This document shows, in pieces, positions 1 through 50,294 of a stretch of 50,294 nucleotides of DNA. The DNA comes from an uncultured archaeon (GTDB lineage: Archaea > Asgardarchaeota > Lokiarchaeia > Sigyniarchaeales > SOKP01). Both the position numbers and the translations under genes were made by a program. Every line of letters starts with the position of its first letter. Position 1 is the stretch's first letter. The DNA lies in assembly GCA_964525635.1 (NCBI GenBank), contig CAZGJX010000016.1, positions 1-50,294 on the forward strand, read 5' to 3'. Under the pieces are notes generated by a model. It had not been told where the DNA came from. It did not search any database and saw only the letters and a list, made by a program, of their open reading frames with translations.

Positions 1-35
1 AATTTATTGTCAATTTCATTCCACTTTTGTGACAT
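1..35 (-). CDS. 5' end of a gene running off the left edge (MSQKWNEIDNK...), product unknown
   Basis: ATG at 35-33 on the minus strand, open to the window edge; SD-like AGTGTGAT just upstream; divergent from tRNA-Cys. Confidence 0.4.
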   Translation of the reverse strand, partial: MSQKWNEIDNK

Positions 36-146
36 TTTTTAATTACTGATCACACTTTTATAACTAAGAATATTTTTCAATGATAATATAATTCCTAAAA
101 TATCTTTTAAAAATTACACCTAAATTTTTAAATAACGAACTCTAAT

Positions 147-156
147 TTTATATATA
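147..156 (+). promoter_or_regulatory. TATA-box candidate for the tRNA-Cys/cysS transcript
   Basis: TTTATATATA about 20 nt upstream of the tRNA 5' end at 176. Confidence 0.45.
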
Positions 157-175
157 TCTAAAAATTCTATAATAA

Positions 176-302
176 GCCAGCGTTTCCGAGCAGTCAAGGA
201 GGTGGCCTGCAGAAGAATCACTTGAGATGCCTAAAGCCATTTATCGTGGGTGCAAAATAATCATTTGAGTTTCTCAATTTTATGCAATTCCCACCGCTGG
301 CT
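176..302 (+). tRNA. tRNA-Cys(GCA) with two introns (about 213-234 at position 37/38; 257-288 in the T-loop at 59/60)
   Basis: Acceptor GCCAGCG(176-182)/CGCTGGC(295-301); discriminator U302; D stem TCC/GGA; anticodon stem GTGGC/GCCAT with CT-GCA-G; T stem GTGGG/CCCAC; second intron has a clean bulge-helix-bulge (TGCA/TGCA with AAA and ATT bulges). Confidence 0.88.
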
Positions 303-340
303 TCTTAATTTCTAATAATTCTGATTAAAGATATGAAATT

Positions 341-1771
341 ATGATCGTATATAATAGTCTAACTTTTAAAATGGAAGAATTTAAATCAATAAATCCAAAT
401 GAGGTACTTATGTATGTCTGTGGCCCAACAGTGTATGATTCACCACATTTGGGACATGCAAAATCAGCAGTTACTTTTGATATTATTCGTAGATATCTTG
501 AATTTAAAGGATATAACGTTAAACTCGTAAAAAATTATACTGATATTGATGATAAAATAATAAAAAGAGCAAATCAAACTGGTATTGACTATAAATCTCT
601 CAGTGAAATATATATTGAAGAGTATGAAGATATTATGGAAGTATTAAACATAAAATCGAATTATCAAACACCTAAAGCTACAGAAATTATAGATTTTATG
701 ATAGAGGTTATAGAGAATTTAATCGAAAGAGGTAATGCATATGAAAGTAGTGGTTCAGTCTATTTTGCAGTATCAACTTATAAGGGGTATGATACCTTAT
801 TTCAGAACATAAATCAAGATGAAAATGAAACTTACGGTATTCCTTTAAATGAAAATCCCCTTTTTGGAGATAAATATAATGAGAAAGATTTTGTTTTATG
901 GAAAAAATGGAAAAAGGGGGAACCTTATTGGGAAAGCCCATGGGGAAGAGGAAGACCCGGATGGCATATAGAATGTTCTTCTATGGCTATTAAATTATTG
1001 GGAAATGTTATTGATATTCATGGCGGAGGATTAGACCTAAAATCCCCTCATCATAAAAATGAAATAGCACAATCAACTGCATATACCGGAGAAAAACAAT
1101 TTGCTAATTATTTTTTACATAATGGTTTTGTTAATGTTAATGATGAAAAAATGTCAAAAAGTCTTGGTAATTTCTTTTTAGTCTCTGATATTCTAAAAAA
1201 ATATAGTCCAATGGTTATCAGATTTTTTTTAATTTCAAGTCATTATCGCCATTCGATAAATTACACATCAGAAAATATAAAACAAGCAAAGAGAAATTAT
1301 AATAAGATAATATCTACGATACAAAGAATTTATGAGCAAAAAGTAGTGGATACTGATTCAGAACACATTAAAAATTTAATATTTGAAATTAAAAATAGTA
1401 AAAATAAAATATTAAAAGCAATGGATAATGATTTTAATACACCAATAGCAATAGCTACAATCTTAACATTAATCCGAAAGATTAATCAATATATTTTAGA
1501 AAAGAACCTTGATATTACAAAAGAATTTAAAGAGAGGTTTTTTACACTTATTAAAGAATTAGATGAAATATTTGGTATCTTTCCAAAATTAGAATTAAAT
1601 TTAAAAAAGATTATGTTTGAACAATCAGATGAAAAGGATGAGGTCATAAATAATTTATTAGATATTATTAGAGATACTAGAGATGAACTAAGAAGAATAA
1701 AATTATATGCCCTCAGCGATACGATTAGAGATAAATTGATAAAATTAGGGATAAAAATCGAAGATAAGTAA
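341..1771 (+). CDS. cysS: cysteinyl-tRNA synthetase
   Basis: YVCGPTVYD, HLGH (HIGH), GRPGWHIECS, DIHGGG.DL..PHH.NE, KMSKS motifs. Confidence 0.97.
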   Translation: MIVYNSLTFKMEEFKSINPNEVLMYVCGPTVYDSPHLGHAKSAVTFDIIRRYLEFKGYNVKLVKNYTDIDDKIIKRANQTGIDYKSLSEIYIEEYEDIMEVLNIKSNYQTPKATEIIDFMIEVIENLIERGNAYESSGSVYFAVSTYKGYDTLFQNINQDENETYGIPLNENPLFGDKYNEKDFVLWKKWKKGEPYWESPWGRGRPGWHIECSSMAIKLLGNVIDIHGGGLDLKSPHHKNEIAQSTAYTGEKQFANYFLHNGFVNVNDEKMSKSLGNFFLVSDILKKYSPMVIRFFLISSHYRHSINYTSENIKQAKRNYNKIISTIQRIYEQKVVDTDSEHIKNLIFEIKNSKNKILKAMDNDFNTPIAIATILTLIRKINQYILEKNLDITKEFKERFFTLIKELDEIFGIFPKLELNLKKIMFEQSDEKDEVINNLLDIIRDTRDELRRIKLYALSDTIRDKLIKLGIKIEDK

Positions 1772-1774
1772 TAT

Positions 1775-2455
1775 TTAAAAATCAGCTAATTCTATTTTTC
1801 CCATATAGAAGATATTCTCACCATCAAAATGAATCTGTAAAGGAATAATTGGAATCCCCTTTTTTCTCGCTTCCGATAATTTCTCCGCAAATTTGGGATC
1901 AGTGTCATTATTAGGAGAAAATCTACTTGCTTTACGGAAAATTAAAAATAAAAGAATCCCATTATGTTTGATGATTTCCTCAACATGGCGTTTTCCCCGT
2001 TCAGTAGGAGCATCAGGAAAAAGAGCTAATTTGTTCTTAACTAATGAGCATCCCTTTACTTCTAAAGGTATATTATCTAATAAAAAATCGATTCTGCTAT
2101 TGCCCAAAGGAACTTCTTTTTTAATTATCTTGATATCTGAAAATTCGGGTAATATTTTAATGATCTGTAATGCTATTTTTGAATGAAGAGCTGAATCTAT
2201 TAATATCCATTCATTTTCTTTTTTAACTGCTTTTATATAGTATTTAAGTTTTCCTTTAGATTTTGTGAAAAGTACTTCTACTCCTTTTAATAATAATTCT
2301 TTCAGTCTCCCAGGGTCATGAATATGTGCAAACTCAATTTTCTCATTGTATTTTAATGTACCTACAAACCTATTTTGTCTATTTATAAATACTCCCCTTT
2401 TAAGATCTGAGAGTTTAAATAAGTGAAATTTTGGATAATTCATAAAACCATACAA
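1775..2455 (-). CDS. sfsA: SfsA family DNA/RNA nuclease (sugar fermentation stimulation protein)
   Basis: R.NRF, HIHDPGRLKELL, SRIDFLL, EVKGCSL, ALFPDAPTERGKRH, FSPN..TDP.FA motifs. Confidence 0.92.
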   Translation of the reverse strand: MYGFMNYPKFHLFKLSDLKRGVFINRQNRFVGTLKYNEKIEFAHIHDPGRLKELLLKGVEVLFTKSKGKLKYYIKAVKKENEWILIDSALHSKIALQIIKILPEFSDIKIIKKEVPLGNSRIDFLLDNIPLEVKGCSLVKNKLALFPDAPTERGKRHVEEIIKHNGILLFLIFRKASRFSPNNDTDPKFAEKLSEARKKGIPIIPLQIHFDGENIFYMGKIELADF

Positions 2456-2587
2456 TTTTGATTAAAAACGGAATGATATATTGAAACATGTACTTTACAA
2501 AAGATTAAATAAATAATTAAGATAAAAATATAATGATTTTAATTATTAAATGAAAGTTTCAAAAATAATACAAAGTTTTTTAAAATA

Positions 2588-2827
2588 ATGGGAAAAAATA
2601 CAAATAATAATTCAATTAAAGATTATAAATTTCACCATATAGACACAAGTAAATGTAAAAATTGTAAAGATTTTTCATGTGAGGCTGCATGTTTCAGAGG
2701 AATATATAAAATTATAAATAAAGAATCAATTCCAAGATGTATAGTATATAGAGAAAGGGAGGATTTTTGCATAAAATGTTATTTATGTACGACCATGTGT
2801 AAAAAAAAAGCAATTTTAATTGATTAA
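2588..2827 (+). CDS. small 4Fe-4S dicluster ferredoxin-like protein
   Basis: CKNC...SC...C and CIKCYLCTTMC cysteine motifs ending in KAI. Confidence 0.75.
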   Translation: MGKNTNNNSIKDYKFHHIDTSKCKNCKDFSCEAACFRGIYKIINKESIPRCIVYREREDFCIKCYLCTTMCKKKAILID

Positions 2828-2909
2828 AAAATTCCTTTTGATTTATAAAATATAAATTAAAATAATTATTTATAGAATTAGTTTTCTAAAAAATAAAAAA
2901 GTATTAATT

Positions 2910-3452
2910 ATGATTAGTGAAAAACTGAAATTAGATGATATTGATAAACAGATAATAAGATTAGTACAAGAATCTCCAGATATGACACATACAGAAATCG
3001 CTGAAAAAATAGAGAGAAGCCAACCAACCGTAGGTATGAGAATTAAAAAACTAGAAAAAAGTGGAATTCTACAATTTCAACCAGGAATTAATTTCAAGCT
3101 TGTTGATTTACATCTTGCTACAGTTGAATTGAATACAAAAAATCCTGAAGAGGTACTTGAAATGGCAAAATTTTGTCCATTTATGCTGAATGCTTTCAGA
3201 TTAAGTGGTGATCATAATATATGCATATTGCTTGCAAGCTCAAAATTGCATAAACTTGATAATATTGTAAATTATCATTTTAGAAATCAAGACAACATAC
3301 AAAAAGTATCAATGGAAATCATAACAGAAATTGCGAAAGATTTTATCCTTCCTATTGATTTTGACTCAGAAGATCATAATCCAACATTGGAAGATGGTTG
3401 TGGTCCTAAATGTAAATGGAGAAAAGCAAGGAATCAGATAAATCTTAAATAA
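2910..3452 (+). CDS. Lrp/AsnC family transcriptional regulator
   Basis: LDDIDKQII...EIAEKI..SQPTVGMRIKKLEKSG HTH; RAM domain with LSGDHN; C-terminal CGPKC. Confidence 0.9.
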   Translation: MISEKLKLDDIDKQIIRLVQESPDMTHTEIAEKIERSQPTVGMRIKKLEKSGILQFQPGINFKLVDLHLATVELNTKNPEEVLEMAKFCPFMLNAFRLSGDHNICILLASSKLHKLDNIVNYHFRNQDNIQKVSMEIITEIAKDFILPIDFDSEDHNPTLEDGCGPKCKWRKARNQINLK

Positions 3453-3484
3453 TAGTTTTAAAATTTAAAAATAATCTAAGAGAA

Positions 3485-4087
3485 CTATTCTTTTTGGTCC
3501 TCTTTTTCATTTTGAGTTATTCCTTTAAACTTAAATTTAGGTGTTTCATGTGTTAAATTACAATTGGGTCCACAATAGTCAGAATATTTGTCAAAATCTT
3601 CAATTTGGAAATCAATAGGAATAACAAAATCATGAATACTATCAATTAAAATATTAGTTTTAACTGATAAAATATTAGGATCTTTACGAAAACATATATC
3701 TACCAAACGTTCAATTGTCTGAAGATCTGCTGCTGAAATAAAAAATAGAAGATTATAATCCCCCGAGATCTTAAATGTATGGTTGATAAAAGGACAATCC
3801 TCTATTTTTTCAACAATATCATCAACATCTTTAGTAGAAGCAAATACGATTGCTGTCTTTATATCTACTTCTTTAATATTAAAACCAACTTGCTTAGTTA
3901 ATAGATGTTTTCTTTCTAATTTAATAATTCTTGCACCCACAGCAGGTTGAGATTTCTCGATCTCTTTTGCAATTTCACTATGAGTTATATCTGGATTTCT
4001 CTCAATCATTTCAATGATTTTTTTATCATCATTATCAATACCTAATAATTCATTAAAACTTTTTTTTTTCATGTCCATGTTAATCAT
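3485..4087 (-). CDS. Lrp/AsnC family transcriptional regulator (paralog of 2910-3452)
   Basis: IDNDDKKII...EIAKEIEKSQPAVGARIIKLE HTH; ISGDYNL; C-terminal CGPNC. Confidence 0.9.
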   Translation of the reverse strand: MINMDMKKKSFNELLGIDNDDKKIIEMIERNPDITHSEIAKEIEKSQPAVGARIIKLERKHLLTKQVGFNIKEVDIKTAIVFASTKDVDDIVEKIEDCPFINHTFKISGDYNLLFFISAADLQTIERLVDICFRKDPNILSVKTNILIDSIHDFVIPIDFQIEDFDKYSDYCGPNCNLTHETPKFKFKGITQNEKEDQKE

Positions 4088-4336
4088 TTTTTTATATCTT
4101 AATAAACTTAATTTTTATTGTTAAAAAAATTTTCAATGGGAAATATACTATAATAAAATATGAATATTGTCAATTATTTTAATTTATAAATTTTAAATAT
4201 TATTATTAAAAAACTAAAATATAAAAGATTTTATAAAAGAATAAAATCTTTTTCCTATTGATAGTTCAACTTAAATAAATCATAAATCTGTATTTTAATC
4301 AAAAATAAACTCATTATATTATAGTTTTGATGTAAT

Positions 4337-4870
4337 ATGAATCAAATTGCACTTAAATTAATAACGATTGGTGATGGAGGTGTTGGCAAAACAACTTTAT
4401 TACATCGTTATGTAAAAGGGAACTTCATCGACACGACTACTATGACTATTGGAGTTGAATTTCTTGTAAAAGAGGTAAAAATCGAGGATACCTTATGTCA
4501 GCTTAATCTATGGGATATCTCTGGGCAGGAGAGGTTTTTCTTCATGGTGGATAAATATTTACGGGGAGCAAGTGGAGCAATTTTATTATTTGATATAACC
4601 AACATGAGAAGTTTTGTAAATTTAGGAAAATGGGTAAAAATTGTTAGGGAAAATAACCCAGAAAAAGAAAAAATACCTATTTTACTTATTGCGGCTAAGT
4701 GTGATTTAGAAGAATTCTCAATGGTAGGTGATATTTTAGCAAAAAAAGCTCAAGAAAAAATGGGACTTACAGATTATGTGAAAACTTCCTCTAAAACGGG
4801 ATTGAATGTGGACTTAGCATTTGAGAAATTAATCAAATATTTATTAAAACAAGAAGATGGAAAGTGTTAA
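4337..4870 (+). CDS. Rab-like small GTPase
   Basis: G1 GDGGVGKT, G2 TIGVEF, G3 WDISGQERF, YLRGA, G4 AKCD, G5 TSSKTG.NV. Confidence 0.93.
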   Translation: MNQIALKLITIGDGGVGKTTLLHRYVKGNFIDTTTMTIGVEFLVKEVKIEDTLCQLNLWDISGQERFFFMVDKYLRGASGAILLFDITNMRSFVNLGKWVKIVRENNPEKEKIPILLIAAKCDLEEFSMVGDILAKKAQEKMGLTDYVKTSSKTGLNVDLAFEKLIKYLLKQEDGKC

Positions 4871-5801
4871 GAATTAAAATTATGATTAAAGATCCAATTA
4901 TACCCAAAAGAAAAAACAAGGGATTGCCTTTTTCTTTTTCTGGCATAATTTCTCGAACAATGGTATATAAAATAACACCAGATATAAATGAGAATAAAAT
5001 ATACAACAATTCAAAATTAATATCTAAAAAAAGATCTAAGTTTAAACCTATTAATATACCTAATAATGCTGCAGATGAAAGTAATATTTTTCTTATCTTT
5101 GTCTCTTCATAATCGATTTCAATGTCTAAATCTGTGAATATAACATATTTTCCAAGGGATCTATTAGATAAAATTGCTCTAAAGAAAGCAAAAATATAGA
5201 ATAAGATTGCAGGAATGAGTTCAACTAATATTAGACTAATTAAGATTATTCCTACAAGGAAATGATATGTAAAATTTGTGAAAAATCTTAAACCTTCAAT
5301 ATCTTCATTTATATGATCATGAATTTTAACTTTTAATTGTTCTATTTGAAATTGTATTGATTTACCTTGTTCATGTAAATCAGTTATTACTCTTGATAAG
5401 TCTTTAAGAGCATATTTATCTAATTCTTCATGCATTAATTCTCTGTTAATAATATTTTCAATATTATCTTCAACTGATTCTAAGTTATTCTCCATTCTGA
5501 TTAATTTTCTTAATTTTTCTTGGGATTTACTTTCAACTTTTTGAAAAATAAATTTCTCACTTACATGTATAAATACAAAACCTATTAGAACAAATAAATA
5601 TTCAAAGAGAGTTAGACCTAGTGGATATTCAGGTAATCGTTCAGAGATTTCAGGAAGAACTACTAAAAAAAAATATGTGACTGAAATTCCTGCAATAAGA
5701 GATGTAGGAAAGATATGGTGCTTATGTTCATAATAGTGAGATATAAAAAAAGTTATTCCAAATATAAATGCAATTATTATTAAAGGAAGAGTCTCTGTCA
5801 T
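4833..5801 (-). CDS. ZIP-like (ZupT) membrane protein with a long coiled-coil loop
   Basis: About 8 hydrophobic helices; AGISVTYFFLVVLPE and SFISGVILYTIVREIMPE resemble ZIP TM2 and TM7; ~85-aa charged heptad loop. Confidence 0.6.
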   Translation of the reverse strand: MTETLPLIIIAFIFGITFFISHYYEHKHHIFPTSLIAGISVTYFFLVVLPEISERLPEYPLGLTLFEYLFVLIGFVFIHVSEKFIFQKVESKSQEKLRKLIRMENNLESVEDNIENIINRELMHEELDKYALKDLSRVITDLHEQGKSIQFQIEQLKVKIHDHINEDIEGLRFFTNFTYHFLVGIILISLILVELIPAILFYIFAFFRAILSNRSLGKYVIFTDLDIEIDYEETKIRKILLSSAALLGILIGLNLDLFLDINFELLYILFSFISGVILYTIVREIMPEKEKGNPLFFLLGIIGSLIIILILNTFHLLVLINI

Positions 5802-6017
5802 AATATCTTTACTTTATTAACATAATTTGGTTTTATTCATATAAAAATTAATTTCTAAATATCTATTATACTCAATATATTGATTATAATACTATTAAAA
5901 TAATAATTTTATTTTTCGGTAATACTTTTAAAACTTAATAGAATAATATATTTGTATTTTTTAGTTTAAATTAGTAATATCCCAAATTATATATTTCTTA
6001 GTGAAGTGTATTTCTAA

Positions 6018-6929
6018 ATGACTCAATTCCTGATAATTACTTCAACAGAAGATCAAGCCTCATTGAATATAAAAGATAAACTTATCAAATCAGATTTATA
6101 TCATTTCAAAATTACTAATGTTAATTGGGAGGATAATGAATTACTTAGATTGGCAAATATAGAAAAAGTTAATATAGAAAAGGAACAATTTTTAAAAGAA
6201 AATGAAGTATTTTTGGGAATAACACAAAACCGACTAATCTATCTTAATGAATTAAAGCTTGATCCAAATATATTAAGTCCCGATTTTCTCATATTTGCTA
6301 GTAGGCATGCTTCAAAAACAGAACGTCCCTCATTTCTTGTACATACAACTGGTGTTTGGAATGATGATATAGAATATGGAGGATCACCTAAGAGTCTATC
6401 TATTGCTAGTGCTCTTTTAGTTAAAGCAGGATATATTGCTATTCAAGAGAGTGTTAAAAATAATAAAATATCCGATTTTTCTCTTGATATGGAAGTTTCT
6501 CATCATGGACCAACTTCCCTTAATAAACCCTTGATATTTATGGAGCTTGGAAGTAACCAAAAAGAATGGAATGACAATTATGCAGGTATTACTATAGCTA
6601 ATGCTATAATAGAGACATTGATAAAATATACATCACTTAAAAAGGACAAATCTCAGAAAATAGGCATTGGTTTTGGCGGAACTCATTATGCTCCTCAATT
6701 TCAAAAGTTAATCTCAAAGACAAATATAGCTATCTCTCATATATGTCCTAAATATTTTATTCCTCACTTGGATGCCAATTTAATTAATCAGATGGTTAAA
6801 AAATGTTTAGAAAAAGTAGATTATTTTGTTATTGATTGGAAAGGTGTTAATTCCGCAGATAAAAAGCATCTAATTCCATTATTAGAAGAATATAATATTA
6901 GTATTAAGAAAATAAAAGATTTTTTTTAA
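6018..6929 (+). CDS. dtdA: archaeal D-aminoacyl-tRNA deacylase (DTD2/GEK1 family)
   Basis: IFASRHAS, VHTTG.W, EVSHHGPT, FMELGS...EW, GFGGTHYAP, SHICPKY, IDWKG motifs. Confidence 0.92.
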   Translation: MTQFLIITSTEDQASLNIKDKLIKSDLYHFKITNVNWEDNELLRLANIEKVNIEKEQFLKENEVFLGITQNRLIYLNELKLDPNILSPDFLIFASRHASKTERPSFLVHTTGVWNDDIEYGGSPKSLSIASALLVKAGYIAIQESVKNNKISDFSLDMEVSHHGPTSLNKPLIFMELGSNQKEWNDNYAGITIANAIIETLIKYTSLKKDKSQKIGIGFGGTHYAPQFQKLISKTNIAISHICPKYFIPHLDANLINQMVKKCLEKVDYFVIDWKGVNSADKKHLIPLLEEYNISIKKIKDFF

Positions 6930-6959
6930 TAAATAAATCTTATTTTTAAAATTTCGAAT

Positions 6960-7829
6960 TTAACTTGATTCCTGCTTTATCTTTTCATAATATTTAATTA
7001 AATTCTTAAATACAAAGTCAGTAGGACCAAATCCTTGAGTTGCTGATCTTGATAATATTTTTTGAAGTAGATCATGGTATTCTACATCTGGACCAGGAGT
7101 TATATTTAATTCTCTAATATTATAAAAACTACGCCAAAAATTTGTAGGCCATATAATTATTTGAGAGATATATTGATTATAATTCTTTTCTCCATCCTCA
7201 CTAAGTTTAAGTTCGTTCTTTAACTTATAAAAATAGTTTCCATTTTTTTGTTCTATAGAAATAAGCCCATCTCCCCTAATTTCCTCCATAATGTTCTGGA
7301 TTTTTTTCAGTTCTAATTGATTATCAAAAATTTTATTCATATTATCTAGTATATCTTTATCATATTGACCTTTCAATTTTAATAAAGTGTAATTTCGAGC
7401 AATTATATTATATTTTAAGGGAACTATTTCATGATCTAGCTTGTTATATTGGATTAAATTTCCTAAAATTTCTTTTGCAACAATATATTTTATGTTTAAT
7501 TGATCTTTTTCAGAATATTTTTGTTTAAATGTATTTGAATTAAAATAATATTTATACAATGCCTCTATTAAAGTTTTTATACAATAAAATCCATCAATAA
7601 CAGTTTGAGAAACATTTTTTAAAGAATTAATTCGATAATCAATATTATTCAGAAATTTTTCTTCTTCTATAGAGATTTCTCTAACTAAGTGTGGTTTAAT
7701 TTCAACTTCATTAAGAAAATCATTCCACTTTTGTTGAAATCTAAATGTTTGAGCCTTCGCTATACTTGATAATTTTTTTACTATATCTAAAAGTCTTTGT
7801 AAAAAATCTTTTTTCGAGAGTTCTGTCAT
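6960..7829 (-). CDS. hypothetical protein (possible winged-helix segment)
   Basis: 289-aa ORF with host-like codon usage; no family recognised. Confidence 0.7.
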   Translation of the reverse strand: MTELSKKDFLQRLLDIVKKLSSIAKAQTFRFQQKWNDFLNEVEIKPHLVREISIEEEKFLNNIDYRINSLKNVSQTVIDGFYCIKTLIEALYKYYFNSNTFKQKYSEKDQLNIKYIVAKEILGNLIQYNKLDHEIVPLKYNIIARNYTLLKLKGQYDKDILDNMNKIFDNQLELKKIQNIMEEIRGDGLISIEQKNGNYFYKLKNELKLSEDGEKNYNQYISQIIIWPTNFWRSFYNIRELNITPGPDVEYHDLLQKILSRSATQGFGPTDFVFKNLIKYYEKIKQESS

Positions 7830-7950
7830 TTAACAAGGAACCTTAATAATTAATTTATAGATTAAAAATAATAATAATTCAAATTAATATTAATTCAATT
7901 ATTAAAATAATAACATATTGTTAAATAGAAAAGAAGTAATATATTAATGT

Positions 7951-9126
7951 TTATGTAAGTTTATTCATAACTTCTAAAACTTTACCAATTTGAACATCAT
8001 TAATTACAAGAGGGGGTAATATTCTTATTGTAGATAATCCAGAGTTCAATAATAGAATATACCTTTCTTGGGCTTTTTTAATCAGTTTATCCACTTTTGT
8101 TCTATAATCAACACCTATCATCAAGCCTTTTCCTCTTACCTCTCGAATAAGCTTATTTTGATCTTCAGATATTTTATTTAAATTATCTATTATCTTTTTT
8201 CCTTGAATTGCAGAATTTTCTACCAGATTTTCTTTTTCAATAATTTCAATAGTTATATTTGCAGCGGCACATACAAGAGGATTTCCACCATAAGTAGTAA
8301 AATGTTCTCCAATTTTCATTTTATCATATAAATCCTCTGAAGAAATCGTTGCCCCCATAGGTAAACCTCCAGCGATTGCTTTTGCCATACACATTATATC
8401 AGGGATAATATCATAATGTTCAAAAGCAAACATTTTACCTGTCCTTCCAAAACCAGTTTGTACTTCATCATCAATTAAAATTATATTATGTTCATCACAT
8501 AATTCTCTTAATTCTCTTATGAACTCATATGGAGCGGGATAAACACCACTTTCTCCTTGGAATAATTCAATAATTATTGCGATTGTATTTTTATTAATTA
8601 GCTCCTTAACGGAATTTATATCTCCAAAAGATGCAAATTTGACATTAGGGGATAACCAAGCTAAAAAAGGTTTGCGATAATGTATGTTAAAAGTTAAACT
8701 TAATGACCCAAGGGATCTTCCATGGAAAGCTCTTTTAAAAGCTATTATTTCAGGAGATTTTTTATCTCGATTTGCCGCTAAGGCTAGTTTTATAGCAGCT
8801 TCAACAGATTCTGTCCCGCTATTAGAAAGAAAAGACTGATTTAAAGGTTTAGGTGTGATTTCTGCTAACTTTTTTAACAATTTATATCTTACTTCAATAG
8901 GAAAACTTGGTGGTATCATAACCAATTTATCCAATTGTTCTTTTACGGCTTTAATATATTTTGGGTGGGAATGTCCAATATTTAATACAGCATGTCCAGC
9001 AACGCAATCGATAAATTCATTTCCTTTATCATCATATAAACATGCTCCTTTTCCTTTTGTAATTATAAAATCCTTTTTTTGGAATAATTTTGTGTGATAA
9101 TACTGTTCTGAGTCAATAAAATTCAT
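7951..9126 (-). CDS. lysJ: class III PLP aminotransferase, LysJ/ArgD type
   Basis: NSGTESVEAAIK, AFHGRSLGSLS, QGESGV, DEVQTGFGRTG, AKAIAGGLPMG, TYGGNPL. Confidence 0.8.
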   Translation of the reverse strand: MNFIDSEQYYHTKLFQKKDFIITKGKGACLYDDKGNEFIDCVAGHAVLNIGHSHPKYIKAVKEQLDKLVMIPPSFPIEVRYKLLKKLAEITPKPLNQSFLSNSGTESVEAAIKLALAANRDKKSPEIIAFKRAFHGRSLGSLSLTFNIHYRKPFLAWLSPNVKFASFGDINSVKELINKNTIAIIIELFQGESGVYPAPYEFIRELRELCDEHNIILIDDEVQTGFGRTGKMFAFEHYDIIPDIMCMAKAIAGGLPMGATISSEDLYDKMKIGEHFTTYGGNPLVCAAANITIEIIEKENLVENSAIQGKKIIDNLNKISEDQNKLIREVRGKGLMIGVDYRTKVDKLIKKAQERYILLLNSGLSTIRILPPLVINDVQIGKVLEVMNKLT

Positions 9127-9243
9127 ATTGTTATTCTATATAAAAATATTTATTGCATTTTCAATTTGTATAATTAATGCATATAATCTATTAAGACAAA
9201 TAATTCTTATTAGTTTTTGAATAATTTTTTAGTAAAATGAAAA

Positions 9244-10362
9244 ATGGAAAATAACAATAATAAAAATATCGGAATTAAAGAGTATGGCAGTATAACTGAA
9301 AAGGAAATTTATGAAATTCCTAACACATTAACCAGTATTATAAATAATAGAGAAGAAACGATTAAAGTTGCTAAAGAGATTATTGAAAAAGGGATTAAAC
9401 ATATTTATTTCATAGGAGCAGGAAGTTCATATCATGCGGGTTTTGCTATCTCGTACATGTTTAATCGAATTACGAAAGTTCCTACATCTTGTGAGTTTTC
9501 AATGGAATTTCAATATTTAATAAAACCAATTTTACAAGAAGAAGATTGTATAATAGCAATTTCTCAAAGTGGTGAAACTAAAGACACAATAGAATCAATA
9601 CAATTAGCAAAAGATTTGAAGAACTGTTTAACCATTGCTATAACAAATAATAATAATTCTAAATTAGCTAAAACAAGTGATTTTTGTCTCTCATTATATT
9701 GTGAAGAAGAAAAAAGCATTTTGGCAACAAAAACGTATATAAATCAACTTGCTGTTTTATCCATACTTGCATTAAATATTGCAAAAGAAAAAAACACAAT
9801 TGAGATTGATGAATATAATAAAATTATGGAGGAATTGAATAATATTCCCAAATTAATAAAAGATACTTTGCCAAATTTACATAAAATAATAAAATCTTAT
9901 TCACTTTATTTTAAATTCGCTGAATTCTGTTTTATATTAGGAAGTGGTCCAGATTATGCTACTGCAATGGAAGCATCATTAAAATTAAAGGAAGGCGCAC
10001 GGATTTATGGACAGGCATATTCAACAGCAGAATTTCCTCACGGTCCAATAACTTTAGCAGACTCTAGGACATGGATCCTAGCAATTATTCCTCATGAAGA
10101 AGACCAAAGAAAAAAAAATCTAATGGACTTATTAAAAAGAATTAAAGAAAGAAAAGCAACTATTTTAGGTGTTTTTGAATCCGAAGATGTTAGCGAAATA
10201 CCAATACCAATTGATATTGGAATTCCAGTACCCAATACAATAAAAGATTTACAACCTCTTATTATGATATTAGCAATTCAATTGTTAACTTTAGAAATTG
10301 CTAGAATTAAAGGAATCGACTGCGATACTCCAAAATTTTTAACGAAGATTAGTGGAATATAA
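9244..10362 (+). CDS. double-SIS domain sugar-phosphate isomerase/deaminase (GlmS C-terminal-like, no glutaminase domain)
   Basis: GAGSSYHA, AISQSGETKDT, ATKTY, EASLKLKE, AEFPHGP, D.PKFLTK. Confidence 0.85.
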   Translation: MENNNNKNIGIKEYGSITEKEIYEIPNTLTSIINNREETIKVAKEIIEKGIKHIYFIGAGSSYHAGFAISYMFNRITKVPTSCEFSMEFQYLIKPILQEEDCIIAISQSGETKDTIESIQLAKDLKNCLTIAITNNNNSKLAKTSDFCLSLYCEEEKSILATKTYINQLAVLSILALNIAKEKNTIEIDEYNKIMEELNNIPKLIKDTLPNLHKIIKSYSLYFKFAEFCFILGSGPDYATAMEASLKLKEGARIYGQAYSTAEFPHGPITLADSRTWILAIIPHEEDQRKKNLMDLLKRIKERKATILGVFESEDVSEIPIPIDIGIPVPNTIKDLQPLIMILAIQLLTLEIARIKGIDCDTPKFLTKISGI

Positions 10363-10484
10363 GACATAAGATTCACTCAATAGAGCAGAATTAAACAATA
10401 CTTCATGTATCTCATCAGCATTAAACTCTCTATCAAAATTTTTTTTTTGAAATGTCTATACCTCTAAAATTTGAATTGAGAACT

Positions 10485-10781
10485 AATTGAGGGTATTTTT
10501 AATTTTTTAAATTTGACTGAAATCAAAATATTTCTAATTTAAAACCGACTAAGTTCCTAATTATCCCAAATTCTTTTATGTCATTGAATTAGAGAGATTA
10601 TTTTTTTGATAAAAATCGAGTTTTTATTCCTTTTTGATAAAAATATTGCTATTTTGATCAATTTAGATCATTATTTTAAATACGACGAAATTCGATTAGG
10701 AATAATTAGGAATTCCGTTGGGGTAAATTTGGAGATTTTTAATTTTTGGTCAATTATATAAACTTGAAAATTCCCTCAATT
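10485..10781. mobile_element. MITE-like long imperfect palindrome
   Basis: 10485-10565 matches the reverse complement of 10701-10781 without gaps (58/81 by manual count); ends AATT-GAGGG...CCCTC-AATT; no ORF. Confidence 0.6.
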
Positions 10782-10813
10782 GAAAAGAAAAAAAAAGAAA
10801 ATAAAATTTTACT

Positions 10814-13800
10814 TTAAAGGTTAGCAGGAAATTCATTAATTAGTCCGACAAAATATTGAGCAATAAGTAAAGCATCAACAATATCAATTGATCCATTTGC
10901 ATTAACATCTGCTACTTCGAGATGGAAATTATTTGGATTAAGTCCAACAAAATATTGAGCAGTGAGTAATGCATCAACAATATCAATGAATCCATCATTA
11001 TTAACATCACCTAATATAAGAGGTTGTTCACCAACTGTTCTAAATGACCATGTTTCAGATTGTCTCTGATCAATACCATCATCTACTATAACATACCATC
11101 TGTATTCTCTTCCACTTTCAAGATTTTGCCAGTTGATTGATGCAATTGATCCATTTGGAACACTATATACTACATCTATTATATTATCGTTTGAAGCATC
11201 ATAAAAACGTACTGTTAAAGTATCTCCATTGGGATCGCTCACCTCAACACTTAAATCGGGTGATGTAGTAACATCCGTTGCTCCATCTGCTGGGCTAGGG
11301 TTTATGGACCTATTTGGTGGAACATTATTTATGGTGGTATCATCGTTATCCTCAAGTAAAGTGGCATGTGGAATGAAGTCCAGCGTTTCAGAGATTCCAA
11401 GATCAATTCGTGTTAGATTTATCGAAACAACTTCAATATTGCCTTGAAATCCACTCTCGACTAGCTCTTGGCCATCAACGAAGATCTCAAAATGATTGGT
11501 TCCTTCTTCTAATGTGCTAACGACTTCTAAGTCTCCAAATGTATGATCAAATTGTTTTTCAGAAGGATCTACACCATAATGGATCAAATCGATATTTAAA
11601 CAACTATCAAGATATTCTGTTGCTATTACATCCATTTCCAAGAGATATCCGCTATCAGTTTCATTACTAAATATCTCTAAGCTGATGGAATCCGAATCTA
11701 TATAAGCTGATGGAAGATCAAACGTAGTAATATCATAGTATTCCGTTAAATAATGGATCTTATGAAAAAATGAATACTCATAAATGGTTATTCCAATAAA
11801 ATTGAAGATATAGGGAGCTTCTAATTGTCTGGCAGCAAATCGACGTGCATCACAGCTGATAATATAGTTATTAGTACCTTCCTCAAAGATAAGATCTTCC
11901 GCTGTTGATTCTGTTTCATAAGGAATAGCAATACAGGATACTTGACTGAATGGAGTATACGTAGTAAATTGTCCATTTAATTGTTGTTTGGCAGTTACTG
12001 AAACAATCAGTTCGATTGTATCATTATTACCATTGTTATCCTGATCAACAGCACGATCACTAATTGAAAAATCTATGAGTGGATCGAATTCTGATTTGAC
12101 ATCCTCAGAAATTAATTGGTATAATGGTATCCTTGTTTCCCCACCTCCTTCTTTAGAAATAACCAAGCCTCCGAGAACCAATTGAGGATAATTAAAAAAT
12201 GCTAGTGCTGCGAATGTCCCAGAGACTTCATATATTCCTGGTGTTAAAACTTCAGTGCTAATTACTTGCTTATTAATCCCATACCAATCATAATTAGAAA
12301 TCTGCCATTCTGAAAACATTGAATTTCGTATATGATACTCTATTTCGTATGCATCAGATTCTTGGAAATCGATTGTGCAATTGATTTGAAGTAACTCAGG
12401 TAAACCTTGTGAGTCAACATTAATCGAAGATATCTCAGTAGAAACTAGTTGACAAAGAGGAGTATTAAAATCATCACTTGACAAAAAAGGAGTCCGAAAA
12501 TCATCAATATGATATTCTAGTTTCCTTCTATAGCAGTCTTTCTCATAGGCTTGCTCTAAACTAATTTCATTCATAATAAACTCGCCGGTGAACGGAAAAC
12601 TATTAAATTCATCTGCATAAACCTTGATTTGAAGTCTATGAGTTCCTTCTTCAAAGAATTCCCAGATAACATAATGGTTAATAACGTATTTACCAATTTG
12701 ATAATCATTACGGACTTGAGAAATCTCGCCAGCAATAATGAATTCGGAAGCTTTGTAGACATTGAGATCCAAATAAAAGGTTATAGAGTTAAAATCCACG
12801 TCAAAATCTCTAAAATCTGATAATTCAGCATAAATAGTTTCATAGATCCCTGGAGGCGCGATTGTCTCCGACACTACGAGTTCATACGAGATTATGTCCG
12901 AATATTCCTGCCAAGTTGTAAGATCATTGTCCAAAGTGACTTCAATGAAATATTGTGTGGAAAATGGAGCTACAACCAAGATATCTTCATTTTTAGTACC
13001 TATTCGTTTGCTAGCCACTAATTCCATTCCATTTATATCGGTTAAGACTAGATCTAAATCATCAGACAATTCCGAGAGAATAATCGTATAGGCATGTCCT
13101 GCCACAACTGTGAAGCTATACAGATCTTTTTCAAAATTGATAACTTCACCTTGGATGGATTGATCCAAAGACAAGTGGAGAGCGCCACATAAGGATTCTC
13201 CAGCATCAGTTCCAGAGTTAGCATCATTCCCACTTTGATCAAGTTCAATGACTAAAGGAACTTCATAATAGCTAGTCATTCCATCTTTAATTCTAATATA
13301 TCCATTAAGTGCCGAATTAGACATAGTAATAGCGATTGTTGCTCGAATCCAGCCATATAAGTCTGTATTCTGAATAGTTGTGGTAACATACGATGAGAGC
13401 TCGGAAGAAACCTCTAAATTTAGCGAGTTAAATGATTGATTTAGAAAGATATCTAGGATATACTCGTATTTTTCACCAGGGCTTAATTTAAGAGGATCAT
13501 CGGCAGAAATGCCAGGACTTGCATAGACCGTATCTAATGTTGCTAGAAATTCATAAGCGGCAGTTGCATTCACCATTCCATTCCCTTGTTCGACATATGG
13601 TCGTCCTAGATCTGTCGCTGTAGTAAGTATAGCCGCACGAATTAAGTCAATATCCATAGTTGGATAAGCTGACTTCAAGAGAGCCATCACACCCGAAACT
13701 ATAGGAGTGGATAAAGAGGTACCAGACATAGACCAATACCCATCATCAGCACATGTCCCTAATACTTCAGCTGCGGGAGCGACTATATCTGGACCAAGAA

Positions 13801-15154
13801 CACCGTTAATTGTAGGACCTCGTGAGGAAAAAAACACTGGTAGATCGTAATAATCACTTCCCCCAACAGTGAGCATTCGTGAGCCAAGATTTAATCTAGG
13901 AATTGTATGTGGAGTTGGACCATCATTTCCAGCTGCTACTACACAGATCACGCCGTTTTCCCATGCTAGATTCATAGCTGCGTTTATTAATTGCATATAT
14001 TCGTTAGAAAAGCGAGTTTTAAATTTGATAGATAATGAGATCACATCCGCATTTTCGACGGTTGCCCAATCGATGGCTCTTAGAACAGAACTAAAGCTAC
14101 TAATCCAATTTCCATCAGTTATCCGTGCACTCAAAATTGAGGCACCAGGAGCTACTCCCATAAAGCTTCCGTTAGCTGCTGCTATCCCTGCTACACCCGT
14201 CCCATGATAAGGATTTGGATCAATTTGATCCGTTGTCACCTCACCATTATTTCCATTAATAAACGAGGCAAATTTGATAATTTTTGGATCGTTAGTATTC
14301 GGATCATTATCCATATCATCTAGATCTGGATGATTTGGGCTAATACCCGAATCTAAAATTGCAATGGTAGTTCCTTCTCCTGTTATTCCCAAATCGTGTA
14401 AAGTTTGCGCACCGATCCTTTGATAGATTGGATAAGTCGGAAAAGTAAAAAAACCCTCATCATCTGCTTCGAAAGAATTTACACTACTATCGGAAGAATA
14501 TGCAGAGGCAGCTCCTTCTAGTCCATCGATTGAAAGGGGTTTTATTTCATAAGTACTATCTAAAAATACTGTAATGACATCCGATGACCCTTGAAGTGTC
14601 TTAATAGATTCCAAATTTGTATTAATGATTGCAAAAGGAATGGTCTGACACCGATCTATCTCAGAATTACTATCACATAATATAAATGTATTCATCACAT
14701 CTATTGAGGAAAATTGGACTATAAATTGATAATAAGTCGACATCCATTCCTCTCTAGGCGTAGTATGGAACAACTCTGCAATGGAAGTTGACATTATCAT
14801 ATCTGATCCCAAAGATGATTGATCTTCGGACGTTGAGGTATGAGGTACTAATAAATTATAAGGTGAAATATTACTTAATTGCATATCAAGCTGGTCTGAT
14901 ATGTCTGGATCACATGATGGTAAAGTTTCAGGAATCATTGATTGCTTAAACGAGAGATAATCTGGTTCTAGATATCGATCGATCTTTGGAAACATTCTAT
15001 CAGAAGTTATTAAATGTGTAATATTAGGATTATTTAAATTATTCTGATTACCTCTAATAAAGAACATCCCAAAAATACTAATTGAACTTATTAATAAAAT
15101 TGTTATTAAAATCCATGAATTATGATTTTTTCTATTTTTTGTTTTAGATTTCAT
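10814..15154 (-). CDS. secreted/anchored S8 subtilisin-like protease with PPC-like and Ig-like regions and a C-terminal type I dockerin
   Basis: N-terminal TM/signal; triad ILDSG, HGTGVAG, SGTSLSTP; AAGNDG; duplicated GDVNNDGFIDIVDALL / ADVNANGSIDIVDALL dockerin repeats. Confidence 0.9.
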   Translation of the reverse strand: MKSKTKNRKNHNSWILITILLISSISIFGMFFIRGNQNNLNNPNITHLITSDRMFPKIDRYLEPDYLSFKQSMIPETLPSCDPDISDQLDMQLSNISPYNLLVPHTSTSEDQSSLGSDMIMSTSIAELFHTTPREEWMSTYYQFIVQFSSIDVMNTFILCDSNSEIDRCQTIPFAIINTNLESIKTLQGSSDVITVFLDSTYEIKPLSIDGLEGAASAYSSDSSVNSFEADDEGFFTFPTYPIYQRIGAQTLHDLGITGEGTTIAILDSGISPNHPDLDDMDNDPNTNDPKIIKFASFINGNNGEVTTDQIDPNPYHGTGVAGIAAANGSFMGVAPGASILSARITDGNWISSFSSVLRAIDWATVENADVISLSIKFKTRFSNEYMQLINAAMNLAWENGVICVVAAGNDGPTPHTIPRLNLGSRMLTVGGSDYYDLPVFFSSRGPTINGVLGPDIVAPAAEVLGTCADDGYWSMSGTSLSTPIVSGVMALLKSAYPTMDIDLIRAAILTTATDLGRPYVEQGNGMVNATAAYEFLATLDTVYASPGISADDPLKLSPGEKYEYILDIFLNQSFNSLNLEVSSELSSYVTTTIQNTDLYGWIRATIAITMSNSALNGYIRIKDGMTSYYEVPLVIELDQSGNDANSGTDAGESLCGALHLSLDQSIQGEVINFEKDLYSFTVVAGHAYTIILSELSDDLDLVLTDINGMELVASKRIGTKNEDILVVAPFSTQYFIEVTLDNDLTTWQEYSDIISYELVVSETIAPPGIYETIYAELSDFRDFDVDFNSITFYLDLNVYKASEFIIAGEISQVRNDYQIGKYVINHYVIWEFFEEGTHRLQIKVYADEFNSFPFTGEFIMNEISLEQAYEKDCYRRKLEYHIDDFRTPFLSSDDFNTPLCQLVSTEISSINVDSQGLPELLQINCTIDFQESDAYEIEYHIRNSMFSEWQISNYDWYGINKQVISTEVLTPGIYEVSGTFAALAFFNYPQLVLGGLVISKEGGGETRIPLYQLISEDVKSEFDPLIDFSISDRAVDQDNNGNNDTIELIVSVTAKQQLNGQFTTYTPFSQVSCIAIPYETESTAEDLIFEEGTNNYIISCDARRFAARQLEAPYIFNFIGITIYEYSFFHKIHYLTEYYDITTFDLPSAYIDSDSISLEIFSNETDSGYLLEMDVIATEYLDSCLNIDLIHYGVDPSEKQFDHTFGDLEVVSTLEEGTNHFEIFVDGQELVESGFQGNIEVVSINLTRIDLGISETLDFIPHATLLEDNDDTTINNVPPNRSINPSPADGATDVTTSPDLSVEVSDPNGDTLTVRFYDASNDNIIDVVYSVPNGSIASINWQNLESGREYRWYVIVDDGIDQRQSETWSFRTVGEQPLILGDVNNDGFIDIVDALLTAQYFVGLNPNNFHLEVADVNANGSIDIVDALLIAQYFVGLINEFPANL

Positions 15155-15430
15155 ATTAAATCATTGAATTAGTTTTATATTAGAAAATAACCAAGTATAA
15201 TAAAAATGTAAATGGTAACAAAGTGAAATTAAAAAATCTATATAAAAAAATTTATGATATAATGTTTTATATCTTCTAAATTGAGATGGAAAATAATACT
15301 TTTAATATTGAAAGGTTAGTGGAATATAAAGAATTGATTATAATATCGTAAAGATTTTTTTTTTAAATTATCTTCAATTAATATTTATAAATTAAGTGTA
15401 ATACTTAATGAATTAGAGTTATGATTAAAA

Positions 15431-15811
15431 ATGAAATTAGACCATTTTGCTATTGCTACAAATTCAGAAGAAGATAGTGATTCATTTTTCATTAATTTAC
15501 TGGGTTTAACTAAAGTACGCAGTTTTAATGTCTCTTCTGATTTAATGAATGAATTTTTTGGAATTGAAAAAGAACAGAAAATTATACGTTATGAAAATTC
15601 AAATTTATCAGCAGAAGTTTTTATAACTGAAGATGATAGTACATCTCAAGATACTTTAACTCATTTATGTTTTACTATTGAAGATAGAGACACCTTTATA
15701 AATAAAGCAAATACATTGGGTTATAAAATCATCAAAGTACCAAGAAAAGATAAAAACTCATATTATCTTTTTATTAAAGATCATTATGGAAACACTTTTG
15801 AGATTAAATAG
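15431..15811 (+). CDS. VOC/glyoxalase family protein
   Basis: MKLDHFAI, FF..LLGL, HLCF, FIKD.YGN.FEIK. Confidence 0.85.
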   Translation: MKLDHFAIATNSEEDSDSFFINLLGLTKVRSFNVSSDLMNEFFGIEKEQKIIRYENSNLSAEVFITEDDSTSQDTLTHLCFTIEDRDTFINKANTLGYKIIKVPRKDKNSYYLFIKDHYGNTFEIK

Positions 15812-15899
15812 AATTTTTTAAATACTTGAATAACGTATTATTTTTTAATAGAGAGTTTTATATATTTTAGAAAGATTTCTTTATTTTTCAAATTCCGGG

Positions 15900-16715
15900 G
15901 TGAAAAATGAGATGTCAAGTACATATAAATATAAGGTTTTGATTGGTGGTGTAAAAAAACTTGATGATATTCCATTTTTACAAAATTCAGAGTTTGAGAA
16001 ACATGATTTTTTCCACATTGGTATTTCAATAAAACCAATTGAATGTATGACTAATAATGGAGATTCTTATCTATTTATCTTTTGGTCATTAAATAAGGAA
16101 GAACGATTTGAATTTATGGCATCATCTTTTTGTTATGGAGCTCGTGGAGCTTTATTATGTCTCGATAGATCTGACTCAAAATCATTAGAAGATGTTGTAT
16201 ATTGGATAGAAACCATTAAATCATTGATGAAAAAGATACCAATAATAATATTGATATATCAATCAAATTTCAAACAAAATGAGGTTAATGAAAAAGAGAT
16301 TGATGAATTATTAAATAGAAATGATATTAATGATTATTTCACTATCTCATCTGGCCAGTTTATAAATAAAAAAGAGAAAAGAGACTTTTACAAATTCTTA
16401 ATTTTGAAATTGAATTATGAACTTGTAAACAATATCACTGATTTTTCTTTAATTTTTCCAACTGAAGAAAAAGAGTTTAAGAAATTTACTGAAATTTATT
16501 CAACATGTCCAATATGCAAAAATAAAAACCATATACATACTTTAAAAGAATTTTATTTTAGTAAAGAACCAGATCTCTTAAAATTAAGAGAGAATTTTAT
16601 TGAAATACAAAAAAAAACCCAGAAACTTCTTAACTTATATCAAAATAATATAAAATTTGGTATTTTGTGTTGTTCCTGCTATAAGAAATATTATAAAAAA
16701 AAAAGATCTTTCTAA
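15900..16715 (+). CDS. degenerate Rab-like (pseudo-GTPase) domain fused to a C-terminal Cys-rich Zn-binding domain
   Basis: YKYKVLIGG, IGISI, FIFWSL..EERF...SSFCYGARGALLCLD, W, KIPIIIL follow the Rab fold but G1/G3/G4 are lost; CPIC...CCSC. Confidence 0.7.
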   Translation: MKNEMSSTYKYKVLIGGVKKLDDIPFLQNSEFEKHDFFHIGISIKPIECMTNNGDSYLFIFWSLNKEERFEFMASSFCYGARGALLCLDRSDSKSLEDVVYWIETIKSLMKKIPIIILIYQSNFKQNEVNEKEIDELLNRNDINDYFTISSGQFINKKEKRDFYKFLILKLNYELVNNITDFSLIFPTEEKEFKKFTEIYSTCPICKNKNHIHTLKEFYFSKEPDLLKLRENFIEIQKKTQKLLNLYQNNIKFGILCCSCYKKYYKKKRSF

Positions 16716-16721
16716 ATATGA

Positions 16722-17138
16722 TTAATCAATAAAACCTGCTTCTTTTAATATCTTTTTATGATCAAAAGCTAAATTTAGGTTTGATATTTTATTAAAAGGA
16801 ATTATATTTAGACCTTTTGCATCATCCATAGCTTTAGGTTTATTCTTATAATTTTTTGGTTCACATAAAAAAGCAATACTAACTGTATGTGCTCGTGGAT
16901 CTCGATTTGGATCAGAAAAAACTCCAATTAATTCTATGATTTTTACATCTAAATTTGTTTCTTCCTTAACCTCTCTAAGACAGGCATATTCTACCCTTTC
17001 ACCTATATCAACAAATCCTCCCGGGAGAGCATACGCTCCTTCAAAAGGAGGATTTTTTCTGCGGATTAGTATTATACTTTCATCTTTATATAGTATAACC
17101 GCATCTACAGTTAAAAGAGGTGTCTCTGGTTTTGGCAT
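16722..17138 (-). CDS. Nudix hydrolase (ADP-ribose pyrophosphatase-like)
   Basis: ALPGGFVDIGERVEYACLREVKEETNL Nudix box; RDPR.H; LAFDH. Confidence 0.92.
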   Translation of the reverse strand: MPKPETPLLTVDAVILYKDESIILIRRKNPPFEGAYALPGGFVDIGERVEYACLREVKEETNLDVKIIELIGVFSDPNRDPRAHTVSIAFLCEPKNYKNKPKAMDDAKGLNIIPFNKISNLNLAFDHKKILKEAGFID

Positions 17139-17139
17139 T

Positions 17140-20094
17140 TTAAATGAATAATTGTTTTTTTATATAGTTAATAATATCTTCAATATTTATATTATTCCTT
17201 TCGATAAATCCTTGTCCAAAATCTTTTGGTCCTCCACCTTTCCCTTTAAAATTATTAACACAATTTTTTATAAGATTTCCAAGATTTAATTCTAATTTTT
17301 CTGCTGGTTTATTTCCCATCATTCCCATAATTAAAAATCCCTTTTCAGTTTGATTAATTAAAACTGATATTGCATTTTTTTCTATTTTTAAAATAGTTTG
17401 ATTTATATTTTTCAAATCTTCTTGGGTAAGTTCAGTAAAAGATTCAATTATTAATTTATATCCATTATATAAATCAGATTTTGATATTAACTTTATTATA
17501 TTACTCTTATCAAGGATATTTTTAATTTGGTTTAACTTTTCTTTTGATTCATTCCATTCATCATATAATCTCTTAATTTTCTGTAAGATTTCCCCATATT
17601 TGCAATTTAATATTTCGGAAAGAGTATATAATATATTTCCCATAAATTCTTCAGAAGAATTTAGAATTAAATCATTCTTGTTCACTTTTCCCGAAGCTAG
17701 TGCTTTTTTAATATTCTTCCATTTTCTTAATAATTCTTTTACTCTACCTACTATTCTAATTGAATCTAAATTCAAAAATGATTCAAGTTCTTTGATAATA
17801 TGTTTATTTCTGTTTTTTATTTGTTGTGTAGCTTTTCCTGCTGTGAAAGTTAACCTAACAACACCATCTTGTATCTTCTGAGATTTTAGAATATGAATCT
17901 TACCCGCCTCTTTTGTATTATTTAAATGAGTACCTCCACACGCTTCAATATCTATATTAGGTATTTCCACAATTCTTATATTTTTTCCAGGAACAGCTCC
18001 ACCTTGATATATCTCCATTCCATATTCTTGTTCTGCTTCAGAACGAGGCATAAATTTTAGATTTAAATCTATTCCTGCATCCACAATTTCATTTGCTTTT
18101 TCCTCAATCTTTTTTATATCTTCTTTATTCAGTTGTTTAAAATGTGTAATATCTAAATGAGAGTTTTTAAGGGTTTTTTTAGCACCTGCCTGATTTATAT
18201 GGTTACCTAAGATTATACGAGCAGCAGCGTTTACAATATGAGTGGCAGTATGATGTTGAGATAATTGGTCTCTCCATGATTTATCTACCTCAATTATAAC
18301 TTTATCTCCTTCTTTAAAGGATGGTTTTTCATCTAATAAATGGATAATATAATTACCTTGTTTATAAACTTCTTTAAATTTTTGGGCATTAACGGTTCCA
18401 ACGTCATGTAATTGACCACCAGAGGTGGGATAAGCAACTGATTCATCTACAATAACCTTATTATCAATAATCTTGAGTACTTTAGCTTCATTTTTTATAA
18501 TAGTATAATCATTATAAAAAAGTGGTTTTGTTTCTTGAACACCCTCTAAATTAAGTTCTGTTTTTATCTCAATTGCATTTATTTGTTCTAATTTTTCATG
18601 TCTCTCTACTACTAGATTATAAAAGTTGTCAGGAATTTTTATTTGAATATTATGTTTTTTAGCAGCTTCTTTAATCATATCAGGACTAATTCCATTAGAA
18701 TCATACATTTCAATTAATAATTCTGTATCAATATCTCCTTTTTTTAATACTTTATCTAATATTTTTGTAGCTTTTTCTTTTGTAGAATAATATTTTTTTT
18801 TCTCAACATTAAGTATTTCTCTAATCTCATCTAAATTTTCAGATACCTCAGGAAATAATTCTCTTAACTCTTCAGCATGCCATTCACATACATCAGCCAT
18901 ATCAATATCCCAGTTAAATTTATCAATAAATCCAATAGCACGCCGGAAGATTACTCTTAAATTGTAACCCCCTCCAACATTAGAGGGTAATTTACCATCA
19001 TGAATTGCAAATAGAAGACTTCGAGCATGTTCAGCAATAGAATAAAGTCCAGTCATAGGTAAAATTTTTTTATGTAGAATCTCAACTTGAATTCCTAATT
19101 CATAAGCAACACGTTGCCATGCTGCATCCATATCATCTACTTCATCAGTATTTAAATAAGCAGAATATCGAGAAAATTTATTATATAATTCTAGATCTAA
19201 ATCAATTTCAGCAATTATTCTTAATTTGGAAAGAACTTGAGGAAAAACAGCTTCATACATATTAGGTGTTCCTTGTGAAAACCATGCTACACGCTCTTGT
19301 CCTAATCCCATATCAAGAACTTTTAATTTTAATTCTCGTGGTCCAGAGGATGTTTGTTCAAACATAGTATAAACTTGATTAAATAATTCAACACCTCTAC
19401 TAAAAAATTCAAGGCTACATCCAAAAGATCCTCCACCTGCCCAGGAATCTTCGTGAATTGTTATCTCCTCTTTAGATAATCCTACTCCCTTAGTGATAAA
19501 ATCATGCATATCCATAAAAAGTTCTCCTTGATTCCACTCTTTTGGTGAAACAAAGGTATGCTGCCCAATCATAACAAAGCCACATGCATGTGATCCCGTC
19601 AATCCTACGTTTTCAATATCATTAAACCTTAAGCAAAATTGAGGGATTAATAATTTTTTTGCTGGAGGCTCTTCTTCTCCAGCAATTACATATGGTTGAA
19701 ATGCTGATATTGAAGCTATAGTAAATTCCGTGGTAGGATTCCATCTCGCTACGCATGGATACCTTTTAATAGGGACATACCCCCTTGGCTCCAATATTTC
19801 CACAATCTTTTTCCATACTTCTATATATGATAATTTAATACTAGAAGGATTGTCTATAGTAATTTGAAATCCACCAGAACACATTGGATCCCCGCATAAT
19901 TTACGATCTTTATGTACGGTCCAAAAAGATGTACCACAAGAAATACATTCTTTTCTCATATATCCTAAAACTCTAAGTTCTTTAGTGGGAAAATATATAT
20001 CTGGATTTTGTGATGCTATTTTTTTAAAGTGTTTTTTTAATTCTTTATCTGTAGTACAGTCTTTAAGTTGAGTTATATGTTGATTAGTGAGCAT
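17140..20094 (-). CDS. alaS: alanyl-tRNA synthetase, archaeal type
   Basis: RKEC..CG..FWT zinc motif, YP.VARW, QFCLRFNDI.NVG.TG.H, GGQLHD.G, HTATH editing site, ACGGTH, GKGGG C-Ala domain. Confidence 0.96.
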   Translation of the reverse strand: MLTNQHITQLKDCTTDKELKKHFKKIASQNPDIYFPTKELRVLGYMRKECISCGTSFWTVHKDRKLCGDPMCSGGFQITIDNPSSIKLSYIEVWKKIVEILEPRGYVPIKRYPCVARWNPTTEFTIASISAFQPYVIAGEEEPPAKKLLIPQFCLRFNDIENVGLTGSHACGFVMIGQHTFVSPKEWNQGELFMDMHDFITKGVGLSKEEITIHEDSWAGGGSFGCSLEFFSRGVELFNQVYTMFEQTSSGPRELKLKVLDMGLGQERVAWFSQGTPNMYEAVFPQVLSKLRIIAEIDLDLELYNKFSRYSAYLNTDEVDDMDAAWQRVAYELGIQVEILHKKILPMTGLYSIAEHARSLLFAIHDGKLPSNVGGGYNLRVIFRRAIGFIDKFNWDIDMADVCEWHAEELRELFPEVSENLDEIREILNVEKKKYYSTKEKATKILDKVLKKGDIDTELLIEMYDSNGISPDMIKEAAKKHNIQIKIPDNFYNLVVERHEKLEQINAIEIKTELNLEGVQETKPLFYNDYTIIKNEAKVLKIIDNKVIVDESVAYPTSGGQLHDVGTVNAQKFKEVYKQGNYIIHLLDEKPSFKEGDKVIIEVDKSWRDQLSQHHTATHIVNAAARIILGNHINQAGAKKTLKNSHLDITHFKQLNKEDIKKIEEKANEIVDAGIDLNLKFMPRSEAEQEYGMEIYQGGAVPGKNIRIVEIPNIDIEACGGTHLNNTKEAGKIHILKSQKIQDGVVRLTFTAGKATQQIKNRNKHIIKELESFLNLDSIRIVGRVKELLRKWKNIKKALASGKVNKNDLILNSSEEFMGNILYTLSEILNCKYGEILQKIKRLYDEWNESKEKLNQIKNILDKSNIIKLISKSDLYNGYKLIIESFTELTQEDLKNINQTILKIEKNAISVLINQTEKGFLIMGMMGNKPAEKLELNLGNLIKNCVNNFKGKGGGPKDFGQGFIERNNINIEDIINYIKKQLFI

Positions 20095-20287
20095 AATGTT
20101 TCGATTATTGCTTCTTTTAACTAATAATGAATTTAATACAGCTTTTCCTAAAATTATTATGATTTTAGATTTTTAATATAATCTAAAAATTATGTCTCTA
20201 TGTGTCTTAATAATTATATAAGAAGAACCTACGACAAATTCTATAATTAATAGTGAGAGAAGTTGGATTTTTTTTTATTTTTATATC

Positions 20288-21451
20288 TTAGGACATTAAT
20301 TTCATAAATAAATCTTCATCATCATCAATAGCCGCACGTACATATGGAGAAACAGGTCCTCTCCCAAGAACCATTATTCTAATTTTAGAACCTAATTTGG
20401 GATCCACTGCATTTCCTACTTTTAGTTGAGCATTAGAAGGAATTTCATTAGAAATAGTTGATACTATACTATCCATTATAGATAAGGTAAGATGGTGATT
20501 TCCAGAAATAGAAACCAAGCATTTATCAATTTTATTAGCATCCAACTCTAATAATGGATTGTGGATGGCTAATTTAGATTTGGTTATAACATCAGATTTA
20601 TCACCTAATGATTCAGTTATTCCAATAAATCCAGAAGGATATTTACTTGTTTTTTCAAATATTTTTTTAACATCAGCAAAATCTATATTAATTAATCCAC
20701 AACTATTGATTAAGCTTACAACTTCTCTAATACTTCGAATTATTATTTCATCCATTATTTTAAATCCTGTTATAAGAGGAACTTTCGGAATTATTTTTAC
20801 TAGATTGTTATTTGGAAAGGTTATCATAGTATCTGAGAAATTCGCTAATTGATTAAGTCCAATTTGAGCTCTAGATCTTCTTTCATTACCTTCTGAACTA
20901 AAAGGAATTGAACAGAATGAAACAACAATAGAACCATTTTTTTTAGCTTCTCTTGCTATTATAGGAGCGGCCCCAGTACCAGTACCACCCCCCAATCCAC
21001 AAGTTATAAATACGATATCAGATTTTAATCCGTTCCTTAATCTTTTCATATCCTCTTCAGCAGCCTCAGCACCAATAAAGGGACTATTTCCAGACCCTAA
21101 TCCATTACATGTTTCTTTACCAATTAATATTTTATTATCAGAATTAGAATAATATAAATCATGGGCATCCGTATTGACATTCAAAGTTTTAGCACCTTCT
21201 AAATCTATTTCCTGAAGTCTAGATACTGTATTATTACCCGCCCCACCGACTCCTACAATTTTGGATCTGATCTTAATAACATCTAATAAATCAGACAAAT
21301 AATCATCATTATCATATTTACCATTTGTATACCTCATTTGATTGTTCATTTGGGCCACCTGTTTAAATCTTGATCTCACAGAAGAATTAATTTGCAACAT
21401 ATTGGGAAGTAATTTCATATCTTTATCCGTCTGAAACACTTTAATCAACAA
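20288..21451 (-). CDS. ftsZ: FtsZ-family tubulin-like GTPase (true start may be downstream of the TTG)
   Basis: VGVGGAGNN, NTDA, GLGSG, GLGGGTGTGAAP signature, INIDFADVK T7 loop. Confidence 0.9.
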   Translation of the reverse strand: MLIKVFQTDKDMKLLPNMLQINSSVRSRFKQVAQMNNQMRYTNGKYDNDDYLSDLLDVIKIRSKIVGVGGAGNNTVSRLQEIDLEGAKTLNVNTDAHDLYYSNSDNKILIGKETCNGLGSGNSPFIGAEAAEEDMKRLRNGLKSDIVFITCGLGGGTGTGAAPIIAREAKKNGSIVVSFCSIPFSSEGNERRSRAQIGLNQLANFSDTMITFPNNNLVKIIPKVPLITGFKIMDEIIIRSIREVVSLINSCGLINIDFADVKKIFEKTSKYPSGFIGITESLGDKSDVITKSKLAIHNPLLELDANKIDKCLVSISGNHHLTLSIMDSIVSTISNEIPSNAQLKVGNAVDPKLGSKIRIMVLGRGPVSPYVRAAIDDDEDLFMKLMS

Positions 21452-21673
21452 ATACCCTTTTTTATGATTATAGTATATAATACCAGAGTTATATTCAAAT
21501 AATATTTGAATGTAATATGAGAATATTATTGTAAAAAAAAATCAATCCCATCTCACTTTAATTTCTGAAGGATCTTTTTTGATCCCTACTAAGCATTAAA
21601 TTGGTAATACCCAATATCTCAATGTTAATACCAAACATATGCTTTGGTTCTTTTTCTAAAATAATCAGGGGAA

Positions 21674-23947
21674 TCATATTTGATTTCGTAGATACTCAAT
21701 ATCTTTGTCAACTTTATTTGCTAATTGGGTGTTTCCTATTTTTTCATATAGATCCTTAGATTTTTGTAGCATTTTAATTGAATCTTCAATATTATTTGTC
21801 ATTTTATGATAAACTGTGCTCAAATCTCTTAAATAGGTTGCTTTCTTTTCCAGATCTCCCAATTCATCAGTAATTTTAATGATTTCTCTATATTTGTTGC
21901 ATGCTGTTTCATAATCTTTCATTGAAAAAGAAACAACAGCAATACTTTTAAGAATCTCAGCAATATAACTTTTATCTCCGATTTCTTGTGCTGTTTTCAA
22001 TGATAAACTAAAGTATTTTAATGCTTCTTCATACATCTCCTTGTTATAGTAAAAAGATCCAAATGTATTTTGTAAGGTTGATTTTCTTGGAAGGATTTTA
22101 TAGTCATTACAGATTTGTAATGCATCTTCCCAAGATTTTAGGGCGTTTTCATCATCATCCTGAGCGTTATGAAAGTTACCAATCATATGCAATAGACTTG
22201 CTTGACTTTCAAGATCTCCAATATCTCTAGCTATTTGAAGACCTTCAAGAAAATGTTCATAAGCTCGATCAGGATCATCTAATTGCTGGAAGGTAAGACC
22301 TATATAATTCAATCGTACTGCTTGTTCGGGCAAAGATCCTATTAATCTATCGATCTGCAAAGCTTCTTCAAAAAGCTTAGGAGCGTTCTTGTATTCAGCA
22401 AGATAATACTTAATAGTTCCTATATTCATGAGAGCTTCTGCCTTATAATTTAATTTTCCCGTTTGCTTCACGATTGACATCAGTTTTTGGTAATACTCTA
22501 TGGCTTTATCATTGTCACCCATTCTGCTATATAAAACGCCTAAATTCATTAATGGCGCACTCATACGTTCTAAATCATTTTGTTTATTACTAAGTTCTAA
22601 TGATTTCTCATAGTTTTTAATCGCATTAGTATAATCTGCTTTTTTCGAATATATTAATCCGATATTATTTAAACAGGTGGATTTACCCTTATCATCCCCT
22701 AGTCTATCATATAGTTTATAAGCTGACAAGAGTAGTTCCATTGCTTTTTCATTTTTTATATCTTCAATATGAATTCCCGCAATATCCGTCATTAGCTCAG
22801 CTTCTTCTTTTTCATTCTTTTCTAATTTGGCAAGATCCAATCCTTTTTGCCATACTCGAATTGAATCATTCCATTCACTTAATCCATTGTACACATATCC
22901 TGCAAACTTATATTTAGTAATTTCATCAATATTTGTATAATTTTTTAGAGAGGTTATCCATTCATTAAAAAGTATATCATCTTTCGGAACATTATTTTTG
23001 ATCATTGGTTTAGATGCAGGATCAAATATATGAGACCATAATTGTTCTGAGACAAAATGTGCTGTATGAGTCTTTATCATGTATATTTCAATACCATGCT
23101 TTTTCTTGAGTTCAATCAAGAATCTCTCTTGTTTAGATTGAGAGCTTATTTTTGAATCCTTTTGCTCCACTTCAACTTGAAAGATTTCTGTGAGTTCAGG
23201 GGAAGTCTTTTGGGGATCATGCTCTATCCAAACAATCTTTTTATAGGAGGGGATTTCCATTAGGAAGGGAGCAATGTCAAAATCATCACTACCTGAATAC
23301 CCCAAAACTACCAAAACACGATCCTTTAATATTCTGGAGATTATCGGTTTTTTATAGGGTTCGATTGTGAATGTATCTCCTTCTTCTCGATCCTTCCCTA
23401 ATGATGAAAGTGTGGTAATTAATGATTCAGATGTCCCTTGGTTTGAGATGATGTTTTTTTTTGAACCATGAACTTTAAATAGAAAAAATTGCTTATCATT
23501 ATAAATACTTTCTACCTTATTCAGTTTTAGATATTGGTCTTTAGTAATGATTGGATTAATTAAATTAATCTTATTTGAGGGTAAAGAATTCATCAAAGCC
23601 CTCTCAATTAAATAATCAAAATTTGTAGTTATCACATCATCATGATTCAATACATGTTTAGCAAGAAAATAATGGATGATGTTAGGCTCTTTCTTAATTT
23701 CAAGATAATCTAAAAATGAAAGATCTTTGTCAATGATTTTTTGAATTTCTTCTATAAATCCTTCATATCTCAATGCTTCTTATTTAAGAATTTTATCTAT
23801 TTCCTCAGAGGGTGCACATATGTTAACTAAAGTCTTTACAAATTCTTGTGCTGAAGGAAGACCACTGGGTAATTCCATTGAAATACCTGCACCTGCTAAA
23901 AAAATAAGAGACTCAGACGGATTTAGAATTGTTTCAAGCTTATTCAT
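21674..23947 (-). pseudogene. SIR2-like NADase domain plus TPR array, interrupted by an in-frame TAA at 23782-23780
   Basis: ATG at 23947 gives MNKLETILNPSESLIFLAGAGISMELPSGLPSA...KILK*EALRYEGF, in frame with ORF 21674-23773 (TTNFD, KVHGS, VLGYSGSDDFDI, then ~10 TPRs). Confidence 0.82.
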
Positions 23948-24530
23948 TAGGTTTTCATCATTTTAAATAATCTATACTTGAATTTCATAGTACTTAGTAA
24001 AATTTATAGTTTATGAGAATGAATTTTATATGTAAAACTTTTCTTTACGCTTTTTTAATAATATTTGAGTATTACTCTGAATTAACACTATATTTACTTT
24101 TAATTAGTAGATGTATAAAATGATATCACATTGATATTAAACTGATTTATCAAAAGGAGATATAATTCTAAATAAAAGAATTTAAAAATAAAAATGGTAA
24201 AAGGAAAACCTATAAAAGTAATTTATTAACCATAATGTATCAATAAAATATTGAATTCGTTTTAGATATTACCAACAACAATAGAAAGAATATGATACTT
24301 TTTGTCTAATCAACTAAAGAATTTACAGTAATATATTAAAATGTTTCTGAGTATTAACTAACTAAGAGGAAAAAAAGGTTAAAAATAGGGGACTATAAAA
24401 ATATAAAGTAAAAAGGTTTAACAAAAACCTCACTTCAATAAGTCCATATTTCACGTGAGAAGAGTGAGAAAACATAATTATATAAGTCATTATTAAAATA
24501 TTAATAATAGAATTGGGGTGTTTGTATTAA

Positions 24531-24773
24531 ATGGAAATTGATAATTTTCATTCGGGTTTAGGGTCGTCTAAAAGAGAATTAAATCAAGAAGCTACTCCAA
24601 TTCAGGTCAGAGCAATTATCAGTTGTCCTAAATGTGAATATAAAAAGGCTTTTAGAAATCAATTTTACCGTAAAGACATAGAGATGATGGTTGTAAGTTT
24701 GAAAATATTCGATTGGATTGTTTGTGATAAATGTGGTGACTTATTAAAGCTTGAATTGGAATTCCAATTGTAA
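24531..24773 (+). CDS. small zinc-ribbon protein
   Basis: CPKC and CDKCG pairs; SD-like GGGGTG upstream. Confidence 0.75.
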   Translation: MEIDNFHSGLGSSKRELNQEATPIQVRAIISCPKCEYKKAFRNQFYRKDIEMMVVSLKIFDWIVCDKCGDLLKLELEFQL

Positions 24774-24845
24774 TTATTATTTTAAAAATTAATCAGTGTA
24801 TTTCTTATTTTTATCAAAATTATTATCTATTAGTATGAATAGATT

Positions 24846-25937
24846 TCATTTAGGGAATATTTCATCAATTATAAATTCAATTGGTTCAAATATCTTTAAT
24901 CTTCCATTCCAATATTCAAAAATATTCATATAAATCATTTCGATTTTTATTATAAGTTTTTTTAAGTAAAAAATTAGAGGGTTCATCTCATCTTTAGCGA
25001 TTAAAACACCAATTATATATTGACTTGTAAATAAATAAATAATCATACCTTTTTTCCTGATAATTGAGATTCCTTTTTCTGTTGATTGAGTTAGTTCTTT
25101 TAACATTATATTGACTGAAGATATAGCACCAGATACCAAGGAATCATCTAAAATATGGGATTTATTGAGAAAGGATTTATGAAATAAACTAGCACCATTT
25201 CTATTTAAAATATAGATATCTTCAATTATTTTTTGCCAATCAAATTCAAAAATAGATGGATGTTTGTAAAAAAAAATAAATATTAAGCAAAGACTTAATA
25301 TCTGTAAAAAATCTCCTAATAATCTAAGTTCTAGACCATAATATTTTGTGATTGAATCAAGTGATAGGGCTTTTCCAATCAATAATAAAAGCATAGAAGG
25401 AATGAACTTTATAATTTCTATAATACGATTTTCAATATGTTTCATTCTATAAACTAATCCAATAATATGTACTAATAGAAATAATGTAAAAGATGCCCAG
25501 ATTAATAAAGAAATAATAATTGTATAATTAGATCTATTTATATTTAGAATTATATATATAACAGTTATTATCAAAAATAATATTGTAAAGAGATACTTCT
25601 TCAAGATATATTTTCTGTGTTTTTCTAAAAAAAAAGCGAATAATAATGCTCCTGTAATCATTGAAATATCACCTATATTAAGAAAAATAAATCTAAATTG
25701 TTCTGAACAATAGAAATCCGATATTATATAAAAAAATATCATTAATCCATAACAGAAAAATAATAAAAAATAACCAAATTCTTGAGTTTTTTTGAGAATT
25801 TTAAAATGTTTTCTATATTTAATTAAAAAAAAAACCCCCAATTCCAATGCAATTACAAATAAAATCCATTCTAGAGATAATAACGGATATCTTAATTGAG
25901 AAATAATAGGATGTTCAACAGAATACATTATTATCAT
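24846..25937 (-). CDS. ~7-TM membrane protein with a C-terminal longin/roadblock-like cytoplasmic domain
   Basis: About 7 hydrophobic helices, then FEFDW...DIYILNRNGASLF...LVSGAISSV..MLKEL...F..W.G....F pattern. Confidence 0.7.
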   Translation of the reverse strand: MIIMYSVEHPIISQLRYPLLSLEWILFVIALELGVFFLIKYRKHFKILKKTQEFGYFLLFFCYGLMIFFYIISDFYCSEQFRFIFLNIGDISMITGALLFAFFLEKHRKYILKKYLFTILFLIITVIYIILNINRSNYTIIISLLIWASFTLFLLVHIIGLVYRMKHIENRIIEIIKFIPSMLLLLIGKALSLDSITKYYGLELRLLGDFLQILSLCLIFIFFYKHPSIFEFDWQKIIEDIYILNRNGASLFHKSFLNKSHILDDSLVSGAISSVNIMLKELTQSTEKGISIIRKKGMIIYLFTSQYIIGVLIAKDEMNPLIFYLKKLIIKIEMIYMNIFEYWNGRLKIFEPIEFIIDEIFPK

Positions 25938-25943
25938 TATTTT

Positions 25944-27110
25944 TTATAATAATTTATTTATAATAAGATTAAAACTACTAAATAGAATGCCTTTATCTTC
26001 TTTTAATTTATGTAAATTTAATAGAATTTCCTTAAAAATTGATTCAAATTGACCTCTTATTACGTTTATAAAATGGTTCAAACTCTCTAATTCTTTTTTA
26101 ATTACCAATATATAAGTAATATTTTTAAATTCTTTTCCTTGTTTTAATAGAAGAACGGAATCTTTTCCTTTGATTGTATTAATTTTTTCATTCAAAGTTC
26201 CTGTAATTGTAGATATAATTTGTTCTATCCCAACTATACCTCCGGGGATTATTTTATCTATTTCATTTATGTAATCATTTCTTAAATGATTTATATTTTT
26301 TGTTTGATCATCATCTTTTGTTTCAAAATTATAATATAATAAACATTCTTTCATGATATTTTCAATAATAAATAATCTTTTTAGGCTTTTTTTCCATTCA
26401 AATTCATAAAAAGGGGGAAAATCATAGACAGAAAAGTATATAATTATGAAGCCTGTTAATAATTCTGCAACTCCAATAAAATAAATGATTTCAGTTATTA
26501 TTGGAGGAAGAATCTGTAAAGCTACAAATAAAGCATAAATTAATGAAGGTATACTAACCATTGCTCCTAAAAAAAATAATTTAAATTTCTTTTTTATTTT
26601 ACCAACTGATTTCTTTATTAGAATTATCATAAACCTAATTATATATAATCCATTTAAGATAGAAAACGAAAGAGATATGAGAAAAATAAGAGATTGTGTT
26701 GAATTTATGAAAGTTAATAAAATCAAGGGAATAAAACCTAAAATTAATAGAATTTTTGCAATATTTGAATTTAAAATAACAGAAAATTCCCTTTTTGATA
26801 TATAAAAAGATGGAACAATAGTTGCACCAATCGTAAGCATCCAACCAAATCTATAAATAATTTCATCAAATAATCCAGGTTCTATGAAATTTCTGGAGAT
26901 TTGAACGAATAAGGGGCCAAGTATAATTAAAAAAATAAAAGATCCAAAAACTAATAAGACTTTATTAAGTGGCAGATGAATATCTTTTATTCTATAGTAT
27001 CTATACATAAAAAAAAAAGATAATTGAATCCCCAAAATAACCACTATTAAATAGACAAGAAATTGTATTTCAATACTTAAATCTATTTGATGATACACTA
27101 GTAAATTCAC
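25944..27110 (-). CDS. ~7-TM membrane protein with a C-terminal longin/roadblock-like domain (paralog of 24846-25937)
   Basis: Hydrophobic helices, then P.FYEFEW...LFII...IIPGGIVGIEQIISTI...F...F..IL. Confidence 0.7.
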   Translation of the reverse strand: MNLLVYHQIDLSIEIQFLVYLIVVILGIQLSFFFMYRYYRIKDIHLPLNKVLLVFGSFIFLIILGPLFVQISRNFIEPGLFDEIIYRFGWMLTIGATIVPSFYISKREFSVILNSNIAKILLILGFIPLILLTFINSTQSLIFLISLSFSILNGLYIIRFMIILIKKSVGKIKKKFKLFFLGAMVSIPSLIYALFVALQILPPIITEIIYFIGVAELLTGFIIIYFSVYDFPPFYEFEWKKSLKRLFIIENIMKECLLYYNFETKDDDQTKNINHLRNDYINEIDKIIPGGIVGIEQIISTITGTLNEKINTIKGKDSVLLLKQGKEFKNITYILVIKKELESLNHFINVIRGQFESIFKEILLNLHKLKEDKGILFSSFNLIINKLL

Positions 27111-27348
27111 TATAGGGATAATTATGGATTTTTAAAAAATTAAATCTAATTTAAAAAAAAAAGATTAATTTTTATATCATAAATAAAAATGAATATATTA
27201 ATTAAAGTTTAGATCATTTGATGGCATTATTTTATAAAATTCGATAGTTTTGATAAATCAGAAATTCTTCATTCTATAAGCGTTATATCTATAAAAAAGC
27301 TAATATAATCTATCATAGTATATTTATAAACCTTAATGACATACAATA

Positions 27349-27580
27349 GATGTGGTGAAACACCACACCTACTTCCACTCAATGTTACTCTAACGAGTTA
27401 TCATAGTTAGGGAGGCAAACTAACAATCTTTGTATAGAGAGAAGCACATGCAATAAAGATATATGGAAAAAGCATTCCTAAAAGCTATTTCTACTGATGG
27501 GATAAAGGTATTCGAACTGATGCCACAAATCACTTAGTAAAACATCGCTGATAGTATTATTTGAAATAAAATGAGTACAA
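27349..27580 (+). ncRNA. candidate structured non-coding RNA, family unknown
   Basis: TTTATAAA at 27323-27330; perfect 7-bp hairpin TGTGGTG/CACCACA (27351-27367) at the expected start; several more hairpins; locally GC-richer; no long ORF. Confidence 0.4.
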
Positions 27581-27683
27581 TTTTATTCATTTTAATGGTC
27601 TCATCATTAAGAATAGAAGAATTATTAATATTTGTTTAAAATTGAAAATAGATGGTATGTTTTTTTTAATATTAATTTTAGAA

Positions 27684-28997
27684 TTATTCAATATTAATTT
27701 TAATATCTCCATAAGTACCCCCCCCTCCAGGAGTATATTTAATACTGTTATTTCGAAAAGCTTCAATAACAGATCCAATATGTTCATTATAATTTTTTAT
27801 TTGTTCAAGAGGGATATCTAAAAAAATTTCAAATTCTTTTCCTAATTTTTCTATGATTTCATCATAGATTTTTAAAATAGTTGTACTATTTTTACTTTTA
27901 ATCCCTTTAATAGCTCTTATTATATCTAATAATGGAATTGCATTAATATAAGGAGGTCTATGGTTAGGATGTTTTGGTTCATCATATTTAGAGATTGTAT
28001 CAATTCTTTCACTAACACCTAATTTTATTTTATGGTTTTTTCCTAATTTTTCTTTACAAGCTAAACAAATCATTTTATTTCTATCAACATTTTGAATATA
28101 TTCCTTTCTAGACACTTCTGGATTATCTTCATAAAAAATAATAAAATTATCTGTTATAGAATATTGACTAAATTTTAAACTTGAATTCTTTTTAGTATTT
28201 TTAAAAAGGATTCTCCTTCGACATTTTCCACAAAACATGTTATAATATTTCCCAAGTTTAGGATGTAACCCAACATTCAATGTTATATTTCTTCCATCTT
28301 TTCTATTTAATGCTAATAAAATTTCTTCAAAAGAGGGTTCATCTATATTAAATCTATTAAATTCTCGTCCAAGAGATGATGGTTCTTGAGAATGAGCATC
28401 ACTATTACTAAGAAAGCTAACATTATTTAAGGAGTCTAATCTATCTGCTAATTCTGTATTAGCAGATAATCCTAGTTCAATAAAGTGTATTTTTTTCAAG
28501 GCATCTTGATAACAATCCCTTAAGTTTTTAAATTTACCTTGTCTAAAAATGGCTCTAAAAGGAGTAAAAGCATGAGCAGGCCCAATAAGTCCTCCAGAAT
28601 CGATAATAATCTCAGTCAATTCAGCAGGAGATAGATTTACTCTTGGTCTACCACCCCAATTATCTAACAAATTCTTGGAATAAGGTTTTAATTTACCTTG
28701 AATTTCTCTGACTGAGTTAAAATCTGGGAAAAAAATAAGCTCGTGTATTGTTTCTTGATCTTCAATTTCTGTTTGCAAAATGAAATATATATCTTTATAA
28801 GAATATATCCCATCCTTCTCAATTTTTAAATTAGATTCCATATACTTAAGCCATTCTGGTTGTAGAATATCACCTGTTCCTAATATATTTAATCCTTTTT
28901 TATTACTTGTCTCATAAATTGTATCTAAATTAAGACTTTTAGAAACAGCTATAGAATGAGGACTATGTATATGTAAATCAGCATTGTATGTATCCAT
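27684..28997 (-). CDS. endoQ: endonuclease Q family (PHP domain with zinc finger)
   Basis: ADLHIHS, LGTGD, GPAHAFTP, IELGLSA, SNSDAHS, LGREFN, GKY...C..C, C..C, GV.ER, PGGGG.YG. Confidence 0.88.
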   Translation of the reverse strand: MDTYNADLHIHSPHSIAVSKSLNLDTIYETSNKKGLNILGTGDILQPEWLKYMESNLKIEKDGIYSYKDIYFILQTEIEDQETIHELIFFPDFNSVREIQGKLKPYSKNLLDNWGGRPRVNLSPAELTEIIIDSGGLIGPAHAFTPFRAIFRQGKFKNLRDCYQDALKKIHFIELGLSANTELADRLDSLNNVSFLSNSDAHSQEPSSLGREFNRFNIDEPSFEEILLALNRKDGRNITLNVGLHPKLGKYYNMFCGKCRRRILFKNTKKNSSLKFSQYSITDNFIIFYEDNPEVSRKEYIQNVDRNKMICLACKEKLGKNHKIKLGVSERIDTISKYDEPKHPNHRPPYINAIPLLDIIRAIKGIKSKNSTTILKIYDEIIEKLGKEFEIFLDIPLEQIKNYNEHIGSVIEAFRNNSIKYTPGGGGTYGDIKINIE

Positions 28998-29174
28998 TTT
29001 ATAACAGTTATAAAAAAATGTAATATAATAAAAACTTTAATACCAATATTGTTAAAGGACTATTAAATTGATATATAGAAATGTTTGATAAGGTGATTTA
29101 ACTATTTTAAATTTATTTAAGTATAAATTTTCAAAAATATGACTTTAAATGATAATAAAATAAAAAAAGAATTC

Positions 29175-29354
29175 TTAATCATAAGAAACTAGATACGTAT
29201 ATTTTGTTAAATCAAATACATCTATTTTAACTTTTTTTTTAACTTTTTTGTTAAGAGGTATTTTTATGACTATCTTTTCATCATTTAAATATAGATTGTC
29301 ATAGACAATACTTACTTTACTATCAAAATCGATAAATTTACTCAATTTCTTCAT
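29175..29354 (-). CDS. 59-aa small protein missing from the ORF track; paralog of 29893-30075
   Basis: Manual translation MKKLSKFIDFDSKVSIVYDNLYLNDEKIVIKIPLNKKVKKKVKIDVFDLTKYTYLVSYD shares KFIDFD, YDN..LNDEKI.IKIP and KI..F.L...YL..Y with its neighbour. Confidence 0.8.
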   Translation of the reverse strand: MKKLSKFIDFDSKVSIVYDNLYLNDEKIVIKIPLNKKVKKKVKIDVFDLTKYTYLVSYD

Positions 29355-29892
29355 TTTTTCTAATTAATTTTTATTAAATTTAATGATATTATTATTCTTT
29401 TTAATTTATATGATAGTTAAAGGTTAATTTAAGATTTCTACCAACACAATATATTATAGATTGTATAATATATAGTCAATTTAAGAAAAATCTTAAATCA
29501 ATTAAATTTCAACTAATATATTTTATTTTAATTAAGGATATAATAAAAGTGTTATTATTTTATGTTTAATGAAAGATATATTCTAATCATGGAATTATAA
29601 AAAGGAGTTTTTTAAAGTAGCAATAAGATATCTTACCAAAGCGTTAACATTCGTCCGACATCATCTATTGCATTTTCTTTTTTAAAGAGGGTTGTTTGTC
29701 ACTTCTAGATTTTCTACTTATATTATAAGTAGCTAATCTGATGTACTTAATTTAATTATAGTTTAGTATTATAAAAATTTAATCTATATATTCTCTAAGA
29801 AATATATATTATATATAGATTATTATTACTTATTTAACTCAAAGATAGAGTAGATAAAATCTTAATGATTATTAATAATTAAAAAAAAAACA

Positions 29893-30075
29893 TTAGTAAT
29901 GCATTAAATATGAATTTCTTAAATTAAATTCTTCAATTTTTATACCTCTGAGAGGTTTTTCCTTATTTATATCTGTTTGACAAAATGGTATTTTAATAGC
30001 AATTTTTTCATCATTTAGCCATATATTGTCGTAAAAAACTCCTTTAGTTTTATCAAAATCTATAAATTTTTCCAC
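29893..30075 (-). CDS. 60-aa small protein of unknown function
   Basis: Strong SD GGAGGTG before the GTG start; protein-level similarity to 29175-29354. Confidence 0.8.
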   Translation of the reverse strand: MEKFIDFDKTKGVFYDNIWLNDEKIAIKIPFCQTDINKEKPLRGIKIEEFNLRNSYLMHY

Positions 30076-30608
30076 TAAAACACCTCCATTTATATTATTT
30101 ATTGAGATTTTTATATTATATAAGGTTTTAAAGGTTCAAATTTACACAATTTCAATGCAGAAAAAAAGTTAATAAAAATAAATTATTGTAAGTTTATGGT
30201 CATATGAAGTACTTATCTTATTACGCAGATTTTCATACAATATTTAATATACTATCCTTATTTTATCACCTCATTTTTTTATTTTTTATATTATTGGAGA
30301 AAATTATTAAATGTCCAGTCCATTCTAATCTTTTTTTCAAAGCATTACCTTTTTATTATCACCTCATTATAATTATATTTTTTGTGTTTTAATTATATTA
30401 TAGTTTCCCATATACATAAATGCTTTGTTATATATATAATATAACCTGTATACATAATATATTTATACACAATTAAATAAAAATCTAATAACAACAAATC
30501 TAAAAAAGATTTTATATTAACCAAATGAACTAAAATAATACATTTAAGCAATAAAATCTAGATTATAACATCAATATTAAAATTATTATAAATTCTTGAA
30601 GGAATTAA

Positions 30609-31646
30609 TTAAAGTAATAACATTTTATCGGTCTTTGTGTTTCCTATTATAACTCTGTAGTAAATTTGTTTATTTTTAATTAAGACTTTTTCAATTTTAC
30701 CTTCAGCGTAAATTAATTCTCCTTCTTTGGCTTGTTCACAAAATCTTCCCCTAAAGGACTTAATTTCTTTTATATCTATAGTATTTATTTTTTTCAGCCA
30801 TTTATTTTTTTCTTGAATATCAATAACTTCAATTTTATAATTACAGGGAGTAAAAATCGAGTCTTTAGCATCAATAATTCTTGCTTTTAATTTAATTCTA
30901 CCATAATTCTTATATTGGCATTCATAATAACTCTCTTCCCAATCTTCAGGATTTTTGATATATCTTATAAAAAAATCTATACCATGAAATTTTCCCTGAT
31001 GGAGTTTTCTTTTTTCATATTTTAAAAAATCATCAAAAGCAATCTTAGATCCCTTTGCTCTCAATTTATAATGCAATTTAAACTCATCAAATGTATATTC
31101 CCTACAGAATTTTGAAGTTAAAAATAGTTCTTCGATTTTTTCTTGAAAGTTAATTCCAACTTGTGTACCATATATTACTAAATCTATATCAGAATCTTCT
31201 TTATTTAATCCTACCATTTGAGATCCTGTTATTCCAATTGAGTCTTTAGGAATCTCTCCCTTTTCAATAAATAGTTCACAGAGATTTAATGCTCTTAATT
31301 CATTAGAAGTTGTCAATTTTTCACTCTGTAATTTTCTATAATAACTTCTTGGGGAAAAGATTTCTTCAATTTCTTCATTTTTAATTCCCTGCAATTCCAT
31401 ATCAAACTGTTTAGAATAAAAAAGATATTCTGGATATTTATTTTTAAGAAAAGTATACCGTTCTTGAAGATCGTATATTTTTTTGTAATTTACACCATTA
31501 ATTATCCTATCTCCATCAAGAGAAGGTACAAATCGTACAAAACAAATTGTCCTGTCTTTTGGGTGTTGAACCCCTTTAACATCAAAAAATAAAGAACTTT
31601 TTTTAGATTTTACATAATCTCCTTCTATAGCTATAATTTCGTTCAT
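30609..31646 (-). CDS. predicted archaeal nucleotidyltransferase (pol-beta fold, COG1665-like)
   Basis: VKG..HP.DR, GITGSQMVGL...SDIDLVIYG, C-terminal SFRGRFCEQA..GE...EG OB-like region. Confidence 0.78.
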   Translation of the reverse strand: MNEIIAIEGDYVKSKKSSLFFDVKGVQHPKDRTICFVRFVPSLDGDRIINGVNYKKIYDLQERYTFLKNKYPEYLFYSKQFDMELQGIKNEEIEEIFSPRSYYRKLQSEKLTTSNELRALNLCELFIEKGEIPKDSIGITGSQMVGLNKEDSDIDLVIYGTQVGINFQEKIEELFLTSKFCREYTFDEFKLHYKLRAKGSKIAFDDFLKYEKRKLHQGKFHGIDFFIRYIKNPEDWEESYYECQYKNYGRIKLKARIIDAKDSIFTPCNYKIEVIDIQEKNKWLKKINTIDIKEIKSFRGRFCEQAKEGELIYAEGKIEKVLIKNKQIYYRVIIGNTKTDKMLLL

Positions 31647-31689
31647 TAAAAGTGCTTATTATATTTTCTTGGAATTTATCTCTCAAAAA

Positions 31690-32646
31690 TTATTCATTTT
31701 TTAAATTTTTTCTTAATTCTCCTATAGTCGTTTTCATTTCAGCATATACATTATGAGGATGAATAGACTCATAACTTTCTATTTTAAATTTAACTTTAAA
31801 ATTATTTTCTAAATGAGGGAAATCCTTTTTAATGAAATTTTTAGCCATTCCTCTAATAACATCCTCAGAAAAAAGAGGTTTTAAATGTGCTCCTCTAACT
31901 AATTCTGCTTCCTCAGGCCTTTTTAAAACAGATTGTATTCTACCGGACATACTTTCTTCTATAACATCAATTAATTCAAGAATATCCACTTCATGATTTT
32001 CCAAATCCTTTATCTGTAAAATAATGGTACCTTTTGATCTTTGATTATGAGATGAAAAGGGTAATATATTAATTATTTTCTGGATATCATCCTCTGAAAT
32101 TTCAATATCTTTTCGATTTTTTATTACTTCTTCAGCATATTCCTGGCTCATCTCTTTTGCACAGGGACATACTGTCATACCTATAGCGCTTGTGCCAATA
32201 TAATAATTAAAATCAATCTCTCCCATATTTTTTTTCTTAGCAAATGTATATGAACTAACATCATAAGATTTTTGAATATTTCCGTAATTATTTTCTCTTA
32301 ATTGAACAATAATCTTTCCTTCTAACTTAACTTCCACTTTTGACGTGTAAGGGTGTCGTTGTAATAATTTTTTTGTAATTTGGTCTCCAACTCTTTCGAT
32401 AGTAGGTGTTGGTTTAAAGATAACTTCATTAATAACCTCTTCAATTGTTTCTGAGCTACGAGACATGTGGATTCCTCTTTGAGAACTTGGAAGTGAGATT
32501 AAAGCTGAGATTTTTGGATAAAAAGAGAATTTCTTATGTTCTTGAACAATTTCAACTTTTTTCTCAACATTTACAATACCAACTTTATCAATAGGCAATG
32601 TAAAATCAGAATCTGAATCTTGAAGATCTTTTTTAAATTGATGAAT
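31690..32646 (-). CDS. mptA: GTP cyclohydrolase IV (MptA/FolE2 family); probable ATT start at 32646
   Basis: QRGIHMSR, GMTVCPCA, SHNQRS, LKRPEE, F.EDVIR, ESIHPHN; frame stays open upstream of TTG 32598 through KDLQ to ATT. Confidence 0.9.
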   Translation of the reverse strand: MHQFKKDLQDSDSDFTLPIDKVGIVNVEKKVEIVQEHKKFSFYPKISALISLPSSQRGIHMSRSSETIEEVINEVIFKPTPTIERVGDQITKKLLQRHPYTSKVEVKLEGKIIVQLRENNYGNIQKSYDVSSYTFAKKKNMGEIDFNYYIGTSAIGMTVCPCAKEMSQEYAEEVIKNRKDIEISEDDIQKIINILPFSSHNQRSKGTIILQIKDLENHEVDILELIDVIEESMSGRIQSVLKRPEEAELVRGAHLKPLFSEDVIRGMAKNFIKKDFPHLENNFKVKFKIESYESIHPHNVYAEMKTTIGELRKNLKNE

Positions 32647-32927
32647 TTAAATCACTATGGAATAGTTCTATTTTTAATATTCTATGTTAAAAAAGGAAGA
32701 ATCCATTTTATTTTTTAATATTTCTCCATTAACCATTATCAAAATAATTTTTAGTACAAATCTAATTTTAATAGGTGAATTACTTTTTTATTTCCCTATC
32801 TCTATCCTAACAAAATAAAAAACAATCAATAAATAGTAAAGGTTTTACTAAATTTCATAATTTTAAATTTAAACCTATAATTATTAATCCATAATAAAAA
32901 AATATTTTTTAAAAGAAGTGAAAACCT

Positions 32928-34088
32928 ATTAAAAACATTTCTTGTCCTTATGGTTTAATTGGCGATGATTTAGAGTTTAAAGAGCGTATAAATTTAGAAA
33001 TTGACGATAATGGAATAATAACAAATATATCCTTTAAAGAACCAAAAAAAGAAATAGATATATCACAAAATAGATCTAATTTAACATTACTTCCAGGTTT
33101 TATTAATTCTCATACTCATATTGGTGATAATTTTGCCAAAGAAATGGGATATAATAAAGAGTTAGAACAAATAGTTTCAGCACCAATTGGTTTAAAACAT
33201 AGATTATTGGATAGAGTTTCAAAAGAAACCAAAATAATGGGAATTCAAAATGCAGTTAAAGAAATGTTGTCAAATGGAATTACTTGTTTTATGGATTTTA
33301 GAGAAAGAGGTATTGAGGGTATTAATTTATTAAAGGAAGCTTTGATAGATCTTCCTATTAATTATCAGATTTATGGACGATTTGAGGCAACTGAAGATAT
33401 AAGGGGTGTTTTTAATTTATCTGATGGTATAGGATTACCAAATTATAATAGAATTAATCAAGACAATCTAGAACGCTTAAGAAAACTTAAAGAGAAAAGT
33501 GATAAATTAATAGCCTGCCATTGTGCCGAAAAAAGGAGGGAAGAAAATTTAATTACGAATCTTATTTCAGATAAACTAGTTGATGTAATCATTCATGGGA
33601 CGCAATTGATCAAAGATGATTTACAACGGATTAAATCAAATGATTTATCATTAGTTTTTTGTCCAATCAATAATAGCTATTTTGGACTTGGATTTCCTCC
33701 AATCATTGAAACTCTGAAATTAGAATTACCAATTTCATTAGGAACTGATAATTTAATGACAAATTCACCAGATTTATTTGAAGAAATGAGATATTTATAC
33801 AATATCTTTAATATTCTAAATAAAAATAATAAAAATATCAAATTAACAGCAATAGATCTGTTGAAGATGGTAACTATTAATGCTGCAAGAAATTTCAAAC
33901 TTGATAAAACCATGGGTTCTATTGAAAAAGGTAAATCTGCAGAATTTTTCATAATTGATCTAAGTGATATTAATTTCTATTCCACTGAAATGGATTATAA
34001 CCTTATCTATCCTTTAATTGTTCAAAGATGTAAACCAGAAAATATAAAAAAAGTATATATAAAAGGAGAACAGGTTTTTAAAAGATAA
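32928..34088 (+). CDS. amidohydrolase, nucleoside deaminase (SsnA/MtaD-like) family; probable ATT start at 32928
   Basis: LLPGFINSHTHIGD lies in frame upstream of the ATG at 33144; HCAE, IHG, CP.NN, LGTDN, TINAAR, GSIEKGK.A. Confidence 0.85.
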   Translation: MKNISCPYGLIGDDLEFKERINLEIDDNGIITNISFKEPKKEIDISQNRSNLTLLPGFINSHTHIGDNFAKEMGYNKELEQIVSAPIGLKHRLLDRVSKETKIMGIQNAVKEMLSNGITCFMDFRERGIEGINLLKEALIDLPINYQIYGRFEATEDIRGVFNLSDGIGLPNYNRINQDNLERLRKLKEKSDKLIACHCAEKRREENLITNLISDKLVDVIIHGTQLIKDDLQRIKSNDLSLVFCPINNSYFGLGFPPIIETLKLELPISLGTDNLMTNSPDLFEEMRYLYNIFNILNKNNKNIKLTAIDLLKMVTINAARNFKLDKTMGSIEKGKSAEFFIIDLSDINFYSTEMDYNLIYPLIVQRCKPENIKKVYIKGEQVFKR

Positions 34089-34234
34089 TTAATAAAATTT
34101 AAACATTTTTTATCATATTAAAATTACTAAAAGATCAGCCAAATATTCTCTTTTAAAGAAAATTTATATTTTCATGTAATTTTTATAAAAATTGATTATT
34201 AAATTTCAAAATAGAAAAAATAGGAATATTAATT

Positions 34235-34906
34235 ATGGACGTTGAGACACCATATATAGTTCTTAGCGCTGCTATGACAATTGATGGTAAAATTGCTTCA
34301 AAATCAGGAGATCCAGAATTATCTGATGAAGATGATTGGAAAGAAGTCCATAAATTGAGGACAGAAGTTGATGCGATAATGGTAGGAAAGGGTACAATAA
34401 TAAAAGATAATCCCAAGTTACATATTAAATATTATAATCATAATGGTTATTATAGAATTATTTTAGACAGTAATTTGGCAATTTCAATAGATTCTGAGGT
34501 AATAAATTATATGCCTGAAATCTATCCTACGATCATTTGTACGACTGAAAACGTCCCAAATGAAAGAGTAAAAGAATTTAAAACAAAAAAGAACATAACA
34601 ATTATTAAATCTGGTCATGGTGAACGGGTTAATTTGTTAAAATTAATGCCTATTTTATGGGAAAATGGTATTAAGAAGATTTTATTGGAAGGCGGGGGAA
34701 TTTTAAATTGGAGTTTTATAGTAAATGATTTAATTGATGAGATACGATTAACTATTGCTCCATGGATTGTAGGTGGAGAAGATGCAAAAAGTTTGGTTGA
34801 GGGAGATGGATTTGAAAGGATGATTCAAGCTAAAAGATTCGAATTAATCGATATTAAAAACCGAAATGATTATGCTATTCTAAAATATATAAGGAAGAAC
34901 CTATGA
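34235..34906 (+). CDS. arfC: 2,5-diamino-6-ribosylamino-4(3H)-pyrimidinone 5'-phosphate reductase (archaeal RibD reductase)
   Basis: AAMTIDGKIA, VHKLR..VDAIMVG.GT...DNPKL, LLEGGG.LNWS, LIDEI. Confidence 0.88.
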   Translation: MDVETPYIVLSAAMTIDGKIASKSGDPELSDEDDWKEVHKLRTEVDAIMVGKGTIIKDNPKLHIKYYNHNGYYRIILDSNLAISIDSEVINYMPEIYPTIICTTENVPNERVKEFKTKKNITIIKSGHGERVNLLKLMPILWENGIKKILLEGGGILNWSFIVNDLIDEIRLTIAPWIVGGEDAKSLVEGDGFERMIQAKRFELIDIKNRNDYAILKYIRKNL

Positions 34907-36003
34907 TGGAATCATCGAAGATAGAATATTTAAGTAATTTATCCCTAAAAAAAATCAGAGAAAAAATAAAAGGAATAAGAGCAGAATTATCAGAAGAAAA
35001 AAGAAAAACAGTCACATATTCAAAAAATTTTACATTATCTTTATCAAATTATTGTATTAATAAATGTAAATATTGTTTTTATCATTATAAAATTCCAAAA
35101 GGGAATAATAGCAGGAATACGATTTTATTGGATATAAATCATATCAAAAACTTAACAGAAAATGCAATTGCTTACAATTGTAAAGAAGCTTTATTGATGT
35201 CGGGAGAAAGACCAGATTCTTATGATAGAGTTCAATCAGAATTAAATAAAATAGGAAAAATAAATTTTATAAATTATGTGAAAGATATCTGCAACATTTT
35301 ATTAAATCTAAAGATATTACCTCATATTAATATAGGTTTATTAGATTATAATGAATTACGGATGTTAAAAGATCATTCCGCAAGTATGGGCTTAATGTTA
35401 GAAAGTACTAGTACAAAACTTTTTAAAAAGGGAGGAGTTCATGAAAATTCCCCTGGAAAATTACCTGAAAAAAGAATTGAACATATTATTAATGCGGGAA
35501 GATTGAAGATACCCTTTACTACAGGATTACTGATTGGAATTGGAGAATCATTTAAGGATAGGATTAAGGACTTAATTTTAATAGAAAAAATTCACAGAAA
35601 CTATGGTCATATTCAAGAAGTTATAATCCAAAATTTTACTCCTAAACAAGGAATTGAATATCAACTTGAAAAAAAAATATCAATTAGAGAAATGTTAAAA
35701 ACAGTTGGAATTGCGAGAATCATATTCCAAAATGAAATTGCACTTCAAATGCCACCTAACCTTATAAGGGGATATGAACATCTTTTTATCGAAATAGGGA
35801 TAAATGATTTTGGGGGAATTTCACCAGTTACAATAGATTTTATCAATCCTGAATGTAAATGGTCAAATATAGAGAATTTAATAAAGATTTGTGAAGAAAT
35901 AAATTATATATTAGACGAGAGGCTCCCTATTTATCCTAAATATATTGAAAATCCGATATTTTTATCAAAAAGAATTAATAAAATAATTAGTAGCTTTTCA
36001 TAA
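34903..36003 (+). CDS. cofG: FO synthase subunit CofG (radical SAM)
   Basis: VTYSKN, C.NKCKYC, EAL..SGE.P, LPHIN.G, SMGLMLE, AGRLKIPFTTGLLIGIGE, HIQEVIIQNF, Q.PPNL, D.GGISPVT.DFINP. Confidence 0.93.
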   Translation: MMESSKIEYLSNLSLKKIREKIKGIRAELSEEKRKTVTYSKNFTLSLSNYCINKCKYCFYHYKIPKGNNSRNTILLDINHIKNLTENAIAYNCKEALLMSGERPDSYDRVQSELNKIGKINFINYVKDICNILLNLKILPHINIGLLDYNELRMLKDHSASMGLMLESTSTKLFKKGGVHENSPGKLPEKRIEHIINAGRLKIPFTTGLLIGIGESFKDRIKDLILIEKIHRNYGHIQEVIIQNFTPKQGIEYQLEKKISIREMLKTVGIARIIFQNEIALQMPPNLIRGYEHLFIEIGINDFGGISPVTIDFINPECKWSNIENLIKICEEINYILDERLPIYPKYIENPIFLSKRINKIISSFS

Positions 36004-36103
36004 ATAAAAATTAGAATATCTCTATTGAATTAATATTTCTGTAGGTTTTTTTTATTTATTAATAAAGTAAAAAGTATTAAGATTATCATGATTATTTATC
36101 TCA

Positions 36104-37234
36104 ATGGTTATGCAACAATATTTAAATGAAATTAAACCAGAAGTATATAGAATTTTAAAACGTGCTTTAAATTCAGAGGAATTAACTAAAGAAGAAGCAC
36201 TAATATTGTTAAAGGTTAAAGGAAAAGAATTTAACGCTCTACAGTATGTTGCAAACCAGATTTGTACTGAAAAAAGAAAAGATATTGTAACTTTTGTTAT
36301 AAACAGAAACATAAATTTCACTAATATCTGTTATAAGAAATGTAAATTTTGTTCTTTTAGTTCAGATAATTCAAATGAAGAGAGTTTTACTCTTTCTATA
36401 GATGTAATTAGAAAAAAAATTGTAGAACTTAATAATAATGATTGTACAGAGGTTTGTATTCAGGGAGGAATAAATCCTAAATTAGATTTTAATTATTATA
36501 TAGATATTCTTAAATCCATAAAGAAAATAAATCCTAAGTTGCATATACATGCATTTTCACCCCAAGAAATTCATCATTTATCAGAATTAAATAATGAGCC
36601 AATAGAAGACATATTAAAGAAATTGAAAATGGAAGGTTTAAATTCAATTCCGGGAACGGCAGCAGAGATTTTAAATGACAATATTAGAAAAATAATATGT
36701 CCTAATAAGATAAATACCTCTAGATGGACGGAAATAATTAAAGCGGCACATAAATTAGATATCCCAACTACATCTACAATGATGTATGGACATATAGAAA
36801 CATTAAGAGATAGAGTTGAACATTTAGATATTTTAAGAGATATCCAAAAAGAAACATATGGAATTACAGAATTTATCCCTTTAGCTTTTATTAAACAAAA
36901 ACCTCTCTTAGGAAAATTAGAAAATTATCCTTTAAATCCTACTTATGGAATGGATGATTTAAAATTATTAAGTGTAGCAAGACTTTTTTTAAATAATTAT
37001 ATTGATAATATACAATGTTCATGGGTTAAATTAGGACCAAAGTTTGCTCAAGTATCTTTAAACTATGGTGTAAACGATTTCTCTGGTACCTTAATGGAAG
37101 AAAATATATCAAAAAGTGCTGGTGCAATATATGGAGAGTATTTAGAGCCAGATGAGATAATAAATATAATAAAAGCTGCTGGTAAAAGACCTGCTCAAAG
37201 AGATACACTTTATAACATTATTAGATATTTTTAG
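36104..37234 (+). CDS. cofH: FO synthase subunit CofH (radical SAM)
   Basis: VTFVINRNINFTNIC...CKFC, EVCIQGG, HIHAFSP.E, PGTAAEIL, TMMYGH.E, NIQ.SWVKLG, GTLMEE.IS..AG. Confidence 0.93.
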   Translation: MVMQQYLNEIKPEVYRILKRALNSEELTKEEALILLKVKGKEFNALQYVANQICTEKRKDIVTFVINRNINFTNICYKKCKFCSFSSDNSNEESFTLSIDVIRKKIVELNNNDCTEVCIQGGINPKLDFNYYIDILKSIKKINPKLHIHAFSPQEIHHLSELNNEPIEDILKKLKMEGLNSIPGTAAEILNDNIRKIICPNKINTSRWTEIIKAAHKLDIPTTSTMMYGHIETLRDRVEHLDILRDIQKETYGITEFIPLAFIKQKPLLGKLENYPLNPTYGMDDLKLLSVARLFLNNYIDNIQCSWVKLGPKFAQVSLNYGVNDFSGTLMEENISKSAGAIYGEYLEPDEIINIIKAAGKRPAQRDTLYNIIRYF

Positions 37235-37297
37235 AATAGTTTCTGTGTATAAATTAAGGTTATTTCTCCATTTATTACTCTTTTTAATTGTAATTGG

Positions 37298-37319
37298 ATA
37301 TGAAAGATCTCCTTCATAT
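37298..37319. terminator. hairpin downstream of cofH
   Basis: ATATGAA...TTCATAT inverted repeat after T-rich sequence. Confidence 0.3.
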
Positions 37320-37368
37320 TTCCACATTCAATATTTTATTGATTAGATTATCATTTTATAGAAAATTA

Positions 37369-37435
37369 CCCATTTAATTCCCATAATTAGCTTTCTAGCC
37401 CATTTAATTCCCCAGAGAACACAAACCTTTAAATA
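37369..37435 (+). promoter_or_regulatory. promoter candidate: two 14-bp direct repeats followed by a TATA box
   Basis: CCCATTTAATTCCC at 37369-37382 and 37399-37412 (30-bp period); TTTAAATA at 37428-37435. Confidence 0.6.
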
Positions 37436-37480
37436 AGAGGCAATAATATATAATATCATACTTCAGAAAATGTCGATTGA

Positions 37481-37554
37481 TGATACGTATAGTCCAATAG
37501 CTATGGATGTCTTCACGTCATGAAGGAGACATAGGTTCAAATTCTATTGAGTCA
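37481..37554 (+). tRNA. tRNA-like element / pseudo-tRNA, GTC (Asp) anticodon
   Basis: D arm GTCC-AATAGCTAT-GGAT; stem TCTTC/GAAGG with loop AC-GTC-AT (no U33); T arm ATAGG-TTCAAAT-TCTAT; acceptor stem poorly paired. Confidence 0.6.
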
Positions 37555-37721
37555 CATATATCAAATCTTGTAAAGAATTGAGTGATTTAAAGGAGTTTTT
37601 AATAATTGCTATGGTTTATCTTTAGGCGCCTTTACATTCAGAATAATGTGATACACTATATGATTCTTAATATACTCCTCTAAGTTGGGAATTTAGAATC
37701 TTTCTAATATACATAGAAATA

Positions 37722-37790
37722 AGGTTTATAGTCTTCAATAGTACAGCTCTCATTCCAAGAAGAAGGTGCAGTTGAACTTACATCATGTAA
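37722..37790 (+). pseudogene. heavily eroded tRNA-like element (TCC, Gly-like loop)
   Basis: TAGTCT..AATAGTA D-like segment; CTCTCATTCCAAGAAGAAGGTG resembles TCCCTCCACCAAAGAGGAAGGTG in the element at 37961; weak T arm. Confidence 0.3.
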
Positions 37791-37840
37791 AAATTATCTC
37801 CAAAGTATAATTAGAATATTCGAGTATAACTTGAGATTTA

Positions 37841-37909
37841 GGGTTTCTGGTCCAATGGTAGGAGTTCCCTTGAAAGCGGAAAGTGAAGGTTCGATTCCTT
37901 CGAAACTAA
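37841..37909 (+). tRNA. tRNA-like element / pseudo-tRNA, apparent GAA (Phe) anticodon
   Basis: Acceptor GGTTTC/GAAACT; D arm TCC-AATGGTA-GGA; stem TTCC/GGAA with a C-C mismatch; perfect T arm GAAGG-TTCGATT-CCTTC; only 69 nt; 1-72 mismatch. Confidence 0.65.
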
Positions 37910-37960
37910 AATTAAATTAATGGTTGTACAAATTCCCTACCAATATTTCAATATTAGATT

Positions 37961-38033
37961 CTGCTTATGGTCTAAGATGGTAAGATATCCCTCCACCAAA
38001 GAGGAAGGTGTGGGTTCGAATCCCACTAAGCAA
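37961..38033 (+). tRNA. tRNA-like element / pseudo-tRNA, apparent CCA (Trp) anticodon
   Basis: Acceptor TGCTTA/TAAGCA; D arm GTCT-AAGATGGTA-AGAT; stem CCTC/GAGG with loop CA-CCA-AA (A33); perfect T arm GTGGG-TTCGAAT-CCCAC. Confidence 0.68.
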
Positions 38034-38313
38034 TAAAGAATTAATATTGGATATAAAAGTCCTTTCTTCAATTAAAACGATTTGAAATCATTCTTCATTT
38101 TGAAGTTGCCTCAAATAGGGAGGAATGAACTAGTACTCCTATGTAAGGAGGTTATTAGGCTTCTAGAAATGACTAAGCCGTTTCTAGTTGAAAAATAACA
38201 TTTCCCCAAACCAATTGAGGCATATCTTATATAATTTATTTTTTTTTTCCTATGCAACTTTTTAAAATAATCTACACTAAAAAGCTATAAAATAAAAATA
38301 AAAAGATAGTTTT

Positions 38314-40422
38314 ATGTTGAAAAATATAAAATTAGATTCTAAGGAACTTGAATTAATCAATAATATAGAAAAATTAACAAAAGTAAAATGTTATCCTAAA
38401 GAAAGAATTGATTGGAAGAGTAAAAAGTTAGATAAAGAGAAACCAACAAATGCAATATTTAACATAGTGATAAAAAATGAAAAAATCACTGAAATATTAA
38501 TTATAGGAGCAAGAATTCAGATATTTCCAGAATTTAAAGATATTTTAAATAAATTGAAAATGTTTTATGTAATTAGATCATCTTTAATTAAATTCCCAGA
38601 ATCACTATCTTACTTAAAAAATCTCTCCCAACTTGATTTATCATATAATGAAATTAAAGAAATACCAAAATTTATTGAAAATTTAACAAGTTTAACGAAG
38701 ATTAATATAAAAAATAACTCAATAAAAAAAATACCTGATGAAATTATAAAGCTTCCCCTTTTAAAAACCATAATTGCACAAGGTAATCCAATTGAGAAAT
38801 TTCCTGCAAATTATCCTAATTTAGATAATTTAATTAAAAAATACCTACAAAATGGATTAAACAAGTTAGAAGCAGAGGTAATGACAGATCTAGAATTGAT
38901 TATGGGAGAAGAAATTAAACAAGTTCATCATCGAGGAATTTTAAATGGATATTATCTTCAAAATAAATCAATTGTATGGTTAAGATTATCTAGTGCTAGT
39001 CTTAAAACATTACCAAAAAATATCTCTAATTTAAAAAACCTGAATTTTTTAAATCTTTCTGGAGAACCCGCGCATGAGGAAGAGGGTATTATAGGGGAAA
39101 GAAATGCAATAGAATATATTCCAAATACAATTGGTCAATTATTTAAATTAAAGTGGCTTTATCTTTCAAAATCAAAATTAAAATCTATACCTAGAGAAAT
39201 TGGGAATCTTTCAAACCTTCAACAATTATATATTTCTGATAATTTTCTTGAAGAAATTCCAGAGTCGTTAGTGAATTTGAAATCATTAAAATATTTGGAT
39301 CTTCAAAAAAATCAATTAATTGAAATTCCAAAATGGATTGGAAATCTTGAAAATCTTCAATATCTTAATTTAGGAAATAATAAATTTAAAACTATCATCA
39401 AAGAATTGACAATATTAAACAACTTAAATTATTTAATATTAAATGATAATTTTATTGATAATATAGCGGAATCAATCGGCGAATTAAATCAATTACAAAA
39501 ATTAGATTTATCAAATAATACATTAACATCAGAATCTTTGATTCCTTTATATAAACTAAAAAACCTAAAGTATCTTAATTTATCTAATAATATAGATATC
39601 TCATATTTATCAGAAGATATTGGAAAACTTACTAGGATAGAATATCTAAATATAAATGAAAATCAATTTATTTCAATTCCTACATCAATATGGAAATTAA
39701 AGAATCTAAAAAATCTAATTCTTAGAAAAAATCCATGGGATGATGAAACTTTGGAATTAATTAATAGAGATTTACAATTTATTTTAGAATATTGTAGGAA
39801 AAAAGCAACTATACATATATTTTTCAGCCATGCTATTGAAGATTTTGAGAGATTCAAACTACAAGATTTAATAAATTTTTTGGAGAAACAATCGGAAATA
39901 TATGAGATTTTATATTGCGAGAGAGATCTTACAGGAAATATTGATCAATTTATGCATGAAAATATTCCTAAAAGTAATCTCTTGTTATTTTTCGCTACAA
40001 AAAAAGCAGTCTTTAATTCAGATGATTGTCAAACAGAAATAAAATTAGCAAGAGAAAATGATATAGAAATAATACCTATTAGAACTGATGAAGTAGATTG
40101 GGAAGATTTAAGTAATGTAGGTTTAAAAAGAGAATTGGGTAAAGATTATGATAATAATTTCGATATTTTTGGAGATAGTCTTTATGATTATATTAAAAAT
40201 TTCAAGCATAATATAAATCTTTTTGAAAAAGAAAAGGCAAAAATAGACAAAATTAAATTTAAGATAAAAAATGAATATGAAAGAATAATAAATTCAACTG
40301 ATGTAGAAAGTTATCTAAAAGAAAATTATAACAATATCTTAGAGAAAATAGAGGATGATGAGAATTATAAGAAAAACATTCTAGATTTATTTAAAAAATT
40401 GATGGAAATCAAAGAAAATTAG
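38314..40422 (+). CDS. leucine-rich-repeat protein with a C-terminal TIR domain and coiled tail
   Basis: About 15 LxxLxLxxNxLxxIP repeats in two blocks; TIR: IFFSHA..D...ERDL.G.I..FM...I..S..LLFF.T.....S.DCQTEI.LA......IIPI. Confidence 0.88.
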   Translation: MLKNIKLDSKELELINNIEKLTKVKCYPKERIDWKSKKLDKEKPTNAIFNIVIKNEKITEILIIGARIQIFPEFKDILNKLKMFYVIRSSLIKFPESLSYLKNLSQLDLSYNEIKEIPKFIENLTSLTKINIKNNSIKKIPDEIIKLPLLKTIIAQGNPIEKFPANYPNLDNLIKKYLQNGLNKLEAEVMTDLELIMGEEIKQVHHRGILNGYYLQNKSIVWLRLSSASLKTLPKNISNLKNLNFLNLSGEPAHEEEGIIGERNAIEYIPNTIGQLFKLKWLYLSKSKLKSIPREIGNLSNLQQLYISDNFLEEIPESLVNLKSLKYLDLQKNQLIEIPKWIGNLENLQYLNLGNNKFKTIIKELTILNNLNYLILNDNFIDNIAESIGELNQLQKLDLSNNTLTSESLIPLYKLKNLKYLNLSNNIDISYLSEDIGKLTRIEYLNINENQFISIPTSIWKLKNLKNLILRKNPWDDETLELINRDLQFILEYCRKKATIHIFFSHAIEDFERFKLQDLINFLEKQSEIYEILYCERDLTGNIDQFMHENIPKSNLLLFFATKKAVFNSDDCQTEIKLARENDIEIIPIRTDEVDWEDLSNVGLKRELGKDYDNNFDIFGDSLYDYIKNFKHNINLFEKEKAKIDKIKFKIKNEYERIINSTDVESYLKENYNNILEKIEDDENYKKNILDLFKKLMEIKEN

Positions 40423-40458
40423 GAATTTAAAAAAAAAAAGAAAAATAGGGATTAAAAA

Positions 40459-41037
40459 ATGAAATTTATAGTAGATGATATGTTTGGAAATATAGCAAGA
40501 TGGTTGAGGACTTTAGGTTATGATGCGATCTATGCGGGGGCGCTCTCATCAGATACTAAGGATAAGAAACCAATGAATGAAAATGAGCTCATAGAACAAT
40601 GTTTAAATGAATACCGTATTTTAATAACACGAGATATAAAATTAATAACTTCTCTTGAAGCTAAATTCTTCAAAAAAATGGAGGAAAATCCTGAAGAATA
40701 TGAAAAATTTGAAATGTCTATTCCAACTGAATATGGTATTATCTCACCTTGTATTTTTTTGAGAGATACTAAAATTATGGATGGAATGAAAAAAATATAT
40801 CAAGAATTTCACATTGATTTATTATACGATACAAATAAATCCAGATGTTCAAAATGTAACACTAAAATTATAAAAATAAAAAGAAAAGAAGATTATAAAA
40901 ATCTTATCCCAGAAGGAGTTTACAATTATCAAAAAGATTTTTGGATTTGCCCAAATAAAAATTGTGAGCAAATCTATTGGAAGGGTATTCATGTAAAAAA
41001 TTTTGTAGAAAAATTAAAAAATCTAAGATCAAAATAA
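40459..41037 (+). CDS. Mut7-C RNase domain protein (PIN fold with zinc ribbon)
   Basis: KFIVDDMFG.IARWLR.LGYD, ILITRD, SRC.KCN, FW.C...C.QIYWKG.H. Confidence 0.9.
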   Translation: MKFIVDDMFGNIARWLRTLGYDAIYAGALSSDTKDKKPMNENELIEQCLNEYRILITRDIKLITSLEAKFFKKMEENPEEYEKFEMSIPTEYGIISPCIFLRDTKIMDGMKKIYQEFHIDLLYDTNKSRCSKCNTKIIKIKRKEDYKNLIPEGVYNYQKDFWICPNKNCEQIYWKGIHVKNFVEKLKNLRSK

Positions 41038-41063
41038 AATGAAATTAGACAAACAAGTTTAGA

Positions 41064-42638
41064 TTAAGTTTCATCTTGAATAAAAGGTTTTCCAAGTTTT
41101 AGACATAATTCTGCCTTATAAAGTTCTCTTCCCAGATAATTAATGTGTGACAAATTATTTATTAAATTCAAACTTATTATTTTTTTACTAATTGCTTCCG
41201 CATTCCTACCAATAATCGTTTTGAGAATTTTATGATTATTTGAGTAAAATAAAACATATATATTATTATTGTAATGATTGATATATATCTTAAAATACCC
41301 CTGTTCATCAGGAATATAATCTGAATTAATATCATTTATAAAAATAGCATTTTTTTCATCAATTAAAGGTTTTTTTTGATGAGTTTTACCTTTAGCTTTA
41401 AAAATTTGGATGCCTTGATTTATTGGGGGTGTTTTTCTGTGTTTAGAGAGATAATTTAATTTAATACATTGTTTTAATTCTCTAACACCACCTATTAATT
41501 TTGGACTATGTTCCGTTGTAAACACAATTCCTATATCTAATTCAATAGCTATACTTGATAAAATTCCATTAATACCAACTGAATCAATATCCATTAATTC
41601 AACAACATTTGAGATTCCAAAAAATAATGGTAACCTAAGATGTTTATTTTTATCTTTATTTGTTTTGTATTTATAGAGATAATAAGCTTGTAGAGAATTG
41701 ACAATTCCAGGGGAAATTGGTGTTTCTAATATTGGATCAGCAATTAATTTAGTAAAACCAAAGTCTTTAAGCTTTTCAGTTAATTTAAATAGGTTATCAA
41801 TTCTCATAATAGGATCTTTAGGAACATAACCTTTTTTAAAATTTGTAGGTAAAATTACAATAGGTATATCTTTAGGAATATCAAGAAAATCTTTAAAATT
41901 CCCTAAATCTAAACTTAAAATCATATCAATATCCTCATTGATTGCAACTTTAATTTCCTCCGTATTCATTGAATCAATGCTAATTAAAATATTAAACTTA
42001 TTTCTTAAAATCCTTATAATTTCCCTCACCCTTTCTGGATCAGGTGAATTTGCAATACACCCTATATCTATGATCTCTGCCCCTGAATCAATATAATATT
42101 TTGCTTTTTTAATAATTGCTTGATCTGATTTATTTGTACAATTTACAATCTCAGCAATAATTGGAGGAGGGAGATTCTCACCAATTATAATTTCACTCCT
42201 TAATTTATTAATATAAAAAGTTGTTTGATCAATTTCATTTTTTGCTTTTTCAGCTTTATCTTTTATAATTTGGTTATATTGTTTATTTCCTGTTAGTTTG
42301 ATTATTTTATTCGCGGGGATTTTATTAGAAAGACTAATAAGGTCCAGATTTTTTAAAATTAAGGGAAGATCTGAAGCAAATTCAGTTCCTTTTTTTATTG
42401 GGATTGAATATTGCTCTTCTAATTCTATTGTGTCCCATTGAATAAAACCAGGAACAAGGACTAAATCATAATCTATAAGACTTATTTTTTCTAAATTTTC
42501 TTCAATATTTTTTTTTTTTATAAAAGCTGAAATAGATATTGGTATTTTTTTTAGAGTAATTTGATGATCCTTGACTGATTTAATTATATTTTTCAAAATT
42601 GGATAAGCTTGTTGGCCAGTAAAGATAAGAATTTTAAT
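41064..42638 (-). CDS. dihydropteroate synthase-like protein of the methanopterin pathway with a C-terminal DUF4346-like domain; probable ATT start at 42638
   Basis: IIAEIV, GAEIIDIG, ISIDS, IADPIL, PLFFGISNVVELMDIDSVGING, TTEHSPK, D..GYFKI, H..YLGRELYKAE; in-frame N-terminus (I)KILIFTG upstream of TTG 42596. Confidence 0.85.
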   Translation of the reverse strand: MKILIFTGQQAYPILKNIIKSVKDHQITLKKIPISISAFIKKKNIEENLEKISLIDYDLVLVPGFIQWDTIELEEQYSIPIKKGTEFASDLPLILKNLDLISLSNKIPANKIIKLTGNKQYNQIIKDKAEKAKNEIDQTTFYINKLRSEIIIGENLPPPIIAEIVNCTNKSDQAIIKKAKYYIDSGAEIIDIGCIANSPDPERVREIIRILRNKFNILISIDSMNTEEIKVAINEDIDMILSLDLGNFKDFLDIPKDIPIVILPTNFKKGYVPKDPIMRIDNLFKLTEKLKDFGFTKLIADPILETPISPGIVNSLQAYYLYKYKTNKDKNKHLRLPLFFGISNVVELMDIDSVGINGILSSIAIELDIGIVFTTEHSPKLIGGVRELKQCIKLNYLSKHRKTPPINQGIQIFKAKGKTHQKKPLIDEKNAIFINDINSDYIPDEQGYFKIYINHYNNNIYVLFYSNNHKILKTIIGRNAEAISKKIISLNLINNLSHINYLGRELYKAELCLKLGKPFIQDET

Positions 42639-43737
42639 TTAAATCACTACTTAATCTTTCTTTATTAAATGGAACATATATATCATCTAAAATAGAACCA
42701 GATGCTTCTTTTATTTTTAAATTATCAATAATACCTCTATATCTACCGTTTAATAATCCATTTGCTATAAAAGCAGCACCTTGAGCTGCTCTCTTTGCTA
42801 TTTGACTATAACTTTTCATTAATCTTACTGGTGCAATATTATTTAGAGCTTTATCAATGTTTTCTCTTAAATAACTCATATTTGCACCTCTACCTGCTAA
42901 TAAGATTTCTTTTATTTTATTTTTATGTGAAAATGATGAGGAAATTCCAAAAACTGATTTTTTAACACTTGATATATATGCTTTAAAAGCATTTTTGATG
43001 TGGTTATCTTTCTCTACTAAAATCAATATTTCCTTTAAACTTAAATCAGAATAACCAGAGATATAAGCAACCCCACCTTTATAAATATTATTCTTTTTAA
43101 TATCTCTAATTAGATAAGCAAGTTCTCCATCTAAACTTCCACAAGCTCTGAATCCCATAATATTAGATCCTCCTATTCCATCAATAATTTGTCCATTTTC
43201 AATGGCAAGAACAGCAGTAAAGGCATATCCTATCTCAACCATTATAAAATTAGTCTCTTCAGAAGATATTTGATACTTCTCAATTTGATCTCTTATACCA
43301 GTCACCGCGGTACATATTTTATCTGCCGTTCCCATATCAATTTTATTGATCTTTCTATATCTTGGAACAGTAGGTAAGTGTTTTACACTTGGAACAATTA
43401 CTCCGGGTATATTTTCTTTTTTAATTAAAGTCAAAATCTCTGCAAGTCCAATTAATTTCTCTTTTTCTTCTTCTTTAAATTTTAAAATTGTAAGGAAAAG
43501 ATCTTTTTCTGTTAAATCATTTATATTTTTTAATGGGAGCCCAAATCCACTTGGAGCAACCATTAGATCAATTTTTTTTTTTTCATTTAATGATTTGATA
43601 AGATCTATAATTTTATTTGGATTTTCCAATAATTTTTTGGTAGATATAGAAGTATCTAAAATAATTTGATCATCATCTAATGCTAAAAAATCCCAACTCT
43701 TTGAGCCAGGATCTATTCCAAGAGTGATAGGTGTCAT
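42634..43737 (-). CDS. DUF1464 family protein (ASKHA, butyrate-kinase-like)
   Basis: GIDPGSKSWD, APSGFGLP, HLPTVP.YRK.NKIDMGTADK, E.GYAFTA...G.IIDGIGG, AAQGAA.IA.GL. Confidence 0.85.
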   Translation of the reverse strand: MTPITLGIDPGSKSWDFLALDDDQIILDTSISTKKLLENPNKIIDLIKSLNEKKKIDLMVAPSGFGLPLKNINDLTEKDLFLTILKFKEEEKEKLIGLAEILTLIKKENIPGVIVPSVKHLPTVPRYRKINKIDMGTADKICTAVTGIRDQIEKYQISSEETNFIMVEIGYAFTAVLAIENGQIIDGIGGSNIMGFRACGSLDGELAYLIRDIKKNNIYKGGVAYISGYSDLSLKEILILVEKDNHIKNAFKAYISSVKKSVFGISSSFSHKNKIKEILLAGRGANMSYLRENIDKALNNIAPVRLMKSYSQIAKRAAQGAAFIANGLLNGRYRGIIDNLKIKEASGSILDDIYVPFNKERLSSDLN

Positions 43738-43849
43738 TTTTTAATGATTTTTTCCTTGTATTATTTTTTCTAAATTATTATGATTTAAATTTTTAAAGGA
43801 TTTTAAATAATATTTAAGAAAAACCATATAAATAAAAGAATTTTGACAA

Positions 43850-44590
43850 ATGAAATTTAATCCTGAAGAATTTGGAATAAAAGAAGATTACTTATATGAA
43901 ATCTTAGCAACAACAATCTCATATAATATTCAAGAGAAATATATTTTTCCAAATACATCATGCATGGGTTTAAAATTATTAAAAGATAAAAATTTCTTAC
44001 TAAAACCTTTTCCTAATACTAAAACTTATCAGAATTTAAAATCAAATGGATATGCTACTATCAATTTTGTTGAAGATATTTATTTATATGCATTAGCAGC
44101 TTTAAAAATCCCAAATTCGTTAAATCGAATAGAAAGCTTTCCAGAAAAGTATTATGATCATTTAAATATCTCTAAATTAAAAATATTAAAAGAATTTTTT
44201 CAAAATAATCTTAAACTAAGAGATTATAGATTTCCTTATATTAAGCGTTCATGGAGTATATTTATGTGTAGAGTGAATAATGAAATGAAGACATTTAAAA
44301 AGAATGAGCTAGGAGAAATAGAATTATATGAATTTGAGTTAGAAATCCTAACTTGTAGAAAATTTAGGGAATCCCATAAACTAATTAACCGAGCAGAAAA
44401 TATAACTTTAGAAACAATTATATTAGCTACAAGACTTAAAGTAGCTCATGATAAAGGTAATGAAAAGTTAATATCGGAAATTTATAATGAAATTATAAAA
44501 AATAAGAAGAAAATTGAACGATTTTCTGCTAAAAATGAAGTAATTAAGAGTTTTAGTGTAATTAATAAATATATAAAAAATTATATATGA
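43850..44590 (+). CDS. DUF447 family protein
   Basis: YEILATT, PN..CMG, KPF..TKTY.NL, INFVED...Y, NRA....LE..ILATRL. Confidence 0.8.
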   Translation: MKFNPEEFGIKEDYLYEILATTISYNIQEKYIFPNTSCMGLKLLKDKNFLLKPFPNTKTYQNLKSNGYATINFVEDIYLYALAALKIPNSLNRIESFPEKYYDHLNISKLKILKEFFQNNLKLRDYRFPYIKRSWSIFMCRVNNEMKTFKKNELGEIELYEFELEILTCRKFRESHKLINRAENITLETIILATRLKVAHDKGNEKLISEIYNEIIKNKKKIERFSAKNEVIKSFSVINKYIKNYI

Positions 44591-45001
44591 TTAAAATTTA
44601 TGTTCAATTATTTTTTCAATAAACATTAAAGGATAATCTAATTCTTCAATCCATTCAATTTTTGCTATAATCTCTATAGATTTAAATTTTAATATTAATT
44701 CCGCTTGAATAACTTTGCCTGTGATTTCATCATAATCAAATTCATCAGTTTTATTTCCAACTATTTTTTTCCTATTTAAATTGATTTTTACCTCTTCTAC
44801 ATATGGTTGGCAAGATATAGCAGATTCTATACCTTTTTCAATTGAGGAAATAACTTTTTCATCTAATGAGATCGGTATTCCACATAGAATATGATAAAGA
44901 GCTCCAAGTTTAATACCTGTTTCAAAACAAGCTCTTTCCCTAATATTAATATCAGAAGAAAAATATATCTTATCTTTATTATTTGACATTTTTATCCTCA
45001 A
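44591..45001 (-). CDS. mptD: archaeal dihydroneopterin aldolase (start may be the ATG at 44989)
   Basis: RERACFETGIKLGALYH...G.P, IE.AIS.QPYV, F.Y.E..G, ELDYPLM. Confidence 0.9.
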   Translation of the reverse strand: MRIKMSNNKDKIYFSSDINIRERACFETGIKLGALYHILCGIPISLDEKVISSIEKGIESAISCQPYVEEVKINLNRKKIVGNKTDEFDYDEITGKVIQAELILKFKSIEIIAKIEWIEELDYPLMFIEKIIEHKF

Positions 45002-46002
45002 TTAATTATCTCATATTTTGCACCAGTATTATTTGGTTTACAAATGTAAAAATGACCACCAATAGGTTTAAGATGATTTTTTATTACTTGATGCAATTTT
45101 TGGGCTTCTGAATCAGACTCTACTATCCCAATTACACTTGGACCAAAAGAACTCATGGCATAAGCTTTTATACCATAATTTTTAAGAAAATTTAAGAGAT
45201 CTTTAACAATATTATCCTGCAATTTGATCTCAATTTTTTTAAAACCAAGAGATTGAACAATTTTTAATCCCTCTCCAAAACATGCTAAATCATTTTTCAT
45301 CAATCCTGGAATAACTTTCATTAAAATTTGATGTGAAACTTCATTAACTTCTTCTTTTGGAATTGGAGCATATTTTTTAAAAATAGAGACTTCTTCATCA
45401 CCATATGCTCCTTTTTTTATATTAGGGATAACCAAGACAAAACGCCAATTATCAGGAATATTATATCTAAAAAGCGTTAATGCTGGATTCGCAGTATTTG
45501 AAGCAGAAGAAGGAAGAAATGTTTCTTTTTCTTGTCCAACACCAAAATCATGCCCTCCATCTAAAATAAATCCTCCTGTTAAAAAGCCTTTCCATCCAAT
45601 ACCAGACGTCCCCCCTCTTTCTACAATTTTTGTCAATTCTTTATGAGTTATATTAAGATTTTTAAGTCTAGAAATAGAAGTGGCGATAGCAAGACTCAAT
45701 TGTGTTTTAGATCCAAGACCAACATGGGAGGGATAATATTGTTTAAGATTAAAATGAAAATTTTTATTATTGATATTAAATGTTTTAAAAACTTTAGAAG
45801 CTTTTTCATTAATAACTTCGATTGATTCTCGATAATATCTATGAGCTTCAATTTTAAATTGTTTTGCTGAATTTGATGCCTCAAAGACAACATTTGGATG
45901 ATCAAGCATTAAGCCAATTCCACCATCAACTCGACCAGTATAACCATTTTCATCTATTAGAGATAAATGAATTCTACAAGGTGTTGTTATTCTGATTTTC
46001 AA
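44998..46002 (-). CDS. mptG: beta-ribofuranosylaminobenzene 5'-phosphate (RFAP) synthase, GHMP family
   Basis: TPCRIH.SLID.NG..GRVDGGIG, HVGLGSKTQ, RGGTSGIG...F..GGFILDGGH, GFKK.E, MSSFGP. Confidence 0.92.
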   Translation of the reverse strand: MKIRITTPCRIHLSLIDENGYTGRVDGGIGLMLDHPNVVFEASNSAKQFKIEAHRYYRESIEVINEKASKVFKTFNINNKNFHFNLKQYYPSHVGLGSKTQLSLAIATSISRLKNLNITHKELTKIVERGGTSGIGWKGFLTGGFILDGGHDFGVGQEKETFLPSSASNTANPALTLFRYNIPDNWRFVLVIPNIKKGAYGDEEVSIFKKYAPIPKEEVNEVSHQILMKVIPGLMKNDLACFGEGLKIVQSLGFKKIEIKLQDNIVKDLLNFLKNYGIKAYAMSSFGPSVIGIVESDSEAQKLHQVIKNHLKPIGGHFYICKPNNTGAKYEIIN

Positions 46003-46148
46003 ATCTAAAAGTTCTCAAAGATTTAATTATTCTTAAATATTCAATTAAAATTTAATGATTAATAAAAAAAAAAGATTAATAAATAACTTTATCTAAAAAA
46101 AAAAAATTATTTAAAAAGGAAATTATAATTGTTGATGTTAAGAAAAAT

Positions 46149-46568
46149 TTATACTAATGCCTTTATCATGGCGGTATAATCTCTCAAGGAGATTTGAGTT
46201 GCTCCTTTTAATCCTCCAATATGTGTATACCATTTTTCCTTATTTTTTATAAATTTTAATTTTGGTACAATGTTCTTAAAATCGATACATTCATTAAAAA
46301 ATTCTATTTGATTAACTTCAAATCTATAAGGGAAAATTTTTTTATCAAATATTGGTGTCTTATCTTTATATTTTCTTACAACATTATATAATGCTTTAAT
46401 TTCAGAAATTCCATTTACATAAACAAGAATTTTATCACTTGATAAAATTTGGTTAAAGATCCTTCTACTATCAGTACCAATAATATTTTCTGATTCTATA
46501 ATTTTCCAATTTTTTTCACTCATAATAAACATAAAATAATTGATATTATTCAACAAAAATATAATCAC
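46149..46568 (-). CDS. EVE domain protein (PUA/ASCH-like)
   Basis: NYF....SEKNWKII, DKILVYV, PIF...FPYRF, L.FIKNK.KW. Confidence 0.8.
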   Translation of the reverse strand: MIIFLLNNINYFMFIMSEKNWKIIESENIIGTDSRRIFNQILSSDKILVYVNGISEIKALYNVVRKYKDKTPIFDKKIFPYRFEVNQIEFFNECIDFKNIVPKLKFIKNKEKWYTHIGGLKGATQISLRDYTAMIKALV

Positions 46569-46860
46569 CCATTAGTTTCTGCTTAATAATAATAGTAAAA
46601 GATACCTTTTAATCTTTTCGTTTATAATTTAAAGATTATGAATGAATTATGGATAATAAATAGCCTTTTTGGTGAACAATGAACAAATTTTATTGTGTAT
46701 TTTTTAAAAAAGATTTCTACAACTTTTTTTTTAACCAAAAAAGATAAATAACAAGTAAGTTATATTATTGATACTCATCATATGGCATAATTCAAAAATA
46801 TTTTTTATATTGAAAATTTATATATTATTAGGAGTAAATTATTCTTTAGGGAGTGACTAA

Positions 46861-47223
46861 ATGGTCTCAATATTTATTGTCGAAGATGATGAATTTCTAA
46901 GTATTTTGTACAAAAAAGCTTTATTATTAAATGGATATGAAGTTATTGCTTCAGCACAAAATGGAGAAGAAGCTATAACTATGTATAAAGAACTTCAGAA
47001 TAAACCAGATATAATTATTATGGATCATAGAATGCCGATAAAAAATGGATTGGAAGCAACAGAAGAGATTTTAAAAATGAATACTAAAACTAAAATTATA
47101 TTTGCCAGTGCTGATACAACTATAAAAGAAAAAGCTATTTCTTTAGGTGCTGTAAGTTTTAAATGTAAACCCTTTACACTTAATAGATTAATGGAAAATA
47201 TTGAGAAAGTAATTAGCAGCTAA
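46861..47223 (+). CDS. stand-alone response regulator receiver (CheY-like)
   Basis: IVEDD, PDIIIMDHRMP.KNG, IIFASA, KPF; SD GGGAGTGA upstream. Confidence 0.93.
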   Translation: MVSIFIVEDDEFLSILYKKALLLNGYEVIASAQNGEEAITMYKELQNKPDIIIMDHRMPIKNGLEATEEILKMNTKTKIIFASADTTIKEKAISLGAVSFKCKPFTLNRLMENIEKVISS

Positions 47224-47533
47224 AATATAGAAATTTAAATATATTTATTTATAGAATATTAAATTCAAGCAATTTTTAACTATTTTAAAAAATCTTTTTT
47301 TTTATATAGTTATATTCTTATTTTTAACTTTTCCAGTTTTCTAATTGTATACTAATGACAATTTTAAATATTTAAAACTAATCATTAATTAATGAGAAAA
47401 TATAACTTAAGAATTAATTCTAATAAAATTAAGTAAAACTTAGAAGTTTTTAATATTATTATTCAAAAGCTTCAATTATGTTAATTATTTATTAAAACTC
47501 TTATATAATAAGATATTATTATAAAATAAATTT

Positions 47534-48958
47534 ATGAATTTTTATTATGTGGGGAATTTGAGTGATTTGGAAGGATTAACAAGGAATTTATTAAAAAAAG
47601 GTTTTTCAGATAAAAAAATTATTGATAGGCTTCTATTAGAATATAATAATTATAAAGATATTGATGATCAACAAGCTATTAATTTATCAAAAGCAATTTT
47701 AGAAGAATGTAAAAAAAGTGATGTTTCTTCAATTAGAGATCCATTTATCAAGTATTTATTAAACATTAATAAGGCAGGTGTTACTATTGGAAAACAAGGA
47801 GTAGGTTGTAGAGGAGCTGGAGATTTTTTTATTCATAAAATTATTGCAGAGTTCAGTAAAATTGGAGTAGATGTTTTTTTATCTCCAACGTCTTTAGATG
47901 ATGCAGGAGCTGTAAGATTAAAAGATTTTAATAATTTATTAATAGAAAAAAACTCAAGAGATCTAATAATTGTATCAAAAATGGAAGGAATTCATTCAAG
48001 ACTAAGCGATTTCCCTTTTATATGTGGTTTTCATGTTACTCGGGCTACATTACGAGATCTATATGTAAAAGGAGCAAGTCCAATTTCCATTTTAGTTGAT
48101 GTTCATTTAGGAGATGATGCAGATGTTGGAAAATTATTTGATTTTATGGCAGGTATTTCAACTGTATGCGAATTAGCAAAAGTTCCCCTTACAGCAGGAT
48201 CAACCTTAAGGATCGGAGGAGATATGGTTATAGGAAATAGATTAGTCGGAGGTATTGGCGGTATTGGTATTGCGGGAAATAATTTGTTTGCAAGGAGAAA
48301 TATCCAATTAGGGGATAAAATATTAATGACAGAAGGAGCAGGAGGAGGAACAATAACGACAACAGCCATATATTCAGGAAATCATGAAATAGTAAAAGAA
48401 ACATTAAATATAAATTTCTTAGAAGCTTGTGAAATATTACTAGATTCTGATGAGATAAGGGGAGGTATACATGCTATGTGTGATGTTACTAATGGAGGAC
48501 TACGTGGAGATTTATATGAAATTAATTATGAAGCAAATTGTGGAATAATTATTTATGAAGAGAAAGTTCGAGAATTAGTTAATCTAAAAGTCCTAAATCT
48601 TTTAGATGAAGTAGGGGTTGATTATTTAGGTGTATCTTTGGATTCATTACTAATTTATTGTAATGAAGATATATCAAAAAATATAATCAATTTATTAGAA
48701 AAAAAAAATATCAAATGTAATGAAATTGGTTATGTTGATAATTCAAAAACCGTATCTATAGTAATTAAAAATAAGAATACTAAAGAATTTTTGCCAAAAT
48801 TCAGAGAAGCTGCATATACTAAAATAAAACAGGAAATTGGAGAAGATACTCCTCAACAAAAAGAATTAATGGAGCAAAATATTAAAAAAGCTGCAAAAAA
48901 AGCTTTAAATAAACGGAAAGAAATAATTGAATATATGCAAAATTTTAATAGTAAATGA
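47534..48958 (+). CDS. AIR-synthase-related (PurM/HypE/ThiL superfamily) archaeal protein
   Basis: GVGCRGAGDFF.H, LDDAG, EGIHSRLSDFPF..GFHVTRA.LRD, GSTLRIGGDMV.G.R, DVTNGGLRGD, P.FRE.AYT.IK. Confidence 0.85.
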   Translation: MNFYYVGNLSDLEGLTRNLLKKGFSDKKIIDRLLLEYNNYKDIDDQQAINLSKAILEECKKSDVSSIRDPFIKYLLNINKAGVTIGKQGVGCRGAGDFFIHKIIAEFSKIGVDVFLSPTSLDDAGAVRLKDFNNLLIEKNSRDLIIVSKMEGIHSRLSDFPFICGFHVTRATLRDLYVKGASPISILVDVHLGDDADVGKLFDFMAGISTVCELAKVPLTAGSTLRIGGDMVIGNRLVGGIGGIGIAGNNLFARRNIQLGDKILMTEGAGGGTITTTAIYSGNHEIVKETLNINFLEACEILLDSDEIRGGIHAMCDVTNGGLRGDLYEINYEANCGIIIYEEKVRELVNLKVLNLLDEVGVDYLGVSLDSLLIYCNEDISKNIINLLEKKNIKCNEIGYVDNSKTVSIVIKNKNTKEFLPKFREAAYTKIKQEIGEDTPQQKELMEQNIKKAAKKALNKRKEIIEYMQNFNSK

Positions 48959-48978
48959 TTATATAAGAAATCATAGAG

Positions 48979-49650
48979 ATGTTTTGTGAATTTTGCGGAA
49001 CTAAAATACCTCTTGGTTCTAGATACTGTGATAAATGTGGAAGGAAAGTGGAATCTTCATCATTTCAAGGTAAGGAGAGAGAATCTCAAGATCAACTTTA
49101 TATACCTAGTATGTATCAAGGGACGATTTTTGATTCTGAAAATGATTTATACATTTTTAATATGAATACTTATGATATATATGATGATAAGCATCAAGAA
49201 ATTGGGAAATTTAAATTTAAAGACACTCATATAAATTTAGTAGGAGAATTATATGATAGGAATGATGAATTAGTTTTTTCTATTTCACCAACTCTTTTAT
49301 CTATCATGAAAACATATAAATTAATAGACGCAAGTGGAAATCAAATTGCTAAAATTAAAAAACCCCCCTTTTCAGCTTCATTAATGCAATTCTATATTGA
49401 ATCACCATTCAAAGAAAAATGGTTTGGTATTTTTAGAACAAAATCATTAACTTATAAAGTAAAAAGCTATGCAATTAATAATCAAATAGTTGCTGAATTT
49501 GGTCATATTAAAAATTTCAACGAGGTAATATTAGATTTAAATAAAGATAAATCTATAAATTATTATATTTTAAAAGTATATGATCCAAAAATAGATCGAG
49601 CAATTTTAATTAGTGCTTTTCTCATAAATTATCTTTATTTTCATACTTAA
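48979..49650 (+). CDS. zinc-ribbon plus LURP-one/scramblase (tubby-like) domain protein
   Basis: MFCEFCG.....RYCDKCG; repeated Y.I.D..G..I beta motifs; terminal DRAILISA helix. Confidence 0.7.
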   Translation: MFCEFCGTKIPLGSRYCDKCGRKVESSSFQGKERESQDQLYIPSMYQGTIFDSENDLYIFNMNTYDIYDDKHQEIGKFKFKDTHINLVGELYDRNDELVFSISPTLLSIMKTYKLIDASGNQIAKIKKPPFSASLMQFYIESPFKEKWFGIFRTKSLTYKVKSYAINNQIVAEFGHIKNFNEVILDLNKDKSINYYILKVYDPKIDRAILISAFLINYLYFHT

Positions 49651-49763
49651 CTCTTTTTATTAGAATTCAATTTCATTTTCACATTTTCTTTTTATTAATA
49701 ATTAATAGAATTATTATGATTAACTTAAGAATAAAATAAATTATGATGATAAAAAAAGAGGAT

Positions 49764-50294
49764 TTATTGATTTTTAATAAGTTTCAACATAATTAAATCT
49801 ATTGGCAGTAACCATATAGCTATAGATAAAAACATCATCCATTCAAGAAAAGGTCTGGTTAAAGTTTCTGGATTAATAAGGAATAAAATTGCAAATGTAG
49901 GAGTTGAAAAAATCATAAATAATCCAATAATCCTTGGGAAACGAGTATTCTTCAACAATATCACGATTCCATTGAATATAGCAGATAAAGAAAAACCACC
50001 AAATACAATATATGAAAATGTTAGATGTAACCCATATTCAGTTGTTCTATCCTCACTAAATAATCCTATTCCAAAGAAACCGATAATTGCTAAAATAAGA
50101 AAGATGAATCCAATAATGGCTAGTATTTTCATTATAATATGGAAGATTTTCCAAAAAAGATTCTTATTTTCTTTAGAATTCTGATATATCTGGTTAGAAA
50201 AATATATAAATAATGGAAAAAAGATAATTGATGTGCTTATTGCTATTGAATCTAATATAAAAGGAGTGGGAGTATAATTAAATGAACCTAAATC
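49764..50294 (-). CDS. DUF998-like membrane protein, 5' end outside the window
   Basis: Frame is open from 50132 to the window edge (DLGSFNYTPTPFILD...); GIGLFSED, LH, PFLEW motifs. Confidence 0.7.
   Translation of the reverse strand, partial: DLGSFNYTPTPFILDSIAISTSIIFFPLFIYFSNQIYQNSKENKNLFWKIFHIIMKILAIIGFIFLILAIIGFFGIGLFSEDRTTEYGLHLTFSYIVFGGFSLSAIFNGIVILLKNTRFPRIIGLFMIFSTPTFAILFLINPETLTRPFLEWMMFLSIAIWLLPIDLIMLKLIKNQ

Follow-up and report, generated by a model that had tools for sequence, protein, structure and literature searches.

Between cofH (36104-37234) and an LRR-TIR gene (38314-40422) lies a gap of 1.08 kb that raises a simple question: does it hold tRNA genes, the remains of tRNA genes or an RNA of another kind? 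The window, that is, the whole stretch of 50,294 nucleotides analyzed here, comes from an uncultured member of the Lokiarchaeia, and an earlier note, made from its sequence alone, had placed in the gap one large structured RNA composed of several tRNA-like modules. Every motif quoted there was present at the position assigned to it, and the gap proved to be free of ORFs as claimed (longest stop-to-stop ORF at most 62 codons within 37460-38222). ARAGORN made two tRNA calls in the gap, and an Rfam search gave three tRNA-like matches of 22.6-42.7 bits, the array tRNAs of the same genome mostly scoring 44-67 bits; besides tRNA, no family came near its threshold in the Rfam scan of the gap. The element of about 760 nt (37460-38222) is single-copy in its own genome, in which ordinary Trp and Phe tRNAs are encoded elsewhere. 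ARAGORN also called a tRNA-Sec gene in the same genome (C50 9907-9999). The parts of the locus are as follows.

37420-37435, plus strand: BRE and TATA archaeal promoter of the RNA; motif common to 8/8 complete copies in four genera, function inferred.
37460-37472, plus strand: 5' strand of the closing helix and predicted 5' end of the RNA, pairing with its own 3' strand in each copy.
37483-37555, plus strand: tRNA-like module M1, a cloverleaf in G000 and G002, eroded in G003.
37588-37700, plus strand: linker hairpins, including a palindromic hexamer at 37625-37630; kept in genus g1, partly recognizable in G063 and G159b.
37722-37792, plus strand: tRNA-like module A, eroded here (D-arm and T-loop damaged), with its extension stem retained (z -3.1).
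37841-37909, plus strand: tRNA-like module B on an extension stem, with a 5-nt loop and 1-72 unpaired.
37949-38049, plus strand: tRNA-like module C on an extension stem; cloverleaf at 37961-38034, no U33, 1-72 unpaired, no CCA.
38096-38106, plus strand: 3' strand of the closing helix, with covariation across genera.
38109-38220, plus strand: conserved 3' domain, with a long basal stem, a three-way junction, two hairpins (the apical one conserved, the other variable) and an A-rich junction strand.
38235-38248, plus strand: T-run, a candidate archaeal terminator judged by its sequence; comparable runs in G002, G063 and G089.
38314-40422, plus strand: LRR-TIR gene, 702 aa, above the Pfam TIR_2 cut-off, Glu575 invariant.
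40459-41037, plus strand: Mut7-C paralog of 192 aa, dedicated to the cassette; one insertion in it is predicted to contact the LRR.

The element in the window belongs to a family of structured RNAs that is rare among Lokiarchaeia. Homologs beyond this genome, which the earlier note had named as a check, do exist: with the present copy and genome included, nine copies were identified in seven genomes belonging to four genera, plus one independent metagenome contig (L118 and L119, duplicates of G003 and G089, were left out of the counts). The whole unit was present at 71-84% identity in three other genomes of the same genus, with a tandem pair in G003, and the last ~120 nt used as query led to three more genera, represented by G063, G089 and G159 (two copies in G159). 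All eight complete copies have a BRE/TATA promoter, a covarying closing helix, 2-5 tRNA-like modules and a 3' domain of ~115 nt, and the layout was the same in 8/8, running from the promoter through the 5' strand, a variable 5' part, the cloverleafs and the complementary strand to the 3' domain, with an additional 1-2 modules beyond it in some copies. The RNA measures about 760 nt here and 620-970 nt in relatives. The last three modules are positional orthologs between genera, the order A-B-C-3' domain being preserved.

Occurrence per genus was 4/4, 1/10, 1/54 and 1/7 genomes, so that in the genomes searched the RNA family is rare and patchy. The upstream neighbors differ between genera, and therefore cofH is not part of the system; this variation, together with the patchy spread, is what a mobile accessory cassette would lead one to expect. 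In genus g1 the cassette splits an F420/methanopterin gene cluster (window 31690-37234 and 41064-43737), whose genes are folE2/mptA, an amidohydrolase, a RibD_C reductase, cofG and cofH, followed by a pterin-binding protein and DUF1464.

A covariance model of the 3' domain (R1) found no further copy in 150 genomes of the class and 150 of the phylum. It should be noted that this search applied strict filters and scored only 23 candidates per genome, and that distant relatives can escape it. One match to R1 in G082 (28.9 bits) was not accepted, being AT-rich and without nearby modules. An exact 14-mer pattern run over GTDB contigs returned known loci only, plus chance matches in coding DNA, and a degenerate 3'-domain pattern gave no viral contig and one metagenome contig, identical to G003. 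A module model (R2) returned just ordinary array tRNAs plus a one-module short form in G110, where neither the 3' domain nor either protein was found. The short form (L151 505-700 in G110 and L078 13366-13560 in G089) consists of an RNA-type promoter, the 5' strand and a single perfect-looking module without a 3' domain; its loop reads CTG in G110 and TTA in G089 and would be mis-annotated as tRNA-Gln and an ochre suppressor, respectively. An ORF-free, promoter-led unit of ~330 nt precedes the RNA promoter once in G110 and twice in G089 (L078 11420-11790 and 13560-13930; L151 700-1050). These units are 72-85% identical, with a multi-helix fold predicted from three sequences only, and possibly represent another ncRNA.

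How far the gap forms a single RNA can be judged from its frame. The TATA box noticed earlier upstream of the predicted 5' end starts at 37428, 32 nt before the 5' strand, and this offset is 30-32 nt in 8/8 complete copies. The proposed pairing of the 5' end with 38096-38106 was borne out, core pair probabilities reaching 0.92-1.0 in the whole-unit fold of the present copy, with covariation across genera. In each copy, 7-9 of the first 9 nt are paired with the copy's own 3' strand, and the mean energy is -11.7 kcal/mol for cognate strands versus -6.75 kcal/mol for cross-genus combinations; the sequence changes between genera and the pairing persists. The case for this helix rests on fixed position and covariation, because in several copies another internal segment matches the pairing about equally by energy alone. 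Folding energy was weak for 37460-38110 alone (z -1.19) and ranged from z -2.1 to -4.7 when complete units were each compared with 12 shuffles.

Outside the closing helix lies the best-conserved part of the RNA, the 3' domain, which the end coordinate of the earlier note covered but its text passed over. When nine 3' domains were aligned by sequence alone, 92.6% of the cells were paired and 15 of the 34 pairs were compensatory; this pairing was reached in 0/500 shuffles, and slid registers gave 38-48%. The sequences are few and related, the structure was derived from the same sequences and the shuffle counts are not probabilities, so the covariation is strong evidence and not a formal test. 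The 3' domain of contig L121, held out of model building, scored 87.6 bits. Covariation outside the cloverleafs, a further check that had been proposed, is present in the 3' domain, the closing helix and the extension stems. As for the hairpins described between the modules, the quoted motifs are in place, but the 37796/37833 hairpin is in doubt, as it competes for its strands with the extension stems of two neighboring modules, which have cross-genus support. The linker hairpins at 37588-37700 showed some compensatory or wobble changes within genus g1. The palindromic GC hexamer at window 37625-37630, within an AT-rich linker, is kept in genus g1 and G159b and has a G-U variant in G063; it is a candidate self-kissing site, though partly able to pair locally.

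All three cloverleafs of the earlier note could be found, at 37961-38034 (42.7 bits), 37841-37909 (34.9) and 37483-37555 (22.6), the last starting at 37483 rather than 37481. Its eroded module at 37722, missed by every scanner applied, is real: G063, G159 and G089 have intact cloverleafs at this position, with which it aligns. Other genera retain, with altered sequence, the extended stem under the module at 37961; it is strong in both G159 and G089 but weak in G063. For the 23 modules inside the frame, extension stems had a mean z of -2.35, with 15 below -2, compared with a mean of -0.15 and 7/101 below -2 for the flanks of array tRNAs in the same test (p about 3e-8, kin not being independent).

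Across 30 modules, the D-stem core, the T-stem (98.5% paired) and acceptor pairs 3-7 (kept in 28-30 modules) were nearly always paired, with many compensatory changes, and the D/T elbow signature was met (U8 in 30/30, A14 in 29/30, D-loop GG in 24/30, C56 in 28/30 and A58 in 30/30). The features of a functional tRNA, namely a 1-72 acceptor pair and a 7-nt loop with U33 and an ortholog-conserved anticodon, were not met. The 1-72 pair was formed in 7/30 modules, and anticodon loops ranged from 4 to 9 nt, with 11/30 modules deviating from 7 nt; the 19 seven-nt loops had U33 in six cases and 14 different triplets, with no fixed anticodon. The tRNAs of the same genome had U33 in 28/30 and a full acceptor stem in 28/30. 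The module C loop was different in every orthologous copy, and no ordinary tRNA stands at these positions in relatives, where orthologous loops differ and are often not 7 nt long. The modules cannot act in translation, and their non-translational character can be regarded as demonstrated.

All modules share a single D-arm type, nearest to array tRNA-Val(UAC) or Arg(UCG), and it may be inferred from this sequence likeness that one array tRNA was captured, multiplied and retained for shape. The locus could instead be a decayed tRNA operon or array consisting of pseudogenes, given that the modules resemble array tRNAs, that true tRNA arrays exist in these genomes and that modules A and M1 erode within genus g1. 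Such decay is very unlikely, because modules that keep the elbow and lack decoding features sit on extended stems, unlike array tRNAs. Moreover, one D-arm type for all modules contrasts with the diversity of arrays, stems covary while anticodons randomize, arrays lack extension stems, closing helix and 3' domain, and decay does not account for the A-B-C-3' domain order shared across genera. The choice made in the earlier note, a tRNA-mimic RNA and not a decayed tRNA operon, is supported by the homologs, the covariation outside the cloverleafs and the lack of ordinary tRNAs in relatives. We have little doubt that the element represents a genuine structured RNA on which selection acts; its transcription as one molecule is an inference, no expression data being available.

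Modules that keep the elbow might also be products rather than parts. The RNA could be a precursor from which RNase P and RNase Z release tRNA-like decoys, or its 3' end could be made by RNase P at a downstream module, for which MALAT1/mascRNA provides the model. The elbow recognized by RNase P is the best-kept feature, RNase P RNA is present in the genome, and G001 and G003 have a module starting 7-8 nt past the 3' domain. However, in-frame modules have a paired leader and trailer and an open 1-72 pair, four copies are without a downstream module, and a disposable precursor leaves selection on the frame and the 3' domain unexplained. We consider this possibility improbable.

The genes that follow the RNA offer a different line of evidence. 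One LRR-TIR gene and a dedicated Mut7-C paralog accompany the RNA almost without exception, a genetic linkage that is clearly established. Full-length orthologs of the LRR-TIR protein (58-75% identity) are confined to RNA-bearing genomes, and its N-terminus was detected in 6/400 genomes of the phylum, all six with the RNA on the same contig. The Mut7-C group of the cassette (64-90% identity) occurs only with the cassette, and nearly all Lokiarchaeia have a separate paralog (22-45%). Contig L121, chosen by its Mut7-C protein alone, proved to carry a previously unseen RNA 3' domain followed by LRR-TIR and Mut7-C in the same order, with the LRR-TIR stop overlapping the Mut7-C start, and three further short contigs have a same-strand gene close upstream of Mut7-C. 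The RNA was not found within the fetched flanks of Mut7-C paralogs of 36-43% or LRR-TIR relatives of 33% identity.

Some arrangements depart from this pattern and count against a ribonucleoprotein reading. In G002 the RNA is intact, the LRR-TIR gene is missing and only the end of Mut7-C is left at the locus; at L017 3959-4190 the LRR-TIR gene and the first two thirds of Mut7-C are gone directly behind the intact RNA copy. The RNA and LRR-TIR of G001 are separated by two genes on the opposite strand, coding for a membrane protein of 224 aa and a protein of 434 aa (L016 777-2760). The short form in G110, for which neither protein was found, is a further departure. The LRR-TIR gene may also have its own promoter, an AT-rich motif that is only partly conserved. 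The RNA could in principle be a cis-regulatory leader of the LRR-TIR operon, since it stands directly upstream in most genomes, but the distance to the start codon varies from 75 nt to >2 kb, a second copy can stand in front of another copy (G003) or behind Mut7-C (G159), and a T-run follows the RNA, all of which leaves this explanation hardly credible.

A complex of LRR-TIR and Mut7-C was predicted with a score of 0.76 versus 0.00 for the best control; the runs shared at least 89% of contacts, and the partner pLDDT was at least 82. The mark applied is reached by 58/80 solved and 2/110 mismatched pairs, counts that are only roughly valid with the alignments used here. Binding of the two proteins is supported by this prediction and not shown. 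The predicted interface involves LRR residues 204-210, 247-257 and 280-286 and Mut7-C residues 87-100, and its motifs do not vary within the cassette and are missing in other LRR-TIR paralogs as well as in housekeeping Mut7-C proteins. On the enzyme side, Glu575 stands where the catalytic glutamate of TIR enzymes is expected, activity being inferred. No solved relative of the cassette Mut7-C protein was found by sequence, and its AlphaFold2 model was poor (pLDDT 59) and excluded from fold searches. MUT7-C contributes to RNA binding in animals, and its prokaryotic counterpart is described as having no known function (PMC11347159).

Two canonical tRNA arrays (11 and 11 genes) flank a 1267-aa LRR gene in the same genome (L137 on C54, 6407-16271) and adjoin an 824-aa LRR-TIR paralog, whose TIR is 51% identical to that of the cassette. 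With a Ser/Leu array on C146, the C54 arrays come close to a second full tRNA set, including tRNA-Ile(UAU), and comparable arrays occur in other Lokiarchaeia (L148-L150 and L173-L177). The cassette could have originated from such a link between LRR-TIR genes and tRNA arrays.

Does the element belong to a known class of RNA or system? The comparisons with GOLLD, ROOL and Y RNAs suggested earlier can be taken as analogies only; in layout the element comes closest to GOLLD, and in its cassette logic to retrons or type III systems. GOLLD (RF02032) similarly has ~800 nt, a conserved 3' domain with a variable 5' part and a link to tRNA, some GOLLD RNAs embedding a tRNA (bioRxiv 2024.12.08.627333; PMC12990946). 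The element differs in that its 3' domain is about a third of GOLLD's, that it embeds several degenerate modules of one origin instead of an intact tRNA, and that it is located on an archaeal chromosome with a dedicated protein pair rather than in a phage or tRNA island. The prophage or tRNA-array setting of GOLLD was not met, the element lying between cofH and LRR-TIR and the arrays of its own genome being without the 3' domain. Scanning the region at E<=10 and five homologous loci at E<=5 gave no RF02032 match, and neither did a search of five genomes at the positions of these loci. ROOL (RF03087) is likewise a large structured RNA near tRNA arrays, but construction from tRNA-like modules is not described for it in the literature examined; neither cmscan nor a genome search gave a RF03087 match, the positive controls of the genome search also giving none. 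To our knowledge, neither GOLLD nor ROOL has a known function or partner.

A homo-oligomeric nanocage is a hallmark of GOLLD, and the element could likewise be an RNA-only ornate scaffold or cage of the GOLLD or ROOL kind, self-assembling through elbows, the A-rich junction strand and the palindromic hexamer, with the proteins as fellow travelers on one mobile cassette. The size, the conserved 3' domain with a variable 5' part and tRNA-derived inserts as described for GOLLD (bioRxiv 2024.12.08.627333; PMC12990946) would agree with it, as would the persistence of the RNA without proteins in G002 and the tandem duplications in G003 and G159. On the other hand, the near-perfect linkage to one protein pair across genera is not explained, module numbers of 2 to 5 fit poorly with a fixed symmetry, and the 3' domain has about 115 nt as against about 375-410 nt in GOLLD. 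Such a cage seems unlikely, although it cannot be set aside.

Bacterial Y RNAs, the partners of Ro60, have about 100-150 nt and one tRNA-like module. Like the element, they have a long stem that bears a tRNA-like domain, their 5' and 3' ends are paired, and they form an RNP with a nuclease-related protein, as is inferred for the element; they differ in size and in their single module, as opposed to several here. Ro60/TROVE (PF05731), whose gene usually lies next to that of the Y RNA, was not found in the genome by a search whose control was detected in 2/14 cases. Retrons (PMC12673091, PMC12640716) also combine an ncRNA and proteins in one cassette with an effector under an RNA-containing complex, a defense role here being inferred, but the element has tRNA mimics instead of an msr/msd layout, and no reverse transcriptase is present, LRR-TIR and Mut7-C being the only cassette genes. 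Prokaryotic tRNA arrays (PMC4758250) share the clustered cloverleafs and are the probable source of the module, but array tRNAs are diverse, canonical and without a structured frame. A match to the manA-II motif (RF04315; 24.5 bits versus a gathering score of 100, in one copy only) was rejected, one hairpin being in common and the topology different.

Type III toxin-antitoxin systems (PMC6315513) likewise have RNA repeats in front of protein genes, separated from them by a terminator-like run. By this analogy, Mut7-C could be a PIN-like RNase acting on tRNA and the repeated tRNA mimics its RNA antitoxin. Besides that arrangement and the T-run, the invariant Asp6 of Mut7-C, the predicted toxins within the Mut7-C group (PMC5499597) and the loss of the proteins with the RNA retained in G002, which fits toxin loss, would favor it. 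However, nuclease activity of MUT7-C has never been demonstrated and its structure is TOPRIM-like, not PIN (PMC11347159); LRR-TIR sits between the RNA and Mut7-C and is the predicted partner of the latter; and the tandem near-identical short pseudoknot repeats of type III systems are not met, the modules being divergent 70-nt cloverleafs inside a frame and split by linkers. The toxin of a type III system is a cognate endoribonuclease that binds and cuts the RNA; no ToxN/CptN/TenpN/AbiQ-type protein or other known toxin family was matched in the cassette. This explanation is quite improbable. The element fails the testable defining features of GOLLD, retrons, type III systems and Y RNAs, and no description of such an RNA was found in the literature searched, the coverage of which is incomplete.

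The RNA represents a new family and is probably part of a novel type of RNA-protein module, whose function is unproven. Our main reading, held tentatively at a probability of roughly 0.45, is that the RNA serves as scaffold or decoy of a three-part RNP defense module; transcription, RNA-protein binding, TIR activity and the defense role are all inferred. The closing helix and the conserved 3' domain would form the frame of a self-contained non-coding RNA gene, inside which a single tRNA, most similar to tRNA-Arg(UCG)/Val(UAC) of the array type, may have multiplied into structural arms, each keeping its D/T elbow on a long stem and letting decoding and aminoacylation features drift. The RNA would be inherited with LRR-TIR and the dedicated Mut7-C, a predicted heterodimer, and Mut7-C, as a putative RNA-binding fold, would load LRR-TIR onto it. 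The multi-elbow RNA may then serve as a scaffold and as a bait that attracts viral or stress-related factors binding or cleaving tRNA; disturbance of the RNP would turn on the TIR domain (NAD+-consuming or signaling), as in guard-type or retron-type defense, so that tampering with the tRNA mimics, or clustering on them, would control TIR. Apart from the exceptions noted above, PADLOC gave no match on the cassette, and the setting in genus g1 is a housekeeping cofactor cluster and not a defense island, both of which speak against an RNP of this kind. The more specific form, an Asgard immune module with a multi-elbow RNA, a Mut7-C adaptor and an LRR-TIR receptor, working as decoy sensor or clustering scaffold for the TIR enzyme, is a possibility that we regard with more doubt than confidence.

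No large ornate archaeal RNA, and no RNA of several domesticated tRNA elbows, was found in Rfam 15 or the incompletely covered literature. With two co-inherited proteins and an assayable enzyme domain, the function of this RNA is directly testable, and the cassette would give a prokaryotic Mut7-C protein its first specific ligand and partner. If the proposal is true, a guard-type LRR-TIR receptor with an RNA decoy would exist in the lineage closest to eukaryotes, which would bear on the origin of eukaryotic LRR/TIR immunity.
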